Of a stretch of DNA of 64,000 nucleotides, positions 1-64,000 are shown one piece after another. A program made the position numbers and the translations under genes. The first letter of the stretch is position 1; every line of letters begins with the position of its first letter. The DNA comes from Candidatus Binatia bacterium (GTDB lineage: Bacteria > Desulfobacterota > Binatia > Bin18), in assembly GCA_963666315.2 (NCBI GenBank), contig CAXXHG010000014.1:128001-192000 (forward strand). The letters run 5' to 3'. The notes beneath the pieces were generated by a model. That model made no database searches, was not told the origin of the DNA, and worked only from the letters and a program-made list of their open reading frames with translations.

Positions 1-72
1 CGGCCCGAACTGCCTCTCTCGCTGCTGGCCGGTGCGCTGACTCTGGTCATGCTTTTCCTTTTCAAGTTGTGA
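1..72 (+). CDS. 3' end of a membrane protein truncated by the window edge
   Basis: Frame 1 reads RPELPLSLLAGALTLVMLFLFKL-stop (TGA 70-72), a hydrophobic C-terminal helix. Confidence 0.45.
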   Translation, partial: RPELPLSLLAGALTLVMLFLFKL

Positions 73-321
73 TGTTGTGATCAGGTTTTACGATTACGTA
101 GCGATCAGATTATAATTCTGGATCATATCGCCTGCCAGCCTCGAAGGGCAAGGATACTAGCGGCTCGGAAGGTGTGAGTCCTTACATTTTTTCCACTCTC
201 TCAATCGCCCCCTACTCTCCTGGACTTCCTGGGCGGGAGCATATTCCTCGCTCTTGACATTTCCATCTATCCCTTGCTTTTGTGTCTTGTTAGCTGCGAG
301 ACATACCAAGGAGAAATCCCT

Positions 322-1758
322 ATGAAGAGACGCATATATTTCAACGCCTTTCATATGAACTGTGTGGTCCATCAGTCGCCCGGCTTGTGGGTTCGAGACG
401 ACGACCATATGACCGACTACACCGACCTCGATCAGTGGGTCGAATTCGCCAAGATAGTGGAGCGGGGGAAGTTTGATGCCATCTTCTTGGCCGATGTACT
501 CGGTGTGTACGATGTGTTTCGAGGTAATCGGGATGCCGCGCTGACCGAAGCTACCCAGATACCGGTCAATGATCCGATGCTACTCATCCCAGCCATGGCA
601 TACGCCACCGAGCATATCGGTTTTGGTTTCACGAGTTCTATATTGCAAAACCATCCATTTACTTTTGCTCGACTCATCTCCACCCTGGATCATCTCACGA
701 AAGGTCGGGTAGCCTGGAAGATTGTGACCTCGTATCTCGAAAGCGCAGGCCGGAACTACGGCCAGACGGGTTTAGCCGATCATGATGATCGCTATGACAT
801 GGCGGATGAATACTGCGATGTCTGTTACAAACTGTGGGAAACGAGCTGGGAAGACAATGCCGTGGTGAAAGATGTCGAGCGCGGGATCTACGCCGATCCA
901 GCCAAAGTCCACGATGTCATGCATGAAGGCAAATATTATAAGGTACACGGTTGCCATCTCGCTGAACCATCTCCGCAACGGACACCCGTGCTCTTCCAGG
1001 CTGGTGCCTCGCCACGCGGCCGTGAGTTTGCCGCTCAGCATGCAGAGTGTGTTTTTGTCATCGGCTCAAAACCCGAGGTCGATGGGCAATATATTCGAGA
1101 CATCCGTAAAATCGCCCGCCAGCGCGGAAGGAACCCCGAGGACATTCTGTGTTTTGCGTATCTGAAGGTGATCACCGCTGAGACCGAAGCCGCAGCCAAG
1201 CGAAAATACGAGGAGTATTTTGAGCAGTGCAGCTACGACGGCGGGCTGGCGCTGTTGAGTGGCTGGACTGGCATTGATTTTGGACAATTTGAACCAGACC
1301 AACCGCTTGAGTATATCGAGACGAATGCAATCCGTACCCTCGTCCACAGCTTTACTGACGGCGATCCACATCGCAAATGGACAATGCGAGACCTCGCCAG
1401 GTATGTCGGCATTGGGGGTGCCGGTCCGGTTTTGGTTGGCACGCCTGAGAGCATTGCCGATCAGTTCGAGGACTGGATTGCCGCTGGTGTAGACGGGTTT
1501 AACCTTGCCTATGCCACAACGCCGGATTCATTTGAGGAGTTTATCGACGGCGTTGTTCCCGTGCTCCAAAAACGCGGACGTATGCAAAAGGAATATCGAG
1601 AAGGCACCTTGCGCGAGAAGCTCTACGGCAAAGGCCCTCGGCTCAGCGTACCGCATCCAGCAGCCCTGCATAGACAAGCGTTTCTAGGGGCTGTGAATGG
1701 TCCGGGTCAGAGCCTGTCGAGCAGTCAGGAAGCGGCAAGCGCGCCGGCTGCAAGGTAG
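322..1758 (+). CDS. LLM-class flavin-dependent monooxygenase (NtaA/DszA/DmoA family)
   Basis: FDAIFLADVLG, STLDHLTKGR and PSPQRTPVLFQAGASPRGREFAAQHAE motifs; ATG 322 follows AAGGAGA RBS. Confidence 0.93.
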   Translation: MKRRIYFNAFHMNCVVHQSPGLWVRDDDHMTDYTDLDQWVEFAKIVERGKFDAIFLADVLGVYDVFRGNRDAALTEATQIPVNDPMLLIPAMAYATEHIGFGFTSSILQNHPFTFARLISTLDHLTKGRVAWKIVTSYLESAGRNYGQTGLADHDDRYDMADEYCDVCYKLWETSWEDNAVVKDVERGIYADPAKVHDVMHEGKYYKVHGCHLAEPSPQRTPVLFQAGASPRGREFAAQHAECVFVIGSKPEVDGQYIRDIRKIARQRGRNPEDILCFAYLKVITAETEAAAKRKYEEYFEQCSYDGGLALLSGWTGIDFGQFEPDQPLEYIETNAIRTLVHSFTDGDPHRKWTMRDLARYVGIGGAGPVLVGTPESIADQFEDWIAAGVDGFNLAYATTPDSFEEFIDGVVPVLQKRGRMQKEYREGTLREKLYGKGPRLSVPHPAALHRQAFLGAVNGPGQSLSSSQEAASAPAAR

Positions 1759-1770
1759 GCAGCCATGTGG

Positions 1771-1801
1771 TGTCGGATTACGCTGCGCTAGTCCGACCTA
1801 C
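1771..1801 (-). repeat. GTAG-family REP palindrome
   Basis: Minus strand reads GTAG-GTCGGACTA-GCGCAGCG-TAATCCGAC-A, a GTAG-tagged imperfect hairpin just after the stop codon. Confidence 0.75.
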
Positions 1802-1858
1802 GAGACTCGTAAAGCGATACGCCTCCTGTTGTCCACGGACATGTCACCGAGTGGGTAG

Positions 1859-2290
1859 CTAAGACAGGCTCGTCACATAGGCCGCTATGTTGATGGGGCC
1901 GAGGGGAGCGGCCATGGCGGCTAAGCGAGCCATTTCTTGGCAAAAGCGCGGGCCGTGGTGCACGTTGGTCGCCGCGTGGGCCATTTCATGCAGGAGGATG
2001 CCTTCTGCCTTGGGGAAGGGGAAGGCCTCCAACAAGATCCGGCGCTGCTTTTTGTCGCAGTAGCCGGCCATGTATTTACTTAGGTCAGCGGGCACCCCAG
2101 GCACGATGAGTGGATCGTGGACCGTGATCCGGTAGGGTGGCAGCGTACTAGCGAAGTAGCAGCGGTTGAGCCGTTCGAAGTGGCGCTGATATTGCCCTGT
2201 CCATTCGGCGAGTTGTGCGGCCGTGGCGGTGTAGGACTTGCGATCCTTCCAAGTTGAAATTGTGGAAATTGTAGAAATCTCTACCCCCAT
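1859..2290 (-). CDS. SprT-like zinc metallopeptidase domain protein
   Basis: FERLNRCYF...LLHEMAH...HHGPRF matches the SprT HExxH plus HG-x-x-F pattern; GAGGA RBS upstream. Confidence 0.75.
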   Translation of the reverse strand: MGVEISTISTISTWKDRKSYTATAAQLAEWTGQYQRHFERLNRCYFASTLPPYRITVHDPLIVPGVPADLSKYMAGYCDKKQRRILLEAFPFPKAEGILLHEMAHAATNVHHGPRFCQEMARLAAMAAPLGPINIAAYVTSLS

Positions 2291-2441
2291 TTATTCCTCG
2301 CTTAAGTCTCGATAAGGAGGGCCTCACCGGTATCCGCTAACGCATAGGGGTGCGATCCAAGGGCAACCCACCCCGGCGCTACGATCCCTCCAACAGGAGG
2401 GGAGCTCATGGGTAGGCTCTCAGCAGTAATATGAATGGAAA

Positions 2442-3440
2442 CTACGCCGCCAGCATCCACTTGGCTATGCGTAGCATGTCCTTGGGATTCTCGGGCAGCT
2501 TGCGCATGACTGAGGCTTCAAAGCCCGAGTGCATGAGACAGTTTTGACACAGGGCGTCTTCGCGTTTTTCCCAGTAGTCCCAATCGACCCCGTTCCAGAA
2601 TTCGTCCCAGGTTTTAAAATATTTCTTGCCGATTAAGTAGCACGGGTCCTTCCAGCCAAAGGGCGTCCGGGTGACGTTGCCCCACGGGGTGCAGGGATAG
2701 TCCCGTTCGCCAGCGGCAAATTCGAGGAAAAGCGGTGTCAGCGAAATATTATAGCGTTCGGATAGCGCCAAGACTTGTTTGAACTTCTGGTGAATCTCTT
2801 CTTTATACATGAAGTGGTTAGTCTCAAGCGCTTCGTAGTGATAGCCGGGTGAAATCATCATGCCGTCGATGCCGAGTTGGGTCAGCATCTCACACATCTC
2901 TTCGACCTCTTCCATGCTCGTTTCACGGAACACCGTAGTGTTGGTGCAAACCGAGTAGCCGAGCTGTTTACCGACCTTGATCATTTCAACAGCTTTGTCG
3001 AACACGCCCGGCTTGTCACACACAAAGTCGTGCGTGTCACGCATGCCATCCAGGTGGACATTGATGGATAGGCGCTTGTGCGGTTCGCTTTTTCCGTAAA
3101 ACCGTTCTAGCAAAATCCCGTTCGTACACAGATAGATATGGCACTTGCGGTCAATAATGCCGTCTACAAGTTCAGACAGCTCTGGATAAACGGTTGGTTC
3201 TCCGCCGCAAATCGACACAACCGGCGTACCGGACTGATCCACAGCTTCAAAACATTCATCTAAGGAGAGCCGATCTTTGATATCGCCTTGGTGACGCTCC
3301 GGCGTACAGCCTACACAGGCGAGATTACATGTGTATAAGGGCTCAAGCATGAGTACAATGGGATAACGGGACTGTCCTCGTAGCTTGTTCTTGAGCTGCC
3401 ATTTTATCATGTCAGTAGTAATATGTAGTGGAAACCGCAT
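2442..3440 (-). CDS. hpnH: Hopanoid radical SAM adenosylhopane synthase HpnH
   Basis: LMLEPLYTCNLACVGC (CxxxCxxC), VVSICGGEP, VHLDG, YPCTPWGN, CQNCLMHSGFE. Confidence 0.92.
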   Translation of the reverse strand: MRFPLHITTDMIKWQLKNKLRGQSRYPIVLMLEPLYTCNLACVGCTPERHQGDIKDRLSLDECFEAVDQSGTPVVSICGGEPTVYPELSELVDGIIDRKCHIYLCTNGILLERFYGKSEPHKRLSINVHLDGMRDTHDFVCDKPGVFDKAVEMIKVGKQLGYSVCTNTTVFRETSMEEVEEMCEMLTQLGIDGMMISPGYHYEALETNHFMYKEEIHQKFKQVLALSERYNISLTPLFLEFAAGERDYPCTPWGNVTRTPFGWKDPCYLIGKKYFKTWDEFWNGVDWDYWEKREDALCQNCLMHSGFEASVMRKLPENPKDMLRIAKWMLAA

Positions 3441-3588
3441 ACCATTCCTCTCCGCTAAGCCGTTCTCATTGTCTGACCGTTCGGTCAGGGAATACTACCC
3501 ACCCTAATCAAAGCTGGCAAGAGGGAAAGTTTCGATAATATGAGATTTGGTGCTTTACAAGTTTTTGGGCCTTGGTCAGAATAGGGGC

Positions 3589-3906
3589 ATGACAAAAAAG
3601 CAGACGACGGGTAGAGGGAACGGAGGCGGTGGAGGAAAAGGCAAGGCTCTGCTGGGGGAGCTCAAGGGCGTGGCTGAGCAGTTGGGTATCCGGGTGCGTG
3701 AGGAGAAATTGCTCCGAGAGGTCGGGTATCGGGTTCGAGGTGGAGGCTGCCGGGTGCACGATCAGGACATCGTCTTCTTGGACCGAGAGCGACCGCTTGC
3801 CGAGCGCATTGAGGTCTTGCTTGATGAACTCTCGCAGCGAAATCTGAACGTTGAGACACTCTCGCCGTCCGTGCGACGCCTGTTAAACGGGAGCGCCGCG
3901 TTGTGA
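3589..3906 (+). CDS. Hypothetical protein translationally coupled to fur
   Basis: ATG 3589; stop overlaps the fur start (GTGA). Confidence 0.7.
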   Translation: MTKKQTTGRGNGGGGGKGKALLGELKGVAEQLGIRVREEKLLREVGYRVRGGGCRVHDQDIVFLDRERPLAERIEVLLDELSQRNLNVETLSPSVRRLLNGSAAL

Positions 3907-4367
3907 GTGATCGGCTCGAAACCTTTCGGCTCTGGATCAAAGATCAAGGGCTAAAGACAACCGCTCAGCGAGAAGACATCGCCCAGGTATTCTTTTCAGT
4001 GAAGCGACATATCAGCGTGGAAGAGCTGTATAGCGAGGTGCGTACTATAAACTCTCGGGTCGGCTATGCCACGGTCTATCGGACCCTCAAGCTCCTGAAA
4101 GAATGCGGACTGGCCGAAGAGCGGCATTTTGCCGATGGGCAGGCACGCTTTGAAAATGTCGAGGACCACAACCACCACGATCACCTGATTTGTGAACGCT
4201 GTGGGCGGATTGTCGAATTTGTGCAACCTCGTATTGAAGAACTGCAAGAAGAAGTCGCGCAGCGCTACGGCTTTGTCGCAACCACGCACAAGACGGAAAT
4301 CTACGGCATCTGCCAGGAATGCCGCGAAGGCTCTGATAACCGCCAGGGGCGGCTCCTGAGCGGCTAG
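3903..4367 (+). CDS. fur: Fur family transcriptional regulator
   Basis: ATVYRTLKLL helix, HHDHLICERCG, C-terminal CxxC. Confidence 0.93.
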   Translation: MSDRLETFRLWIKDQGLKTTAQREDIAQVFFSVKRHISVEELYSEVRTINSRVGYATVYRTLKLLKECGLAEERHFADGQARFENVEDHNHHDHLICERCGRIVEFVQPRIEELQEEVAQRYGFVATTHKTEIYGICQECREGSDNRQGRLLSG

Positions 4368-5143
4368 GAATCAAGCCGAAACAGCTGCTCGGTATTGCGG
4401 CAGGTGGCTGTCGCCACCTCTTCAAGCGATAGTCCTTTGACGTCAGCAAGCGTTGTTGCCACGTGGCAGACATAGCCGGGCTCATTGCGTTTCCCGCGGT
4501 AGGGCACAGGGGCAAGATACGGACAGTCGGTTTCAATCAACATCCGATTGAGCGGCACGATGGGCACAACGTCCCGTAACGATTGGGCGCTCTTAAAGGT
4601 CACAATCCCGCTGAACGAAATAAACAGGCCCAAATCAAGCAAAGCCTGGGCTTGTGGGATACTGCCGGCAAAGCAGTGCATGACACCCTGGACTTTCCCC
4701 TCACCTTCTTCACCCAGAATAGCGGCCGCTTCCGCATAGGCATCGCGTACATGCATGGATAACGGCAGGTCGAGTTCTCGCGCCAGGCGAATAAAAGCCC
4801 GAAAATGCTTCCGCTGCTCTTCGCGTGGCGAGTGGTCATAATAAAAATCGAGCCCGGTCTCGCCCAGACCGACAACCTTGGGGTCCTGGGCCAATTGCCG
4901 CAATCGCGCATAAGTATCCAGCGTAATGCTGGCTGCATCATGCGGATGTACGCCAACCGTGGCAAAGACGTCGGCATATTCATGGGTCAATGCAACCGCT
5001 CTGTCGTTATGCCAAAACTCGCCCGTGGCACCAATGGTAATAAACCGCGCCACGCCGGCTTCTCGCGCGCGTGCGAGCATAACATCACGATCGTCATCAA
5101 ATTGGTTATCGGTCAGATGGCAATGTGAGTCGGTAAAGTGCAT
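4364..5143 (-). CDS. tatD: TatD family hydrolase
   Basis: DSHCHL, GVHPH, GETGLD, ETDCPYLAP. Confidence 0.95.
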   Translation of the reverse strand: MHFTDSHCHLTDNQFDDDRDVMLARAREAGVARFITIGATGEFWHNDRAVALTHEYADVFATVGVHPHDAASITLDTYARLRQLAQDPKVVGLGETGLDFYYDHSPREEQRKHFRAFIRLARELDLPLSMHVRDAYAEAAAILGEEGEGKVQGVMHCFAGSIPQAQALLDLGLFISFSGIVTFKSAQSLRDVVPIVPLNRMLIETDCPYLAPVPYRGKRNEPGYVCHVATTLADVKGLSLEEVATATCRNTEQLFRLDS

Positions 5144-5155
5144 ATTCTTTTAAGT

Positions 5156-6919
5156 CTAGTTCGAAGCCGCCGCCGTTTCTTTTTCCGCTACATCCTCGTC
5201 TAGCTTGACGAACAACGGTTTAGGCGGTTTGAGATCCTGACCTGGGTTGAGCGTACCCGGCTCCCACGTGCCGATGGCCGCACTATTGTCATAGCGCAGG
5301 ACGAGGTGTTCGCCCCGTGCATCCTTGACCGTCTCGGTATACTGGCGTCCAAAGAGCTGCCCGTCATAGCCCAAGAATTCGTGCAGCTGTTGACTGCTAT
5401 GGGGCAAGATCGGAGCCCACAGGATCTTCAGCCAGTCAATGACTTGCAGCGCAACATAGATTGAGGTGGCGGCTTGTTGTGGGTCGGTCTTGATCGTACT
5501 CCACGGCGCCGCATCGTGCAGATACTGATTTGCCCGCTGGCTGAGACGGCGGACTTCGTTCATTGCCGCTTTCAGTTTTGCGCTTTCATACAGCTCTCCC
5601 GCGCTTTGAAAGCCGGCTCTGACTTCATCCAGCAGGCCCTGGTCTTGCCCGCTCAACGCCCCCGGTGTTGGCACGACACCGTCCCAACGCTTATAGGCAA
5701 ACCCTAGCACCCGGTTCACCAGGTTGCCCCAATTGGCCACGAGTTCGTTATTAACCCGTTCAACAAAATCATCCCAGCTAAAATCAACATCGCTGGTCTC
5801 CGGCGCAATAGCCGTGAGCGCGTAGCGCCAGGCGTCGGCCTGGTAGCGTTTCAGCACGTCCAGAATGCTAATGATGCGTCCCTGGCTTTTGCTGAACTTG
5901 CGACCATACATATTGAGAAATTCGTTGGCCGGGACATCATAGGGGAGATTCATGTCTTGGAGGGCGATTAACATCGCCGGCCACATCATGGCGTGGAAGG
6001 GAATATTGTCCTTGCCAATAAAGTTATAGATGCGGGCGTCGGGATTGGTCTTGGCGTCCCACCACTGGCGCCATTGCTCAGGCGTATTATTGAGTTGCGC
6101 CCACTCGGTCGTAGCGCTTAAATACCCTATCACCGCGTCGTACCACACATAGATGCACTTGTGTTCCGTATCCGGTAGTGGAATCGACACCCCCCAGTCC
6201 ATATCACGCGTAATCGGCCGTCCGCGCAGCTTGATCTGTTCGACCTGCGTGCGGGCAAAATGAATCACATTCGGCCGCCAATGTGTTTTCCCGTCTTTAA
6301 GCCACGCCAGCAGCGGTTCCTGAAGTTTCGACAGGTCCAGGAAGTAATGTTCAGTTTCGCGAATCTCGAGGTCGGTATTGCCGCTAATCCGCGAGCGGGG
6401 CTGTTTCAGTTCCACTGCCTCATACGTTCGCCCGCACTGATCACACTGATCGCCGCGGGCTTCATCCGAGTCGCAAAAGGGGCAGCGGCCTTCTACATAA
6501 CGATCCGGCAAAAAACGATGCGCTGTGCCGTCGTAGAGCTGTTGTTGGCTGTCTTTATAGATATACCCAGCCTCAAGATGACGCCGAAACATCTGCTGCG
6601 TGACATCCCAATGGTTCTGCGTATCCGTATGCGTAAAGAGGTCAAATGTCAGTCCGAGCTTGAGATAACTGTCCACAAAGGTGGCATGAAAACGATCAAC
6701 AATTTCTGCCGGACTGACACCCTCGGCTTCTGCCCGGACCGTAATGGGCGTACCGTGCGCGTCGGAGCCACTCAGCATCAGCACGCTCTTGCCGCGCATG
6801 CGCTGGAAGCGGGCAAAAATATCGGGCGGCAAATACGCCCCGGCAATATGGCCGATGTGTTGTTCGCCATTTGCGTACGGCCAGGCGACTCCGACTAATA
6901 GGTGCTGTGGTTGGTCCAT
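5156..6919 (-). CDS. metG: Methionyl-tRNA synthetase
   Basis: [35 protein letters not shown]; start at MDQPQ after GGAGAGAGG. Confidence 0.96.
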
Positions 6920-6965
6920 ACCTCTCTCCTTGATCTCCCCTCGCGTCTGTCTCCTGATTTCCTCG

Positions 6966-8009
6966 CTACCCGCCTGATACAGGCGCAGCAAGCTGGAGCA
7001 GCATATCCTCGACAGTCAGCCTGGGATTCGCATTCCGTCCTAAGGCTTGGATCGTATCGTACACCAGACGCAGATCGTGCAACGCCTGCGGGACACTCGC
7101 CCCGTGGGTCGTCTGGGCCAGCGCCGACAGGCAGTCCTGGTAGCGAACCACCGCATTCCGGCCGAGCAAAAGATAGCGTAGCGCCTCTTCATACCACGCC
7201 AGGAGCAGCTCTAAACGGGCCCCTCTCTCCAGCCTCTCTGCCCCCCCAGGCTGCTTCTTTACCTTTGGACTCCGGTCAGCGACCAACCACTCAGCCAATT
7301 GGGAGAGCGTTGAAAAAGAGACTCCTCTCAAGCTTGAGAAGTGCTCAACAATCTGCTGGCGTTCCTCGACAAGCAGCTGGGGGTCAAGAGTCAGCGCTTG
7401 GCCAATGCTGCCACGGCTAGAGCGGGACAGCAGGCGCGCGGTGTCCGGATCTTTGTCATATTCGTTGCGCAGACTGCGCAGGAGGGCTTCGACTTCTTCA
7501 ACCGGCAGGAGAGCAAACCGAACCTGCTGGCAGCGAGATAAGAGCGGTGTTGAGAGGGTAGCCGCACTCACCGCCAGCAGCAGCAGAACTGCGTCGCCCG
7601 GCGGTTCTTCAAGGACTTTGAGCAGAGCGCTCTGCGCTTGCGCGGTGAGCACGTGGGCATCATCGAGTATCGCGACCTTCTTCCCGCCCCGAACCGCGCG
7701 CAAGGTCAAAAACTTCTGGATCTCGCGGACTTGGTCGATGCCGAGGCTCTGTTTATCGGGCGGAGTCGTACTGAAGCTATAGTCAGGATGAGTCCCTGCC
7801 ATCACAGACAGACAGGCCGGACAGGACTCGCAGCCGACCTGGGGAGCGTCCTGACACAGCAGGGCCTTTGCGAGCCCCACAGCAGTGCAACGCTTGCCAA
7901 CCCCAGCCGGCCCGGTAAAAAGATAGGCATGGGCAAGTCGGTCTCGAGTGAGCGCGTTGCGCACGATGGCAATAGCCGGGTCTTGGCCCTTGATTTGGTC
8001 GAGCAGCAT
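6966..8009 (-). CDS. holB: DNA polymerase III delta-prime subunit
   Basis: [13 protein letters not shown], Zn-binding Cys cluster, [13 protein letters not shown]; follows tmk. Confidence 0.92.
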
Positions 8010-8017
8010 GGCTTGCT

Positions 8018-8695
8018 TTACGGTCTATTCTTCGGAGCGCGCGGGGCGCGCAGTGCACGGGTATTTCGCGCTTTTTCAAGAATAGCACGGTGTACGGCAT
8101 CAATACTCTGGTGTGCGTCAAGAATGCACACCCGTTCAGGCTCAGCGAGGGCAATCTGTAGAAAACCGCTCCGCACCCGCTCATGAAAGGCAACCGACTC
8201 CGTCTCAAAATGATCAACCGCTGCGGTCCCACGCCGCTCTTGGGCTCGCCGCAGACCCACTGCGACGGGGAGATCAAGGACAAATGTCAGCTGGGGCATA
8301 CATGCGCCGCACACAAACGCGTTCAGTCGGGCGATCTCTGCCAAGTCGAAGCCACGCCCATGGCCCTGATAGGCCGTTGTCGAGTCAGCAAAACGGTCAC
8401 ACAGCACAATCCGGCCTGCCTGGAGGCTGGGCGCAATGACGGCCTGAATATGTTGCGCACGATCAGCTAGCATGAGCAGCAATTCGGCCTTAGCGGCAAG
8501 TGGCACATCAGCTTGCTGTTTCAACTGGGGATGTAACAGAATCTGGCGTAACGCTAGCCCGAGCGGGGTCCCACCGGGCTCCCGCGTTATGACCACCTCA
8601 TGCCCGCGCGCGCGCAGCACGTCTGCCAAAAGTTCTATTTGGGTGGTCTTGCCACACCCTTCTCCGCCTTCAAAAGAGAGTAAAACTCCAGCCAT
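8018..8695 (-). CDS. tmk: Thymidylate kinase
   Basis: FEGGEGCGKTTQ, TREPGGT, CDRFADSTTAYQG. Confidence 0.96.
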   Translation of the reverse strand: MAGVLLSFEGGEGCGKTTQIELLADVLRARGHEVVITREPGGTPLGLALRQILLHPQLKQQADVPLAAKAELLLMLADRAQHIQAVIAPSLQAGRIVLCDRFADSTTAYQGHGRGFDLAEIARLNAFVCGACMPQLTFVLDLPVAVGLRRAQERRGTAAVDHFETESVAFHERVRSGFLQIALAEPERVCILDAHQSIDAVHRAILEKARNTRALRAPRAPKNRP

Positions 8696-8734
8696 AGCGT
8701 ATTCTCTAACGGCTTGCGGAATATATCGGAAAAG

Positions 8735-10603
8735 CTAGCTGACTTCCAATCCGACAGACTGCATCAAAGCCAATGCGTTACTCTTTTGCACCACACCGGA
8801 GCGCATGCGGTAGTCAAAAACGAGCTGACCATCCACGAGTTGATCTTCGAAACAGACATTTGTCGCCCGAGGAGCTAATTCCTCGGCAATACGCACCAGG
8901 GCTAAATCGTGCGTGGTCACCAGGCCGATAGCGCCTCGTGCCAGCAGGCCGCGCACCACAGCCGCAGCTCCGATCTGACGATCGTGTGAATTCGTACCAT
9001 GAAAGATTTCGTCTAACAGGAAAAGCAGTGGGAGCGGCCCCTCAGCCGAGTCCATGAGCTGGCGTACGCGGATAATCTCGGCATAGAAATGAGACGTGCC
9101 GGCATGCAGCGAGTCCTGCACCCGTAACGTGGCCCCAAATGTGAGCGGTGAAAGTCGCAACTGCTGAGCACGAACGGGAGCCCCGGCCAAGGCCAGCACC
9201 GCATTGACCCCAACCGTACGCAACAGCGTACTCTTGCCCGACATATTCGAGCCGCTGACGATCAGCACCTGCAGCTGTTCCCCGAGACAGACATCATTCC
9301 GAACACACTCCCGTTCCGGCATTAGCGGATGGCCGAGGCCCTTTCCATCAAAGCAGGCCACCTTTTTTTCATTTGCCTGCGCCTCAACAATTTCCGGAAA
9401 CGGATCTGTTGGATTTTCATACGCATAGCCGGACAGGGCCTGCAGCGCTTCAAATGCTCCAATCGCACAGAGCCAGCCGACGACGGCCTGACCTGAACCG
9501 GCGCGCCAACGCTCAAGGGCGAATGCGATCTGGGGTGTCCACAGCAGGAGGGCGGCAATCGGAATAAAGAGCTGATTGCGGCTGGATTCAAGCAGCGTGA
9601 TGAGTCGATTGAGCCGCGCAATTTGGCGCGAGGGAGGTAAGCCGTGGGTGTTGATCGCAGTTTGGAGATCGATCAGCCACGGACACGAAAACGGCTCCCG
9701 CTCAAGGCAGGTGAGGATTTTGGAGAGGAGGGTGAGCTCGCGTCCGGGCCGATCGATCTCGGCAGTGATCTTTTGCACCCGGGGCCGTAAGACAGCGATA
9801 AAAATACTTTGGACCAAGAACGCTAGCAGAAACGGGACTGGGCCAACCGTGGTGGCCGCCCAGGCAAGCAAGGTCAGTATAGATATAGCGGACAGCAGCG
9901 CGGCAAGACCGGGGAGCCACCATCCAGAGAATTGAATAGGCGTACTCCCCCAGGCTGTTAATGCCTCAGGCGTGATCCCAGGCTCGACATCGTCGCCGTC
10001 TATAGCCAGTTCTTCGCGTAAATCGAGACGCAGGCAAAGCTCGTCTATAGCTTGCTGACGGGCACGGATCTCGTGTGCTTGAGCCGATGTACACAGCCAT
10101 GAGGCCAAGGTGTGCCGGCCGCTTGAGGTACGAGCGGTACACAGCAGCTCAAACGCCGAGCCTGGACCAAAAAGGTCGAGATCAGCAGCATACGGATGGC
10201 CGTCTTCCAAGAATTTTGACAAGAATCCTGCCCCAGGCTCCCCGTTTCCTACCCATCGATCTTCAAGGCGGGCGAGTCCTCGGTCGTAAAAGGCGACACT
10301 GCGTTCTGCTTGGAGGCGCTGTCGTTTCACCCGTTCATGGGCAATCACCAGCCCCGCAAAACCCAGGATAACGGGCAGTATCCACCCCCACGAGAGCATG
10401 TCTGGCCGGAGGACAAACCACACAAAGCCTAGCCCAGCGAGAAACACCAGGAGGCGGATATTGCCCATACGGTGCTCAAGCTGGATACAGCGTTGTTGCT
10501 CTTTTTGGCGTTCGACAAACCGGCGTGCATACTCGGCATGCGGATCGGCGGGACGAGACGGGAGAGCGGTCTCCCCAGTAGCCTGCGGTAGATCGGCCGA
10601 CAT
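8735..10603 (-). CDS. Membrane-anchored MutS-like ATPase (MutS domain V only)
   Basis: N-terminal hydrophobic segments, SGSNMSGKSTLLR Walker A, FLLDEIFHGTNS, TTHD. Confidence 0.88.
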   Translation of the reverse strand: MSADLPQATGETALPSRPADPHAEYARRFVERQKEQQRCIQLEHRMGNIRLLVFLAGLGFVWFVLRPDMLSWGWILPVILGFAGLVIAHERVKRQRLQAERSVAFYDRGLARLEDRWVGNGEPGAGFLSKFLEDGHPYAADLDLFGPGSAFELLCTARTSSGRHTLASWLCTSAQAHEIRARQQAIDELCLRLDLREELAIDGDDVEPGITPEALTAWGSTPIQFSGWWLPGLAALLSAISILTLLAWAATTVGPVPFLLAFLVQSIFIAVLRPRVQKITAEIDRPGRELTLLSKILTCLEREPFSCPWLIDLQTAINTHGLPPSRQIARLNRLITLLESSRNQLFIPIAALLLWTPQIAFALERWRAGSGQAVVGWLCAIGAFEALQALSGYAYENPTDPFPEIVEAQANEKKVACFDGKGLGHPLMPERECVRNDVCLGEQLQVLIVSGSNMSGKSTLLRTVGVNAVLALAGAPVRAQQLRLSPLTFGATLRVQDSLHAGTSHFYAEIIRVRQLMDSAEGPLPLLFLLDEIFHGTNSHDRQIGAAAVVRGLLARGAIGLVTTHDLALVRIAEELAPRATNVCFEDQLVDGQLVFDYRMRSGVVQKSNALALMQSVGLEVS

Positions 10604-10637
10604 GAATTCAGGTCCTTTCAAATAGTGGGCTGAGGAT

Positions 10638-11414
10638 TTAGAGCAGGCCTAGATACCAGGCGATCAGGGTTTCGCCGACAAAGAGATAACACAACGCGCC
10701 GAACGACAAGAAAGGCCCAAACGGTAATGCCAGCTTGGTGTCGGCCTGGCGTCGGATCATGCTTGCGATCCCGATTCCCGATCCGACAAAGGATGCAATC
10801 AGCAACGCAAAGGGAACGGAACGCCAGCCCAGGAAGGCTCCGATCATAGCCAGGAGTTTGATATCTCCACCACCCATGCCTTCCCGTTTTGTAATCAGCC
10901 AGTATCCGAGCGCAACGGCTAGCAGGATACCGGCTCCAGCTGCGGCCCCGATCAGCGAATCCCACAACGTCAAGTGCGGAGAAAGAAAGGAAAAGAGCAT
11001 GCCCACAACAATTCCAGGCAGACTAATGACATCCGGGATGATCTGATAATCGACATCAATAAACGTGATGACAACCAGCGCTGCGGCAAAGACGAAGTAG
11101 CCCAGCGTACTCACGCTGATACCAAATTGCACAACCAACATCAGGGCAATGAGGGCAGTCAGGAGCTCGACAAAAAAGTAACGTGAAGAAAACTGGGCGC
11201 CACATGCCCGACAGCGTCCGCGCCGAAAAAGATAGGTCAGCAGAGGGATATTATCATACCAGGCAAGCGGCGTTGGGCAGCTTCGGCAGTGGGATTCTGG
11301 GGAGACAATCGACTCCTCAAGTGGCAGCCGATAGATGCATACATTCAAAAAGCTTCCGATGCAGGCGCCAAACACAAAAGCGAAAGTGAAAACAAGCAGC
11401 AGGGGGATCTCCAT
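10638..11414 (-). CDS. pilD: Type IV prepilin peptidase
   Basis: GSFLNVCIYRLP, CxxC pairs, FIDVDYQIIPD, GMGGGDIKL, PFGPFL. Confidence 0.95.
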   Translation of the reverse strand: MEIPLLLVFTFAFVFGACIGSFLNVCIYRLPLEESIVSPESHCRSCPTPLAWYDNIPLLTYLFRRGRCRACGAQFSSRYFFVELLTALIALMLVVQFGISVSTLGYFVFAAALVVITFIDVDYQIIPDVISLPGIVVGMLFSFLSPHLTLWDSLIGAAAGAGILLAVALGYWLITKREGMGGGDIKLLAMIGAFLGWRSVPFALLIASFVGSGIGIASMIRRQADTKLALPFGPFLSFGALCYLFVGETLIAWYLGLL

Positions 11415-11433
11415 GACTAACAATTCGTCTAGT

Positions 11434-11916
11434 CTAATCGATCCGCACCCGACCGGCAAGATTTATGACTACGCGCTTTGAAAATTCTCCATCACGAGAC
11501 GTCAGAGTGAGCGTCATGCCCCCGTCGACATGTCCGCGTGGAACAAAAATCACATCGCCTCTCGAATTCGCCGCAGAAATGACAACCGTCGCTGGTAGGC
11601 GTACATACACCCCGTCGTTTCCTCCATCTCCATGACTGTGGAGGTGATGTCCCAGCCATCTACCATTCTCTCTTTTTTCCACCACATATCTATTTGTCCC
11701 GGGCTGGAAGGTTACGCGCAAGCGACGATTCCGAGCAATGGCCTGCATGCGAACCAGCTGCAGGTCTGACACAATCTGCCGTACCCCGTTATTCAGCGCT
11801 GTCCGGTTCAGGAGTGGAGCCAGCTGGAGCGACGTCATACCGGCCAGCACTCCAAACAGGCTGATTACGAGGAGGAGTTCGAGCAGGGAAAAGCCCTGGA
11901 CGTCCTGACTACGCAT
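11434..11916 (-). CDS. FimT/GspH-like minor pilin
   Basis: G|FSLLELLLV class III signal; C-terminal INLAGRVR. Confidence 0.85.
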   Translation of the reverse strand: MRSQDVQGFSLLELLLVISLFGVLAGMTSLQLAPLLNRTALNNGVRQIVSDLQLVRMQAIARNRRLRVTFQPGTNRYVVEKRENGRWLGHHLHSHGDGGNDGVYVRLPATVVISAANSRGDVIFVPRGHVDGGMTLTLTSRDGEFSKRVVINLAGRVRID

Positions 11917-13351
11917 CGAACTGCTCCGTCCACGACAGGGTGCGCTGCAGCAAGGTGAGCGCTCGCAGCACGGCCTCACAGCTATAATTGACGGACAGCG
12001 GGGTACAGGTGCTGCTCCGGGTGACGCGGTCAAAGTCACGCTTGGGGTCCGATACGCTGTCGTCCTGTATCACAATGGCTCCTATAATATGCCCACACAC
12101 ATTCGGACCTGTGACTTGCAAATCCCCAGCGTTCAGAAGAACGATAATGCCCTGCCAATACAGGATAACATTCTGGAGCCGTACGATCCTCGGAATGACC
12201 AAGATCCCAGCTCCACTCACCACACTGCCGCCTGTGAAAGTAAGCGATCCTTTGCGGTCTTCTACCCAGGTGATCCGGGGCTGGTCAGCTGCTCGAAAAG
12301 TATGCAAACCAGTGCGAATATTTTTTTCAATGTGTAGCACCTGCTCCGCAGGGAACTCTTCAAGGCGTTGTTGCATATCAGCGAAAGCGGTCTGAAGTTG
12401 GAGTCGTTCAGCCGCCGCTAGCCAACGCACAAACGGAACTGGCGTGGAACCCATGGACCCAATTGAGGTTGGCGTAAAGGGGCCACGATCTTCCGGAGCC
12501 TCGGGGAGATGGATGTGGGCAGGCTGGGCTGTGGCACGCAGGACTGACGCCGATAGATCAAGTCCGAGAAAGCACGCCGTTTCTTGAGCGGCACAGGTTT
12601 CCTCAATAAAACGGGAGAGTGGGGCTGGACCACGGACCCAGGCGAGACCCGGAGTACAGGAGCCTAACGCACTACTGCTTCCATCAGCACGGCACGCACG
12701 ATTTGCCCATCTTACAATTTTTTGTTTCAGGCTGTTGAGCGCATTGATGAGGTCAGTCTGCGCCCCGACCTGGCTTACGGCAAAAGGTGCGATGTCGGGA
12801 CAAAGAGGTGACAACGTCCCATCGGCTGCGTGATTCCTACCATCAACGCTAAAGTCCGGGATGCGATGGCCCGAACCTGCCGGGCTTGATGCAGCATCTG
12901 TAAAATCCGAATGTAGCCCATCTCCGATACTCGTAACCACACCCAGCGGTATAAACTACGGGATGTGGACAACCTCTTCGACCACACGACGGGACGCGTG
13001 GTGGCCCTGTCCGATGGCCGTAATTCTGTACCGCCCATCATCCAAGTCTTCGATCTGGACAGTATAGATCCCAGCGCCGAGGGCCTCAGGACCAATAGCA
13101 ATAGGAAATGCGGCCCCTGGCAGATTGTTCTCCAGCCAATTTTTACCCACTTCTGCACCAGCCTGTGCAAGCCACAAGGCTTGCACCCCACTCAGCAGAT
13201 TTTGCGAGACAAACAGGTCAGCCCGGCTCAAAATGGTCCCGCTACCCCCAATGGCGGCGAGCAAGGTCATAAGAATAAGGGTGGAGAGCAAGGCAACGCC
13301 CTGCTCTGAACGGAGAGCTGCGGGGATCAGCTTTCTGATAGCGTCTCGCAT
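11909..13351 (-). pseudogene. PilX-like protein interrupted by an in-frame TAG at 12956-12958
   Basis: QGVALLSTLIL...ALWLAQAGAE PilX N-terminus; ORFs 12956-13351 and 11909-12940 share one frame (HIP*FIPLGVVTSIG). Confidence 0.75.
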
Positions 13352-13358
13352 CTGGCCT

Positions 13359-14073
13359 CTAGCTGGGAGGGTTGGACAGAAAGACTGCCGAGCCTAACTC
13401 AGCCGCAATCGGCTGTGTCACACCGCGGTCAGGATGTTGGCGCGCTGTTCGGATGACAATATCGATGAGAAAGACGGCGGCTCGTGCGTCGCCATCCAAG
13501 GGCGGAAGGAGTTCGGTTCCATCCCGGTCGAAATAGGACAAGAGAAATCCATCAGGAGGCGTATCGCCAATAAAGGGTTGGGGGCTGCCCCGGCCCGTCG
13601 CGCGACGCAGCATCTGCGCATCGGCATCATACGGTATACAGCACCCGTTCGCTCGGGTCGTCTGGACAGCCGTCTGGGGCTGAGCCAAAACGATCACCCC
13701 GAAAATCATATTGCATACTCACCGTCTGCTCATCAGCCACCACCAGCCGCTCAAAACCTTCACAGGCTCCGCCCCGAACGGGTCGAGCGCCGGCCATGCG
13801 TAGCTCTCTGACCAAAAAATCAATTGCCAACCGACTACTCTCGCGTACGCTCAAGCGCACGGTTTCGGCCTGCAGGACCTGCACATTGAAACGGAAGAAG
13901 CCATACAACGCCAGAAAAAAGACGCCGACAATGCCCAGCGAAACAATGATCTCAAGCAGGGTCCAGCCAGCTCCGGACCAACAGGACTGACGACCAGGAA
14001 AGCAGCCCTGCCACGCATCCGAAGAACTGTCGTTATGCCTTTTCCCGGCGAGTAGTCCGTGTTTCAAAAACAC
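13359..14073 (-). pseudogene. PilW-like minor pilin, frameshifted near 13630
   Basis: G|WTLLEIIVSL and RELRMAG; ERVLYT continues as YDADAQMLRR in another frame. Confidence 0.75.
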
Positions 14074-14107
14074 TGCAAGGTCTCCTGAAGATCTCCTGCG
14101 TTTCTCT

Positions 14108-14491
14108 CTACTGATTGACGACCGTCACAAGAGTCACACTGTGGGGCTGAGGATCAGACCAAGAAACGGTGACATCAATCCGGGCCACGCCGCTCTCCGG
14201 TGTATCGAAAGAGACCTGCCAGCTCCTGACGAAACCTGCTTGTCGCGTATCGCTCCCGTCTCGAAGCGGTTCAAACTCGGCGCGGAATTCTTCTAATTTG
14301 TCTTGAGCGAGGATCATTTCCTGGGTGAGACGGTCACTCACGTGTCCCGCCCGGATGACCGCCACCGCCCCTGCCGACAAACTCAGGGATGCAATGGCAA
14401 AGATCGCCATAGCGACAAGGACTTCGATAAAAGAATATCCTGATGATATAGAATTCAGAACATTCTTTCTTAGAATGCAAATTTTTCCTTC
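14108..14491 (-). CDS. PilV-like minor pilin lacking an in-frame ATG/GTG/TTG start before its signal (possible pseudogene)
   Basis: G|YSFIEVLVAMAIF with G codon at 14438-14440; the open frame is bounded upstream by TAG at 14492-14494. Confidence 0.7.
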   Translation of the reverse strand, partial: EGKICILRKNVLNSISSGYSFIEVLVAMAIFAIASLSLSAGAVAVIRAGHVSDRLTQEMILAQDKLEEFRAEFEPLRDGSDTRQAGFVRSWQVSFDTPESGVARIDVTVSWSDPQPHSVTLVTVVNQ

Positions 14492-14624
14492 CTACATCAG
14501 TATCGCCGCTGGCAAGAGCCTGGGCCAGAATGGGCTTTTGGGATAGGCGCTGAGCGCTCGCATTGCATCCGCCAATGAGACAGCATAATTTGCAGGGAAA
14601 TATCTCTGAGAGAGGAAACGATCC

Positions 14625-15059
14625 ATGCCGCATGAAACACTGTTCAAATTTCTATACCCTAACACTCTCCTGCGTGAATACGAATATTGGGCAGTTTTGC
14701 TCCGCCCGAAGCAGGTGACTCTCGGCTCGCTGGTCTTAGTCTGCACGGCAGACGCCACCAGTATGGCCGACGTATCAGCACCCGCCTTTGCTGAACTGCA
14801 CACGGTGACTGCAGATCTGGAAGGGGTACTCAAAAAGGCGTTTACCTTTGACAAGATCAACTATCTCTTACTCATGATGGTAGACAAACACGTCCACTTT
14901 CACATTATTCCACGTTATGCTGATGCGCGGACTGCGTGTGGGGTTGAGTTCATCGATACCGCCTGGCCGAAGCCGCCGGATGTGACCCAAGCCGTAGATT
15001 TGACAGACGAACAGTTTACGGAATTACTCAGACGGCTGCGTGCTTCTTGGCCGCAGTAG
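14625..15059 (+). CDS. HIT family hydrolase
   Basis: HVHFHIIPRY histidine triad; GAGAGGA RBS. Confidence 0.9.
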   Translation: MPHETLFKFLYPNTLLREYEYWAVLLRPKQVTLGSLVLVCTADATSMADVSAPAFAELHTVTADLEGVLKKAFTFDKINYLLLMMVDKHVHFHIIPRYADARTACGVEFIDTAWPKPPDVTQAVDLTDEQFTELLRRLRASWPQ

Positions 15060-15077
15060 AAGGCCAGTCTGCACTGA

Positions 15078-15238
15078 GAGCGTGTCCAAAAAGTACATTC
15101 TGGGCGCCGTCCGGCTGCAAGCAGCATGCCCAGCGTTGCCCTGCATCGCCATATCACAGCGGTATAGCTGCTTCGGGCGCCTTGGTCATGCTACTTTCGC
15201 TCGGGCTTTGGCCACAGAGACACTTATTAGACACGCTC
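15078..15238. mobile_element. 161-bp MITE with IS5-like ends
   Basis: Terminal inverted repeats GAGCGTGTCCAAAAAGT and ACTTATTAGACACGCTC (15/17 match), flanked by TGA on both sides (15075-77, 15239-41); no transposase. Confidence 0.8.
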
Positions 15239-15468
15239 TGAGAGGTACGCACGCCACACTCACGCTCCGTCTTTTTTCCATGTTATGCCACCGAACACGA
15301 TGTGATTTTTCAGGCTACGTTTTCTTTTATATAATATCCTATTGGCCGGCTGCCCCTCTTCCTCTCTTGCTTACTCAGCGCCTACTGGACGAAGACGAAT
15401 TCCAGCACGAAATAAATTTCACGCAGGGGGGTTGCAAAATTCGTCCTAACAGCTAGTAACTTGAACTT

Positions 15469-15789
15469 ATGATGAATGCTGCTGTGGACGTGTTGGTGGT
15501 GGATGCGGAAGGCGGCGAGCAGCAGCCTCGCTATTCGTCGCATAGCCCGTTTAAAGGACTGCTCCGTGATGTACTGTCCGACGCCTTCGTCGTGCGGGAC
15601 CTCGCACGGAAAGGTAACAAGATGTTTGTCACTCAGCTTGAGATGGATCGCACCTGGTTCCAATCGAGAGATGAGAGTCCGTTCAGCTATTTGTGGATCT
15701 GTCAGCATCTTGGTCTTGATCCACTAAAAATTCGGACGCTCTACTTCTCGTTGGACGCAGTGACCATCCCACGCTGGTGGGCTGCATAA
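15469..15789 (+). CDS. Hypothetical protein
   Basis: WF...PFSYLWICQHLGLDP motif resembles a family I recall from deltaproteobacterial MAGs; TTGCAA/TAACTT promoter-like site upstream. Confidence 0.65.
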   Translation: MMNAAVDVLVVDAEGGEQQPRYSSHSPFKGLLRDVLSDAFVVRDLARKGNKMFVTQLEMDRTWFQSRDESPFSYLWICQHLGLDPLKIRTLYFSLDAVTIPRWWAA

Positions 15790-15871
15790 CGGGTTGCTCA
15801 CCCTGTGTGTGTAGAATAGGGGGGAAGCGGACCGGCTCCTTCCCCTCCTCAGTGGCGACACAACGTCGAAC

Positions 15872-17716
15872 CTAGGAACGGCCCCTTGCGCGCCCGAGCG
15901 CTTCCGTCAGGAGGGGTACCACCTGTGCGTAGTCTCCAACTATGCCCAGATCGGCCGTCTTAAAAATCGGCGCTTTGGCTTTGGTATTAATTGCGACTAT
16001 GGTCCCCGCTTTGCGGAGTCCGACGGTGTGTTCAAAGGCGCCGCGTATGCCAATTGCAAAATAGAGCTTGGGCGCAATCGCCCGCCCAGTAAGGCCTACC
16101 TGGTGTTGCCGAGGCAACCAGCCTAAGTCAGAGATATCCCGCGTCGAGGCCAGTGGGGCTCCACCCAACACCTCTGCCAGTTCTTCAATCATGGGCAGAT
16201 TCTCCGGCCCGCCCATTCCCTTCCCCACTCCGATAGCGATTTCCGCTGAGTCGAGCGCCGCCGCTTTCGCTGCGTCAGCACCTGTTTGTGACACGAGCTT
16301 CACCCGGCTGTGTACGGCGGCATCAAGTGTGAGCATTTCGATCCGCGCCTGGCGGCTCGGATCGGGTCGGGCCTTGATCAGCATGCCCGGACGGACGGTT
16401 GCCATTTCGGGCGTCGTCTTGGACAAAACCGGTGCAACAATATTACCGCCAAAAGCAGGTTTGAGCTGTAAGAGCTGGCCTTGGTCGTTGACCTCAAGAC
16501 CAACACAATCGCCGGTGAGTCCCAACCCAAGCCGGGCGGCAACACGTGGGGCGAGGTCGCGGCCAACCGCGGTTGAGCCGAGCAGGACGACCTTCGGCTT
16601 GTGGTTTTGAATCGCGTCGGTCAAGACCGCCGTATACAGCTCGGTATCATACGAGGCCAATCGCACGTTGTCGGCGCGGTACATAACGTCCACCCCGTGA
16701 ATTGCTAGGGTAGCGATATGCGCATCCACTCCACTGCCGATCAAAACTGCGCCGACTTCTCCGCCGTAGTGCGCCGCCAGCTCGACGGCTTTGCCTAAAA
16801 GCTCAAGACTCACCGGTCGCAAAGCATCCCCGAGTATCTCGGCAACAACCCATACCGCCTTGCCCGGCTCGGGCGTCCCTGTTCGTTGCCGCCCTGCGAC
16901 AGCATCCCCATCACCCGCCCACGTTCCGAACAGACCACGTTCTAAGAGAACCTGGACCACCGTGTCAACTTGTTCTGATAGTTCCCCTTCAAGCACGCGG
17001 CCCTCACGGCTGTCCTCAACTGTTTGAACAGATTCGACCCACGTCGGCGAACCCGCCGCTCCGAATTGGGACAAGTCGGACGACAGGTCGCCGGCCGTGA
17101 CGGTTTGAATAGGGTGCTCCTTAGCCGCTTCTCGCTCAGCTCTCTTGGGGAACCGCTCCGGAGCCAGATCCTCTGTGGCCGAAATGAGCGCGGGCAGAGG
17201 GCATTCCAGCATGTCAAAACCACTATCCGTCTCGCGCTCAACCGTAATCGTTTTGCCATCATCGTTGAGGGTCAATTTCCCGACACCCGTGACCTGGGGA
17301 ATATTCAGCATTTCAGCAATTTCCGGTCCCACCTGGCCGGTTTCCGCATCCGTGCTATGGCGCCCACATAAAATGAGATCATAGCCTTCTTTTTCGCTTG
17401 CGAGTGCTAAAGCACGCGCGGTCGCAAGCGTGTCTGCCCCGGCAAATGCCCGGTCCGTGAGGTGCACCACCCGGTCCGCACCGAGGGCCAAACAGTGCCG
17501 CAGAGCCTCTTCAGCTTGCGGCGGCCCCATGGTCAGGGCGACGACTTCTCCGCCATGCGTCTCGCGCAGTTCGAGCGCTTTCAGCAACCCACGTACATCA
17601 AACGAACTGACCTCCGACGGCACCCCCTCACGCTGGAGCGTTTTCGTCTCGGGGTCGAGCTTCATGGCCGAAACTACCGGCACTTGCTTCACCAACACAA
17701 TTATTTTCATAGACAC
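15872..17716 (-). CDS. Fused electron transfer flavoprotein beta-alpha subunits
   Basis: N-terminal VLVKQVP, TMGP, GADTLAT, DAETGQVG (beta); C-terminal GLTGDC, PAFGGN, QVGLTG, GIRGAFEH (alpha). Confidence 0.93.
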   Translation of the reverse strand: MSMKIIVLVKQVPVVSAMKLDPETKTLQREGVPSEVSSFDVRGLLKALELRETHGGEVVALTMGPPQAEEALRHCLALGADRVVHLTDRAFAGADTLATARALALASEKEGYDLILCGRHSTDAETGQVGPEIAEMLNIPQVTGVGKLTLNDDGKTITVERETDSGFDMLECPLPALISATEDLAPERFPKRAEREAAKEHPIQTVTAGDLSSDLSQFGAAGSPTWVESVQTVEDSREGRVLEGELSEQVDTVVQVLLERGLFGTWAGDGDAVAGRQRTGTPEPGKAVWVVAEILGDALRPVSLELLGKAVELAAHYGGEVGAVLIGSGVDAHIATLAIHGVDVMYRADNVRLASYDTELYTAVLTDAIQNHKPKVVLLGSTAVGRDLAPRVAARLGLGLTGDCVGLEVNDQGQLLQLKPAFGGNIVAPVLSKTTPEMATVRPGMLIKARPDPSRQARIEMLTLDAAVHSRVKLVSQTGADAAKAAALDSAEIAIGVGKGMGGPENLPMIEELAEVLGGAPLASTRDISDLGWLPRQHQVGLTGRAIAPKLYFAIGIRGAFEHTVGLRKAGTIVAINTKAKAPIFKTADLGIVGDYAQVVPLLTEALGRARGRS

Positions 17717-17787
17717 AGCCGCTCCTTGGATAAAAGAAGTGGACGGCAGCCTATCGTGCTTGTCGGCGCAGCGTCAACCAACCAGGC

Positions 17788-17925
17788 TTAACGCGGTCGC
17801 CTACGCCACCTCTTCTGGAACTGAAAGGTATCGATACGTCTGCCATCCGGATCGAACAGAAAGGCCGTATCTGCGTCGTTATTCCAAATCGGAGATCGCG
17901 CGTTCCAATGAAAGATGAGTTGTCC
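17788..17925 (-). pseudogene. C-terminal remnant of a lamin-tail-domain (LTD) protein
   Basis: An alternative frame reads QLIFHWNARSPIWNNDADTAFLFDPDGRRID...RPR-stop; WNNDxDTAxLxDPxG is the LTD signature. Confidence 0.65.
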
Positions 17926-18364
17926 GCCCCGGCGTGTACTCGTTCACAGGCAGACTGTAGTAAACAACAATCTTGCGCTCTTTAAACCACCAGCGACCTT
18001 CGTCTTTGATGAATTTGTCATCATAGCGGCCAAAGACGATCATGGGCTTATCGGTCGACTTTGTGATCGCGTCCGCATCCAGATAGCAGGTCGAGGTCGC
18101 CTCGTTGCCCGTAACTTCGATCACTGGTGATTCAATCTTGTGCCGTAAAAAGCGCACGCCCGCCCGGAGCGTATTGTCGTATTTCGCATACCAGCCTTTG
18201 ACCGCGTCTCGGCCTTCATACCGCTCGTCACTTTCATAGACTGGAAGCAGGACTGCGTCTTTGTGGAACAGGTCGCCGATTTCGTCTACCGTGCCACGGT
18301 CTACCACATGGCAATACTTGTGCAGCACCTGTTGGATAGCCACAATATCGTCAGCGTTTGACAT
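17879..18364 (-). CDS. SnoaL/NTF2-like domain protein
   Basis: IQQVLHKYCHVVD...GRYDDKF...WWFKER. Confidence 0.85.
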   Translation of the reverse strand: MSNADDIVAIQQVLHKYCHVVDRGTVDEIGDLFHKDAVLLPVYESDERYEGRDAVKGWYAKYDNTLRAGVRFLRHKIESPVIEVTGNEATSTCYLDADAITKSTDKPMIVFGRYDDKFIKDEGRWWFKERKIVVYYSLPVNEYTPGRTTHLSLERAISDLE

Positions 18365-18409
18365 GGTGCATCCTCTTTCCTGCTTCAGATTACCGTTTCG
18401 ATTCTTGGC

Positions 18410-19267
18410 CTATTCTCTCCGGCCGCGTATGCGCATGAGTTCGTTGATCGTCAGGTCGATGTCTTCATCGCGCAGCAGCGGCGCGGCAATGCGCTTGCGC
18501 CGCACGGCGTCAAGGCTGATTTCGGCGGTCACAAAATCTTCCTCATAATACTGCCCCTTGGCCAGGCATTGCCCAAACGGGTCGATGATCTCAGAGCCGC
18601 CCCAGAAGCCGACGCCGTCCTCAAAACCGACCCGGTTGGCGTAGATCACAAACACGCCAAACGTTTCGGCATAGGCGCGGTTGATCGACTCCCAATAGCG
18701 CGCGTTCTCATCCTGCTCTTTATCGTCGGCAATGCCGCGCAACGGACTCGACGAAGGACAGACAATCACCAGCGCCTGATCCAGCGCGGCAATATAGGCG
18801 GTTGACGGGTGCCACAGATCTTCACACACCAGGATTGCAGCTCGTCCAAAAGGCGTCTCAAAGGCGCGGATTCGATCTCCCCGGGCGTAATAGCGCTGTT
18901 CATCAAACATGCCATACGTCGGCAAATAGACCTTTCGGTGGACGTGTTGGATGTCTCCGTCACTCAGATACAGCGCCGTGTTATAGAAGCGAATGTCTGC
19001 GCTCTCCTCAACCAAGCCAGCTATAAAGGGAACAGACCGGCTGAGCTCCTTGAGCCGCGTGATCTCAGCTGCGTCTTCACGCAACGCTACCGTAGCCACC
19101 ATGTCACGCAAGTGGTAGCCGGTGAGACTCAGCTCGGGAAAGACGAGCAAATCAACCCCTTCCTCTTGAGCCCGGGCGATATGCTGTTCATACATGGCCA
19201 GGTTCGCCGCCACATCTCCGAGGCGAGGACTGATCTGGGCGATGCCGATTTTGGAGTGTGTTTTCAC
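18410..19267 (-). CDS. Carbon-nitrogen hydrolase (nitrilase superfamily)
   Basis: Catalytic triad in FPEL, HRKVYLP and VCEDLW. Confidence 0.92.
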   Translation of the reverse strand: MKTHSKIGIAQISPRLGDVAANLAMYEQHIARAQEEGVDLLVFPELSLTGYHLRDMVATVALREDAAEITRLKELSRSVPFIAGLVEESADIRFYNTALYLSDGDIQHVHRKVYLPTYGMFDEQRYYARGDRIRAFETPFGRAAILVCEDLWHPSTAYIAALDQALVIVCPSSSPLRGIADDKEQDENARYWESINRAYAETFGVFVIYANRVGFEDGVGFWGGSEIIDPFGQCLAKGQYYEEDFVTAEISLDAVRRKRIAAPLLRDEDIDLTINELMRIRGRRE

Positions 19268-19304
19268 GTTAGCGCTGTCTGAGGACGATTGTCGTTTGTA
19301 ATTA

Positions 19305-19829
19305 TTAGGCCTGCCCCAATAGACTGCGTATCCATTTGACTAGGGTGCGCCATATATTCACCAGCGCACCTTGTTTGACCTCTTCATGCGGTATGGCTTG
19401 GATTTCCGCTTCCATGGCGGTGAAGAATTGTCCAATCAGCATCTTGGCTACACCGCCAACCATACGCTGGCCAACACTGGCCAGTAGCCCGCCGATTTGG
19501 ATATCGCCGTGATAGGTCAATAGGGTCTGGCCATCTTGTTCCTCTAAATCCACTGTCCCTGAGCCCTTGAGAAACCCTTGTTTGCCCTTGCCATCCAGGT
19601 TGAGCTTATAGTGAGACGGCGGCTGGATCTCCTCCATTTTGACTTTGCCGTTGTACACGCCCTTTACCGCCGCCACTCCGACCTTGATCACACCACTATA
19701 TTCATTCTCGCCGATCTCTTCTAAGCTCTCGCAGCCGGGCATACATTTGGCGAGCTGATTTGGGTCGATCAGAAAATTCCAGACTTTCTGTTGGGAGGCT
19801 AGAATGGTTCGTGTGCCGTTGAGTATCAT
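19305..19829 (-). CDS. CoxG/SRPBCC family protein
   Basis: VWNFLIDP...CMPGCE...GGLLASVGQR. Confidence 0.88.
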   Translation of the reverse strand: MILNGTRTILASQQKVWNFLIDPNQLAKCMPGCESLEEIGENEYSGVIKVGVAAVKGVYNGKVKMEEIQPPSHYKLNLDGKGKQGFLKGSGTVDLEEQDGQTLLTYHGDIQIGGLLASVGQRMVGGVAKMLIGQFFTAMEAEIQAIPHEEVKQGALVNIWRTLVKWIRSLLGQA

Positions 19830-19864
19830 GGCTGCTGTCCTACTCTTGCTGAAAACCCTGGCTG

Positions 19865-21032
19865 TTATCCTCTGAGCGGTCGGAAGAATTCGCGGACATC
19901 ATTAATCAGGAGTTCGGGTTCTTCCATAGGCGCGAAATGTCCACCCCGACGGCATCGTCGTCCAGCGTTTCAAATTGTAATAGCCCTCCGCCCATTTGCG
20001 CGGCATCAGAATCACTTCTTTGAGGAAAACGGCGACACCCGTTGGCGCCTCTACAATCGGCGTCCGGTCATGCGCAGGTTGCCACGGGGTATGCGTGGCT
20101 TCGTAATAATAGCGCGCAGACGTGCCAAAGCTCTGCGTGATCCAGTACAGCGTCATTGTGGTGCATAAATCATCCTTGCTAAAGCGTTTCTCTACATCCC
20201 CAGCACAGTCACTCCAGGTACGGCGCTTTTCGAGGATCCACGCACACAGCCCGACGGGAGAGTCGTTGAGTGCAAAGGCGAGTGTTTGGGGTTTTGTTGT
20301 CTGGAATGCGGAGTAGCCACTCTCTGCAGCAAAGAAATTCATGTTCTTGTCGTGCCAGCCTGCCTCATCCGGACCGTAGTCTGCGGCTTCAGGCATACTA
20401 CCGATAAAGACGTCAAGCGGGATCATCAGGTTGACGTGGCAGCCAAGCAGCCGGTCTGCGTATTTGTGACCGAGCTGGGCCGTAATTAACGCACCCCAGT
20501 CTCCGCCTTGAGCTGCAAACTTTTTGTAGCCCAGGACATCTTGCATAAGCTTGACCCATAGATCCGCAGTTCGCCAGAAGTTGATGCCCGGCGTCGTCAG
20601 CGGGGTTGAAAACCCATAGCCAGGCAGGGACGGGACAACGACATCGAAGGAATCGTTCGGATCCCCACCAAAGGCCGCAGGATCTGTGAGAGGCCGAATG
20701 ACTTTCTGGAAATCCCAGAAGGTCCACGGCCAGCCGTGGCTCAGAATCAACGGCGTTGGGTTTGGCCCTTTGCCCGGCTCATGGATGAAATGGATGGGTA
20801 CCCCGTCAATATCAGCCTTATAGTGCGAGAAGGTGTTCATCTCGCGCTCGTGTTTGCACCAGTCGTACTCATTGAGCCAGTACTCAACAAGCTCCTGTAA
20901 ATACGCCTGGTTCGTCCCATACTCCCAGTGCGCGTTGGCAAAATCACCGGGCCAGCGCACCTTGGCCAACCGTTCACGTAAGTCGGCTAACACCTCGTCT
21001 GGAACAGCAACCGTAAACGATTCTTTGCTCAT
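19865..21032 (-). pseudogene. Epoxide hydrolase (EHN family) with a +1 frameshift near 19945
   Basis: HGWPW, PSLPGYGFS, QGGDWG; removing one G from TCGGGGTGGA restores PSGGHFAPMEEPELLINDVREFF-stop, which contains the catalytic His. Confidence 0.85.
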
Positions 21033-21237
21033 TGCTCTCTCCTTTTTTGATGATCCGCCTCTCCGGAGACCGAGGGCGACAGGTACTGATACTGCCCTTG
21101 CTGAGCGTTGACAAGAAGGGCAGCTGGGCAGCGACTGGCAGGTGTAGGGCGGGTATGGAGTAGGACCGACAAGCTGAGTGGGGGAAGGGCTCTACTAAAA
21201 ATATGGATCTTTTAGCGTGAGGTCGGAACGAACCGGA

Positions 21238-23100
21238 CTACTGGCCCATTGCGTCAGCAACAACGTCTTCTTGGTCTTCTCGGGCAGACGCCCCATTCGC
21301 TTGTTCGGCAATCGCCTTCAATTCGGCTCCCATGATCGTTTCTTTTTTTAAAAGCACCTGGGCAGCTTGGCGCAGTATGGACAGCTTAGCGCCCAGTAGC
21401 GCAGTGACACGCACGTGTTGCTCATCAATAATGCGGCGTACCTCGGCGTCGATTTCCCGTGCGGTTTCTTCACTATAATCGCCCGGACCTTGGGGTTGGG
21501 TGTCTTGTAGGAACATGGGTTGCTGCTCTTGATCAAAGCTCTGGTGGCCAAGCTTGTCGCTCATGCCATAGGCTTTGACCATATTCTTCGCAATATCGGT
21601 GGCCTTGAGCAGATCGTCCCGCGCCCCGGTCGAGGCCTCGTGGTAGATCAGCTCCTCTGCCACACGTCCCCCTAGTAAGACGGCGATCTTATTTTCCAAC
21701 TCGGATTTCGTCATCAAAAATCGATCTTCTTTCGGCAATTGCAACGTATACCCCAATGCCGCCACCCCACGTGGAATGATCGAGATCTTGTGCACTTCGT
21801 CCGATCCCGGGAGCGACATGCCCGCCAGAGCATGGCCGATTTCATGATGGGCGACGCGCTCCCTTTCTGTCTGACCCAAGACCCGGTTCTTCTTCTCGAT
21901 TCCGGCAATGACACGTTCGACCGCTTCTTGGAGTTCGGGCACGCCCACCGTGTCTTTGCCCCGGCGCGCGGCTAGGAGCGCTGCCTCGTTCACAATATTC
22001 GCTAAGTCTGCACCGGCAAAGCCCGGAGTCATAGCGGCAGCAACCTCTAAGTCGGATTCCGCCTCGAACGGCACCGATCGGGCATGGATCTGGAGGATGG
22101 CGAGGCGGCCGGCTCTGTCTGGCCGATCAACCACAACATTACGGTCAAAACGCCCGGCCCGCAGGAGGGCTTGATCCAAAATCTCTGGCCGGTTGGTGGC
22201 GGCCACCAGAATAACCCCGGCATGTTGGTCAAAGCCGTCCATTTCTACCAAAAGCTGGTTGAGGGTCTGTTCCCGCTCCTCATGCGTAACGGGGCCCATA
22301 CCACGTGCTCTACCCAGGGCGTCCAATTCATCCATGAAGATGATACACGGCGCATTTTCTTTTGCTTTGGAGAAAAGATCCCGTACCCGTGCGGCGCCTA
22401 CTCCCACGAACATCTCAACGAATTCCGATCCGCTGATAGAAAAAAACGGAACGCCTGCTTCCCCGGCAACCGCTCTGGCCAGCAGTGTTTTTCCGGTCCC
22501 CGGCGGTCCGACGAGTAAAATACCCTTCGGGATTTTCCCGCCCAGCCGGCTAAATTTCTCCGGAGTCTTGAGAAACTCAATTATCTCTTGCAGCTCGATC
22601 TTGGCTTCGTCTACCCCCGCAACATCAGAGAAGCGCACGGTGATATCCTGCTCCATATAGATCTTGGCCTTGCTCTTCCCAATCGACATCAAGCCCCCAC
22701 CGATGCCGCCGCCTTGAGACATACGGCGCATAAGAATCAGCCAGACGCCAAAAAACAACAGCACGGGCAGAACCCAGGAGAGGATGTCTCGGACAAAGGT
22801 GCTCTCGATCTCTCCGGCAAAAAGGACGCCCTGGGATGCCAGTTGATCGGCCAAGTCGGATTCCACACGAACCGTCACAAACTGGCTGGGATGTCCCTCT
22901 TCAGGCTCTTTCAACGTCCCCTGAATGTAGTTCTCAGTAATGCGGATCTCAGCAATCCGTCCTTCGATCAAATCAGTCTGAAACTGACTGTAAGGAATCC
23001 GTTCAATGCGCGTGGCCTGCATCCACACGCCATGCAGAATAACGACTCCCCACAGAGCGATAAAAAGATACCAGATATTAAATTTCGTTTTCTTATCCAT
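21238..23100 (-). CDS. ftsH: ATP-dependent zinc metalloprotease FtsH
   Basis: Two TM helices, [25 protein letters not shown]. Confidence 0.96.
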
Positions 23101-23152
23101 AGATAGCCCAATTATAGCGTGCCGCAGATAGCCCAATTATAGCGTGCCGCAG
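23101..23152. repeat. Perfect 25-bp tandem duplication containing the putative ftsH -10 box
   Basis: AGATAGCCCAATTATAGCGTGCCGC occurs twice; each copy reads TATAAT on the minus strand. Confidence 0.9.
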
Positions 23153-23272
23153 GGCACAGCATAGTCGGTGTGGGATTTCTTGTCATTGGCGCGGCTGGCA
23201 TAGTAGAAGCATGGGCCAACCAGCACATCCAGCAAGACTCCCAAAATATACAGGACATACAGGCTCTATACG

Positions 23273-24487
23273 ATGTCGCTGAATGTCTTTTTGATGACGC
23301 TGCGGGTCGCCTTTCGTTCGACGCTGATCATGCTGGGCATAGTCTTCGGCGTCGCTGCTGTGATCGCCATGGTTGCCATCAGTCAAGGCGCCGACGCGTT
23401 CATACAGGACCGCATTCAAAGTCTGGGGACGAATATCGTTGTCGTCCGGCCTGGTTCAACAGTCATGCGAGGGGCACGATCCGGGGATGGCAGCGCCGCC
23501 TCGCTCACCGTTTCAGACGCCCGAGCGATCGCTCGCGAATGCCCGTCTGTCGCAGCGGTCACCTATATTAAGCGACGTAAGATGCAAGTTGTTGCCGGAC
23601 GCGAAAACTGGAGCACCGATGTGCAAGGCGTCAATGTCGATTATCTATACGTCCGTGCTTGGCCCCTTGCGGAAGGTCGTTTTTTTACGCCCCAAGAAGA
23701 ACGGACCGCTGCCCGGGTATGCGTACTTGGCGCAACCGTGGTCAAAAATCTGTTTGCCTTGGGCCAGAATCCTATTGGCGCGTCTATTCGTATCCAGGAT
23801 ATGCCGTGTCGGATCATCGGCCTCTTGTCTACAAAAGGCCAGACCGGCCGGGGGTCGGATCAAAACGATACGATCATTGTGCCTTTTTCTACTGCAGAGC
23901 GAAAACTCATTGGAGCGGAAATCCTTGGAGTTGTGGATTACATGATGGTCTCCGCTCGCAGCGCAACCCAGACTATGGAGACTGAAGACGAAATTCGCAG
24001 CCTGATCGGGGCTCGTCACCATCTGCGAGCCAAGCAGGACGATGACTTCCGTGTGCGCAATCTCCAAGAGATTGCGGATGCCTCGGCCAATGCGAGCCAA
24101 GTCATGACCATCCTGCTCGCGTCAGTGGCTTCAATCGCCCTGCTCGTCGGCGGTATCGGCATTATGAATATCCTCTTGGTGTCCGTGACCGAACGGACCA
24201 GGGAAATCGAGATTCGCATGGCCGTTGGGGCCAAGGCCAAGCACATCTTGTTACAGTTCTTAGTAGAATCGGCAACGCTCAGCCTGTTGGGCGGCGTGTT
24301 CGGCATCCTGCTGGGTGTGGCCAGCGCTCAACTTGTCGCCTCAGTCGCACACTGGCCCAGCCTCTTATCCCCTGTCACCATAGTCGGCTCATTTGTTTGC
24401 TCGGGTGTGGTCGGTATTCTGTTCGGCTATTATCCGGCCTATAAAGCCTCTCGGCTCGATCCGATTGAGGCCTTACGTTATGAATAG
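23273..24487 (+). CDS. MacB/FtsX-type ABC transporter permease (orphan)
   Basis: LGIVFGVAAVIAM, LLVGGIGIMNI, VTERTREI, RLDPIEALRYE. Confidence 0.9.
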   Translation: MSLNVFLMTLRVAFRSTLIMLGIVFGVAAVIAMVAISQGADAFIQDRIQSLGTNIVVVRPGSTVMRGARSGDGSAASLTVSDARAIARECPSVAAVTYIKRRKMQVVAGRENWSTDVQGVNVDYLYVRAWPLAEGRFFTPQEERTAARVCVLGATVVKNLFALGQNPIGASIRIQDMPCRIIGLLSTKGQTGRGSDQNDTIIVPFSTAERKLIGAEILGVVDYMMVSARSATQTMETEDEIRSLIGARHHLRAKQDDDFRVRNLQEIADASANASQVMTILLASVASIALLVGGIGIMNILLVSVTERTREIEIRMAVGAKAKHILLQFLVESATLSLLGGVFGILLGVASAQLVASVAHWPSLLSPVTIVGSFVCSGVVGILFGYYPAYKASRLDPIEALRYE

Positions 24488-25341
24488 CGGCCACAGTCGA
24501 TTGGTCGACATGAACGGAATCCGCCTGCATTACTTTGAGTGGGGAGAGGAAGCCAACCCGGCCCTTATTTTGCTCCACGGCGGCTCAGCCCACGCCCACT
24601 GGTGGGATCATATTGCGCCCAGCTTGGCCCGGACGTTCCGCGGTCTTGCGTTTGATCTGCGTGGCCACGGAGACAGCTCCTGGATTGAACCAGCCGCGTA
24701 TGAAATCCAGGACTATGTGGCTGACCTCGAAGCCGTCATCACAACCCTGCAGCTCGACTCACCCAGCCTCTTGGGCCACTCATTGGGTGGATTCATTGCG
24801 CTGAACTATGCGACCCGGCATGCGGCGAGTCTGCGCGCGTTCATTAAGTGTAGACATCGGCCCTCAGCTGCGGCAGAGCCGGTATATGCGTCTGCTGCGC
24901 ACCCTGCCGCCGCCGATTTATCAAGACGAGGCAGACTTGCATAATCGCTTTCGTCTTCTTCCCGCAGACACACAGGCGACTGCGGATCTCCTGCGCCACA
25001 TTGCGCACCACAGCGTGCAGCCTGGCGAGGCTGGCAACCTGCACCTCAAAGCAAATCGTGCGGCCATGATCCGTCAGCCGTGCGACCTCACCCCGCTCCT
25101 GCCCACTATCGTTTGCCCCACACTCTTCTTACGCGGCCAGAACAGCAGAAATCTCTCAGCAGAAAAATTGGCACAGATGCTACACGCCTGTCCGCAGGCC
25201 CAAGGCAGAGAAATCCCGGCTGCGGGCCATCATATTTTCTTAGACCAACCTTCCGCCTTTCTTGACATCGTGACCAATTTCCTCCACGAGAAAGGGACGG
25301 ACACAACGGCGAACGCACAGAGAGGACAAAACAATAATTGA
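24480..25341 (+). pseudogene. Alpha/beta hydrolase, frameshifted near 24845
   Basis: LLHGG, DLRGHG and GHSLGG in frame 1; VDIGP...AGHHIFLDQP in a second frame; one extra A in ATTAAGTGTAGAC. Confidence 0.85.
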
Positions 25342-25460
25342 TTCCTGTACGGCACAGGTTATGAATTTCATCATTACACGCAAAACAAACAAAGGCTGGG
25401 GAAGTGATTCCCAAAATCGCGGATGTTATTAAGGCTCCGGCGATATAGGAGGTAAGACTG

Positions 25461-25598
25461 ATGTTCTGGTTTGGTTTTATTGTTGGTGCGACCGCAGCGA
25501 CGGTATTTATTTTGTACGGCAATGGAGATTTGCTCATCAGGCTTCGGGATCAGATAAAAAACGCGTCCGACCGGTTTTGGGAGTCTCAAAAGAAATAG
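25461..25598 (+). CDS. 45-aa small membrane protein (absent from the ORF track)
   Basis: AGGAGGT RBS 7 nt before ATG; MFWFGFIVGATAATVFILYGNGDLLIRLRDQIKNASDRFWESQKK; terminator follows directly. Confidence 0.75.
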   Translation: MFWFGFIVGATAATVFILYGNGDLLIRLRDQIKNASDRFWESQKK

Positions 25599-25603
25599 CG
25601 CGT

Positions 25604-25638
25604 AGACGCACACCCGGCTGGGGTGTGCGCGTCTTTTT
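25604..25638 (+). terminator. Rho-independent terminator
   Basis: CGCACACCC-GGCTG-GGGTGTGCG stem followed by a T-tract. Confidence 0.75.
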
Positions 25639-25743
25639 CGGTGGGCCCTCTTTTTCCGCTTTGTCCACCACTTTGCCTTGTGCTAGAGTTCGGGCAGCCG
25701 GGAACGTATGACAAAAGAACAACTGTCAAAGGAGGGCAGGATT

Positions 25744-26952
25744 ATGGCCAAGCCCCTAGATGGAATCCGTATCCTTGACTGGACGATCTGGCAGCAAGGT
25801 CCGGTCGCGACCATGATGCTGGGCGACCTTGGAGCCGAGATTATCAAAATTGAAGAGCGCGTGGGTGGCGATCCCGGACGCGGGGTTATGCAAATTGCCG
25901 GGGCCAAAACCGGCACCCGCAATTATTATTTTGAAGCCAATAACCGCCATAAAAAAAGTGTGACGCTCGATCTCAAAAAGCCCGAAGCCAGGGAAATCAT
26001 GTACAAGCTGGTCGAGAAGTCAGACGTGTTTGTCCAAAACTATCGCAAAGGCGTGGCCGCCAGGCTCGGTCTCGATTACGCCACTCTGTCCAAGTACAAC
26101 CCGAAACTCATCTATGCCAGTGCTACCGGCTATGGTCCGCAAGGACCCGATGCCGAAGAGCCCTCCTTCGATTATATGGGTCTGGCACGGTCCGGCATCA
26201 TGACCGCAGCCGGGGAGCCGAACATGGAGCCGATGAATGTGACGGGCGGAATCGCCGACCAAATGGGTGCGATTATGCTGGCCCACGGGATTACCGTGGC
26301 GCTCCTGGCACGGGAACGTTTAGGTATAGGACAAGAAGTCGATACCTCTCACCTCGGCAGCATGATGGCGCTGCAGGGCCTGAACCTCGCCTGTCGGCTG
26401 ACGCTGGGCAAGGAGTTTAAACGTTTTTATCGTACCAAGGCGGTCAACCCGCTCTGGAATCATTATAAGTGTAAAGACGATAAATGGATTTGCCTGGCCA
26501 TGCCCCAAGCCGACCGCTACTGGCTGGCTTTCTGCAAAACGCTGGGCATCCCGGAGCTGGGAAAAGATCCTCGTTTTGAGAACATGAAAGTGCGCGGTCG
26601 GCATTCCGAAGAGATCATCGCCATTGTCGATAATATTTTCGCTTCCAAGCCGCGTGAGGAATGGATGCGCATCCTCAAAGAAGGTGGCGACTTCATCTAT
26701 ACATTCGTGAACAACATTGCCGATCTGCCAGATGATCCGCAAATGCGCGTCAACGACTATATCGTGGACTACGAGCATCCGACCTGGGGCGAAACCCAAA
26801 TTGTCGGCTCGCCTCTTATTCTGAGCAAAACTCCAGCCGACCCCAGAGCATCTGCGCCGGAGTTCGGCGAACATACCGAGCAGGTCTTGGTTGAGATGCT
26901 GGGCTATTCGTGGGAGGAAGTCGGGAAGTTACGAGAGGCGGAAGTGCTATAG
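25744..26952 (+). CDS. CoA-transferase family III (CaiB/BaiF)
   Basis: PLDGIRILD, LGDLGAEIIKIE, NRHKKSVTLDLK, APEFGEHT. Confidence 0.95.
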   Translation: MAKPLDGIRILDWTIWQQGPVATMMLGDLGAEIIKIEERVGGDPGRGVMQIAGAKTGTRNYYFEANNRHKKSVTLDLKKPEAREIMYKLVEKSDVFVQNYRKGVAARLGLDYATLSKYNPKLIYASATGYGPQGPDAEEPSFDYMGLARSGIMTAAGEPNMEPMNVTGGIADQMGAIMLAHGITVALLARERLGIGQEVDTSHLGSMMALQGLNLACRLTLGKEFKRFYRTKAVNPLWNHYKCKDDKWICLAMPQADRYWLAFCKTLGIPELGKDPRFENMKVRGRHSEEIIAIVDNIFASKPREEWMRILKEGGDFIYTFVNNIADLPDDPQMRVNDYIVDYEHPTWGETQIVGSPLILSKTPADPRASAPEFGEHTEQVLVEMLGYSWEEVGKLREAEVL

Positions 26953-26982
26953 AAAGGTTCGGTCTAAGATTCGGTCTAGCGT

Positions 26983-27021
26983 GTAGGGGCGACCGGCTGG
27001 TCCCATAAGAGGCGCCCCTAC
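26983..27021. repeat. GTAG-type REP palindrome between convergent genes
   Basis: GTAGGGGCG...CGCCCCTAC; the right arm supplies the TAG stop of the downstream gene. Confidence 0.6.
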
Positions 27022-27974
27022 GTTACAATAACTCGATGCAGCAACTCTTCGCCGCGCACATAGCGGCGAAGATTCTCCAGCCACAGCTCCGCCACACGTG
27101 ACAAATAGAGCGGTGAGGTAGATGCCGTGTGGGGCGTGATAAACACATTCGGCATATCCCACAGATCATCGTCAGCGGGCCAGGGCTCGGTCGGCAAAAC
27201 ATCCAGGCAGGCTTGCCGGATCGTTCCGATTCTGAGCGCCTCTTTCAACGCCCCAATATCAACGATGGACCCACGCGCAATATTGATCAGCGTGGCAGTA
27301 GGCTTCATGCCAACCAGCTCGCTCGTCCCAATAAGATTTGTTGTTTCAGCACACGCCGGAATCGCCAAAATGACACAGTCCGCTTCGGGTAAGAATGCGT
27401 GCAGATCAGCCAGGCTGCCGAGTTGATCCACTCCGGCAACGGGCTGTGTTGATCGGCGAATGCCCAGCACGCGCATGCCAAATCCTTTAGCCAAAGTCGC
27501 AATCCGGCTTCCTATCGCACCCAAGCCGACCACCAGGACGGTTTTATCGCTCAGGCTCTCCAGCCCTAGTTCTTGCCCCAGTCCCTGCCAACGATGCTGA
27601 CGCTGATGCGCGCAGAGTTCTCCAAACCGTTTCACTGACCAGAGAAGAAAAGCAAGGGCAAACTCGGCCACCTCAGGCGCGTTCGCACCAGGGCTATGGG
27701 TTACCAAGGCCCCCTTGGCATGCATGGCGTCGTAAAAGCGCCCGTCCGTCCCGGCGTCTTCGGTATGCGCCCAACACGGCTGGGGCATTTGCACTGCGGC
27801 GTCAATAAATTCGGCACGATAGGCATCGCCAGCCAGCACCACGAGGTCACACGCATCCGGAGGCTCGGACCATGAGCCGTCTTTTTCAATCAGTGCCCAG
27901 CTGAGCTCTGGGAAAATTGCCTGCGCTTGGGCTCCAACCCGAACAAAGAACTCCCGACCCGCCGCGACTTTCAT
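27018..27974 (-). CDS. D-2-hydroxyacid dehydrogenase
   Basis: VGLGAIG, INIARG, LDVLPTEP, ITPH. Confidence 0.92.
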   Translation of the reverse strand: MKVAAGREFFVRVGAQAQAIFPELSWALIEKDGSWSEPPDACDLVVLAGDAYRAEFIDAAVQMPQPCWAHTEDAGTDGRFYDAMHAKGALVTHSPGANAPEVAEFALAFLLWSVKRFGELCAHQRQHRWQGLGQELGLESLSDKTVLVVGLGAIGSRIATLAKGFGMRVLGIRRSTQPVAGVDQLGSLADLHAFLPEADCVILAIPACAETTNLIGTSELVGMKPTATLINIARGSIVDIGALKEALRIGTIRQACLDVLPTEPWPADDDLWDMPNVFITPHTASTSPLYLSRVAELWLENLRRYVRGEELLHRVIVT

Positions 27975-28163
27975 GGCGATCTCCTTTCCCTACCGGTCTT
28001 AGCATGCAGGGTAAAAATTTGCCTCAAAACTTTGTCCGTAAAGGAGAGAAGGGGAAGAGAGAAAGAACAAGATCCGACGGGCTGCTTAAAGAAGAGTCTA
28101 GTCTGTTAACTGATTACATCGTCCGTTTTTTCCCAAAATATAGAAGCGGACCGCAGGAAAGAG

Positions 28164-30622
28164 TTACTGAGCGGGCTGGAGCAAGGTCTTGTGTTCAGTC
28201 ACTGCTGTGATTTTGTCTCGGGAGTACAAGACCGGAAAATACTTGCCCTCGGCCCACAGGGGGAATAGATTGCGGTAATGCGCTTGGGCCGGGTCACCGG
28301 CCTGTCCAGGCGTATTCATGCCGAGCGACCGATCCCAGTCAGCCGGATACGCAATAATCCGAAAAGACGCGCCTATCGTTTGGAGGTCCTCCGCACCGGT
28401 ATTATTGATGCTGAAGCCATCGCCTCCGCGCGGAATGGGGCCGACTTCAAGCTGTGCTCGTAGTTCGGCATTCACGGCTTCGCTCAGCATGTGTTTGATG
28501 GTGATGTGATGATAGTCCGTTTGGCCATACGCCCATTGGCCTATATCCGAGCCAAAGCGTGCAGTCAGAACTTGTACGGCTTGCTCGAAACTCTCGCGGA
28601 CAAACTGATCGCGTCCTGCCAGCGGGTCAGCACCATAGCTGCCATCCGGGGCGAGCAGGCTGCGAATGATGGGGGTGAGGGTCATGCGAGAAAACGATGC
28701 ACGCAGCGACTCAGGCACATGCTTGTCTCGGAATTTCTGCCACAACTGCCGTTGCCAAGCGACATAGATTCCGGCCGCAATGGAGTCTTTGTCGAGCACA
28801 TAATCCCACGCTTGGAGCTTGTCTACAGCAGGCTGGACCAGTGCCTCATCAGAGTGAAGATCTGTGTGGATATTTTGGAGGAGCGGTACGAGCATGCGAG
28901 CCGGAATCGAGTATTCGTCATTCTGGAGCTGCATCATCTCAACAGTCGTTACATTCGTTCCTTCTGCGAGGACTTCCTGGATACGGGAGAAACGATACGG
29001 CTCAAGCCAGAAATAACTCACTGGATAGAGATACCCCGGCGGAAGATTCTCCTGATTTGCGGTAGCCACAAAGCCTTCAGGCGGATTCAGCACATACGGC
29101 AGTTCTTGCATGGGTACATACCCATTCCACTCAAAACGACCGTCGCCTGGCACAGGCACCAAGCCATTCCAGTTTGGCCGTAGCGGAACAAGACCAACCG
29201 CTTGCCAGCCGATATTGCCCTGGGTGTCGGCCCAGACCATGTTCTCAGACGGCGCATGGGAATACACACACGCCTCACGGAACTCTTGCCAGGTGGTAGC
29301 CTGATTCATGCGCAGGCTGGCCAGATAGGGCACTCCACCGACGTCCAGCCACGCCGCACGCAGGGCGAATGCCTGGTGCTGCTCCGGGTCTTCGGCGAGG
29401 ACAGGACCATGGCGGGTGTATTTCAGGTCAATAGTCATCGACTCTTGGCCCTTGACCGAAATGGTCTCTTGGACAATCCGCATATCCTCCCATGCACCGC
29501 GGTACCAATACTGATCGGCGTTGTCCGGATTGGTTTTGTAGACGTATAGGTCCTCCGAATCCGTAGGAAAGATAGTCAGCCCCCACGCCCCATGCTCATT
29601 ATGCCCGATGGAAACGCCGGGCAGGTGCGGCTCTCCACCGCCGATGACGTTCCAGCCGGGCGCCACCAGATGGACCCAGTAGCGCAGTGACGGTGCGGTA
29701 ATCGAACGGTGCGGGTCATTGACCATAAACGGGTGTCTGGAGAGCGTTTTCTTGCCACTGACAACCCAGTTATTACTCCCCTCACCTTCTGTGGCCGCCG
29801 TCTCTTGGAGCAGGCGAGCCGCGGCTTGCGCCGCCGCTGGGTTTGCCTGTGCGGCTCGGTGCTTTGGGTCAATAATATCTTCCGGCTCAAATGCAACCGG
29901 CATGCGTGCAGCCTGATAATATATCAGTATATCGCTCGGAATTGTTGAGAGATCGAGCCCCTCGGGCACGGTCAGGTCCGGTTCTCCCGGATGCAGGTGC
30001 AACATCATCCGAATCGTATCCGACGCCATAGTCTGGAGCGCATTCGCGATGACAATCTCGGTCTCCAGGTTCCGAAAGAGGCCGCCAATGCGTGCAAGCA
30101 CGATTTGCGGCGACCAGGGCTGCGGGGTGATGCCTAATAAGCGAAATTCGGGCGAGAGGAGATCCGGTTTCTCTTGCGTGAGTTTGATGTAGGCGTTTAT
30201 GCCCTGCACGAAAGCCGAGATAATTTCTTCTCCGTCCGGATGGTAGTGTTGGAACTCCTGCTTCAGATCGCCGCGAAAACGGAGCAGCCGTGCCCCAATA
30301 TCGCGCTCCAGAGCTTTCGGGCCTTGAATCTGGGCCATCGTGCCGGTCACACGTCGCCGCCAAATCTCAAGCTGAAAGAGTCGATCACTTGCGGCGTTAT
30401 AGCCCTGCGCAAAGAACACATCATGCTGATTCTTGGCGTAGATATGGGCGATACCCCAGCGGTCGGTCAGTATCTCGACCGGCGCCTGCAATCCCGGAAG
30501 GTGTACTGTCTGCATAGAGTTTTCCCTAGACCTCGACTGAGATCCCACCTCGGCCCAGCTCAACATACAAGGCAAGAGCAAGGCCACACATAGAATAAGA
30601 GCAGTGCCAGAAGCCGTTTCAT
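28164..30622 (-). CDS. Penicillin acylase family Ntn-hydrolase; signal peptide apparently frameshifted near 30588
   Basis: DRWGIAHIYA, DRLFQLE, G|SNNWVV, NDPHR; ATG 30622 (MKRLLALLLFYV) is out of frame with ALLLPCMLSWAE by an extra GT in TATGTGTGGCC. Confidence 0.85.
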
Positions 30623-30805
30623 ATCTTCACATGGTTTTTGTTGAGTATAGGAAAAATGGAGGGCGCGGGCGACCTCCGGCAAGATTCCGCCAAGACTCCT
30701 TTCTCGCAGCCTCTTTGACTCGACCCGAGGCTGAAAGAAAATTCGCATCACGATTGGCATTTTTAGTACAATTTTTAGTACGATGAAGAGAGAGTTCGAA
30801 ACCAC

Positions 30806-31180
30806 ATGGAGGACACACACATGCTTGGAGACACGCTCGTCCGGGATAACGAGGATATCCGGCTCCTTCGGGGCGGAAAGGCTGATGAGTTTAATCAGAA
30901 GGCGAAAGCGGGGGCGGAATCGATTGATCTCAAGAACGCCAACCTGCGCCTTGCCGATCTGCGCGGGCTTGACCTCCACCGAGTCGACCTGAGCGGCGCG
31001 TATCTGCGCAAGGCCGATCTACGCGGCGTTGATCTCAGCCAGGCCAACCTTGAGGGCGCCAGCCTTCATGAGGCGCAGATTAGCGGCACCCTCCTTCCTG
31101 AGAATCTCTCTCCCGAAGAAATCATGCTGTCGGTCACGCATGGCTACCGCATGCGGGTCAAAAAAACGGTCGAGATCTGA
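30806..31180 (+). CDS. Pentapeptide repeat protein
   Basis: ANLRL ADLRG LDLHR VDLSG AYLRK ADLRG repeats. Confidence 0.9.
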   Translation: MEDTHMLGDTLVRDNEDIRLLRGGKADEFNQKAKAGAESIDLKNANLRLADLRGLDLHRVDLSGAYLRKADLRGVDLSQANLEGASLHEAQISGTLLPENLSPEEIMLSVTHGYRMRVKKTVEI

Positions 31181-31448
31181 CCGCGGCTTACTCCGATTTA
31201 ACGTCGGTACCCGTACCACAGCCTGCTTACTCTAGAGGTGGCGGAACGTCAGATTTTATCTGATCGCCCGCCGCCAGTATCTTGGCGGTGTTAACCAGCG
31301 TCACGCTAGCCACCGCTTCACTCAACGTTTCGGTATCGTAGCGCAGAGTGTAGACACAGTGTTGCAGCCTTGTCAGAAATTGAGTGCCGTAGCTGAGTGA
31401 GCACGCCGACAGCCGGATAAGCGCTTTCCGCTCTCGTCCCGTTGATGG

Positions 31449-31480
31449 AAAGGGTGGGCCATAGGCCCACCCTTTTTCTT
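31449..31480 (+). terminator. Strong Rho-independent terminator
   Basis: AAAGGGTGGGCC-ATA-GGCCCACCCTTT perfect stem plus T-tract. Confidence 0.8.
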
Positions 31481-31579
31481 TGTACATCCTCTTTCTCATC
31501 CGATCCCGTTAGGGCCTTCACTGTCTGGCCGAAGAACATCAACCTGTGTTACACACCAAACACACAGGAGGCTTTGAAT

Positions 31580-32542
31580 ATGGCGATTCTCATTACCGGC
31601 GGAACAGGTTTTTTGGGACGACATTTAACGCGACATTTGGTCCAATCGGGTGAAAACGTCGTCATCCTCGACGCCATGCCGAATCGGCAGGCGGTTGCCG
31701 ACATCGCAGACAAGGTGAAGGTCTTACAAGGCGACGTGATGGAAGTGACCGCGATGATGGATGTCATCCAGCGCAATACGATCGAAGGTATTATTCACCT
31801 CGCCTATTACCTCGGCACTGGCGGCATACGGAATCCGCTGCCATCGATTAACGTCAACTGCATTGGAACGACGCATATCTTTGAAGCCGCACGGCTGAGC
31901 GGCATTAAACGCGTCGTCTATATGAGTTCGGTTGCCGTGTTTCCCGAACGAACAGCACTCACCGCTCCAAAGCTTGGCGAAGATGACCCACCAGCTCCGT
32001 CAACCAGCAACCAGGCCGGCCTGTATGGAGCGTGTAAATTGTTCAACGAGCATACGGCGGACTATTATAATCATGCCTATGGGATGGATCTGATTGCTAT
32101 CAGGCCAACCTCGGTGTTTGGCGAGGGACGTGGCCAGCGGCGCGGGGCAGCCGGAGATCATTTTATGGTTGCACCCGAACTCGCCTTACTCGGCAAGCCC
32201 GTTGTCATGCCGCCGGATGAACAGATTGCAGACTGGCTGTATGTGGCAGATGCAGCTGAGGTCTTTCGCCTCGCTTATCATACCGAAAACCCGAAATCTC
32301 ACCTCTTTAATATGGCCGGGCCGAGCCGCAAAACCGGCGAGATCACTGCCTATATGCGGGAGCTTATGCCTCAAGCCGATGTCTCGGTGAGTGATAAGCC
32401 GTACGTCATGACCTCGTTAGTCAAGACGGACAGGCTCCGAGATGAGCTCAGCTTTACTCCCAAGTATACGGTTGAAGAAGGCATCCTGGCCTATCTGAAC
32501 GATGTACGGAAACGGGAAGGGATGCCATTGGAGCCCAGGTAA
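31580..32542 (+). CDS. NAD-dependent epimerase/dehydratase
   Basis: ITGGTGFLG, SSVAV, YGACK; AGGAGG RBS. Confidence 0.92.
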   Translation: MAILITGGTGFLGRHLTRHLVQSGENVVILDAMPNRQAVADIADKVKVLQGDVMEVTAMMDVIQRNTIEGIIHLAYYLGTGGIRNPLPSINVNCIGTTHIFEAARLSGIKRVVYMSSVAVFPERTALTAPKLGEDDPPAPSTSNQAGLYGACKLFNEHTADYYNHAYGMDLIAIRPTSVFGEGRGQRRGAAGDHFMVAPELALLGKPVVMPPDEQIADWLYVADAAEVFRLAYHTENPKSHLFNMAGPSRKTGEITAYMRELMPQADVSVSDKPYVMTSLVKTDRLRDELSFTPKYTVEEGILAYLNDVRKREGMPLEPR

Positions 32543-32573
32543 GTAGCGCAAGCATTGCTGGAAAGGCCGTCTT

Positions 32574-33638
32574 ATGGACTTCGGAGTAGGATTTCAGTCC
32601 CATATTCACAATGGTTGGAAACACACCATCCTGGCTGAGCAAATGGGATTCAGTAACGTCTGGTTTGTGGACTCCCAAATGATTACTTCAGACGTGTATG
32701 CGTGCATGACATTAGCGGCAGAGCATACGCAGACTATTCGGCTCGGCACGGGTGTGACCATTGTCGGCACCCGTATTCCGCCCGTTATTGCCCATTCCAT
32801 TGCGACGATTCATCAACTTGCACCAGGCCGGGTCATTCTGGGACTCGGTACTGGTCATACCGCATGGCGCGCCATGGGCATGCCGCCTGTTTCACTCCAA
32901 GAATTTCGGCATGCCGTCGAGGTGTGCCAAAGGCTGCTACGCAGAGAGAGTGCCGAATATCACGAGCGGGGACGCCAGAGTCAGATTCGATTTATGGATC
33001 TGGAGCATGGCTATATCAATACCCACGATCCGATCCCGGTCTATCTGGCAGCCTCGCATCCCAAAGCCCAAGCTATAGCCGGCGAGTTAGGTGACGGACT
33101 CTTAACATTAAGTCTCCTCTCTCCAGATCTACTGAAAAACAATCTCGCCGCAGTGGCAAAGGGCTGGGACAACCGAGCAGGCGGAAAACCACACGACTTT
33201 GCTGTGGTCACACTGGGGGTCTCATGCGTACTGCAGCCGGGGGAAGCACTCACCAGCCCACGTGTACTTTCTCGGGTCGGTCCACGCATCGCGGTGGCCC
33301 TCCACTATGCATATGAGGTTGCCAAGCAGGGCAAAGATGTTCCACCCTTTTTGCAGCAGTTCTTAACCCCAGAATACCAACGCTATTTAGACGCCCGCTG
33401 GGAAGATATTCACGCTACGCACTCCCGCTTTCTGCATCCTGGCGAGGAAAAATTCATTCCACCCGAGGCGATCCGTTCAATGAGTCTGACCGGCTCGAAG
33501 GAGGACATCCTTGAGCGCCTCAGCCAGCTTGAAGCGGCCGGCCTCACCCAGATTGTGATCTCGCCGCCGTGGGGGCTTGTAGAGGAGAGTATTGTGGAGT
33601 TTGCGCGCGAGATTATTACGCCATACACACAACGTTAA
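32574..33638 (+). CDS. LLM-class (Mer-like, possibly F420-dependent) oxidoreductase
   Basis: WFVDSQ, IRLGTGV, PGRVILGLGTG, AGELGDG. Confidence 0.88.
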   Translation: MDFGVGFQSHIHNGWKHTILAEQMGFSNVWFVDSQMITSDVYACMTLAAEHTQTIRLGTGVTIVGTRIPPVIAHSIATIHQLAPGRVILGLGTGHTAWRAMGMPPVSLQEFRHAVEVCQRLLRRESAEYHERGRQSQIRFMDLEHGYINTHDPIPVYLAASHPKAQAIAGELGDGLLTLSLLSPDLLKNNLAAVAKGWDNRAGGKPHDFAVVTLGVSCVLQPGEALTSPRVLSRVGPRIAVALHYAYEVAKQGKDVPPFLQQFLTPEYQRYLDARWEDIHATHSRFLHPGEEKFIPPEAIRSMSLTGSKEDILERLSQLEAAGLTQIVISPPWGLVEESIVEFAREIITPYTQR

Positions 33639-33705
33639 GCAGGCTCACCTTGCCCACGAAAGGCGCGACAAATAGCGCCCGCCGGAAGGTTGTGCATTTC
33701 TAGAA

Positions 33706-34217
33706 CTACTGCCCGTAGCTCTGTCCCAGGTCCCGAACAGTGGGATGATTCATAAGCGCTTTGATCTTAGGATCATTGAGCAACGCGCCCAGATCTCCGG
33801 ACTCCACTGCCTGCATCGTGCTTTCATCACCGAGGATGCTCTGAACCAGCGGATCGTTTTGGAGGGAGAGAGAATTTTGTTCAGTGCCGCCGGGTCTTGC
33901 GTCAGCGCCTGCTGCAGTGCTCCTGCTGCTGGAAGATTCTGTTGGGGTTGCGGGGATGCCACGTCTCCGTCCCATTCCGATGCAGGCGCGGGAGCCGGTT
34001 CACTGTGTGGCGTCCGAATCGCAACCACCTGAGATTCCGGCACTTCAAATTCTCCAAGCGTGCTCGAACGCAGCTGGTACGCACCATGGCGCATGCCGAC
34101 GACCTCGGCTTGCAGCACACTCCCGTCGCTCAATTCAACCTCACGCACGGCCCCCGCATACACGGAAACAGGCAGACTCCTGAGCAGAAAAAAGAGTAGC
34201 GGAGTCGTAATTTTCAT
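33706..34217 (-). pseudogene. Secreted hypothetical protein frameshifted in a CT repeat near 33865
   Basis: Signal peptide and VELSDGSVL N-terminus; NKILS continues as LQNDPLVQSILGD in another frame. Confidence 0.65.
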
Positions 34218-34395
34218 GGCGTTATTCCTCCATAGCCATAGTCGGAAATGCCGCAGCTTCCTTAACCGAAAGTGTCATCGACAAGGGGTTTGGAATCCAC
34301 ACACGAAAACGCTACGCTGGGCCGATATTTTTCATGCACCTTGCTGGCTTCCATTCCGAGAGTCGATTACAATACATGACAAAAGGAGGCACTCC

Positions 34396-35217
34396 ATGGC
34401 GGACCAAGGCTATGTTCGACCGGAGATGTTGGCCGATAGCCAATGGCTGGCAGCCCATCTCCAGGACGACACTATTCGACTAGTCGATTGTGACAACCGT
34501 GAGGCATACCGACGCGCCCATATTCCTGGTGCGATTACCTTTCGTGGGCATCATTATTTGAAAGAAGAAGAAGAGGCTCTGCATATTATGGGCCCGGACC
34601 AATTTGCCCAGACCATGGGCGCGCTTGGGATCGACGCGGACAACCTCGTGGTTGCCTATGATGGCTTTAGCGGCCTGTATGCAACACGGCTCTGGTGGGC
34701 ACTCAATTATTACGGTCATACCAACGCTAAAGTGCTGAACGGGGGATGGGATACCTGGTTGGCCGAAGGCAGGCCAGTGACAAATGCGATCACTCGCCCG
34801 ACAATGGCGACTTTTACACCGCAGGTGCATGAGGACTTCATTGCCCGTTGGGAGCAGGTTCAGAACGCGACCGGCACCGATACTGTGCTCCTCGACACGC
34901 GTTCCGACGCGGAATGGAGGGGCGAAAACGATCGGGGCACTAAGCGCGGCGGGCGGGTTCCCGGCGCCGTCCATCTCGAATGGCTCAAATATGTTGATCC
35001 CAAGACGAAGCAGTTTAAGCCGGCGACAGAACTTCGTTCCATATTCGAGCAGGCCGGGGTCAGACCTGAATGTGAAGTCATCACGTATTGACAGGGCGGT
35101 ATCCGTGCGGCGCACGGACTTTTCACCCTGCGGCTACTTGGTTTTGACAAGGTCCGGAATTACGACGCCTCATGGGCGGAGTGGGGCAATCGAGAAGATT
35201 TGCCGATTGAGAAATAA
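34396..35217 (+). CDS. Tandem-rhodanese sulfurtransferase (SseA/TST-like), probable selenoprotein with UGA at 35089-35091
   Basis: HIPGA, LNGG, DTRS and GRVPGA motifs; [14 protein letters not shown]...[11 protein letters not shown] continues in frame to TAA 35217; AAGGAGG RBS. Confidence 0.85.
35102..35118 (+). promoter_or_regulatory. Putative bacterial SECIS hairpin
   Basis: TCCGTGC-GGC-GCACGGA perfect 7-bp stem with a G-containing loop, starting at the 11th nt after the UGA. Confidence 0.7.
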
Positions 35218-35250
35218 GCCAGTCGGCCTTTTTATAGGAATCTTTCAACG

Positions 35251-36138
35251 ATGAAACAGTATTGGATCTTGGTCTGTCTGGTTAGTCTTCTCCTCTTCTC
35301 ACTCTCGCCACTCTTACCATCCTTGCCACTTTTACCGTATGCTATCTACGCTGCTCAGCATCAAGTGGAGCCAGAGCCAAGGGGCTCGCTCATCGTTCGG
35401 ACCTCTACCGAAGAAGGGAAACAGGGGGATGCACAGGCCAGGATCTATACCACAGATCCCCAAACCCTGGTCAGCATGGCTCCTTTGGGCAGACCGATAT
35501 CACTTTCACCAGGAGCGTATCGGGTCGAACTCGATGTCCTGGGTGGAACGATATCGCGCGAGCGCGTACTCGTCAGAGCAGGCCGAACAAGCACTATCAT
35601 TATCAGCGAGGTAGCCGAACTCCAGGTAAACGTCCTGGACAAAAAAGGCCAAGATCTGGGTCTCGGCGTTGAAATCTATGATAACGTTTCAAAAGAGCTG
35701 CTCGGAGAATTCCTGAGTGGAGAACGCATCATGGCTCAGCCTGGAGTGGTTGACGTCAAGGTCGCAACGCCACCCCAGAGTCGCTGGTGGCGTGATATTG
35801 AACTCTACCGTGGAGGCTTACAAGAGCTGACTTTGCAGGAACGTGTGCGCGGCCAGCTCTGGGTCCATCCTCTCCTCGGCGGACGTGACGTGAGTCCGGT
35901 CACCCATGTCATTATCTATGCAGCAGGAACACAAAAAGAGATCGCCCGGAGTGAGCCTGGGAAAGAGCATCGTTTTGCGCTGGACACGGGCTCGTATGAT
36001 ATCTTTGTGACAAATCCGACAGGACAAGGCAAACCGTTCGTCCTTGAGCGCGCGGAAGTTCCAGATGAAAAAACGGTAGAAAAAGACGTTCGCCTAGACG
36101 CTGAACCGACACCGCCTTCGAAAACGCAAGCGCTGTAA
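35251..36138 (+). CDS. Secreted hypothetical protein with repeated beta-sandwich-like modules
   Basis: Hydrophobic N-terminus; recurring LxPGxYxV/I-type motifs (LSPGAYRV, QPGVVDV, LDTGSYDI). Confidence 0.65.
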   Translation: MKQYWILVCLVSLLLFSLSPLLPSLPLLPYAIYAAQHQVEPEPRGSLIVRTSTEEGKQGDAQARIYTTDPQTLVSMAPLGRPISLSPGAYRVELDVLGGTISRERVLVRAGRTSTIIISEVAELQVNVLDKKGQDLGLGVEIYDNVSKELLGEFLSGERIMAQPGVVDVKVATPPQSRWWRDIELYRGGLQELTLQERVRGQLWVHPLLGGRDVSPVTHVIIYAAGTQKEIARSEPGKEHRFALDTGSYDIFVTNPTGQGKPFVLERAEVPDEKTVEKDVRLDAEPTPPSKTQAL

Positions 36139-36164
36139 GCAAGGGTGAGGTCACCTTGCCCCTA

Positions 36165-36386
36165 CTACCACGCCAAGAGTGGAATCGTTACGGCAAGAAT
36201 GAGTACGCTCAGACCAACCACAATGGCGCCCCACAGCGCCTGTGGACGACGGACATCCAACGGCGATCCGCATTGCACACATTCAGACAGGAACGAACCA
36301 CCAGTCAGATAGACACGGTTCCATTTATGGCAGATGGGACAGCGAGGTTTTGGACGGCCTCGCAGGAGTGTAGCAAGTTGAGCCAC
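36165..36386 (-). CDS. Small Zn-ribbon membrane protein
   Basis: CPIC...CVQC followed by a C-terminal TM helix; AAAGGAG RBS before GTG. Confidence 0.65.
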   Translation of the reverse strand: MAQLATLLRGRPKPRCPICHKWNRVYLTGGSFLSECVQCGSPLDVRRPQALWGAIVVGLSVLILAVTIPLLAW

Positions 36387-36453
36387 GACTGCTCCTTTCT
36401 CTTCTTTCCACCCTAGCGTTGCAGAAGACCTCGCGTCAACTAGGCTTTTTCTC

Positions 36454-37269
36454 TTACTGCCGATCCTCAGCCCGATGCCGATCAGTCAACCGCGGCCTAA
36501 TCAGCTCTAGGAGCTGCGCGTGGAGACGACCGTTGCTCGCAACCAAGCCTTGTAACAGCGTGGTGGGTTGGTTAAAGATCACTTGCTTTCCTCTCAGATT
36601 TGTCACGGTTCCACCAGCCTCTTCCACGAGCAGTGTCCCCGCACAAATATCCCACTCGTTTTTCGGTACTAGGGTGAAGGAGGCATCCGCCTCACCATTT
36701 GCAATACAGGCCAGCTTGTAGGCAATACTGCCCATGGGACGGGCATGGAAAAGAGCAGTGAGATCTTTCCATTCTCCGCGTTTCATTTCTGAACGACTCG
36801 ACAGGATCGTCGCCTCGGCTAGACGAGGCGTTTCGGGGACGCGCAATTGCTGCTCCCTACACCAAGACCCTTGTCCACGTATGGCCCAAAAGAGTTGGTC
36901 GGGGATCGGATTGTACACGACACCGAGAATAGGCTGCCCATCTTCTATGAGTCCAATAGACACGGCAAATTCCGGAATTTTCCGGATGAACTCTTGGGTC
37001 CCGTCTATGGGATCGACAATCCAAACACGACGGAACGCGAGACGGTCAGACGAGTCCACAGTCTCCTCAGACAACCAACCATAATCAGGGTAAGCCCCCT
37101 GGAGCATCTCCTGGATCTTTTGGTTGGCTGCCCGATCAGCAATCGTCACCGGGCTATTATCATGACTTTTGTAATCGACGCTGTAGTCTGTCGCATAGAT
37201 TTGACGAATAATATCGCCCGCAGTGCGCGCCGCAGCAATGGCAATGTCTTTCTCTTTTTCCAGGGGCAT
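36454..37269 (-). CDS. Inositol monophosphatase/CysQ family phosphatase
   Basis: SPVTIAD, LSEE, WIVDPIDGT, WDICAG. Confidence 0.92.
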   Translation of the reverse strand: MPLEKEKDIAIAAARTAGDIIRQIYATDYSVDYKSHDNSPVTIADRAANQKIQEMLQGAYPDYGWLSEETVDSSDRLAFRRVWIVDPIDGTQEFIRKIPEFAVSIGLIEDGQPILGVVYNPIPDQLFWAIRGQGSWCREQQLRVPETPRLAEATILSSRSEMKRGEWKDLTALFHARPMGSIAYKLACIANGEADASFTLVPKNEWDICAGTLLVEEAGGTVTNLRGKQVIFNQPTTLLQGLVASNGRLHAQLLELIRPRLTDRHRAEDRQ

Positions 37270-37285
37270 ATCGTCTCCATCCTTA

Positions 37286-38263
37286 TCATTGTCCCAGCAC
37301 TTGAGCAAAGATCAGTGGCGCGACAATCGAAGCGTCAGACTCAATCAGATAGCGTGGAGTATTCACCGCCAGTTTGCCCCAGGTAATCTTTTCATTCGGT
37401 ACGGCCCCAGAGTACGAACCATAGCTGGTGGTGGAATCGCTAACCTGACAAAAATAGCCCCACAGCGGAGTTTCCGTCCGCTTCATATCTTGGATCAGCA
37501 TGGGCACGGCACAGATGGCGAAGTCTCCGGCAATGCCGCCGCCGATCTGGAAAAATCCAATCGAGTGCTGAGCGGATACTGCGCTATACCAGTCAGCCAG
37601 ATAGGTCATATACTCGATGCCATGCCGGACCGTATGTATGTTTTTGATCAACCCGGTCATGCAATAGCTCGCATAGAGATTCCCGCAGGTTGAGTCCTCC
37701 CAGCCCGGCGCGACAATAGGCAGATCTTTTTCCATAGCGGCATAGACCCAGGAATCTTTCGGGTCAATCTGGTAATAGGGCTCCAGCATTCCGGCGTGCA
37801 ACACTTCATACAAGGTTTCATGCGGAAAGGCGCGCTGACCCGAGTGATCCGCCTGCATCCATAATTCCTGCAGCACGCCTTCCACGCGGCGCATGGCCTC
37901 AAACTCAGGAATACACGTATCCGTGACCCGATTCATATGCCGCTCAAGCAAAATCTCTTCATCCTGAGGGGTCAAATCACGGTAGTGCGGAACGCGCTCA
38001 TAATGGTCGTGTGCCACCAAATTGAAGATGTCTTCCTCTAGATTGGCCCCTGTACAGGAAATCGCATGGACACAATCGGTCCGAATCATTTCGGCAAGAG
38101 ACAGGCCAAGCTCGGCCGTACTCATGGCTCCGGCCATGGCTAGTAGCATTTTTCCGCCCTGATCGAGATGACGCCGATAGGCATCAGCCGCGTCAATGAC
38201 CGTGGCAGCGTTAAAATGTCGAAAGTGGTGTTTCAAAAAGTCAGAGATGGGCTGACTACTCAT
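37286..38263 (-). CDS. Deoxyhypusine synthase-like protein (probable homospermidine synthase)
   Basis: AGAMSTAELG, TGANLEED, GGGIAGDF, SYSGAVPNEKITWGK. Confidence 0.9.
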   Translation of the reverse strand: MSSQPISDFLKHHFRHFNAATVIDAADAYRRHLDQGGKMLLAMAGAMSTAELGLSLAEMIRTDCVHAISCTGANLEEDIFNLVAHDHYERVPHYRDLTPQDEEILLERHMNRVTDTCIPEFEAMRRVEGVLQELWMQADHSGQRAFPHETLYEVLHAGMLEPYYQIDPKDSWVYAAMEKDLPIVAPGWEDSTCGNLYASYCMTGLIKNIHTVRHGIEYMTYLADWYSAVSAQHSIGFFQIGGGIAGDFAICAVPMLIQDMKRTETPLWGYFCQVSDSTTSYGSYSGAVPNEKITWGKLAVNTPRYLIESDASIVAPLIFAQVLGQ

Positions 38264-38328
38264 CTTTCCTCCTGCCTCCTCAACATGACACAACGCGGCG
38301 GAAAGCTACCACCCGAGGAGGAGAGACG

Positions 38329-39267
38329 CTAGGCCGGCTTCCGCACGAGGGTACGCAACTCCGCTCCAGTCGCCGCCTGGCGGAGCGCCCGGCCTCTCGC
38401 ATCAGGCGCACGCGTTTGCTCAATGAGCTGTCGAAAATCGACTTCTTGTTCCGCCCAGGCGCGTACCTTGATAAGCCGATCTAACAGATCAAGACGGATA
38501 GCATAGACATCAAGCATCTCTTCATCGTGCTGCTGAAGGACTGCATATGCGTGGGTGTCAGTTAGAAACGCTGCCACCTCAGGCGGCACCTGGGCACCTC
38601 GCACATCTCGCGCATCTCGCACTGCGGTTGAGGAAAGATTCCCGACCGACTCCGGAAGCGCTAAGAAGTGTACGTCTGCCTGATAGGGTCGGTTGGCGGG
38701 CTGATTCAGCAGGTCATCGAAGGCGCGTCGTCCCATTTCCCCTCGATTCGCTACCACAAGAGATGTGAGAGAAAAAAGCTGAGCAAGGGCCGTTTCTCTA
38801 TCTTGGTAATAACGCGCGTCCAGAATCTGGATGAGCTTATCCATACCGACGATGAAAAACAGAGCAACCTGCTGCCCGAAAATCGCACAAAAAGCCTGGG
38901 CTTGCTCGACATACAACCCACGGTTGACCAGCGCAACTCCTGTTTTTGGACGCTGCGCTGTATAGAGCAGGAGGAGTAACAATCGATCCTCCAACCCCAG
39001 GCCGATCACGTGTTCCTTATTCACCGTGACCTTTGCCAATGTAAACAGGAGTTGATCGAGCTGAAAGGTTCGACACGCCTGATCGGCTAGTTCGGTATGA
39101 GCCAGGGTCAGCGGGTTAAACGAGCCGCACAGCACCCCGATCCGATGTGGTGTCGAACGGATCGGCACAGAGAGCAGACGGGCCGTGCTGGGTGCAGCTC
39201 CATCACAACGCGCTATCGTTTCGCGCAGGCTGAACAGGCGTTTCAGATCGTAAAATTCGCTAAGCAT
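38329..39267 (-). CDS. Nucleotidyltransferase (NadD/cytidylyltransferase-like)
   Basis: GSFNPLTLAH, IVGMDK, LSSTAVR. Confidence 0.8.
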   Translation of the reverse strand: MLSEFYDLKRLFSLRETIARCDGAAPSTARLLSVPIRSTPHRIGVLCGSFNPLTLAHTELADQACRTFQLDQLLFTLAKVTVNKEHVIGLGLEDRLLLLLLYTAQRPKTGVALVNRGLYVEQAQAFCAIFGQQVALFFIVGMDKLIQILDARYYQDRETALAQLFSLTSLVVANRGEMGRRAFDDLLNQPANRPYQADVHFLALPESVGNLSSTAVRDARDVRGAQVPPEVAAFLTDTHAYAVLQQHDEEMLDVYAIRLDLLDRLIKVRAWAEQEVDFRQLIEQTRAPDARGRALRQAATGAELRTLVRKPA

Positions 39268-39492
39268 CACGTGTTCGACACAGCGCGCTCTCGACTCGCT
39301 TCCTGACGGACGATCAGCATATCGTCGCTCACCCAGCGTACGCAACAGGGAAGGCTCAGGGTTCAACACAAGAGTGTGGGTACGGCCAGTATCGCTGGCT
39401 CAGCTGGGATCGTCCAAAAATTTGTCCTTCTTCCCCAATTCCTGTCCGTCCCAGGATTGACCGTCAATTTCACCGCGTGCTACCCTCTGAGC

Positions 39493-41295
39493 ATGCATGC
39501 CAATAACCCTGTTTGTAAGGCAGTCTCAGTCTGTCTTGTTACTGCTCTTGGCGCGTGTACCGCCACTCGTCCAATTCCGCCTCCTCTCCCACCGCCTGCG
39601 GTTGTCACACCGTCTCCAGCACGAGCTGCGCAAATTCCGGGCACCCCGGTCGTCCTGACACCTGAGGACAAAGCCCTGGGACATTTTCTCAAAAGTCAGG
39701 TCACGCTCAATGGCGGTGATTACGCAAGGGCTCTGACTGAACTTGAACAGGCCGTAAAAAACGATCCGGATAGCCCGTTTCTGCGTCTCCGACTCGCCAC
39801 CCTGGCCGTTCGTCAAGGCAAGCTGGCCGCAGCCTTCGAGCACTGCAAAAAAGCCGTTGCGATTGAACCGGACAACGTCGACGCCCAGCTCCTGCTCGCC
39901 GGTCTCCTGTCCTCTAGCGGCAAAGAAACACAAGCCGTTCAGGTTTATGAGACACTGCTCAAGCGCGAGCCTGACAACCAAGAGCCCTACCTCTACCTCG
40001 GCACCTTATATGCCAAGCAGGAGGAATTCCAAAAAGCCACAGCCATTCTGAAAAAACTTGTCGAACGTTACCCGTACTCCGTTCTGGGGTATTACTACTT
40101 GGGGCAGACCTCAGCGGCAGCCAAACAGCTGGATCAGGCGGAAACGTATTACCAGAAGGCGCTGAGTCTCAATCCGCAGTCTGAATTGGTGTTGCTTGAC
40201 CTTGCGCTGGTATACGAAATGCAAAAGAAGACCACCCAGGCCAGAGAGGTGTATCAAAAAGCGCTCGCCATCAATCCCCACAGTGAACAGGTGCGTAAAC
40301 GTCTCGGGCGTTTCTACCTGGGTCAGAAGAAGCTTGATGACGCGCTGCATCAGTTTCGTGTGCTTGAGAAGATTGAGGCAGACCCACAACAAACCCGACT
40401 CAAAATCAGCCTGATCTACCGGGAAAAAGGCAATTATGAAAAGGCCGGTATTGAACTCAACCTCGTCTTGGCAGCCCAGCCCAATAACCACAGAGCCAGA
40501 TATTTTCTTGGCGTCATTTATACGGAAGCCAAAGACGATGAGAAAGCGGCCGTCGAGTTATTACGTATTCCACCCGACTCGGAATATTTTGCTGATTCCC
40601 GCGTCTATCTCAGTTATATTTATCAACGCCAGGAGAAGCTCGACCAGGCCATTGCTGAGGTGGAACGCGCGTTGAACGTCAAAAAGGACGATCTGGACTT
40701 GTTGGGTTTTCTCGCCTCACTGCACCGAGAAAATGATAATCGTACCAAAGCAATCAGCGTCCTTGAGAAAGTTGTTAGCCTCGCACCAGACAATGATCAA
40801 TACCACTTCACCTTGGGAGCGGTCTACGATGAGCAGAAAGAGAAGGACCGCTGCATCCAGCACATGCAAAAGGCGATTGCACTCAACCCCAAGAACGCGG
40901 CTGCGCTCAACTACCTCGGGTATACGTGGGCTGAGCAAGGCGTACGTCTTGATGAGGCGGAGAGCCTCATTCGAGCCGCGCTCGCAATTGAACCAAACGA
41001 TGGCTTTTATATTGACAGCCTGGGGTGGGTCTATTATCAACGCGGAGAATATAGGGAAGCAATTCAGCACCTCGAACGCGCCGTTGAGCTAGTCGATGAA
41101 GATCCGACATTGATCGAACATCTGGGCGATGCCTACCACAAGACCGGACGGATCGCCGATGCATCCCGCATCTACCAGGAAGCAATCCAAAACACGTCAG
41201 AAGAGTCTCAGATCCAGCGTTTGCGGACGAAGCTTAATGCCTTGGCCTTGACACCCGTCGAGATTCAAAAGACGAGCGAAACGGGGCTGCCGTAG
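39493..41295 (+). CDS. TPR-repeat lipoprotein
   Basis: Lipobox LGAC, many TPRs, ALNYLGY...YIDSLGWVYY. Confidence 0.9.
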   Translation: MHANNPVCKAVSVCLVTALGACTATRPIPPPLPPPAVVTPSPARAAQIPGTPVVLTPEDKALGHFLKSQVTLNGGDYARALTELEQAVKNDPDSPFLRLRLATLAVRQGKLAAAFEHCKKAVAIEPDNVDAQLLLAGLLSSSGKETQAVQVYETLLKREPDNQEPYLYLGTLYAKQEEFQKATAILKKLVERYPYSVLGYYYLGQTSAAAKQLDQAETYYQKALSLNPQSELVLLDLALVYEMQKKTTQAREVYQKALAINPHSEQVRKRLGRFYLGQKKLDDALHQFRVLEKIEADPQQTRLKISLIYREKGNYEKAGIELNLVLAAQPNNHRARYFLGVIYTEAKDDEKAAVELLRIPPDSEYFADSRVYLSYIYQRQEKLDQAIAEVERALNVKKDDLDLLGFLASLHRENDNRTKAISVLEKVVSLAPDNDQYHFTLGAVYDEQKEKDRCIQHMQKAIALNPKNAAALNYLGYTWAEQGVRLDEAESLIRAALAIEPNDGFYIDSLGWVYYQRGEYREAIQHLERAVELVDEDPTLIEHLGDAYHKTGRIADASRIYQEAIQNTSEESQIQRLRTKLNALALTPVEIQKTSETGLP

Positions 41296-41318
41296 CGACG
41301 CCGTCTCAGGCGAGTACA

Positions 41319-42179
41319 GTGTGTCCCTTCTCTCCGGATTGCCTGCAGCAATGGCAACGGCACGCAGTGCTGTCTTTCTGCTTTCTGCTCGTCATTGTAT
41401 GGGCAGGCGGCTGTACGATCAGGCGTCCTCCACACCGCCCTCCTCTTCCGCCGTCTTCCCTCCCCTCCGCCCAAGAATTATTAGGGCCATTCACAGCACG
41501 CCAACAGCATCTGACCGGTCTGCGCGGGCTCGCCCGGGTAACCTACCAGGACACACAAGAACGTGGTTCGGCGAACCAAACGGTCGCAATTGCTGCGCCG
41601 GATCGATTTCGTCTCGAATTATTTTCGGTGCTCAGCTTAGCGGCTATCCACACGTGTGACGGGCAGATGCTGGCTGCGTATTTCCCACGCGACAACGTCA
41701 TCTACCGCGGAGCGGCAAGCCCGCTGAATATTGGACGCTTTACTCGACTGATGCTGTCTGCGCGCGAGATTACCCGCTTGCTGTTGGGCTTTCCGATTTT
41801 TTCTGTAGAGGCAGAAAGCGGAACAACGAATACGGTTCGCCTTGACCCCCACGGCGGCACCTATCGGCTCGACCTTCCAAAGGCCGATGGCAGCGTAGAG
41901 GCGCTGTGGTTTGATACGCACACAAAACACCTACGCCGCTGGGCTATGATTGCTGCCGATGGCAGCACCCAGACGCAGGGGCAGTTAGCCGACTACCGGC
42001 AGGTGCAAGGTCTCTCTTTTCCGTTTTCCATTACCTTGTCTGACGCGCACGAGGCCCAGCAGGTCTCGCTCGTGTATAAAAACGTCGAGCTCAGCCCGGC
42101 TCTACCCGACTCGCTCTTTAGGCTGACTCCGCCCTCAGGCGTACAGGAGATTGATATTGACGCGCATCGACCACACTAA
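41319..42179 (+). CDS. LolB-like/DUF4292 outer-membrane lipoprotein
   Basis: Lipobox-like AGGC, PDRFRLE motif, position after the TPR gene; start uncertain. Confidence 0.7.
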   Translation: MCPFSPDCLQQWQRHAVLSFCFLLVIVWAGGCTIRRPPHRPPLPPSSLPSAQELLGPFTARQQHLTGLRGLARVTYQDTQERGSANQTVAIAAPDRFRLELFSVLSLAAIHTCDGQMLAAYFPRDNVIYRGAASPLNIGRFTRLMLSAREITRLLLGFPIFSVEAESGTTNTVRLDPHGGTYRLDLPKADGSVEALWFDTHTKHLRRWAMIAADGSTQTQGQLADYRQVQGLSFPFSITLSDAHEAQQVSLVYKNVELSPALPDSLFRLTPPSGVQEIDIDAHRPH

Positions 42180-42203
42180 CCACACTCGCCAGACGAGCGA
42201 CGG

Positions 42204-42656
42204 CTAGTCCTGTGCGTCCGCGTCCTTGAAGACCAGGGCAAAGCCGCGGCGGAACAACGTAAATTTGCGGTCTGCGGATTGAGCATACCGCCCAGTTTGG
42301 CCCTGTCCCTTTTGGAGGACCCAGTCTGGGTAAGAGTCTTCCATATTCATATGGTCCACTTCCTGTGGCGGCAGTAAGACCACAGCATCCGCACCCACTT
42401 CACACGCTTTATCCCGAATGAGAGCGTTCATTTTTTCCAACCCGTCAAATCTATTGCCATATGAGACGATCTGGACAAACACATCGTACGGTCGAGATGG
42501 GGGTTCGGTCAGCATGCCAACCTGACAATCCGCCGGCCGCGACTCTGGATAGATCGGCGCAATCCGCTCTTCAATAGTCATCGGTTTCGCAGGACGCAAG
42601 AAACAACCGGTAAGAAAACTGATACAAACGAATAGCCAACCGTAGGCTCTGCGCAT
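42204..42656 (-). CDS. Hypothetical lipoprotein
   Basis: Lipobox LTGC; KACEVGADAVV motif. Confidence 0.7.
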   Translation of the reverse strand: MRRAYGWLFVCISFLTGCFLRPAKPMTIEERIAPIYPESRPADCQVGMLTEPPSRPYDVFVQIVSYGNRFDGLEKMNALIRDKACEVGADAVVLLPPQEVDHMNMEDSYPDWVLQKGQGQTGRYAQSADRKFTLFRRGFALVFKDADAQD

Positions 42657-42759
42657 ACTTCTCTCCCTTTTGCTCTTGTCTCCGCAGAACTGGAGTGTAT
42701 ACCGGACTGTACTGTAGATTGCCCCGTGCCGGGACGCAACGACCGCAATGCTGGCAGCA

Positions 42760-43926
42760 CTAATCCCGCAAGAGTCTGCGCGCAATCACCCAACGATGGA
42801 TCTCAGTCGGTCCTTCAAAAATCCGCATTGGACGCAGACGGCGATAGATAAACTCAAGCGGCATTTCTTTTGACATGCCCATCCCACCATGCATCTGCAT
42901 CGCCCGGTCAGCAACGCGGGTGGCCATTTCTGTGGCAAAGACCTTGAGCATGGACGCCTCTTGCCGTACGTCATCACCCTGGTCGAACTTCCACGCCCCG
43001 TGATGAGCCATCAGTCGCGAGGCGTGGATATCAATGGCCGAGTCCGCAATAAACCACTGAACCGCTTGGCGGTCCGCTAGCTTCTGACCGAAGGTCACAC
43101 GCTGTTTTGCGTAGTCCACCATCATATCCAGACAGCGTTGAGCCAACCCTACACACCAACATCCGATCTCTAAGCGCCGAACGGTCAGCCGGAGTTGCAT
43201 GGGCGCAAACCCCTGCCCGACTTCACCCAGCACGTGCGAATCCGGAATAGTCATATCCTCAAACACCAGCTCCCAGGGAGCGTGGCCACCGATAACCGGG
43301 ATTTGGCGCTGCAAAATGAAGCCGGGCGTACCTTTATCAACCAGGAAAGCAGTAATCCCGCCACGCGTGCCTTTCTCTTTATCCGTCACGGCCATCACAA
43401 TGATGAAATCGGCAATATGCGCGCGTGAGATCCAAATCTTGCGACCATTGATCACCCATTGGTCACCTTTTTTAACAGCCATGGTTTGCATGCCGGCTGG
43501 ATCCGAGCCTGCCCCAGGTTCAGAGATAGCAATAGCTGACTGCGCCTTCCCTTGCGCATACGGCAGCAGATATTTCTCCCGCTGCTCAGGCGTACACGTT
43601 TGCATCAACATGTGTAGATTCGGAGCATCAGGCGGAAGGGTAAACGGCGTAATCGTCTTGTACAACTCTTCAGTAGCGAGACATTTGGGCAGTGCGCCCA
43701 GATTCAACCCACCAAACTCTTCCGGCACATCGAGGCCCCATAGGCCAGCTTCCCGTGCGACGGAAAGCAAGCGTTCTTCGGCTTCAGGCGGGACGAGGTC
43801 TTCGTCCGTCAGCCCTTGCGTGTCACGCTCCAATACCGTTGTCTCAAGCGGCAGCAGTTCTTGGCGGACAAAGCGGCGCACCGTGTCCTGCAACATGCGG
43901 TACTCTTCGGGTAGTTCAAAATCCAT
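42760..43926 (-). CDS. Acyl-CoA dehydrogenase
   Basis: ISEPGAGSD, INGRKIWIS, RVTFG, QMHGGMG, IFEGPTEIHR. Confidence 0.96.
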   Translation of the reverse strand: MDFELPEEYRMLQDTVRRFVRQELLPLETTVLERDTQGLTDEDLVPPEAEERLLSVAREAGLWGLDVPEEFGGLNLGALPKCLATEELYKTITPFTLPPDAPNLHMLMQTCTPEQREKYLLPYAQGKAQSAIAISEPGAGSDPAGMQTMAVKKGDQWVINGRKIWISRAHIADFIIVMAVTDKEKGTRGGITAFLVDKGTPGFILQRQIPVIGGHAPWELVFEDMTIPDSHVLGEVGQGFAPMQLRLTVRRLEIGCWCVGLAQRCLDMMVDYAKQRVTFGQKLADRQAVQWFIADSAIDIHASRLMAHHGAWKFDQGDDVRQEASMLKVFATEMATRVADRAMQMHGGMGMSKEMPLEFIYRRLRPMRIFEGPTEIHRWVIARRLLRD

Positions 43927-43947
43927 ACGGTTCTCCCTCTCCTTACA

Positions 43948-44100
43948 CAATTTCCAGTAGATCGTTGTACATTCGCGTTCCTACTTCGACAGGCTCAGTA
44001 CGAACGGCTTCCTCCGAGGACAGAGTGTTTTCCGCTCACCCTGAACTCGTCGAAGGGCGAGCAGTACGGATATTAATGGATAGTTATCAATAAGAAACCG
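43948..44100. mobile_element. 153-bp MITE/REPIN-like element, copy 1
   Basis: Colinear with 46507-46659; internal inverted pair CTTCGACAGGCTCAG (43984-98) and CTGAACTCGTCGAAG (44041-55); right end AGAAACCG then TA. Confidence 0.8.
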
Positions 44101-44234
44101 TATTAGTAAATAGGAATAAGTATCCTACTGATAGGAATAACACTAGCGGTTATCACCGTTCGCAAACATCAAGAATGCAGGCGACTAATTTGCTAATTTG
44201 GTGCCGCTGATATCGTGCTCATAGAAGATAGTAC

Positions 44235-44277
44235 GAATTGCTCACTATGGCTTTTTTGAACAATTCCTGCAAAGGAA
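44235..44277 (+). promoter_or_regulatory. Conserved upstream module, copy A
   Basis: 36/43 identical to 45465-45507; contains the palindrome TTCCT-GCAA-AGGAA. Confidence 0.6.
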
Positions 44278-44361
44278 ATCCCTTGTGTCCCATATCGTGA
44301 ACAGTAAATAGTTTTTTTGGCAGGGAGAAAGCTGATAAGGGGGCAGGAAAGGAGGAGCGCT

Positions 44362-44823
44362 ATGCTCTATAGATGGACGATGCTCGCTGTGGTCTTGGGG
44401 GTGTTTCTTGTCACACCATCCATCGCTCGTGGCGATGATGTGGATGACCTGCGAGCGGCTTACGAACAATACCTTGCGGCCTTCAATCAGAACGACCTTG
44501 CCGCGGCCACGGCGTTTTTGCATGACGAAGTGATGGTATTTGGGCTGGACGGGCCGTTTCCCATAGCCGGAAAGGCTGCCCTCCTGCCTCTTCTTGAGAT
44601 GCTTTTTAGCAATAGTGAGAGCTACACAGCCAGGGCGATAAATCCCAAATTCCGGGTCATTGGAAGCAGCGGGATTATCATTGGGAACGGGACGGCGACG
44701 GTCAAGCCCAAAGACGGACCGCTGGCGACCTCGTTCGTGCGGGTGCTGCAAAGTTGGGTCAAGATGGACGGGCAGTGGCGGCTAGTCGCAAGCCATCTGT
44801 CCTACGTCCCGCCCGGCAATTGA
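44362..44823 (+). CDS. Secreted NTF2-like (DUF4440/SnoaL) protein
   Basis: Signal peptide, YLAAFNQNDL, WVKMDGQWRLVASHLS; AAGGAGG RBS. Confidence 0.85.
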   Translation: MLYRWTMLAVVLGVFLVTPSIARGDDVDDLRAAYEQYLAAFNQNDLAAATAFLHDEVMVFGLDGPFPIAGKAALLPLLEMLFSNSESYTARAINPKFRVIGSSGIIIGNGTATVKPKDGPLATSFVRVLQSWVKMDGQWRLVASHLSYVPPGN

Positions 44824-44941
44824 CGCCCCGTGCAGCACTTGCATTCTTGACAGCGAAGCTGCTTGTTTGCTCCTCTGCGGTTGATGATACGCCCCGCCAA
44901 CAAGATTGTTGTTTTCCCACAGATAAGGAAAGGAGAAGGGT

Positions 44942-45397
44942 ATGCGGAAAAACTTGAGACCCGAGGAATTAGGCGATTTTCTTGAGCAGCCCAAGTTAGC
45001 CATTTTAGCCACGACGTTTAAGGATGGCCGCGTCTTACTCTCCCCGATCTGGCATGAATGGCGGGAAGGCGGGTTTACCGTTCTTATCTTTGAGGGTGAT
45101 GTGAAAGCACGCCACATTGAGCGGGAGGCGCGCGTCAGCATCGTCGTGGCCGAGGACTTGCCAGCCAGTCGCGGGATTGAGGTGCGAGGAGTCGCGCAGC
45201 GGGTGACCGGCGACTTCCACGCAGTTCTGGACCGGGTGGCCTTACGCTATTTCGGGCCACAGCACGGTCCGGCCTACGCAGAGGCGGTGAGCAAGGCGGC
45301 TGTCGCTTATCTGCGGATTGAGCCCGGCGAGCTGCGGGTGTGGGATTTCAAACATGAACAAGACGTTTCGGGCTACCCACACCCTAAGGAGCTTTAA
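44942..45397 (+). CDS. PPOX/pyridoxamine 5'-phosphate oxidase-like protein
   Basis: AILATTFKDG, SPIW, KARHIEREARVSI, GIEVRG. Confidence 0.85.
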   Translation: MRKNLRPEELGDFLEQPKLAILATTFKDGRVLLSPIWHEWREGGFTVLIFEGDVKARHIEREARVSIVVAEDLPASRGIEVRGVAQRVTGDFHAVLDRVALRYFGPQHGPAYAEAVSKAAVAYLRIEPGELRVWDFKHEQDVSGYPHPKEL

Positions 45398-45464
45398 CCC
45401 CAAGCGCCGGACCGCAGAAAGGTCACACCGAAATAGTTAAACAGGCGGGAGCGAAGGAATAGCT

Positions 45465-45507
45465 GAATTTTTCATTATGGCTGTTGTGGGCAATTCCTGC
45501 AAAGGAA
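45465..45507 (+). promoter_or_regulatory. Conserved upstream module, copy B
   Basis: Matches copy A and lies at nearly the same distance from the next ATG. Confidence 0.6.
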
Positions 45508-45590
45508 CATACGGACTACGGCGACCCCAAACTCTTTTGTTGCTTGCGGCAAAGTGAAAAGGCCGTGAGCAGAAAGGGAGGATTCTCTGT

Positions 45591-46043
45591 ATGTCTATTT
45601 CTGTTCCATTTACGGGGGGCTGCGCCTGTGGCGTGATTCGTTACGAGTGCTCTGCGGCGCCTCTGCTTCTGGCACTGTGTCGCTGTCGGAATTGCCAACG
45701 TGCCACCGGCGGGCCGTTCGCCGCCAATGTGTGGGTCGCTCGCTCGGCCCTGACCTTTACGGCGGGCGAACTAAAGTATCGTGTCGTCACGAGCGACCAG
45801 GGCAACGCCGTCTCCTATGGCTTCTGCCCGGCGTGTGGATCGCCGGGCAGCGGGGATGTTGACGTGCTCCCGATTGCGACGGTGAAAGCGGCTAGCCTGG
45901 ACGACCCGAGCGGCCTCGAGCCCGGGATCGAGTTGTATACGTCGTGTGCCTATCCGTGGGATACCCTGAATCCAGCGTTGCCCCAGTTCGCGACCATGCC
46001 TACGGAGGAGGAAATGCAGGCCCTCATGGCGGGCCGGAGCTAG
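45591..46043 (+). CDS. GFA (glutathione-dependent formaldehyde-activating) family protein
   Basis: GGCACG, CRCRNCQRATG, FCPACGSP, SLDDP. Confidence 0.92.
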   Translation: MSISVPFTGGCACGVIRYECSAAPLLLALCRCRNCQRATGGPFAANVWVARSALTFTAGELKYRVVTSDQGNAVSYGFCPACGSPGSGDVDVLPIATVKAASLDDPSGLEPGIELYTSCAYPWDTLNPALPQFATMPTEEEMQALMAGRS

Positions 46044-46206
46044 TATGGAGGAAACCAATCGTCAGAGATATCTAGTCAAAAGGGCGATATGCCTTGGGAG
46101 GAATTTATGAAGGAACGCATGGCGCGATGTTGTTGCGGGGCCGTCGCTGGAAAAATTCTTATTCCTATGACGGGTTTGGTACCTTTATTTAATTGCACCC
46201 AAACCA

Positions 46207-46313
46207 TGAGTACGTTTTACCGCATCGTCGATGGCCAGATAGCCGAGATGTGGGGGGATGAAGATGCGCTCGGACTGATGCAACAACTCAGTGCGGTCCC
46301 GAAAATAGGCTGA
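46207..46313 (+). pseudogene. C-terminal remnant of a SnoaL-like ester cyclase
   Basis: FYRIVDGQIAEMWGDEDALGLMQQL; the family N-terminus is not recognisable. Confidence 0.6.
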
Positions 46314-46506
46314 GTAACCTCCTTCACTCGGATTAGATGACGTACTTGCTTCTTGTGAATTTCTCAAAATGCCTGTTCTGGGCAATTGGCGTATAGGGCA
46401 GGATCGATTTTACTGTGAATTTTGTTCGGTGGCGGGGGATGGTTTTGTACTGTTTTGAGCAGTTGGGCGAGTTCGCGTTGTTATACTGCTCACGGGGCAG
46501 ATCATA

Positions 46507-46659
46507 CGGTTTCCAGTAGATCGTTGTATATTTACGTTCCTACTTCGACAGGCTCAGTACGAACGGGTTCCTCCACGGGCAGAACGTTTTCCGCTCACCC
46601 TGAGCTCGTCGAAGGGCGAGCGGCGCGGACACTGAGGGATGGTCTTCAATAAGAAACTC
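46507..46659. mobile_element. 153-bp MITE/REPIN-like element, copy 2
   Basis: TA|CGGTTTCC...AGAAACTC|TA; internal CTTCGACAGGCTCAG and CTGAGCTCGTCGAAG. Confidence 0.8.
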
Positions 46660-46683
46660 TATCAGATGCCCAATATGTCAGAC

Positions 46684-48054
46684 TTATACTGACGTTTGCA
46701 CACTGTCCGACCCACCCTGCACTGTCTCAAGGGAAGGAGCGGCCAAATGGGCCAGGCCCTGTTCAGCTTGCCATGCGGCGAGGTCTTTTAGTGCCCGATC
46801 CGCCAAGGCGCACTTTTTCTCACGACCGCGCAAGCGTCGTGACAGGCTAGGGAAAAGCCCATAGTTCACGTTCATGGGCTGAAATTCTTTACGCTCAGGG
46901 TCAGTAACATAGGCAAGCATGGCACCAAGTGCAGTCGTCTGTGGCAGTATGAGGAGGCCCTGCCCTTTCACCTGCAATCCCGCATTTGTCCCAGCCAGCC
47001 AGCCAGCCGCAGCAGATTCCAGATAGCCTTCAACGCCTATCATTTGGCCCGCAAAGAATAAATCGTTACGCTGTTTGAATTGGAGCGTGGGTTTGAGTAA
47101 GCGTGGCGACTCAATAAACGTGTTGCGATGCAGGCTGCCTAAACGAACAAACTCGGCGTTGCTGAGTCCTGGAATCATCTGGAAGACCCGGCGTTGCTCC
47201 GGATAGGTCATTTTGGTTTGGAAGCCGACCAGACCCCACAGAGTTCCAGCCCGGTTGTCTTGGCGAAGCTGTACCACCGCGTATGGACGCTCTCTCGTCC
47301 GCGGATCGATCAAACCAACCGGCTTCATCGGCCCATAGGCTAGGGTGTCTTTGCCCCGACGGGCCATTTCTTCGATGGGCAAACAGCCTTCGAAATAAAT
47401 GCAGCGTTCAAACTCCTTCTCCGGAACTTTCTGTGCGGCCAGGATCTCCTCAATGAGCCGATAGTACTCTTCACGCGAGAGCGGGCAGTTCAAATAATCA
47501 TCGCCACCGTAGCCGTAGCGTGACGCTCGAAATGCGCGACGAGAATCAATCGACTCAGCTGTCACAACGGGAGAGATGGCATCGTAAAAATATAAATACT
47601 CTCGGCCAAAAAGTGCGCGGAGTTGATCCGAAAGAGCCGGCGAGGTCAGCGGACCACTGGCAATGACGGTTGGTCCTGACGGAATAGTCTGGACTTCTTC
47701 GCGTCGCACCTCAACGAGCGGCTGAGCGGCCAAGGCATCCGTAATATACTGCGCAAAAACATCGCGATCGACCGCTAAGGCCTGACCGGCTGGAACACGA
47801 GCCCTATCAGCCGCAGCCATCACCAACGACCCTAAGCGGCGCATTTCCTCTTTGAGTAAGCCAACGGCGGCTTCAAGCGCAGCACTCCGAAAGGAATTGG
47901 AACACACCAGCTCAGCAAGTTTGTCAGTATGGTGGGCATCTGTGGGGCGGACCGGACGCATTTCATACAACCGCACAGCAACGCCCTGCTGGGCCAACTG
48001 CCAGGCCGCCTCGCTTCCGGCTAACCCCCCACCGACAACAGTTACAGTCTGCAT
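46684..48054 (-). CDS. trmFO: tRNA m5U54 methyltransferase TrmFO (Gid)
   Basis: [32 protein letters not shown]. Confidence 0.96.
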
Positions 48055-48098
48055 AGCGGTTCTATAGCCTGCCCTGCCACCCGTTGAAAGTGGACCAT

Positions 48099-48124
48099 AA
48101 AAAAGGCGACCTGGTGAGGCCGCC
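48099..48124 (-). terminator. Terminator downstream of topA
   Basis: Minus strand GGCGGCCT-CACC-AGGTCGCC-TTTTTT. Confidence 0.65.
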
Positions 48125-48168
48125 CTTCCATTTTCATGGCTCAAGTCTATTTGCTCTGTACAATGGCC

Positions 48169-50520
48169 TCAGCTTGCTTGAGCCATTTCTTCAGCAGCCG
48201 GCTCAGCGCCTTCTTGCTCGGCACTCTCCTGCTCCACACTGACTTGGTAGTGACATTCCTCGCGCACACAACGCCGCGTTGTCCCAGCCCGTTTGGTTGT
48301 CTTTTCAACAACAAAGGGAGCCTGACACTCCGGACAGGGTTCAGCTATGGGCCGATCCCAGAGTGCGTATTTGCACTTGGGGTAGCGATTACAACTGTAA
48401 AAGACTTTGCCCCGGCGCGAATATTTCTGTTGGATCTCTCCTTCTTCACACTCGGGACATTGTATGCCCAACGACTGGGCCGCAGGTTGGCCTATCTTCT
48501 TGACGTTTTTACATTCCGGATAGCCCGAGCAGCCGAGAAACTTCCCATACCGGCCGTAGCGGATTTGCATCGGACGATTACACTTTTCACACTTCTCGTC
48601 GGTCAAGACGTCTTCCTTCTCTTGCATCACGATCTTACCCTTATCGTCCCGAGTGAAATTGCGTGTCGATTTACATTCCGGATAATTTGAACACGCCAGA
48701 AACTCCCCGTTACGCCCCCAGCGTATCGTCATCTTGCCGTCTTCACATTCCTCACAAGATATATCCGTTGGCTCGCCCGTGCCTTTGACATCACGCATTT
48801 CCTTGTCGGCTTTCGCCAAATCCAAAGCAAACGGTGTATAAAATCGTTCAATCGCACGTCGCCAGTCTTCCTGGCCCTCTTCGATCTGATCGAGAACGGC
48901 TTCCATACCTGCGGTAAATTCCGCGTTCAGAATGTCGGGAAACGATTCAACCAATAAATCAGTAACCAGCATCCCCAAGTCGGTTGGACGCAAGCGCCGT
49001 TGTTCGCCTTCGACAACGTATTCTTTGTTCAGGATCGTACCCATAATGGAGGCATACGTTGACGGCCGACCAATGCCTTTATCTTCCAGTTCTTTAATCA
49101 ACGTTGCTTGAGTAAAGCGGGGCGGGGGCTGGGTAAAGTGCTGGTTGGGAGTCACTTTGTGGAGGGTCAGCCGTTCACCCTCGGTCAATGCCGGCAGTCG
49201 TTTTTCCGTATCGTCCTCTTCTTCGGTCTTATCGTCCTTACCCTCTATATAAACGCGTAGGAAACCGTCAAAACGCAGCACCTGGCCGCTTGCCCGAAAA
49301 ATATATTCGTTGGCCGTTATATCCACTCTCGTTTGTTCAAATTGAGCCGGGGCCATTTGGCTGGCCATAAACCGGTTCCAGATCAGCGCATACAGGCCCA
49401 GTTCTTCCTTTTTGAGATAGGGGGCGACTTTATTGGGTGGATTTTCAAGCGAGGTGGGCCGAATGGCCTCATGCGCTTCCTGGGCAGCTTTGCCCGACCG
49501 AAAAGAGGGTGGCTTCGCAGGCACATACTCCGGCCCATACGTCTGTTCGATATGCGCACGGGCCGCCGTGGTCATTTCTGGCGAGATACGAGGCGAATCG
49601 GTCCGCATATAGGTAATCAAGCCAACCGCGCCTTCGTCGCCCAACTCCACCCCGGCGTATAAACGCTGCGCAATACCCATGGTCCGCGAGGGCGAATAGC
49701 CGAGTTTGCGCGAGGCTTCTTGTTGCAAACGCGAGGTAATGAATGGGGGAGCCGGATTTCGCTTGCGGTCTTTTTTCTCGATCTTCTGAACCGTCCAGTG
49801 CGCTCCATTCAGACCCGAAAGAATTTTCTGGGCTTCTTCTCCGTTTTCAATCCGAAACTTCTTATTGTCGACCTTTTGATCACCAACCTTGAAGAGGTTG
49901 GCCTCAAACACTGGTGGCACAGCGCCTTCCAGTGCAGCCGTAATCGACCAGTATTCCACCGCCACAAAGGCACGAATGGCGCGCTCGCGCTCTGTAATGA
50001 TACGCACGGCGACGGATTGTACTCGGCCGGCCGACAGACCGCGGCGTACTTTTTTCCATAACAGCGGACTGATCTGATACCCGACTAACCGGTCGAGTAC
50101 CCGGCGTGCGACTTGGGCGTCGTAGCGCTTTTGGTTCAGTTCCGCAGGATTTTTCATCGCTTCTTGAACCGCTTTTTTCGTAATTTCATTCAGCAGGACG
50201 CGGTGTATCTTTTGGCCGTTCTTGCCGAGTTTTTCTGCAATATGCCAGGCAATGGCCTCGCCCTCACGGTCCGGGTCTGAAGCCAGAAAGATGTGCTCCT
50301 TTCCTTTGGCCGCTTTTTTGAGTTCGTCAACAATCTTGGCCTTCCCATGGATAATTTGGTATTCGGCAGTAAAGCCGTTCTCAATATCAACGCCGAGTTT
50401 GCTCTTGGGCAGATCCATAATATGCCCAACCGAGGCTTTGACCTGATAGCCACGGCCTAGATATTTTCCGATCGTCCGCGCTTTGGCCGGAGATTCAACA
50501 ATCACCAGGTTCTTCGCCAT
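48169..50520 (-). CDS. topA: DNA topoisomerase I
   Basis: IVESPAKA, DPDREGE, SAGRVQS, ITYMRTDS, three Zn ribbons. Confidence 0.97.
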   Translation of the reverse strand: MAKNLVIVESPAKARTIGKYLGRGYQVKASVGHIMDLPKSKLGVDIENGFTAEYQIIHGKAKIVDELKKAAKGKEHIFLASDPDREGEAIAWHIAEKLGKNGQKIHRVLLNEITKKAVQEAMKNPAELNQKRYDAQVARRVLDRLVGYQISPLLWKKVRRGLSAGRVQSVAVRIITERERAIRAFVAVEYWSITAALEGAVPPVFEANLFKVGDQKVDNKKFRIENGEEAQKILSGLNGAHWTVQKIEKKDRKRNPAPPFITSRLQQEASRKLGYSPSRTMGIAQRLYAGVELGDEGAVGLITYMRTDSPRISPEMTTAARAHIEQTYGPEYVPAKPPSFRSGKAAQEAHEAIRPTSLENPPNKVAPYLKKEELGLYALIWNRFMASQMAPAQFEQTRVDITANEYIFRASGQVLRFDGFLRVYIEGKDDKTEEEDDTEKRLPALTEGERLTLHKVTPNQHFTQPPPRFTQATLIKELEDKGIGRPSTYASIMGTILNKEYVVEGEQRRLRPTDLGMLVTDLLVESFPDILNAEFTAGMEAVLDQIEEGQEDWRRAIERFYTPFALDLAKADKEMRDVKGTGEPTDISCEECEDGKMTIRWGRNGEFLACSNYPECKSTRNFTRDDKGKIVMQEKEDVLTDEKCEKCNRPMQIRYGRYGKFLGCSGYPECKNVKKIGQPAAQSLGIQCPECEEGEIQQKYSRRGKVFYSCNRYPKCKYALWDRPIAEPCPECQAPFVVEKTTKRAGTTRRCVREECHYQVSVEQESAEQEGAEPAAEEMAQAS

Positions 50521-50522
50521 AC

Positions 50523-51634
50523 TTACATTCCTCTTGCTTCGCTTCCTCTCGTAGACGCGAAATACATCCCTGGGAGTTGGGCAACCGATCCTTTTAATTC
50601 TAACCCAAGCAGCACTTCAAGCACACGTGCGGTCTCAAGCCCACTCCCGGTAATTAATGTGTCAACGTGTAGCAGCTCTTCTTCAAACAGTCGAAACAGC
50701 ACCTCTTCGTCCGGCTCCAAAGGGACAACCGGTGCGAGGCTGAGTGCAATCTCGCTCAGTATATCATCAATATTTGCAACAAGTTTTGCGCCGGCCTTAA
50801 TAAGCCGGTGTGGACCACGGCTGCGGCTTGCCGTAATCGGACCAGGAACGGCAAACACCTCACGGTTCTGGTACAGCGCACACTGAGCCGTGATCAATGA
50901 TCCACTCTTTTCCGTTGCCTCCACAACAACCGTGCCGAGACTCATGCCACTAATGACCCGGTTCCGATAGGGGAAATTCCCGGCCTCGGGCCGACTACCG
51001 AGGGCAAACTCCGATACGACCGCTCCATTCTTCGCAATATGCTCTGCCAACGCTTTATGCTCACGTGGATACACTACGTCAAGCCCCGAGCCTAAAACAG
51101 CAATGGTCCGGCCGCCGGCCTCAAGCGTTGCCTGATGAGCCTCGGCATCAATACCACGCGCCATCCCGCTCACGACGCTGATCCTCCCGGCTGCAAGTTC
51201 CTGGGTAAGCTCGCGTGCCACCCCGCGTCCATAGGCACTGGCCATCCGGGCGCCCACAATGGCCATTGATACCCCGTCTTCCAGAACAAAGCTCCCCTGC
51301 ACATAGAGAGAAGGGGCGGGTCATGGATCTGCTTGAGCCTGTCCGGATATTCGTCGTCTGTTCGTGTGACCAAACGCGCCCCAACCTGCTTCAGCCTGTC
51401 GAGTTCAGCCTCAACGTCCGCCCATTGGTCGAATGCCACAATGATTTGCGCAATACGTGGGCTGACACCAGTTTCTATCAGCGCAGCTGTGGAGGCGTTC
51501 AGGACGACCTGGGGTGAAGTAAAATTCTCCAGCAATTGACCATACGTAACATTTCCGACACCGTGTACCATGCGGAGTGTGATCCAGTAGCTCCATTGTG
51601 TCTGGGGATCGCGGTTATCCGCTGGGCCTTGCAT
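50523..51634 (-). pseudogene. dprA: DNA-processing protein DprA, frameshifted near 51310
   Basis: GVGNV...YPDRLKQIHDPP in one frame; YVQG...AIVGAR, SGMARGID, FPYRNRVIS in the next; usual dprA-topA-trmFO order. Confidence 0.9.
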
Positions 51635-51851
51635 AGCTCCTCTCGCTCTTCTCGCTCGCGTCCTGACTACGTTCGTTCAAACTGCTTTGTATGCTGACAG
51701 AGTACGTTACTGTAAAAAATCATGGCACAAAGTAATAACTGGCGCAAATGTACGCCCACCCTTGCCGATAAGGAAGAGCCTTTGCTACAAATCAGCCTCT
51801 ACACAGCAGACAGCATTCTGAAGCGCAACGTATAACAAAAGACTTTCCCGT

Positions 51852-53570
51852 ATGCCGACCATACAACAGCTCTTAGAGAAAAAGACCGCCGAGGCTATTG
51901 CCGCAGTCAGCGGTATAACAGCGCCAGCCATCGTCACCCCGACGACCAATCCGAAATTCGGCGATTATCAAGCAAACGGGGTCATGGCTGTGGCTAAAGC
52001 GCAGAAACAGAATCCGCGCAAACTAGCCGAAGCCGTGATTGCCGCACTCAAGCCGGACGATATTCCTGCGACCTGGGACCTTGCCGGCCCCGGCTTTATC
52101 AATTTCCACCTTGATCCGCACTGGCTGGGGCAAACCATGCTCTCTACCGCGCGTGACGAACGCCTCGGCGTGGAACCCGCCGCTGATCCGGAGAGCATTG
52201 TCGTGGACTTTAGTGCCCCGAATGTGGCGAAATCCATGCACGTCGGCCATATCCGTTCAACGATCCTGGGAGACTCTCTTACCCGTATTTTGCGCTTCCT
52301 GGGCCATCGCGTGACGACGGACAATCATCTGGGTGATTGGGGTACCCAGGTTGGGATGTTGGTCGTCGGGTATCGCTCGTTTCTTGACCAAGCTGCGTAC
52401 GAGCGCGATCCCCTGTCTGAAATGGAACGGGTTTATAAAGAGGTCCAAGCAAAAACCAAGACCGACACAACACTTGCGGACAGTGCTCGCGCAGAGCTGG
52501 CCAAGCTGCAGCAAGGGGATGCAGACAATACGGCCTTGTGGAATGAATTTATGCGGGTCTCGCGTCAAGCGTTCGAGCGCATCTATGACCGCCTTGACGT
52601 CACATTCGATCATTGGCTGGGGGAAAGCTTCTATAACTCCATGCTTGCGGATGTGGTCCGGGAACTCCAAGACAAAGGCATCGCCCGACCCAGCGAAGGC
52701 GCAATCTGTATCTTTTATGATAATGACCCAGATCTCGCCGACACACCATTCCTGATCCAGAAACAAGACGGCGCATTTCTGTATGCCACCACAGATCTGG
52801 CCACGATCAAATATCGTGCGACAACCTTCCAACCGGATCGTATCGTGTATGTCACCGACAGCCGCCAACAGCTCCATTTTCGTCAGCTTTTTGCCGCTGC
52901 GCGAACCTGGGGATATGACATGGACCTGGAACATATCTGCTTCGGGACGATCCTCGGAGAAGACGGCAAGCCGATTAAAACCCGTGAAGGAGAACCGATA
53001 AAGCTGACCGCTCTACTGGACGAGGCGGAAGAACGGGCGCTGGCTGTTGTCCGAGAGAAGAACCCTGGTCTGCCACAAGAAGAGCAGGCGCATATAGCGA
53101 GAGTCGTTGCTATCGGTGCGGTCAAATATGCGGATCTGATGCAGAACCGCACTATGGACTATCGCTTTAGTTGGGATAAGCTGCTCGCCTTGGACGGCAA
53201 TACGGCCCCCTATCTGCAATATGCGTATGCCCGTATTCGTTCGATCTTCCGTAAAGGCGGTCTGACCGACCGGCAGCCCATGCCGAACATGCCGGTCCAC
53301 TTGATTGCACCCGAAGAACAAAGCCTGGCAAAATATATGCTCCGCTTTGGCGACGTACTGCTCGAAGTCGAGCGCTCGTATAAACCCAATTTGTTGGCCA
53401 ACTTCTTGTACGAACTCGCCACCCAGTTTAATCTTTTCTATCAAGCCCATCCGGTTCTTAAGGCTCCGGAGGATCGTCAGCCGACGCGGTTGTTGCTGTG
53501 TAGTCTGACCGCGCGGTATCTGAAAACCGGGCTCGAGCTACTGGGGATAGAGACGCTGGAGGCGATGTAG
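51852..53570 (+). CDS. argS: Arginyl-tRNA synthetase
   Basis: FGDYQAN, DFSAPNVAKSMHVGH, GNTAPYLQYAYARI, LEAM C-terminus. Confidence 0.97.
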   Translation: MPTIQQLLEKKTAEAIAAVSGITAPAIVTPTTNPKFGDYQANGVMAVAKAQKQNPRKLAEAVIAALKPDDIPATWDLAGPGFINFHLDPHWLGQTMLSTARDERLGVEPAADPESIVVDFSAPNVAKSMHVGHIRSTILGDSLTRILRFLGHRVTTDNHLGDWGTQVGMLVVGYRSFLDQAAYERDPLSEMERVYKEVQAKTKTDTTLADSARAELAKLQQGDADNTALWNEFMRVSRQAFERIYDRLDVTFDHWLGESFYNSMLADVVRELQDKGIARPSEGAICIFYDNDPDLADTPFLIQKQDGAFLYATTDLATIKYRATTFQPDRIVYVTDSRQQLHFRQLFAAARTWGYDMDLEHICFGTILGEDGKPIKTREGEPIKLTALLDEAEERALAVVREKNPGLPQEEQAHIARVVAIGAVKYADLMQNRTMDYRFSWDKLLALDGNTAPYLQYAYARIRSIFRKGGLTDRQPMPNMPVHLIAPEEQSLAKYMLRFGDVLLEVERSYKPNLLANFLYELATQFNLFYQAHPVLKAPEDRQPTRLLLCSLTARYLKTGLELLGIETLEAM

Positions 53571-53604
53571 ACTAAGACTGAGCCCAACAGTCAGGAGTAT
53601 CCAT

Positions 53605-54429
53605 ATGGCCGAAACACGATACACAAAAGGTCCGGTTTCTATTGCGTACGATATGCAAGGTAAGGGTCCATTCGTTATTTTCTTACATGGTATTGGCGGA
53701 AATCGTCTGAATTGGACGGACCAGCTTGCATATTTTGGGAGTCGCTTTTGTGCTGTGGCTTGGGATGCGCGTGGTTATCTCGGCAGTGACGATTCGCCTC
53801 AGACGCTGCAATTCGGCGACTTCGCGGATGACCTGCTGCGTCTCCTCGATCAGCTCAATGTCGAGCGCGCCCATCTGGTCGGACTGTCTATGGGTGGCAT
53901 GATTATTCAAGACTTCTATGGTCGTTACACTGATCGTGTCGCCACACTCGCATTAGTAGATACTTCTTCGGGCTTCGGCGCAGCATCAGAGGAAGTCAAA
54001 CAGGATTTTCTTACACGGCGCCTTGCACCACTCGAAAAAGGCTTAACCCCAGCCGACATTGCACCCGAGGTGGTCAAAGTCCTTGTCGCACCAAGTGCGG
54101 CACAGCCCGTACGCGATACGCTCATTGCGTCCATGTCCGCCCTCCGGGTTGATTCGTATAAACAGGCCTTGCATGCAATTGTCAGCACAGATTTCCGCAC
54201 AGTCTTGCCACACATTACGGTACCCACATTGGTTATTGTCGGACAGGAAGATCAGGTGACACCGCCGTCAGAGTCAGAATTTCTGGTCGAGAACATTCCC
54301 TCAGCTTCCTTGGTCACCCTCCCGGGGTCCGGGCATCTGACGAACATCGAGCAACCACAAGCGTTCAACGCAGCGCTGGGAATATTTCTGGACACACATG
54401 CTAGACTCGCGTCACAGATGTCTGGGTAA
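53605..54429 (+). CDS. Alpha/beta hydrolase (PcaD-like)
   Basis: LHGIGG, WDARGY, GLSMGG, GHLTNIEQP. Confidence 0.9.
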   Translation: MAETRYTKGPVSIAYDMQGKGPFVIFLHGIGGNRLNWTDQLAYFGSRFCAVAWDARGYLGSDDSPQTLQFGDFADDLLRLLDQLNVERAHLVGLSMGGMIIQDFYGRYTDRVATLALVDTSSGFGAASEEVKQDFLTRRLAPLEKGLTPADIAPEVVKVLVAPSAAQPVRDTLIASMSALRVDSYKQALHAIVSTDFRTVLPHITVPTLVIVGQEDQVTPPSESEFLVENIPSASLVTLPGSGHLTNIEQPQAFNAALGIFLDTHARLASQMSG

Positions 54430-54462
54430 AAGAAACGGGGCTGCCCTACCCTTTTCCGGTCT

Positions 54463-56514
54463 TCACCACGACTTATTTCGACGCGCCTGCCAGCCGTCGT
54501 CATCGTCGTCGTCGTCTTCTTCAATCAGGAAGACGGGCTTAAGGATCCGGCGCGGAATGTCCTCGAGAAACCGCGACGGTTTACTCAGGACCATGCCGGT
54601 GGCCCGATCAAATATATTGATCGGATAAGAAATGAACAGATTCTCTTTGGCCCGGGTGGCGGCAACATACATCAGGCGGCGTTCTTCTTCGAGATCGTCG
54701 TCCTCCTTGTTGTACAGCGACGGGAAGCGTCCTTCGACTGCCCAAATGATAAACACGGAATGCCACTCGAGTCCTTTTGCCGAGTGTATCGTGGACAGGG
54801 TCAATACCCCTTCTTCATCGCGATCCGTTGCCGGCACACCGTCAACGCTGGTGTTGGGCGGCTCTAAGGCCATATCCGACAGTAGTCGGTCTAAACTCCG
54901 GTAGCGCTCGGTAATAATCGAAAAATGCTCTAGATCTTTTTGTCGTTTGGGATAATCTTCTCGGTGGTTACGTTTGAGCATGGGCAGGTAATATTGCACG
55001 ATGCCATCAATCTGCTCTCGCGGCTGGAGGTCCGGATCAGAGACCGCTTGCAGCACAGCCGCAAGCTGCTGTACTTCCGTCTTGACCACCCCGCGTCCGG
55101 GGGATTCGGCCAGGCGCTGGAGCGGCTCGGTACCATCAAGGACATGGTTGAGGATTTTGTCGCTACTCTTTGGTCCCACACCTTCAAGCAGCAGCAGAAT
55201 CCGATGCCAGGAGACGGCATCCTTCGGATTGGCGATAATGCGCAGATGGGCCAGTACGTCCTTCACATGTGTTGTTTCAATAAACTTAAATCCACCCCGC
55301 TTCACAAACGGTAAATTGCATCGATTCAGCTCCAGCTCCAGATCAAACGAATGAAAGCTGGAACGGAATAACACCGCGATTTCAGTCAGCGGTACACCTT
55401 CCTCGCGCAGCTCTAAAATCTTCTGGGTGACAAAGCGTGACTGATAGCGCTCGCTGTCGGCTTCGATCAAAGTAGGCTGAACGCCCGTTTCCTTTTTCGT
55501 AAAGAGATTCTTGGTGTAACGCTCCTTGGCTTGCAGGATGATCTCGTTGGAGAGGTCGAGAATGGGCTGGGTACTGCGGTAGTTTTCTTCGAGCTTAATC
55601 ACTCTTGTACCGGGAAAAAGATCCGGGAATTCAAAAATATTCCGTACTGTCGCGCCACGAAAGCTATAGATCGACTGGGCGTCATCACCAACCGCCATCA
55701 CATTGTCGTGGGCATGGGCCAGCGAACGGATAATTTCGGCTTGGAGCCGATTGGTATCCTGATACTCGTCAACCATAATGTAGCGGTAGATGCGCGACAG
55801 CCGGTCGGCAACATCGGGATGGGCGCGTAGCAGTTCACGCAAATGTGTCAGCAGATCATCGTAATCGAGCAAACTGCGCTCTTGCTTATACTGGCGGTAC
55901 ACCTCCTCGATACGACTCAGTTCGTCGAGTTCGGAAAAGAGGTGCGGGAACTGCGCATCCAGGACCTCGGCAACGCTGGTGGTTTTATTGGCCGCCAAAC
56001 TGAGGATCTCAGCAATCGTCTGCTTGCGTGGGAAGCGACGCGCTTTCTTATCGAGGCCAAGCCGAGCACGAATGAGGTTGATCGCATCTTCGGAATCAGT
56101 ACGATCCAAAATAGTGAAGGAATTGGAAAAACCAAGCAACGCGGCGTAGCGACGCAGTACGGTGTTGGCAAAGGAATGGAAGGTTCCCCCCGTCACCTTG
56201 TCGCACCGACCGCCCATCAGGAAGCCGGCACGTTGGACCATTTCCTCAGCAGCACGGCGGGTAAAGGTCAGCAGCAGGAGCGAAGCCGGGTCTACGCCCT
56301 CTTCGATCAGACGTGCGACCCGGTAGATGAGCGTCCGCGTCTTGCCGCTGCCCGCACCGGCAAGCACCAGAACCGGCCCATCTCGCACAAGTGCAGCCTC
56401 GTACTGACTAGGATTCAACTCTTGCTTGTAGTCTATGGAAAAACGTTGCGGTCGGCTGTCCGCATCGTCTGACCGCAGCACATATTTCAACGGACGGCTC
56501 TCGTCGCGCTCCAC
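54463..56514 (-). CDS. UvrD/Rep/PcrA family helicase
   Basis: AGAGSGKT, VDEYQD, LEENYRS, STIHSAKGLEW, EERRLMYVA. Confidence 0.95.
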   Translation of the reverse strand: MERDESRPLKYVLRSDDADSRPQRFSIDYKQELNPSQYEAALVRDGPVLVLAGAGSGKTRTLIYRVARLIEEGVDPASLLLLTFTRRAAEEMVQRAGFLMGGRCDKVTGGTFHSFANTVLRRYAALLGFSNSFTILDRTDSEDAINLIRARLGLDKKARRFPRKQTIAEILSLAANKTTSVAEVLDAQFPHLFSELDELSRIEEVYRQYKQERSLLDYDDLLTHLRELLRAHPDVADRLSRIYRYIMVDEYQDTNRLQAEIIRSLAHAHDNVMAVGDDAQSIYSFRGATVRNIFEFPDLFPGTRVIKLEENYRSTQPILDLSNEIILQAKERYTKNLFTKKETGVQPTLIEADSERYQSRFVTQKILELREEGVPLTEIAVLFRSSFHSFDLELELNRCNLPFVKRGGFKFIETTHVKDVLAHLRIIANPKDAVSWHRILLLLEGVGPKSSDKILNHVLDGTEPLQRLAESPGRGVVKTEVQQLAAVLQAVSDPDLQPREQIDGIVQYYLPMLKRNHREDYPKRQKDLEHFSIITERYRSLDRLLSDMALEPPNTSVDGVPATDRDEEGVLTLSTIHSAKGLEWHSVFIIWAVEGRFPSLYNKEDDDLEEERRLMYVAATRAKENLFISYPINIFDRATGMVLSKPSRFLEDIPRRILKPVFLIEEDDDDDDDGWQARRNKSW

Positions 56515-56608
56515 ACCGCACCCCAGTGATTCGAAGATGGCCTAGCATACCGTATAAGAGGAGTGGGAGAAACGGGGAGTATGCCACCCACAAGACGGTC
56601 TGCATTTT

Positions 56609-56634
56609 GGCGTTCTCGCCAAAGCGGGAATCCA
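56609..56634 (+). repeat. Degenerate CGTC-type REP
   Basis: GGCGTTCTCGCCAAAGCGGGAATCCA resembles the CGTCATTCCCGCGAAAGCGGGAATCCA repeat family. Confidence 0.4.
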
Positions 56635-56722
56635 TATAAACCTGACAAACCTACACGTCTGGCACGTCTGGCTAGAGGGACGCTGACTGACAGCCGCCAG
56701 TCTCTCTGGTATGTAAACAGCG

Positions 56723-56965
56723 ATGACTGGGAAAACTGAGCAGATGAATTTGTGCGGGGTCAAATGCCCCCTTAACTGGGCCAAGGCCAAGGTACGGCTC
56801 GAATATCTCGAACAAGGCGCTCGGCTCGAACTGGTCATCGACGACCCCAAAGGTCGGCGTGACATTCCTCGCGCGGCAGAAGCCGAAGGCTATGCCATTA
56901 TTGACATTACTGAACCAGGCGCTGCAGACACCGTCCGGCAGTGGCGGATTGTGATTGAGAAATAA
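56723..56965 (+). CDS. TusA/SirA-like sulfur carrier
   Basis: LCGVKCPLN...LELVIDD. Confidence 0.85.
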   Translation: MTGKTEQMNLCGVKCPLNWAKAKVRLEYLEQGARLELVIDDPKGRRDIPRAAEAEGYAIIDITEPGAADTVRQWRIVIEK

Positions 56966-56966
56966 T

Positions 56967-57170
56967 ATGGCAGACGATAGTCCGAAATTCGAGCTGATCA
57001 AACTCGCGCAGTCAGTATTTCAGCATCGGCGTACCAAACATCCGTACGGCTCCAATTACGCGGTGAGCATTCGTTTGGGGCATGCTGATATTCAGGATTT
57101 TACGGCTATTGCAGACATCCTCTTAGCCGTCGAGGAGCTTGGCTACGAGATCAAGAAGAAGCCGGAATAG
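56967..57170 (+). CDS. Small hypothetical protein
   Basis: Starts 1 nt after the TusA-like stop; plausible composition. Confidence 0.6.
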   Translation: MADDSPKFELIKLAQSVFQHRRTKHPYGSNYAVSIRLGHADIQDFTAIADILLAVEELGYEIKKKPE

Positions 57171-57190
57171 CCTAAGAGGGCTTCTATCCT

Positions 57191-58468
57191 CTACTCAAAC
57201 ACCAGCTCGCCCGTAGCGAACAGTAGCCACACGAGCGCACCAAAGACATAAATCCCGGACGCGATCAGGAACACCAGACTCCACGAGCCCGTGGCATCCA
57301 GGATAAAGCCGGTCAGAGTAACCCCAACAATACCGGGAATCGTCCCGGCAGTGTTGGACAGACCGAGTAAGATCCCAGCATAGCGTGGACCAATATCCAG
57401 ATGGTTCACCGCAAAGCCGGACAAGGCAAATGAGCCAAATCCAAGGATGCAACACATATAGACGACGGCTTGAGTCGCCGAGGTCACGCCTCCGATCAGA
57501 ATGAGAAACACAGCTGGGACCAGCAGGCCAATGCTCTGCATCAGTTTCCGGACAAAAGTGAGGGACAGGCCGCGCTGCAACAGCGTATCCGCAATCCAGC
57601 CGGCGACGTTTGCCATCACAAACATGACCAGCCAGGGAAGAATGGTGTAGACGCCGACTTGGTGAATATCGACTCCGAGGGCTTGATTGAAATAGGTTGG
57701 CAGCCAGGTCAGAATGACATAAAAGCCCCAGTTTGCACAAAAATGGTTGATAATAATCGCCCAGACTGGAGCTTTTGAGAGCAGCAATTTCCACGGAATC
57801 GTTTCATTTTTTGGAATGGATGGGGCATGCGCGTGAATATAGGCTACTTCTTCTGAGCGGATCGTAGGATGTGTTTCCGGCGTATCCATCACACGAAAAT
57901 ACCAAAAACCGAACCAGACAAACCCAAGGATGCCGAACAGATAGAACACCACCTGCCAGCCCCAAGCCACGACAATGGACGGCGTTAGTAGGAGGGCGGC
58001 CACCGTCCCAAGCGAAATCCCGCTTACATTCAGGGCAATCGAACGCGCGCGCTCTTGGCTCGGTACCCAACGGGCAAAGAGGTTATAAATCGCAGGAAAG
58101 GCAACACCTTCTCCGAGGCCCATACCCACCCGAGCGAGGAAGAGCACCGTGAGGGACACTGCGGCAGCAGGTGGCGTACTAAAAGTAAAGAGCGACCATA
58201 ACAGAACACCACAACCTAAGACGATCTTTCCGCCGTAGCGGTCGGCAAGCCACCCGCCCAAGACCTGGGTGGCAAGGTAGCCGTAAAAAAAGGATGACAG
58301 CACAATACCCCGTGTAGTTTGGTCCCAGCCAAACTCTTGGGCCATGGGAATAATAGCAACCGAGATATTGACCCGGTCGATATAACAAATAAAAGTGCTA
58401 CAAAAGCACAGGCCTATCAGGGTAAAGCGCCGTGGCCAGTAGTGGCGGAGAGGCAACGTATTCACCAA
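57191..58468 (-). CDS. MFS transporter, ACS/SLC17-like family
   Basis: YIDRVNISVA, GGWLADRYGG, GLGEGVAFP, NHLDIGPRYAG. Confidence 0.92.
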   Translation of the reverse strand: MVNTLPLRHYWPRRFTLIGLCFCSTFICYIDRVNISVAIIPMAQEFGWDQTTRGIVLSSFFYGYLATQVLGGWLADRYGGKIVLGCGVLLWSLFTFSTPPAAAVSLTVLFLARVGMGLGEGVAFPAIYNLFARWVPSQERARSIALNVSGISLGTVAALLLTPSIVVAWGWQVVFYLFGILGFVWFGFWYFRVMDTPETHPTIRSEEVAYIHAHAPSIPKNETIPWKLLLSKAPVWAIIINHFCANWGFYVILTWLPTYFNQALGVDIHQVGVYTILPWLVMFVMANVAGWIADTLLQRGLSLTFVRKLMQSIGLLVPAVFLILIGGVTSATQAVVYMCCILGFGSFALSGFAVNHLDIGPRYAGILLGLSNTAGTIPGIVGVTLTGFILDATGSWSLVFLIASGIYVFGALVWLLFATGELVFE

Positions 58469-58475
58469 TGAATTC

Positions 58476-59404
58476 CTACGATCGATCTCCCTTGCAGGGA
58501 GAACTGCTTTCTGTTTTTTGAAGCCCTAGTAATTCTTGAACCAGCTTCTCGGTCAGGCGACCGGTCTCTTTCATATCTCTCTCTTTTTGAAACTGTTTTA
58601 TGGCATTACGTGTCTCTGGACCTATCAGTCCGTCGACGTCTACACCGAGAGCTTGCTGAATCTCCTCTATCTCACATATGCATAGATTTATTTCATAGCA
58701 GGACAGGGAAAACCCCGTGCTGCTTCGCTGACAATCTTTCACTGGGAGCTTCGGTTTGATCTTTATCGGGACAGTTGTCCAGCCCGTACCAGCATCAATG
58801 ATGTAAAGCGTCACGTCACTAGGCTGAACAGTGGCAGTCGCCTCGATTGTGACTTCACGATCGAAAAGCTGAGACTGTTTGATGGTCAGCACTTCCCTGG
58901 TATCTGAGATAAAGAATCGATACGGATGCTACCCTTCCCAGACGAGCAGTGATTTTTTCCTCCTATCCCTTCTTGAAATTCAATACTGCTGACTGGATTA
59001 ACGTGAATATCGTTCGATTTCCGGAGCCCACACTCTGGCAACTCTTTCGGACTCTTCTTCACGACAGCAACCTCCCGGCCCTCTTGCGGTTTATTCCGGG
59101 ACAGCTCTTGGGCTTCCTGGATCTGGCGGGGATCCATTTTCGCCAGTAATTGTCGTCGCGCCAGGGCTCCTTTTTCCGAATACTTTTCAGCCAGCGCCAT
59201 ATTTAGCCAGACATAGTCAGTGGGGAAATCCTGAGGCACCCCAGCCCCCTTGGCATACAAAACCCCGAGGCTCTCCTGTGCCTGAGCGAAGCCTTGGCCA
59301 GCGGCTTTTTGATACCAAAAAGCCGCCGTGACATGTTCCTCTTTTTTCTCAGCTCTTTGGCCGACTGCGAACTGTGCAGTAGCATTCCCCCAGTATGCGC
59401 CCTG
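58476..59404 (-). pseudogene. Fragmented Sel1-repeat plus peptidoglycan-binding-domain protein
   Basis: GNATAQFAVG...WYQKAAGQGFAQAQESLGVLYAKG (Sel1) with no start; IQQALGVDVDGLIGPETRNAIKQFQ (PG-binding) in another frame. Confidence 0.7.
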
Positions 59405-59457
59405 TTACATAATAGAAGGTCTTTGTATGTAGAGACGTAGGGAATACAGATTCTCTC

Positions 59458-59886
59458 TTGGACAACTGGCCTACGGTCTTCAGAGATTTTACCGATCGGG
59501 TCAGACACGGGCTAGAATACACACTCCGCGTCCCTGTCTTGGGAGCCCTCCCAGCGTATGATCTCTTCTTTCCGGCCCTTGGCCTTTTGACGCTACTTTT
59601 CTCTAGCCTTTCCTATAAAGAACACCCTTTTCTTTTCAGGAAATGGGACTTAGTGTCGTGGCAGACCAAGCGTCCGTGGTCCAAAGGGTTGCCTCCATTC
59701 TTTTTTGTCCGCGCCTTCCTTCCTCTCTTGATCTGGCTCTGGGATGTGATGCTCCTCTCTCCTATCCTGGGCTATGTAATCCTGTTGCTCGCCCTCCCCT
59801 TAGCGATTCTTTTTCTTCCTCGCATTTGGTATGCGTATGCATTCTGCCGCCGTATGAAGGAGCAATTCCAGGTGCCTGACTGTTAG
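59458..59886 (+). CDS. Hypothetical membrane protein, possibly a fragment
   Basis: Three hydrophobic segments; weak start. Confidence 0.4.
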   Translation: MDNWPTVFRDFTDRVRHGLEYTLRVPVLGALPAYDLFFPALGLLTLLFSSLSYKEHPFLFRKWDLVSWQTKRPWSKGLPPFFFVRAFLPLLIWLWDVMLLSPILGYVILLLALPLAILFLPRIWYAYAFCRRMKEQFQVPDC

Positions 59887-60184
59887 CGGATCCCGAGTGC
59901 GGATTTTAATATCCTTCTACGCCTCCTCCGACCGCTGAGTAAAGTGCCTGGGGTCCGCATGTTCAGCAAGCCAGGCATCGATCGGTACAAAGTGTACGCT
60001 CAGTGGCCGTGTCGTCTCAATATAGCGTTGTTGGAGGGTGGGGGGAGAAACCGGATGCAGCCGTTGCAACGCGGTCGAGGACCGTTTCCCCCGCTTCGGT
60101 CGGGGGGCTGTTGCCATGTATCCATTCTACAAATGAAAAGAATGCCAAAACGAGACGGGCAAGAAAATTCTTCCGCTACAGCTA

Positions 60185-61497
60185 TCAGACTTTTAGTTGA
60201 GCCCAGCTTCCAGTCTCCCAACTCCATACAAATGTAGCCGATTGGAGGATACGGTAGGTCACATTAGCTATCCAAATGGCAAGCAAGCCAAGGCTCCATA
60301 GGGATTGCATGCCCAAGGCGATGGGCAAGAACAGGCACCACTGCATGCAGAGAGAGATCACCATCACACCCCGACTGTGTCCTGCCCCGTAATGGGTATT
60401 CAGCAGCACAACGCCCAGAGCTTCAAAGGCCATCGTTGCTGCAGTGATTTGGAGTGGCAGCCGGGCAAGCGCAAGCGTCGCAGGGTCGCAAGAAAAGCAT
60501 GAGAAAAAAGTCGGGCATAAGGAGAGCCGGCAACGCAAGTGCGCCAACAACCAGCACTGCCATGCGCGCCACATACCAGGCCCACACACGAGCATCTTGC
60601 GCATCTCCCGCTCCGAGCGCCTGGCCGACAAATGATGCAGCAGTAAGCCCGAACGCATTCGACAGCAACAGCCACAGCAGGAGGAGATTAGATAACACAT
60701 GCCCTGCGGCGAGTTCGGCTGTCCCAATATTGCCAAGAATCCAAAAGAACGCGGTCATGCCAGCGGCAAAGAATACATGCTGGATACCTGCCGGAATAGA
60801 CAGACGCAGCAAGACCACGAGCGTTGCCCAGTCTGGCCAACGCACCAGAAAACCACCTGCCCGAGCATGGCGAAAGGCGCTCATCAGATACGCGATTGAT
60901 CCAATATAAAGGGCCGTTGTTGTTCTTATCCCCGCACCGAGCACCCCAAGGCGTGGTGCACCCAGATTGCCGAAGATCAGCACACAGTTGAGGAAGATGT
61001 TTGTCACGTTCATCACAATGATCGTACGCATATAGATCTTGGACAAATTAACGGCGTTCCAGTAGCCCCGAAAGACAAAGTTCGTGCCCATGGCAATCAA
61101 GCCCACAAGCCGAGCCTGGAGGTAGATGGTTCCCTGAGTAGCCACATCGGCATCGTGAGTAAGGAGAGGGAAGAAATCTGGAGCGAACACAATCAACGTC
61201 ACGGAAAAGGGCAACCCGAACAGCAAAACAAGCAGGAGTCCGCCGTTCAGGGGCACGGCAATCTCACTCGTCCGCCCGGCTCCGAGCCAACGCGCAGACG
61301 TTGCCTGCACCCCGGTCGCAAGACCGATAATAAATGCCGCGCTGGTGAAGGTGGTAAACTGAGCGAGGCCCACCGCTGCCAGCGCACCATCCCCTAGCGA
61401 ACCCAGCATAGCCGTGTCCACCAGATTCATAATGTTTTGGGAAATCATCCCGCCCATGATGGGCAAGGCTAAGCGTCCGGCGCCAACGGGATACCAC
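60185..61497 (-). pseudogene. MATE family efflux transporter, frameshifted
   Basis: LALPIMGGMISQN...VDTAMLG and LIFGNLGAPRLGVLGAG; frame breaks near 60488 and probably near 61470. Confidence 0.85.
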
Positions 61498-61622
61498 GTG
61501 ATTGTTTTCTGATGACCAAAGGCAGGAGTAGAGTCAAGTACTTGCGGGGGGTCAAGAATGCGGGGGACAGTAAGCCAAGGAGAGCTATTCTTTCTTTCAA
61601 AGGGGATGATGGAGACGAAACT

Positions 61623-61953
61623 AGGGCCTACAAGAAAGATGTCGTCGCTTGCGTTCGGAGTGCACTCGGCAAACGCAAGGGTATTACTGAAAAGCAAATA
61701 TTCGGCGGCCTGACTTTTATGGTCAAGGGCAACATGTGTTGTGGGGTAACGAAGAACGACGACCTTGTTCTTCGTCTCGGGCAGAGCGCAGCGAAAAAGC
61801 TCCCAAGCAAAAACATGTTCGACCGTGTGACTTCACTGGACATCCCATGAAAGGTATGGCCATGCTTGATTCGGCTGGCTACAAAACGGACAGGGCTCTG
61901 AAGAAATGGGCTAGCAGGCTTTATATTTTGCTTAGTCGTTGCCTGAGAAATAG
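61623..61953 (+). pseudogene. TfoX N-terminal domain protein, degraded
   Basis: AGG instead of ATG after a GGAGA RBS; EKQIFGGLTFMVKGNMCCGV, then a frameshift before RPCDFTGHPMKG. Confidence 0.75.
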
Positions 61954-62041
61954 GGCCAGCTGCTTCAACCGAACGCGCAACTGTAGCCATCTTAGGTAAG
62001 GAGCCATTACCGCTTCACTAGGTCGAGGAATGCCTCTGCCC

Positions 62042-62635
62042 CTATAGCAGCAAGTTCACGAGGTTCAACTTTGTAAAGATCACCCCCATAGACTCGTCCG
62101 CCTTCCCGCAAGGCTGGATCGCGAGAGTGTAAATCGTAATAGTTCGCAACTTCGTGATTCCGTAATAATTTGCAGCTTTTTTCAGCTGGGCCATACGATA
62201 GTCAATCTGTCCATGATTTTCATGGCGTTCCTAAATTTCATCATATTCGCCTCACATCTTGTAATACAGGTCTTGATCAGTATCTCGGATATCTGGAAAG
62301 ATTTTGCCAATTAACTGATTAATTTCCAGCGCACAGGAGTACATCCGAACGGCTCTCTCTGAGAACCGACTGACATTAAGAAGTCCTGCGATGATAGTAA
62401 TTGTCAGTCCGGAGATGATCTGGATGAGAGCAAGAGTTGGCTGTGAGAGTGCAATCTGAATACTGAGAATATCGATCAGTTGGTATCCAACGATACCAAC
62501 TGAGACGAGGGAAACTGTCCATAAAGATAAGTAATGGTCCTTTTCGAGTCGTAGTTGTGCTTCAAATCGGGCGCACGCTGTAACAGTCATTTTACGGTAG
62601 AGATTTTGAAGAGGAGTCTCAACTTCTGCCCGCAT
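62042..62635 (-). pseudogene. SLATT-domain (SLATT_5-like) 2TM effector with two in-frame stops
   Basis: ARFEAQLRL, two TM helices, ERAVRMYSCALEINQL, then KM*GEYDEI*ERHENHGQIDY (TGA 62252-54, TAG 62231-33); AT-richer than its neighbours; 3' limit approximate. Confidence 0.65.
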
Positions 62636-62969
62636 TCTTATATACCCTTCCCAAAACAGCGTAAAGCATATTCTAATTAAAATATTATGGAAGATGCTAC
62701 TGCAACCTTCTCTATCCTTATTCAGTGCAATCATATCGCAAAACAGCGAAATTGATAATACTCAAGCCGTTTTATCTGAATGGTGGAGCGGAGCTTTTCG
62801 TAACTGGAGAAATGCCGGCGTTTGTGGAAGAACGACGAGAGACACTTGGACACCAGCCTGCAAATGGCCGTTCTCGCTTTTACCGTCCTCCTGCTCAAAA
62901 GATTCAGAACAGTTTCTCAGCTCAGCTCCGAGGAGGGGAATTTAGCAATCTCAACAAACAGCATTTTGG

Positions 62970-63239
62970 TTATGCGTCGCCCCCTGCTTTCAATGGGAAT
63001 CGCTCGGGATGCTCAATCGTCTGCAGTCCGAGATCTATATCCAAATCAGGCCAGTAGAAGTGCTCTGGTGTCGGCTCTTCTACATTAACGATCTTGCTAA
63101 TCGGCGCATCCCTGAACCATGGAAAATCCTCGTACGGCATAAACAGTTCTCGGTCATCTACGAGGATCCATATCCCACGCCTGGAGATATTAGTAACCTC
63201 AACCGTTGAAGTGCCGATGCCAAGCGGTTCTGAATTCAT
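62970..63239 (-). CDS. DUF2442 domain protein (putative antitoxin)
   Basis: EVTNISRRGIWIL...FPWFRDA...YWPDLDIDL...HPERFPL. Confidence 0.85.
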   Translation of the reverse strand: MNSEPLGIGTSTVEVTNISRRGIWILVDDRELFMPYEDFPWFRDAPISKIVNVEEPTPEHFYWPDLDIDLGLQTIEHPERFPLKAGGDA

Positions 63240-63242
63240 CTC

Positions 63243-63998
63243 TTATCCCCGCCCAATAAACGGCATCTTGGTCGCCATGACCGTCATGAATTGTACATTC
63301 GCATCAAGCGGCAAATTTGCCATATATACGACCGCTTGCGCGACGTGATTCAAATCAAACGTGGGTTCGACCGCGATTGAGCCGTCCGGTTGTGGGACGC
63401 CTTTTTTCATGACTGCTGTCATTTCGGTCCCAGCGTTGCCGATATCGATTTGACCACAGGCAATATCGTATTTACGCCCATCAAGTGACGTCGATTTGGT
63501 CAGCCCAGTCATGGCGTGCTTCGTTGCCGTATACGGCGCAGAGTTAGGACGCGGGACGTGGGCCGAGATGGAACCGTTATTAATGATACGCCCGCCCCTG
63601 GGTTTTTGTTCTTTCATGATCTTGAATGCTTCCTGCGTACACAGAAACGCACCGCTCAAGTTGATGTCCACAACGGCTTTCCATTGGTCGTAAGATACAT
63701 CTTCCAGAGGCACAGGCGGTGCGCCGATGCCGGCATTGTTGAACAATACGTCGAGTCGACCAAAGGTCTCTTTCGTTTGGGCGAACAAGGCACGAATAGA
63801 GTCAGGATCGCTCACATCAGTCGGCACGACGAGCGTCTTTGCATCTGCCTCAGCTTCTTGCGCCGTTGCTTCTAAGAACGCTACACGGCGGCCGGCTAAA
63901 GCTACGGCATAGCCCTCTTGCAAGAGGGCGAGTGCGGTGCATTTGCCAATGCCGGTGCCTGCGCCAGTTACGATAGCGACCTTTTTGTGCGTACTCAT
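63243..63998 (-). CDS. SDR family oxidoreductase
   Basis: [17 protein letters not shown]. Confidence 0.95.
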
Positions 63999-64000
63999 GT

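Follow-up and report, generated by a model that had tools for sequence, protein, structure and literature searches.

The gene at positions 34396 to 35217 of the forward strand very probably encodes a tandem rhodanese with selenocysteine (Sec) as its catalytic residue, encoded by an in-frame UGA codon and directed by a SECIS element. The window, that is, the whole 64-kb stretch of DNA analysed here, was compared with 80 related loci (L001-L080) from species-representative genomes whose rhodanese proteins share 49-93% identity and whose record titles name Candidatus Binatia, Methylomirabilota and Dehalococcoidia/SAR202. We favor the Sec reading over a nonsense mutation because the TGA codon is conserved, Cys forms of the protein exist, the frame downstream of the TGA is under selection and the nucleotides of the hairpin that follows it are frozen. 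The features that the following sections refer to are:

34384..34389, + strand: Shine-Dalgarno-like AGGAGG, from direct reading of the sequence
34396..35217, + strand: predicted full selenoprotein CDS for the tandem-rhodanese sulfurtransferase (273 codons, with Sec at codon 232, plus TAA)
34441..34764, + strand: N-terminal rhodanese domain (residues 16-123; best Pfam stretch)
34843..35205, + strand: C-terminal, putatively catalytic rhodanese domain (about residues 150-270), spanning the TGA; from alignment to 1uar_A and 3hzu_A
35089..35091, + strand: UGA predicted to be read as selenocysteine (U232), the first residue of the active-site loop U-Q-G-G-I-R
35092..35130, + strand: bacterial SECIS-like stem-loop inside the CDS, composed of a lower stem (CAGGG.GG / UC.CCCUG) and the upper hairpin
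35102..35118, + strand: upper SECIS hairpin of 7 bp (UCCGUGC/GCACGGA) with the apical loop GGC at 35109-35111
35251..36138, + strand: downstream 295-aa ORF, which begins 33 nt past the TAA and has a hydrophobic, signal-peptide-like N-terminus (context only)

Gene structure and rhodanese fold

Direct reading of the sequence places the start of the CDS at the ATG at 34396, with the AGGAGG 6 nt ahead of it. An earlier note on this DNA had proposed that the ORF halts at TGA 35089-35091, precisely where the catalytic Cys of a rhodanese belongs, and that the same frame stays open for another 41 codons. Both claims hold: in the translation, the TGA is codon 232, immediately preceded by ...EVITY, and is followed by 41 open codons and a TAA stop at 35215-35217, and in the alignments residue 232 pairs with the catalytic Cys of the solved rhodaneses 1uar_A (E 1.9e-44) and 3hzu_A. 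The expectation that automated annotation truncates the gene proved accurate as well. Among the best 120 database homologues, 68 end at ...TY, the TGA-bearing relatives are listed in the searched databases as fragments of 230-235 aa, and the NCBI records looked up by name are 232-aa 'sulfurtransferase' entries.

Two stretches of the protein match the Pfam family Rhodanese (PF00581; E 2.1e-33), and the PDB rhodaneses 1uar_A, 3hzu_A and 1e0c_A align over residues 5-273, with E values between 1.9e-44 and 1.6e-37 for the bacterial entries. The related loci were matched by tblastn across residues 1-273. The AF2 model of the full protein (pLDDT 89.5, pTM 0.91) contains a strand at 228-231, a loop at 232-235, a helix at 236-247, a strand at 253-256 and a helix at 259-265, such that residue 232 lies at the strand-to-helix junction. 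In the active-site loop U-Q-G-G-I-R, the final Arg is the same as in 1UAR and 3HZU, whose loops read C-R-x-x-E-R. Pfam, the PDB alignments and the AF2 model agree on two rhodanese domains with the catalytic position in the C-terminal one, the arrangement of the SseA/TST/MST type (COG2897), and the N-terminal domain is presumed, by analogy with solved tandem rhodaneses, to be the non-catalytic one. Judged by its sequence, the gene product is predicted to be a genuine two-domain SseA/TST-type rhodanese sulfurtransferase located in the cytoplasm. The score against NCBIfam NF008557, the equivalog for 3-mercaptopyruvate sulfurtransferase SseA, is 147.2 bits, below the cut-off of 250, and the protein is thus best classified as a relative of this equivalog and not as a member.

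Conservation of the UGA codon, the downstream frame and the hairpin

The window and 79 of the 80 related loci carry TGA as the catalytic codon; the remaining locus (L080) carries TGC. Both forms also occur at the protein level. Among the 114 sequences that could be classified from the best 120 protein homologues and the window, 69 stop right after (I/V/T)TY, and the other 45 are full-length proteins with Cys at the position of residue 232; all 7 database-derived full-length proteins in alignment A1 carry Cys in that column. The tree requires at least 5 changes between Sec and Cys, and three Cys forms are nested within the Sec clade. Downstream of the TGA, 16 of the 32 codons from 242 to 273 specify the same residue in at least 70 of 80 sequences, and each of the 15 degenerate codons among these conserved ones is represented by at least two synonymous codons. 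Because the residues are kept while the synonymous sites vary, the region past the TGA is concluded to be translated and subject to purifying selection. The stop at the end of the 41-codon extension is conserved among the relatives as well.

The perfect 7-bp hairpin TCCGTGC/GGC/GCACGGA, which the earlier note had described as starting at the 11th nucleotide past the TGA, is present at 35102-35118 as claimed. Such structures are infrequent in this DNA: the + strand of the window contains 34 perfect hairpins of at least 7 bp (with loops of 3-8 nt) in 64 kb, which corresponds to 0.014 expected per 27-nt interval, and among the 71 frames of at least 100 codons that end in TGA, only the rhodanese TGA has such a hairpin at +4 to +31. 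The 19-nt hairpin has a folding energy of -10.5 kcal/mol (z -2.9) and the 40-nt element at 35092-35131 an energy of -19.5 kcal/mol (z -3.3), in both cases with none of 200 shuffled sequences folding as well; for a 62-nt piece taken alone, folding was not significant (z -1.3, 20 of 200 shuffles). The published bSECIS model specifies a loop of 3-9 nt with a G in its first two positions, a stem of 4-16 bp, a spacing of 16-37 nt between the UGA and the loop, and a minimum free energy of at most -7.5 kcal/mol (PMC13188914, legend of Fig. 2). The structure described here, with its GGC loop, 7-bp stem, 17-nt spacing and energies of -10.5 (hairpin) and -19.5 kcal/mol (40-nt element), falls within all these limits.

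The comparison of synonymous sites points to constraint acting on the RNA. Of the 80 TGA-bearing sequences, 79 share codons 236-240 (ATC CGT GCG GCG CAC), the exception being L078 with CGC. A codon entropy below 0.5 bit is limited to 7 of the 101 conserved degenerate codon columns, and 6 of these 7 are the hairpin codons, namely ATC236 (80/80), CGT237 (79/80), GCG238 (80/80), GCG239 (80/80), CAC240 (80/80) and GGA241 (74/80); the one outside the hairpin is TAT231 (80/80), which immediately precedes the TGA. For the other 91 columns, the median entropy is 1.41 bit. In 6 of the 7 stem pairs, a protein-fixed nucleotide faces a synonymous site; both nucleotides of the remaining pair are fixed, and the first position of the apical loop is an invariant G at a synonymous site. 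Thus, the synonymous sites of the I-R-A-A-H-G codons seem to be frozen because the RNA structure requires their pairing. The nucleotides of the hairpin are frozen at synonymous sites in the TGA forms only: the TGC form L080, on which, as the one Cys-form DNA sequence, the contrast between Sec and Cys forms rests, reads ATA CGG GCA GCA CAT GTC, lacks the hairpin and has a folding energy of -8.4 kcal/mol (z -1.2), compared with -19.5 kcal/mol (z -3.3) for the window. The alternation of TGA and Cys codons and the conservation of the hairpin, which the earlier note had named as the orthologue check on its claim, were accordingly both found. A separate observation is that the nucleotide identity of core codons 236-240 in 79 of 80 TGA forms spans groups whose proteins are only about 50% identical.

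Over 68 distinct sequences, 83% of the cells of the lower stem are paired. Covariation of the proposed structure was not significant across the 80 sequences, the upper stem never varies, and the 2 lower-stem pairs with double changes were matched by 200 of 500 shuffles. Covariation tests fail on coding-region SECIS elements of this kind because the upper stem does not vary at all. Rfam reported nothing at gathering thresholds across the window, and at E<=10 on 34950-35300 yielded only three chance-level matches (E >= 4.7).

Alternative explanations and the predicted mechanism

The earlier note had kept open a TGC-to-TGA nonsense mutation, in view of the many pseudogenes it saw in the window. 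Truncation of the protein at residue 231 by a TGC- or TGT-to-TGA change or by a sequencing error would take a single nucleotide, and L013 provides a real singleton case, an OxyR-like gene with TGA at a codon that is TGT in four orthologues. In the window itself, only two possible frameshifted genes were seen (24393-25341 and 50523-51634), which does not substantiate the many pseudogenes and has no bearing on the rhodanese gene. However, a decaying tail would not be expected to maintain the TGA in 79 of 80 related loci whose protein identity falls as low as about 50%, nor an in-frame stretch of 41 codons that is conserved as protein while varying at synonymous sites, nor a nucleotide-invariant hairpin. 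These observations contradict the pseudogene explanation and leave it with a negligible probability, and the comparative data support the note's proposal of a Sec codon followed by a bacterial SECIS. A functional 231-residue product, with the hairpin acting as a terminator or attenuator or regulating the downstream gene, would agree with the public annotation, which calls an ORF of 231-232 aa, and with the location of a G+C-rich hairpin after a stop codon. Such a product, however, would end before the catalytic residue and lose it together with the active-site loop and four of the domain's secondary-structure elements, protein conservation continues in frame for 41 codons to a conserved stop, and the sequence past the hairpin, CTTTTCACCC, contains no T run as a terminator would. 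We therefore regard this possibility as extremely improbable.

More subtle is the question of which residue is inserted, given that sequence data indicate that the codon is translated and not what is placed there. The UGA could be read through by hairpin-stimulated near-cognate suppression (with Cys, Trp or Arg), as Cys via the Sec pathway at low selenium, or through a lineage-wide reassignment. In favor of such read-through, the base that follows the UGA is C in 80 of 80 sequences, UGA followed by C being a weak termination context, and neither the window nor the flanks of the loci showed any Sec machinery. Against it, 5 of the 41 ORFs with a Pfam match in the window end in TGA, as do 142 of the 469 long ORFs in L001-L040; because TGA thus ends ordinary genes in both the window and its relatives, UGA is not reassigned. 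Furthermore, the codon coincides exactly with the catalytic Cys, a position at which activity should survive only with Cys or Sec, TGA alternates with Cys codons only, and the hairpin matches the SelB-type SECIS consensus, including the invariant G at the synonymous first position of the loop. Taking these lines of evidence together, we consider insertion of a residue other than Sec to be very unlikely.

Under the Sec reading, the UGA at codon 232 would be recoded during translation. The mRNA just 3' of the UGA would fold into a G+C-rich 7-bp stem with the GGC apical loop 17 nt from the UGA, a form of stem-loop that SelB, the elongation factor that carries Sec-tRNA(Sec), would recognise. Upon insertion of Sec, translation would run on for 41 codons, which would complete the active-site loop (U-Q-G-G-I-R) and add the next helix together with the strand and helix that close the catalytic domain; the hairpin itself is made of codons of the active-site loop and the helix (I-R-A-A-H-G). 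By analogy with Cys rhodaneses, the selenolate could take up sulfane sulfur (or selenium) as an Se-S (or Se-Se) adduct and pass it to an acceptor. We infer the presence of SelB, SelA, SelD and tRNA-Sec in this genome, the incorporation of selenium, and the substrate and acceptor of the enzyme.

Searches of the window and of the related loci returned none of this Sec machinery. ARAGORN detected no tRNA in the 64-kb window and no tRNA-Sec in L001-L040, where a single tRNA-Arg was the only tRNA found; Pfam matched no Sel family among the 59 ORFs scanned in the window; and the SelB G1 and SelD N-terminal motif patterns were absent from all six frames of the 80 loci and the window. The window contains 102 candidates for TGA read-through, 27 of them outside Pfam-positive genes. 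A crude scan for Sec/Cys pairs, in which 6451 TGA-centred windows were compared with all frames of the window and the 80 loci with their flanks, picked up the rhodanese, pairing its TGA with TGA in up to 79 other sequences and with Cys in 1, and yielded no other credible selenoprotein gene in either the window or the flanks. Of the 35 further candidates inspected, 34 looked like wrong-frame translations and were rejected; the OxyR-like gene of L013 was also discarded as a selenoprotein, its singleton TGA being a probable nonsense change or sequence error.

Distribution and comparison with known systems

The downstream 295-aa ORF matches no Pfam family and directly follows the rhodanese gene in 30 loci, all within L001-L040 (tblastn). 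The neighbours are conserved within the Binatia-type clade only and are unrelated in the Chloroflexota-type loci; because they are not kept outside the former clade, no pathway can be deduced from the context. A Chloroflexota-type copy is present on eight chromosomes titled Binatia, and two TGA paralogues occur together in one MAG. A broader reading, which we put forward as speculative and on the whole doubtful, is that the Sec form is standard across Candidatus Binatia and SAR202-type Chloroflexota, that the SECIS is 'protein-locked', such that the gene could move between phyla with a working SECIS because the hairpin is built from active-site codons, and that the selenolate could serve selenium trafficking towards SelD rather than plain thiosulfate detoxification.

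The TGA-bearing relatives appear in databases as catalytically dead fragments, and metabolic reconstructions of Binatia and SAR202 would consequently miss an active selenoenzyme and, by implication, the selenium dependence of these uncultured lineages. The set of 80 TGA forms with a nucleotide-invariant hairpin, as opposed to one Cys form without it, would also be a clean natural example of a coding-region SECIS that constrains synonymous sites. General knowledge of selenoproteins is unchanged by this finding.

The SECIS of Escherichia coli fdhF and fdnG is a SelB-binding hairpin directly 3' of the UGA. The element described here resembles it as a coding-region stem-loop just past the UGA with a G in the apical loop, but shows no sequence similarity to it, and its perfect 7-bp stem ends in a GGC triloop, with no bulged U evident. 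Among Cys-type tandem rhodaneses, 1UAR (Thermus thermophilus) and 3HZU (Mycobacterium tuberculosis SseA) share the two domains and the catalytic position at a strand-loop-helix junction, whereas they have Cys in place of the predicted Sec and the loop C-R-I-(A/G)-E-R in place of U-Q-G-G-I-R; Azotobacter vinelandii RhdA (1E0C) and bovine rhodanese (1RHD) are alike in two-domain architecture and in the location of the catalytic position, and likewise have Cys. The single-domain rhodanese selenoproteins (NCBIfam NF041203 rhodanese_LYCAU and COG0607 forms) have the same fold with Sec in the active-site loop, but rhodanese_LYCAU has one domain and the Sec motif CxU, and the match to it here scores 25.9 bits against a cut-off of 115.

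The statement in the earlier note that Sec-containing sulfurtransferases occur in bacteria is correct according to the pertinent passages of PMC1088965, PMC1976440, PMC9312934 and PMC13188914. The Sec-containing family, named 'rhodanese-related sulfurtransferase' or 'Sulfurtransferase COG2897 (SseA)', was predicted from the Sargasso Sea by Zhang, Fomenko and Gladyshev in 2005 (PMC1088965), from Olavius symbionts (PMC1976440) and from GOS (PMC2398784); a table in a 2022 review gives the Sec sulfurtransferase of the COG2897 family as 'Predicted' (PMC9312934), and a 2026 review lists it as 'form 4' with the motif UxxG (PMC13188914). In a paper with many mentions of Binatia, selenocysteine is mentioned in the reference list only, and one paper that names both SAR202 and selenocysteine assigns SelA/SelB COGs to sponge-symbiont bins of various phyla and names no selenoprotein. 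The hosts here are titled Candidatus Binatia, Methylomirabilota and Dehalococcoidia, and the strings 'Binat', 'Dehalococc' and 'SAR202' are absent from the 2026 review (PMC13188914). As described in those passages, the published family resembles the present protein in its COG2897/SseA type, the Sec at the position of the catalytic Cys (UxxG being U-Q-G-G here), the stem-loop past the UGA with a G in a small apical loop and the many Cys homologues, the likeness to its representatives AACY01016424, MQG53192.1 and MCY3690685.1 being one of motif and domain descriptions and not of alignment. Sec proteins of the COG2897 type have thus been predicted since 2005, and the Binatia gene adds a new member to a known kind.

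Reading frame and conservation beyond the in-frame TGA

Sequence comparison strongly supports the reading of ORF 34396-35217 (+) as a genuine selenoprotein gene, a further case of a family that had already been predicted. The earlier note had proposed selenocysteine (Sec) at TGA 35089-35091, and this proposal gains support from a TGA shared by 79 of 80 related loci, a selected downstream frame and a frozen SECIS-like hairpin. Read directly from the sequence and its translation, the TGA, the continuation of the frame and the hairpin all proved to be as described there. The features of the locus are:

34384-34389, +, AGGAGG ahead of the ATG
34396, +, ATG start of the ORF
35089-35091, +, in-frame TGA, codon 232, right after ...PECEVITY
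35102-35118, +, perfect hairpin TCCGTGC/GGC/GCACGGA, starting at the 11th nt past the TGA
35215-35217, +, TAA, reached after 41 codons past the TGA
35251-36138, +, 295-aa ORF with a signal-peptide-like N-terminus, directly 3' of the Sec-rhodanese gene, no Pfam family

The read-through protein contains two rhodanese stretches (Pfam, E 2.1e-33), and its residues 5-273 align with the solved tandem rhodaneses 1uar_A (E 1.9e-44) and 3hzu_A (E 2.7e-39), the catalytic Cys of which falls opposite residue 232. In the AlphaFold2 model (pLDDT 89.5, pTM 0.91), this residue is located between a strand (228-231) and a helix (236-247), and the 41 residues past the TGA contribute the active-site loop along with a strand and two helices. 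Therefore, a product ending at the TGA would have neither a catalytic residue nor a complete fold.

The alternation of TGA and Cys among orthologues, which the earlier note had named as a check, was found in both proteins and DNA. The protein search yielded 4483 relatives, and the best 120 of these plus the window protein (121 proteins) were sorted by pattern; 114 could be classified, and the others (P0075, P0080, P0089, P0097, P0113, P0115 and P0119) were dropped. Within this classified set, 45 of the 114 proteins are full length with Cys at the catalytic position, and 69 stop exactly at (I/V/T)TY, at a length of ~230-235 aa. Automated annotation thus shortens the gene, as had been anticipated; public records of Binatia genes such as MGH7962920.1 and MGE0820563.1 list a 232-aa 'sulfurtransferase'. 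In a tree of N-terminal sequence only, at least 5 Sec/Cys changes are required, and the Cys forms P0003, P0004 and P0006 are nested inside the clade of short TY-ending forms.

The scan of genome contigs gave 550 matching stretches, 464 of which encode relatives, and the best 80 of the 464 were kept as loci L001-L080. The catalytic codon is TGA in 79 of these 80, followed by in-frame QGGIRAAHG...NYD.S..EW.NR... up to a stop in the corresponding position; the only TGC locus is L080, titled SAR202 (49% identity). By record title, the 80 loci belong to Candidatus Binatia, one Methylomirabilota and Dehalococcoidia/Chloroflexota/SAR202, the closest being L001 (Candidatus Binatia, 93% protein identity). 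A few loci carry the titles 'uncultured Enterobacteriaceae bacterium' or 'Deltaproteobacteria'; in sequence and synteny, these fall into the Binatia-type clade. The comparison places the organism of the window within Candidatus Binatia or close to it.

One Binatia MAG (JBFWXH01) carries two TGA-bearing paralogues, L026 and L039, which are 74% and 56% identical to the protein of the window. Eight Binatia-titled chromosomes carry a Chloroflexota-type copy (L052, L054, L061, L062, L064, L065, L066 and L069), and these copies group as a single, well-supported clade inside the Chloroflexota sequences, taxonomic labels being those of the record titles only. These cases suggest paralogy or transfer between phyla.

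Among codons 242-273, one residue prevails in 70 or more of the 80 TGA-bearing sequences (79 loci and the window) at 16 of 32 positions (50%), compared to 37% of the 230 upstream codons at the same level of conservation, and all 15 degenerate codons among these 16 show at least two synonymous codons. Because residues are kept while synonymous codons vary, the region past the TGA bears the signature of translation under purifying selection. Elsewhere, TGA is a normal stop, terminating 5 of the 41 Pfam-positive ORFs in the window and 142 of the 469 ORFs of at least 250 aa in L001-L040. The alternative named in the earlier note, a nonsense mutation from TGC to TGA in a pseudogene, could not be maintained over a divergence that reaches down to about 50% protein identity, and the pseudogene reading is therefore excluded.

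Stop usage in ORFs of at least 250 aa varies among the sequences: the window is TAG-rich and TGA-poor (TAG 19, TAA 12, TGA 5), with TAG 171, TAA 156 and TGA 142 in L001-L040, and TGA 306, TAG 218 and TAA 85 in L041-L080.

The hairpin downstream of the TGA

Judged within the window alone, the hairpin is unusual but not decisive. The + strand of the 64-kb window holds 34 perfect hairpins of at least 7 bp, that is, 0.014 expected per relevant 27-nt interval, and among 71 long-frame TGA ends that of the rhodanese gene alone has one. Folding energies are -19.5 kcal/mol for the 40-nt element 35092-35131 (z -3.3, equalled by 0 of 200 shuffles) and -10.5 kcal/mol for the 19-nt hairpin (z -2.9); the fold of a 62-nt piece is not significant (z -1.3). 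The suggestion that this is a bacterial SECIS with a loop G agrees with every constraint in the published model, as stated in the legend to its figure.

Table. Bacterial SECIS model (PMC13188914, Fig. 2 legend) and the window element
Feature; model; window element
Apical loop; 3-9 nt; GGC, 3 nt
Upper stem; 4-16 bp; 7 bp
G in first two loop positions; required; yes
UGA-to-loop spacing; 16-37 nt; 17 nt
MFE; <= -7.5 kcal/mol; hairpin -10.5, 40 nt -19.5

Conservation of the hairpin among orthologues, likewise raised in the earlier note, is evident at the codon level. Of the 80 TGA-bearing sequences, 79 share codons 236-240 (ATC CGT GCG GCG CAC), and L078 differs by CGC in place of CGT. Across these 80 sequences, there are 101 columns in which the residue is conserved and its codon degenerate, and codon entropy falls below 0.5 bit in only 7 of them, namely TAT231, ATC236, GCG238, GCG239 and CAC240 (80/80 each), CGT237 (79/80) and the closing codon GGA241 (74/80), against a median of 1.41 bit for the other 91 columns, where, for instance, four codons occur for the invariant R254 and six for L245. 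The first loop nucleotide, the third position of Ala238, is G in 80/80. In L080, the sole Cys-form DNA, I-R-A-A-H is spelled ATA CGG GCA GCA CAT, and the homologous place has no hairpin (-8.4 kcal/mol, z -1.2).

A covariation test on the 80 sequences gave no significant signal: the upper stem is invariant, and the lower stem, 83% paired, shows double changes in 2 pairs, a number that 200 of 500 shuffles also attained. In six of seven pairs of the upper stem, a base dictated by I-R-A-A-H-G is matched with a synonymous third position; in the remaining pair (G19-C25), both bases are dictated by the protein. This leaves little room for compensatory double changes, so that frozen synonymous sites are the signature to expect, as is observed in the hairpin codons.

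Around the UGA (window 35086-35094 and the aligned columns), the preceding codon is TAT in 80/80 and never TAC, and the base after the UGA is C in 80/80. This pattern suggests that the immediate UGA context is selected, as is the hairpin.

Genomic surroundings and Sec machinery

In the Binatia-type clade, the gene is flanked by a luciferase-like monooxygenase and the conserved 295-aa ORF, which is kept next to it in 30 of the 40 loci L001-L040 (50-91% identity) and is possibly linked to the sulfurtransferase. Neighbours differ in the Chloroflexota-type loci, and genomic context indicates no pathway in either type.

The window content is ordinary chromosomal (MetRS, ArgRS, TopA, FtsH, UvrD, ETF and others); no tRNA was found in it, and a scan of 59 of its ORFs gave no SelA, SelB or SelD family. 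The flanks of L001-L040 yielded no tRNA-Sec, and those of the 80 loci no match to SelB or SelD motif patterns.

A crude Sec/Cys-pair scan of the window and locus DNA recovered the rhodanese and no other credible selenoprotein. In an OxyR-like LysR gene (L013:1518-2411), a TGA (L013:2127-2129) stands where the peroxide-sensing Cys belongs ('LLLDDGH*LRDQ'). This singleton is opposed by TGT in the orthologues of L007, L011, L012 and L015, and its hairpin (-15.3 kcal/mol) does not exceed those of the Cys forms in stability (-15.7 to -22.7). A nonsense change or sequence error is the probable cause, and the case makes a useful contrast to the rhodanese gene.

Other features of the window include two possibly frameshifted genes, which could be true pseudogenes or assembly indel errors: an alpha/beta hydrolase (24393-25341, +) split into ORFs 24393-24944 and 24808-25341, and dprA (50523-51634, -), where the Pfam match begins at profile position 44 in ORF 50523-51302 and an overlapping ORF (51170-51634, -) lies upstream. 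ORF 15872-17716 (-, 614 aa), with two ETF-domain stretches and an ETF-alpha FAD-binding domain, suggests a fused EtfB-EtfA gene. Near the window end, ORF 62252-62734 (-, 160 aa) matches SLATT_5 (SMODS and SLOG-associating 2TM effector, E 4e-18), a possible defence-system component.

Proposed mechanism and relation to known selenoproteins

Under the most likely mechanism, SelB with Sec-tRNA(Sec) would sit on the apical hairpin 35102-35118 when the ribosome arrives at UGA232, Sec would be inserted and continued translation would finish the catalytic domain; the selenolate in the U-Q-G-G-I-R loop might then accept sulfane sulfur as a Se-S adduct and pass it on. The first two steps are supported indirectly, and the third is drawn by analogy with rhodaneses, in which the Cys persulfide plays the part proposed here for the adduct. 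Which residue is inserted at UGA232 is inferred, as are substrate and acceptor. The final Arg gives the active-site loop some likeness to the thiosulfate-sulfurtransferase type; the match to the NCBIfam 3-mercaptopyruvate sulfurtransferase equivalog stays under the cut-off (147 vs 250 bits), so that substrate preference is not fixed by family match.

That Sec sulfurtransferases occur in bacteria, as the earlier note stated, agrees with predictions in several papers. A Sec 'rhodanese-related sulfurtransferase' of COG2897 (SseA) was predicted from three Sargasso Sea sequences, its SECIS being drawn in Fig. 3 (PMC1088965), and the family recurred in GOS (PMC2398784), in Olavius symbionts ('Sulfurtransferase COG2897', 3 selenoproteins and 4 Cys homologues; PMC1976440) and among the predicted families of a 2022 review (PMC9312934). 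Nothing on selenoproteins of Binatia or SAR202 was found in the literature searched, and 'Binat', 'Dehalococc' and 'SAR202' are absent from a 2026 review (PMC13188914); the kind is known, and the host lineage and scale appear not to be in print. A Sec rhodanese of a known predicted kind is no surprise to the specialist, and the worth of the finding lies in the annotation correction and a clear case of a protein-locked SECIS. The 2026 review lists the COG2897 Sec sulfurtransferase as 'form 4', with the motif UxxG (PMC13188914). The U-Q-G-G of the window protein fits this motif, and orthology to the published COG2897 Sec representatives is likely.
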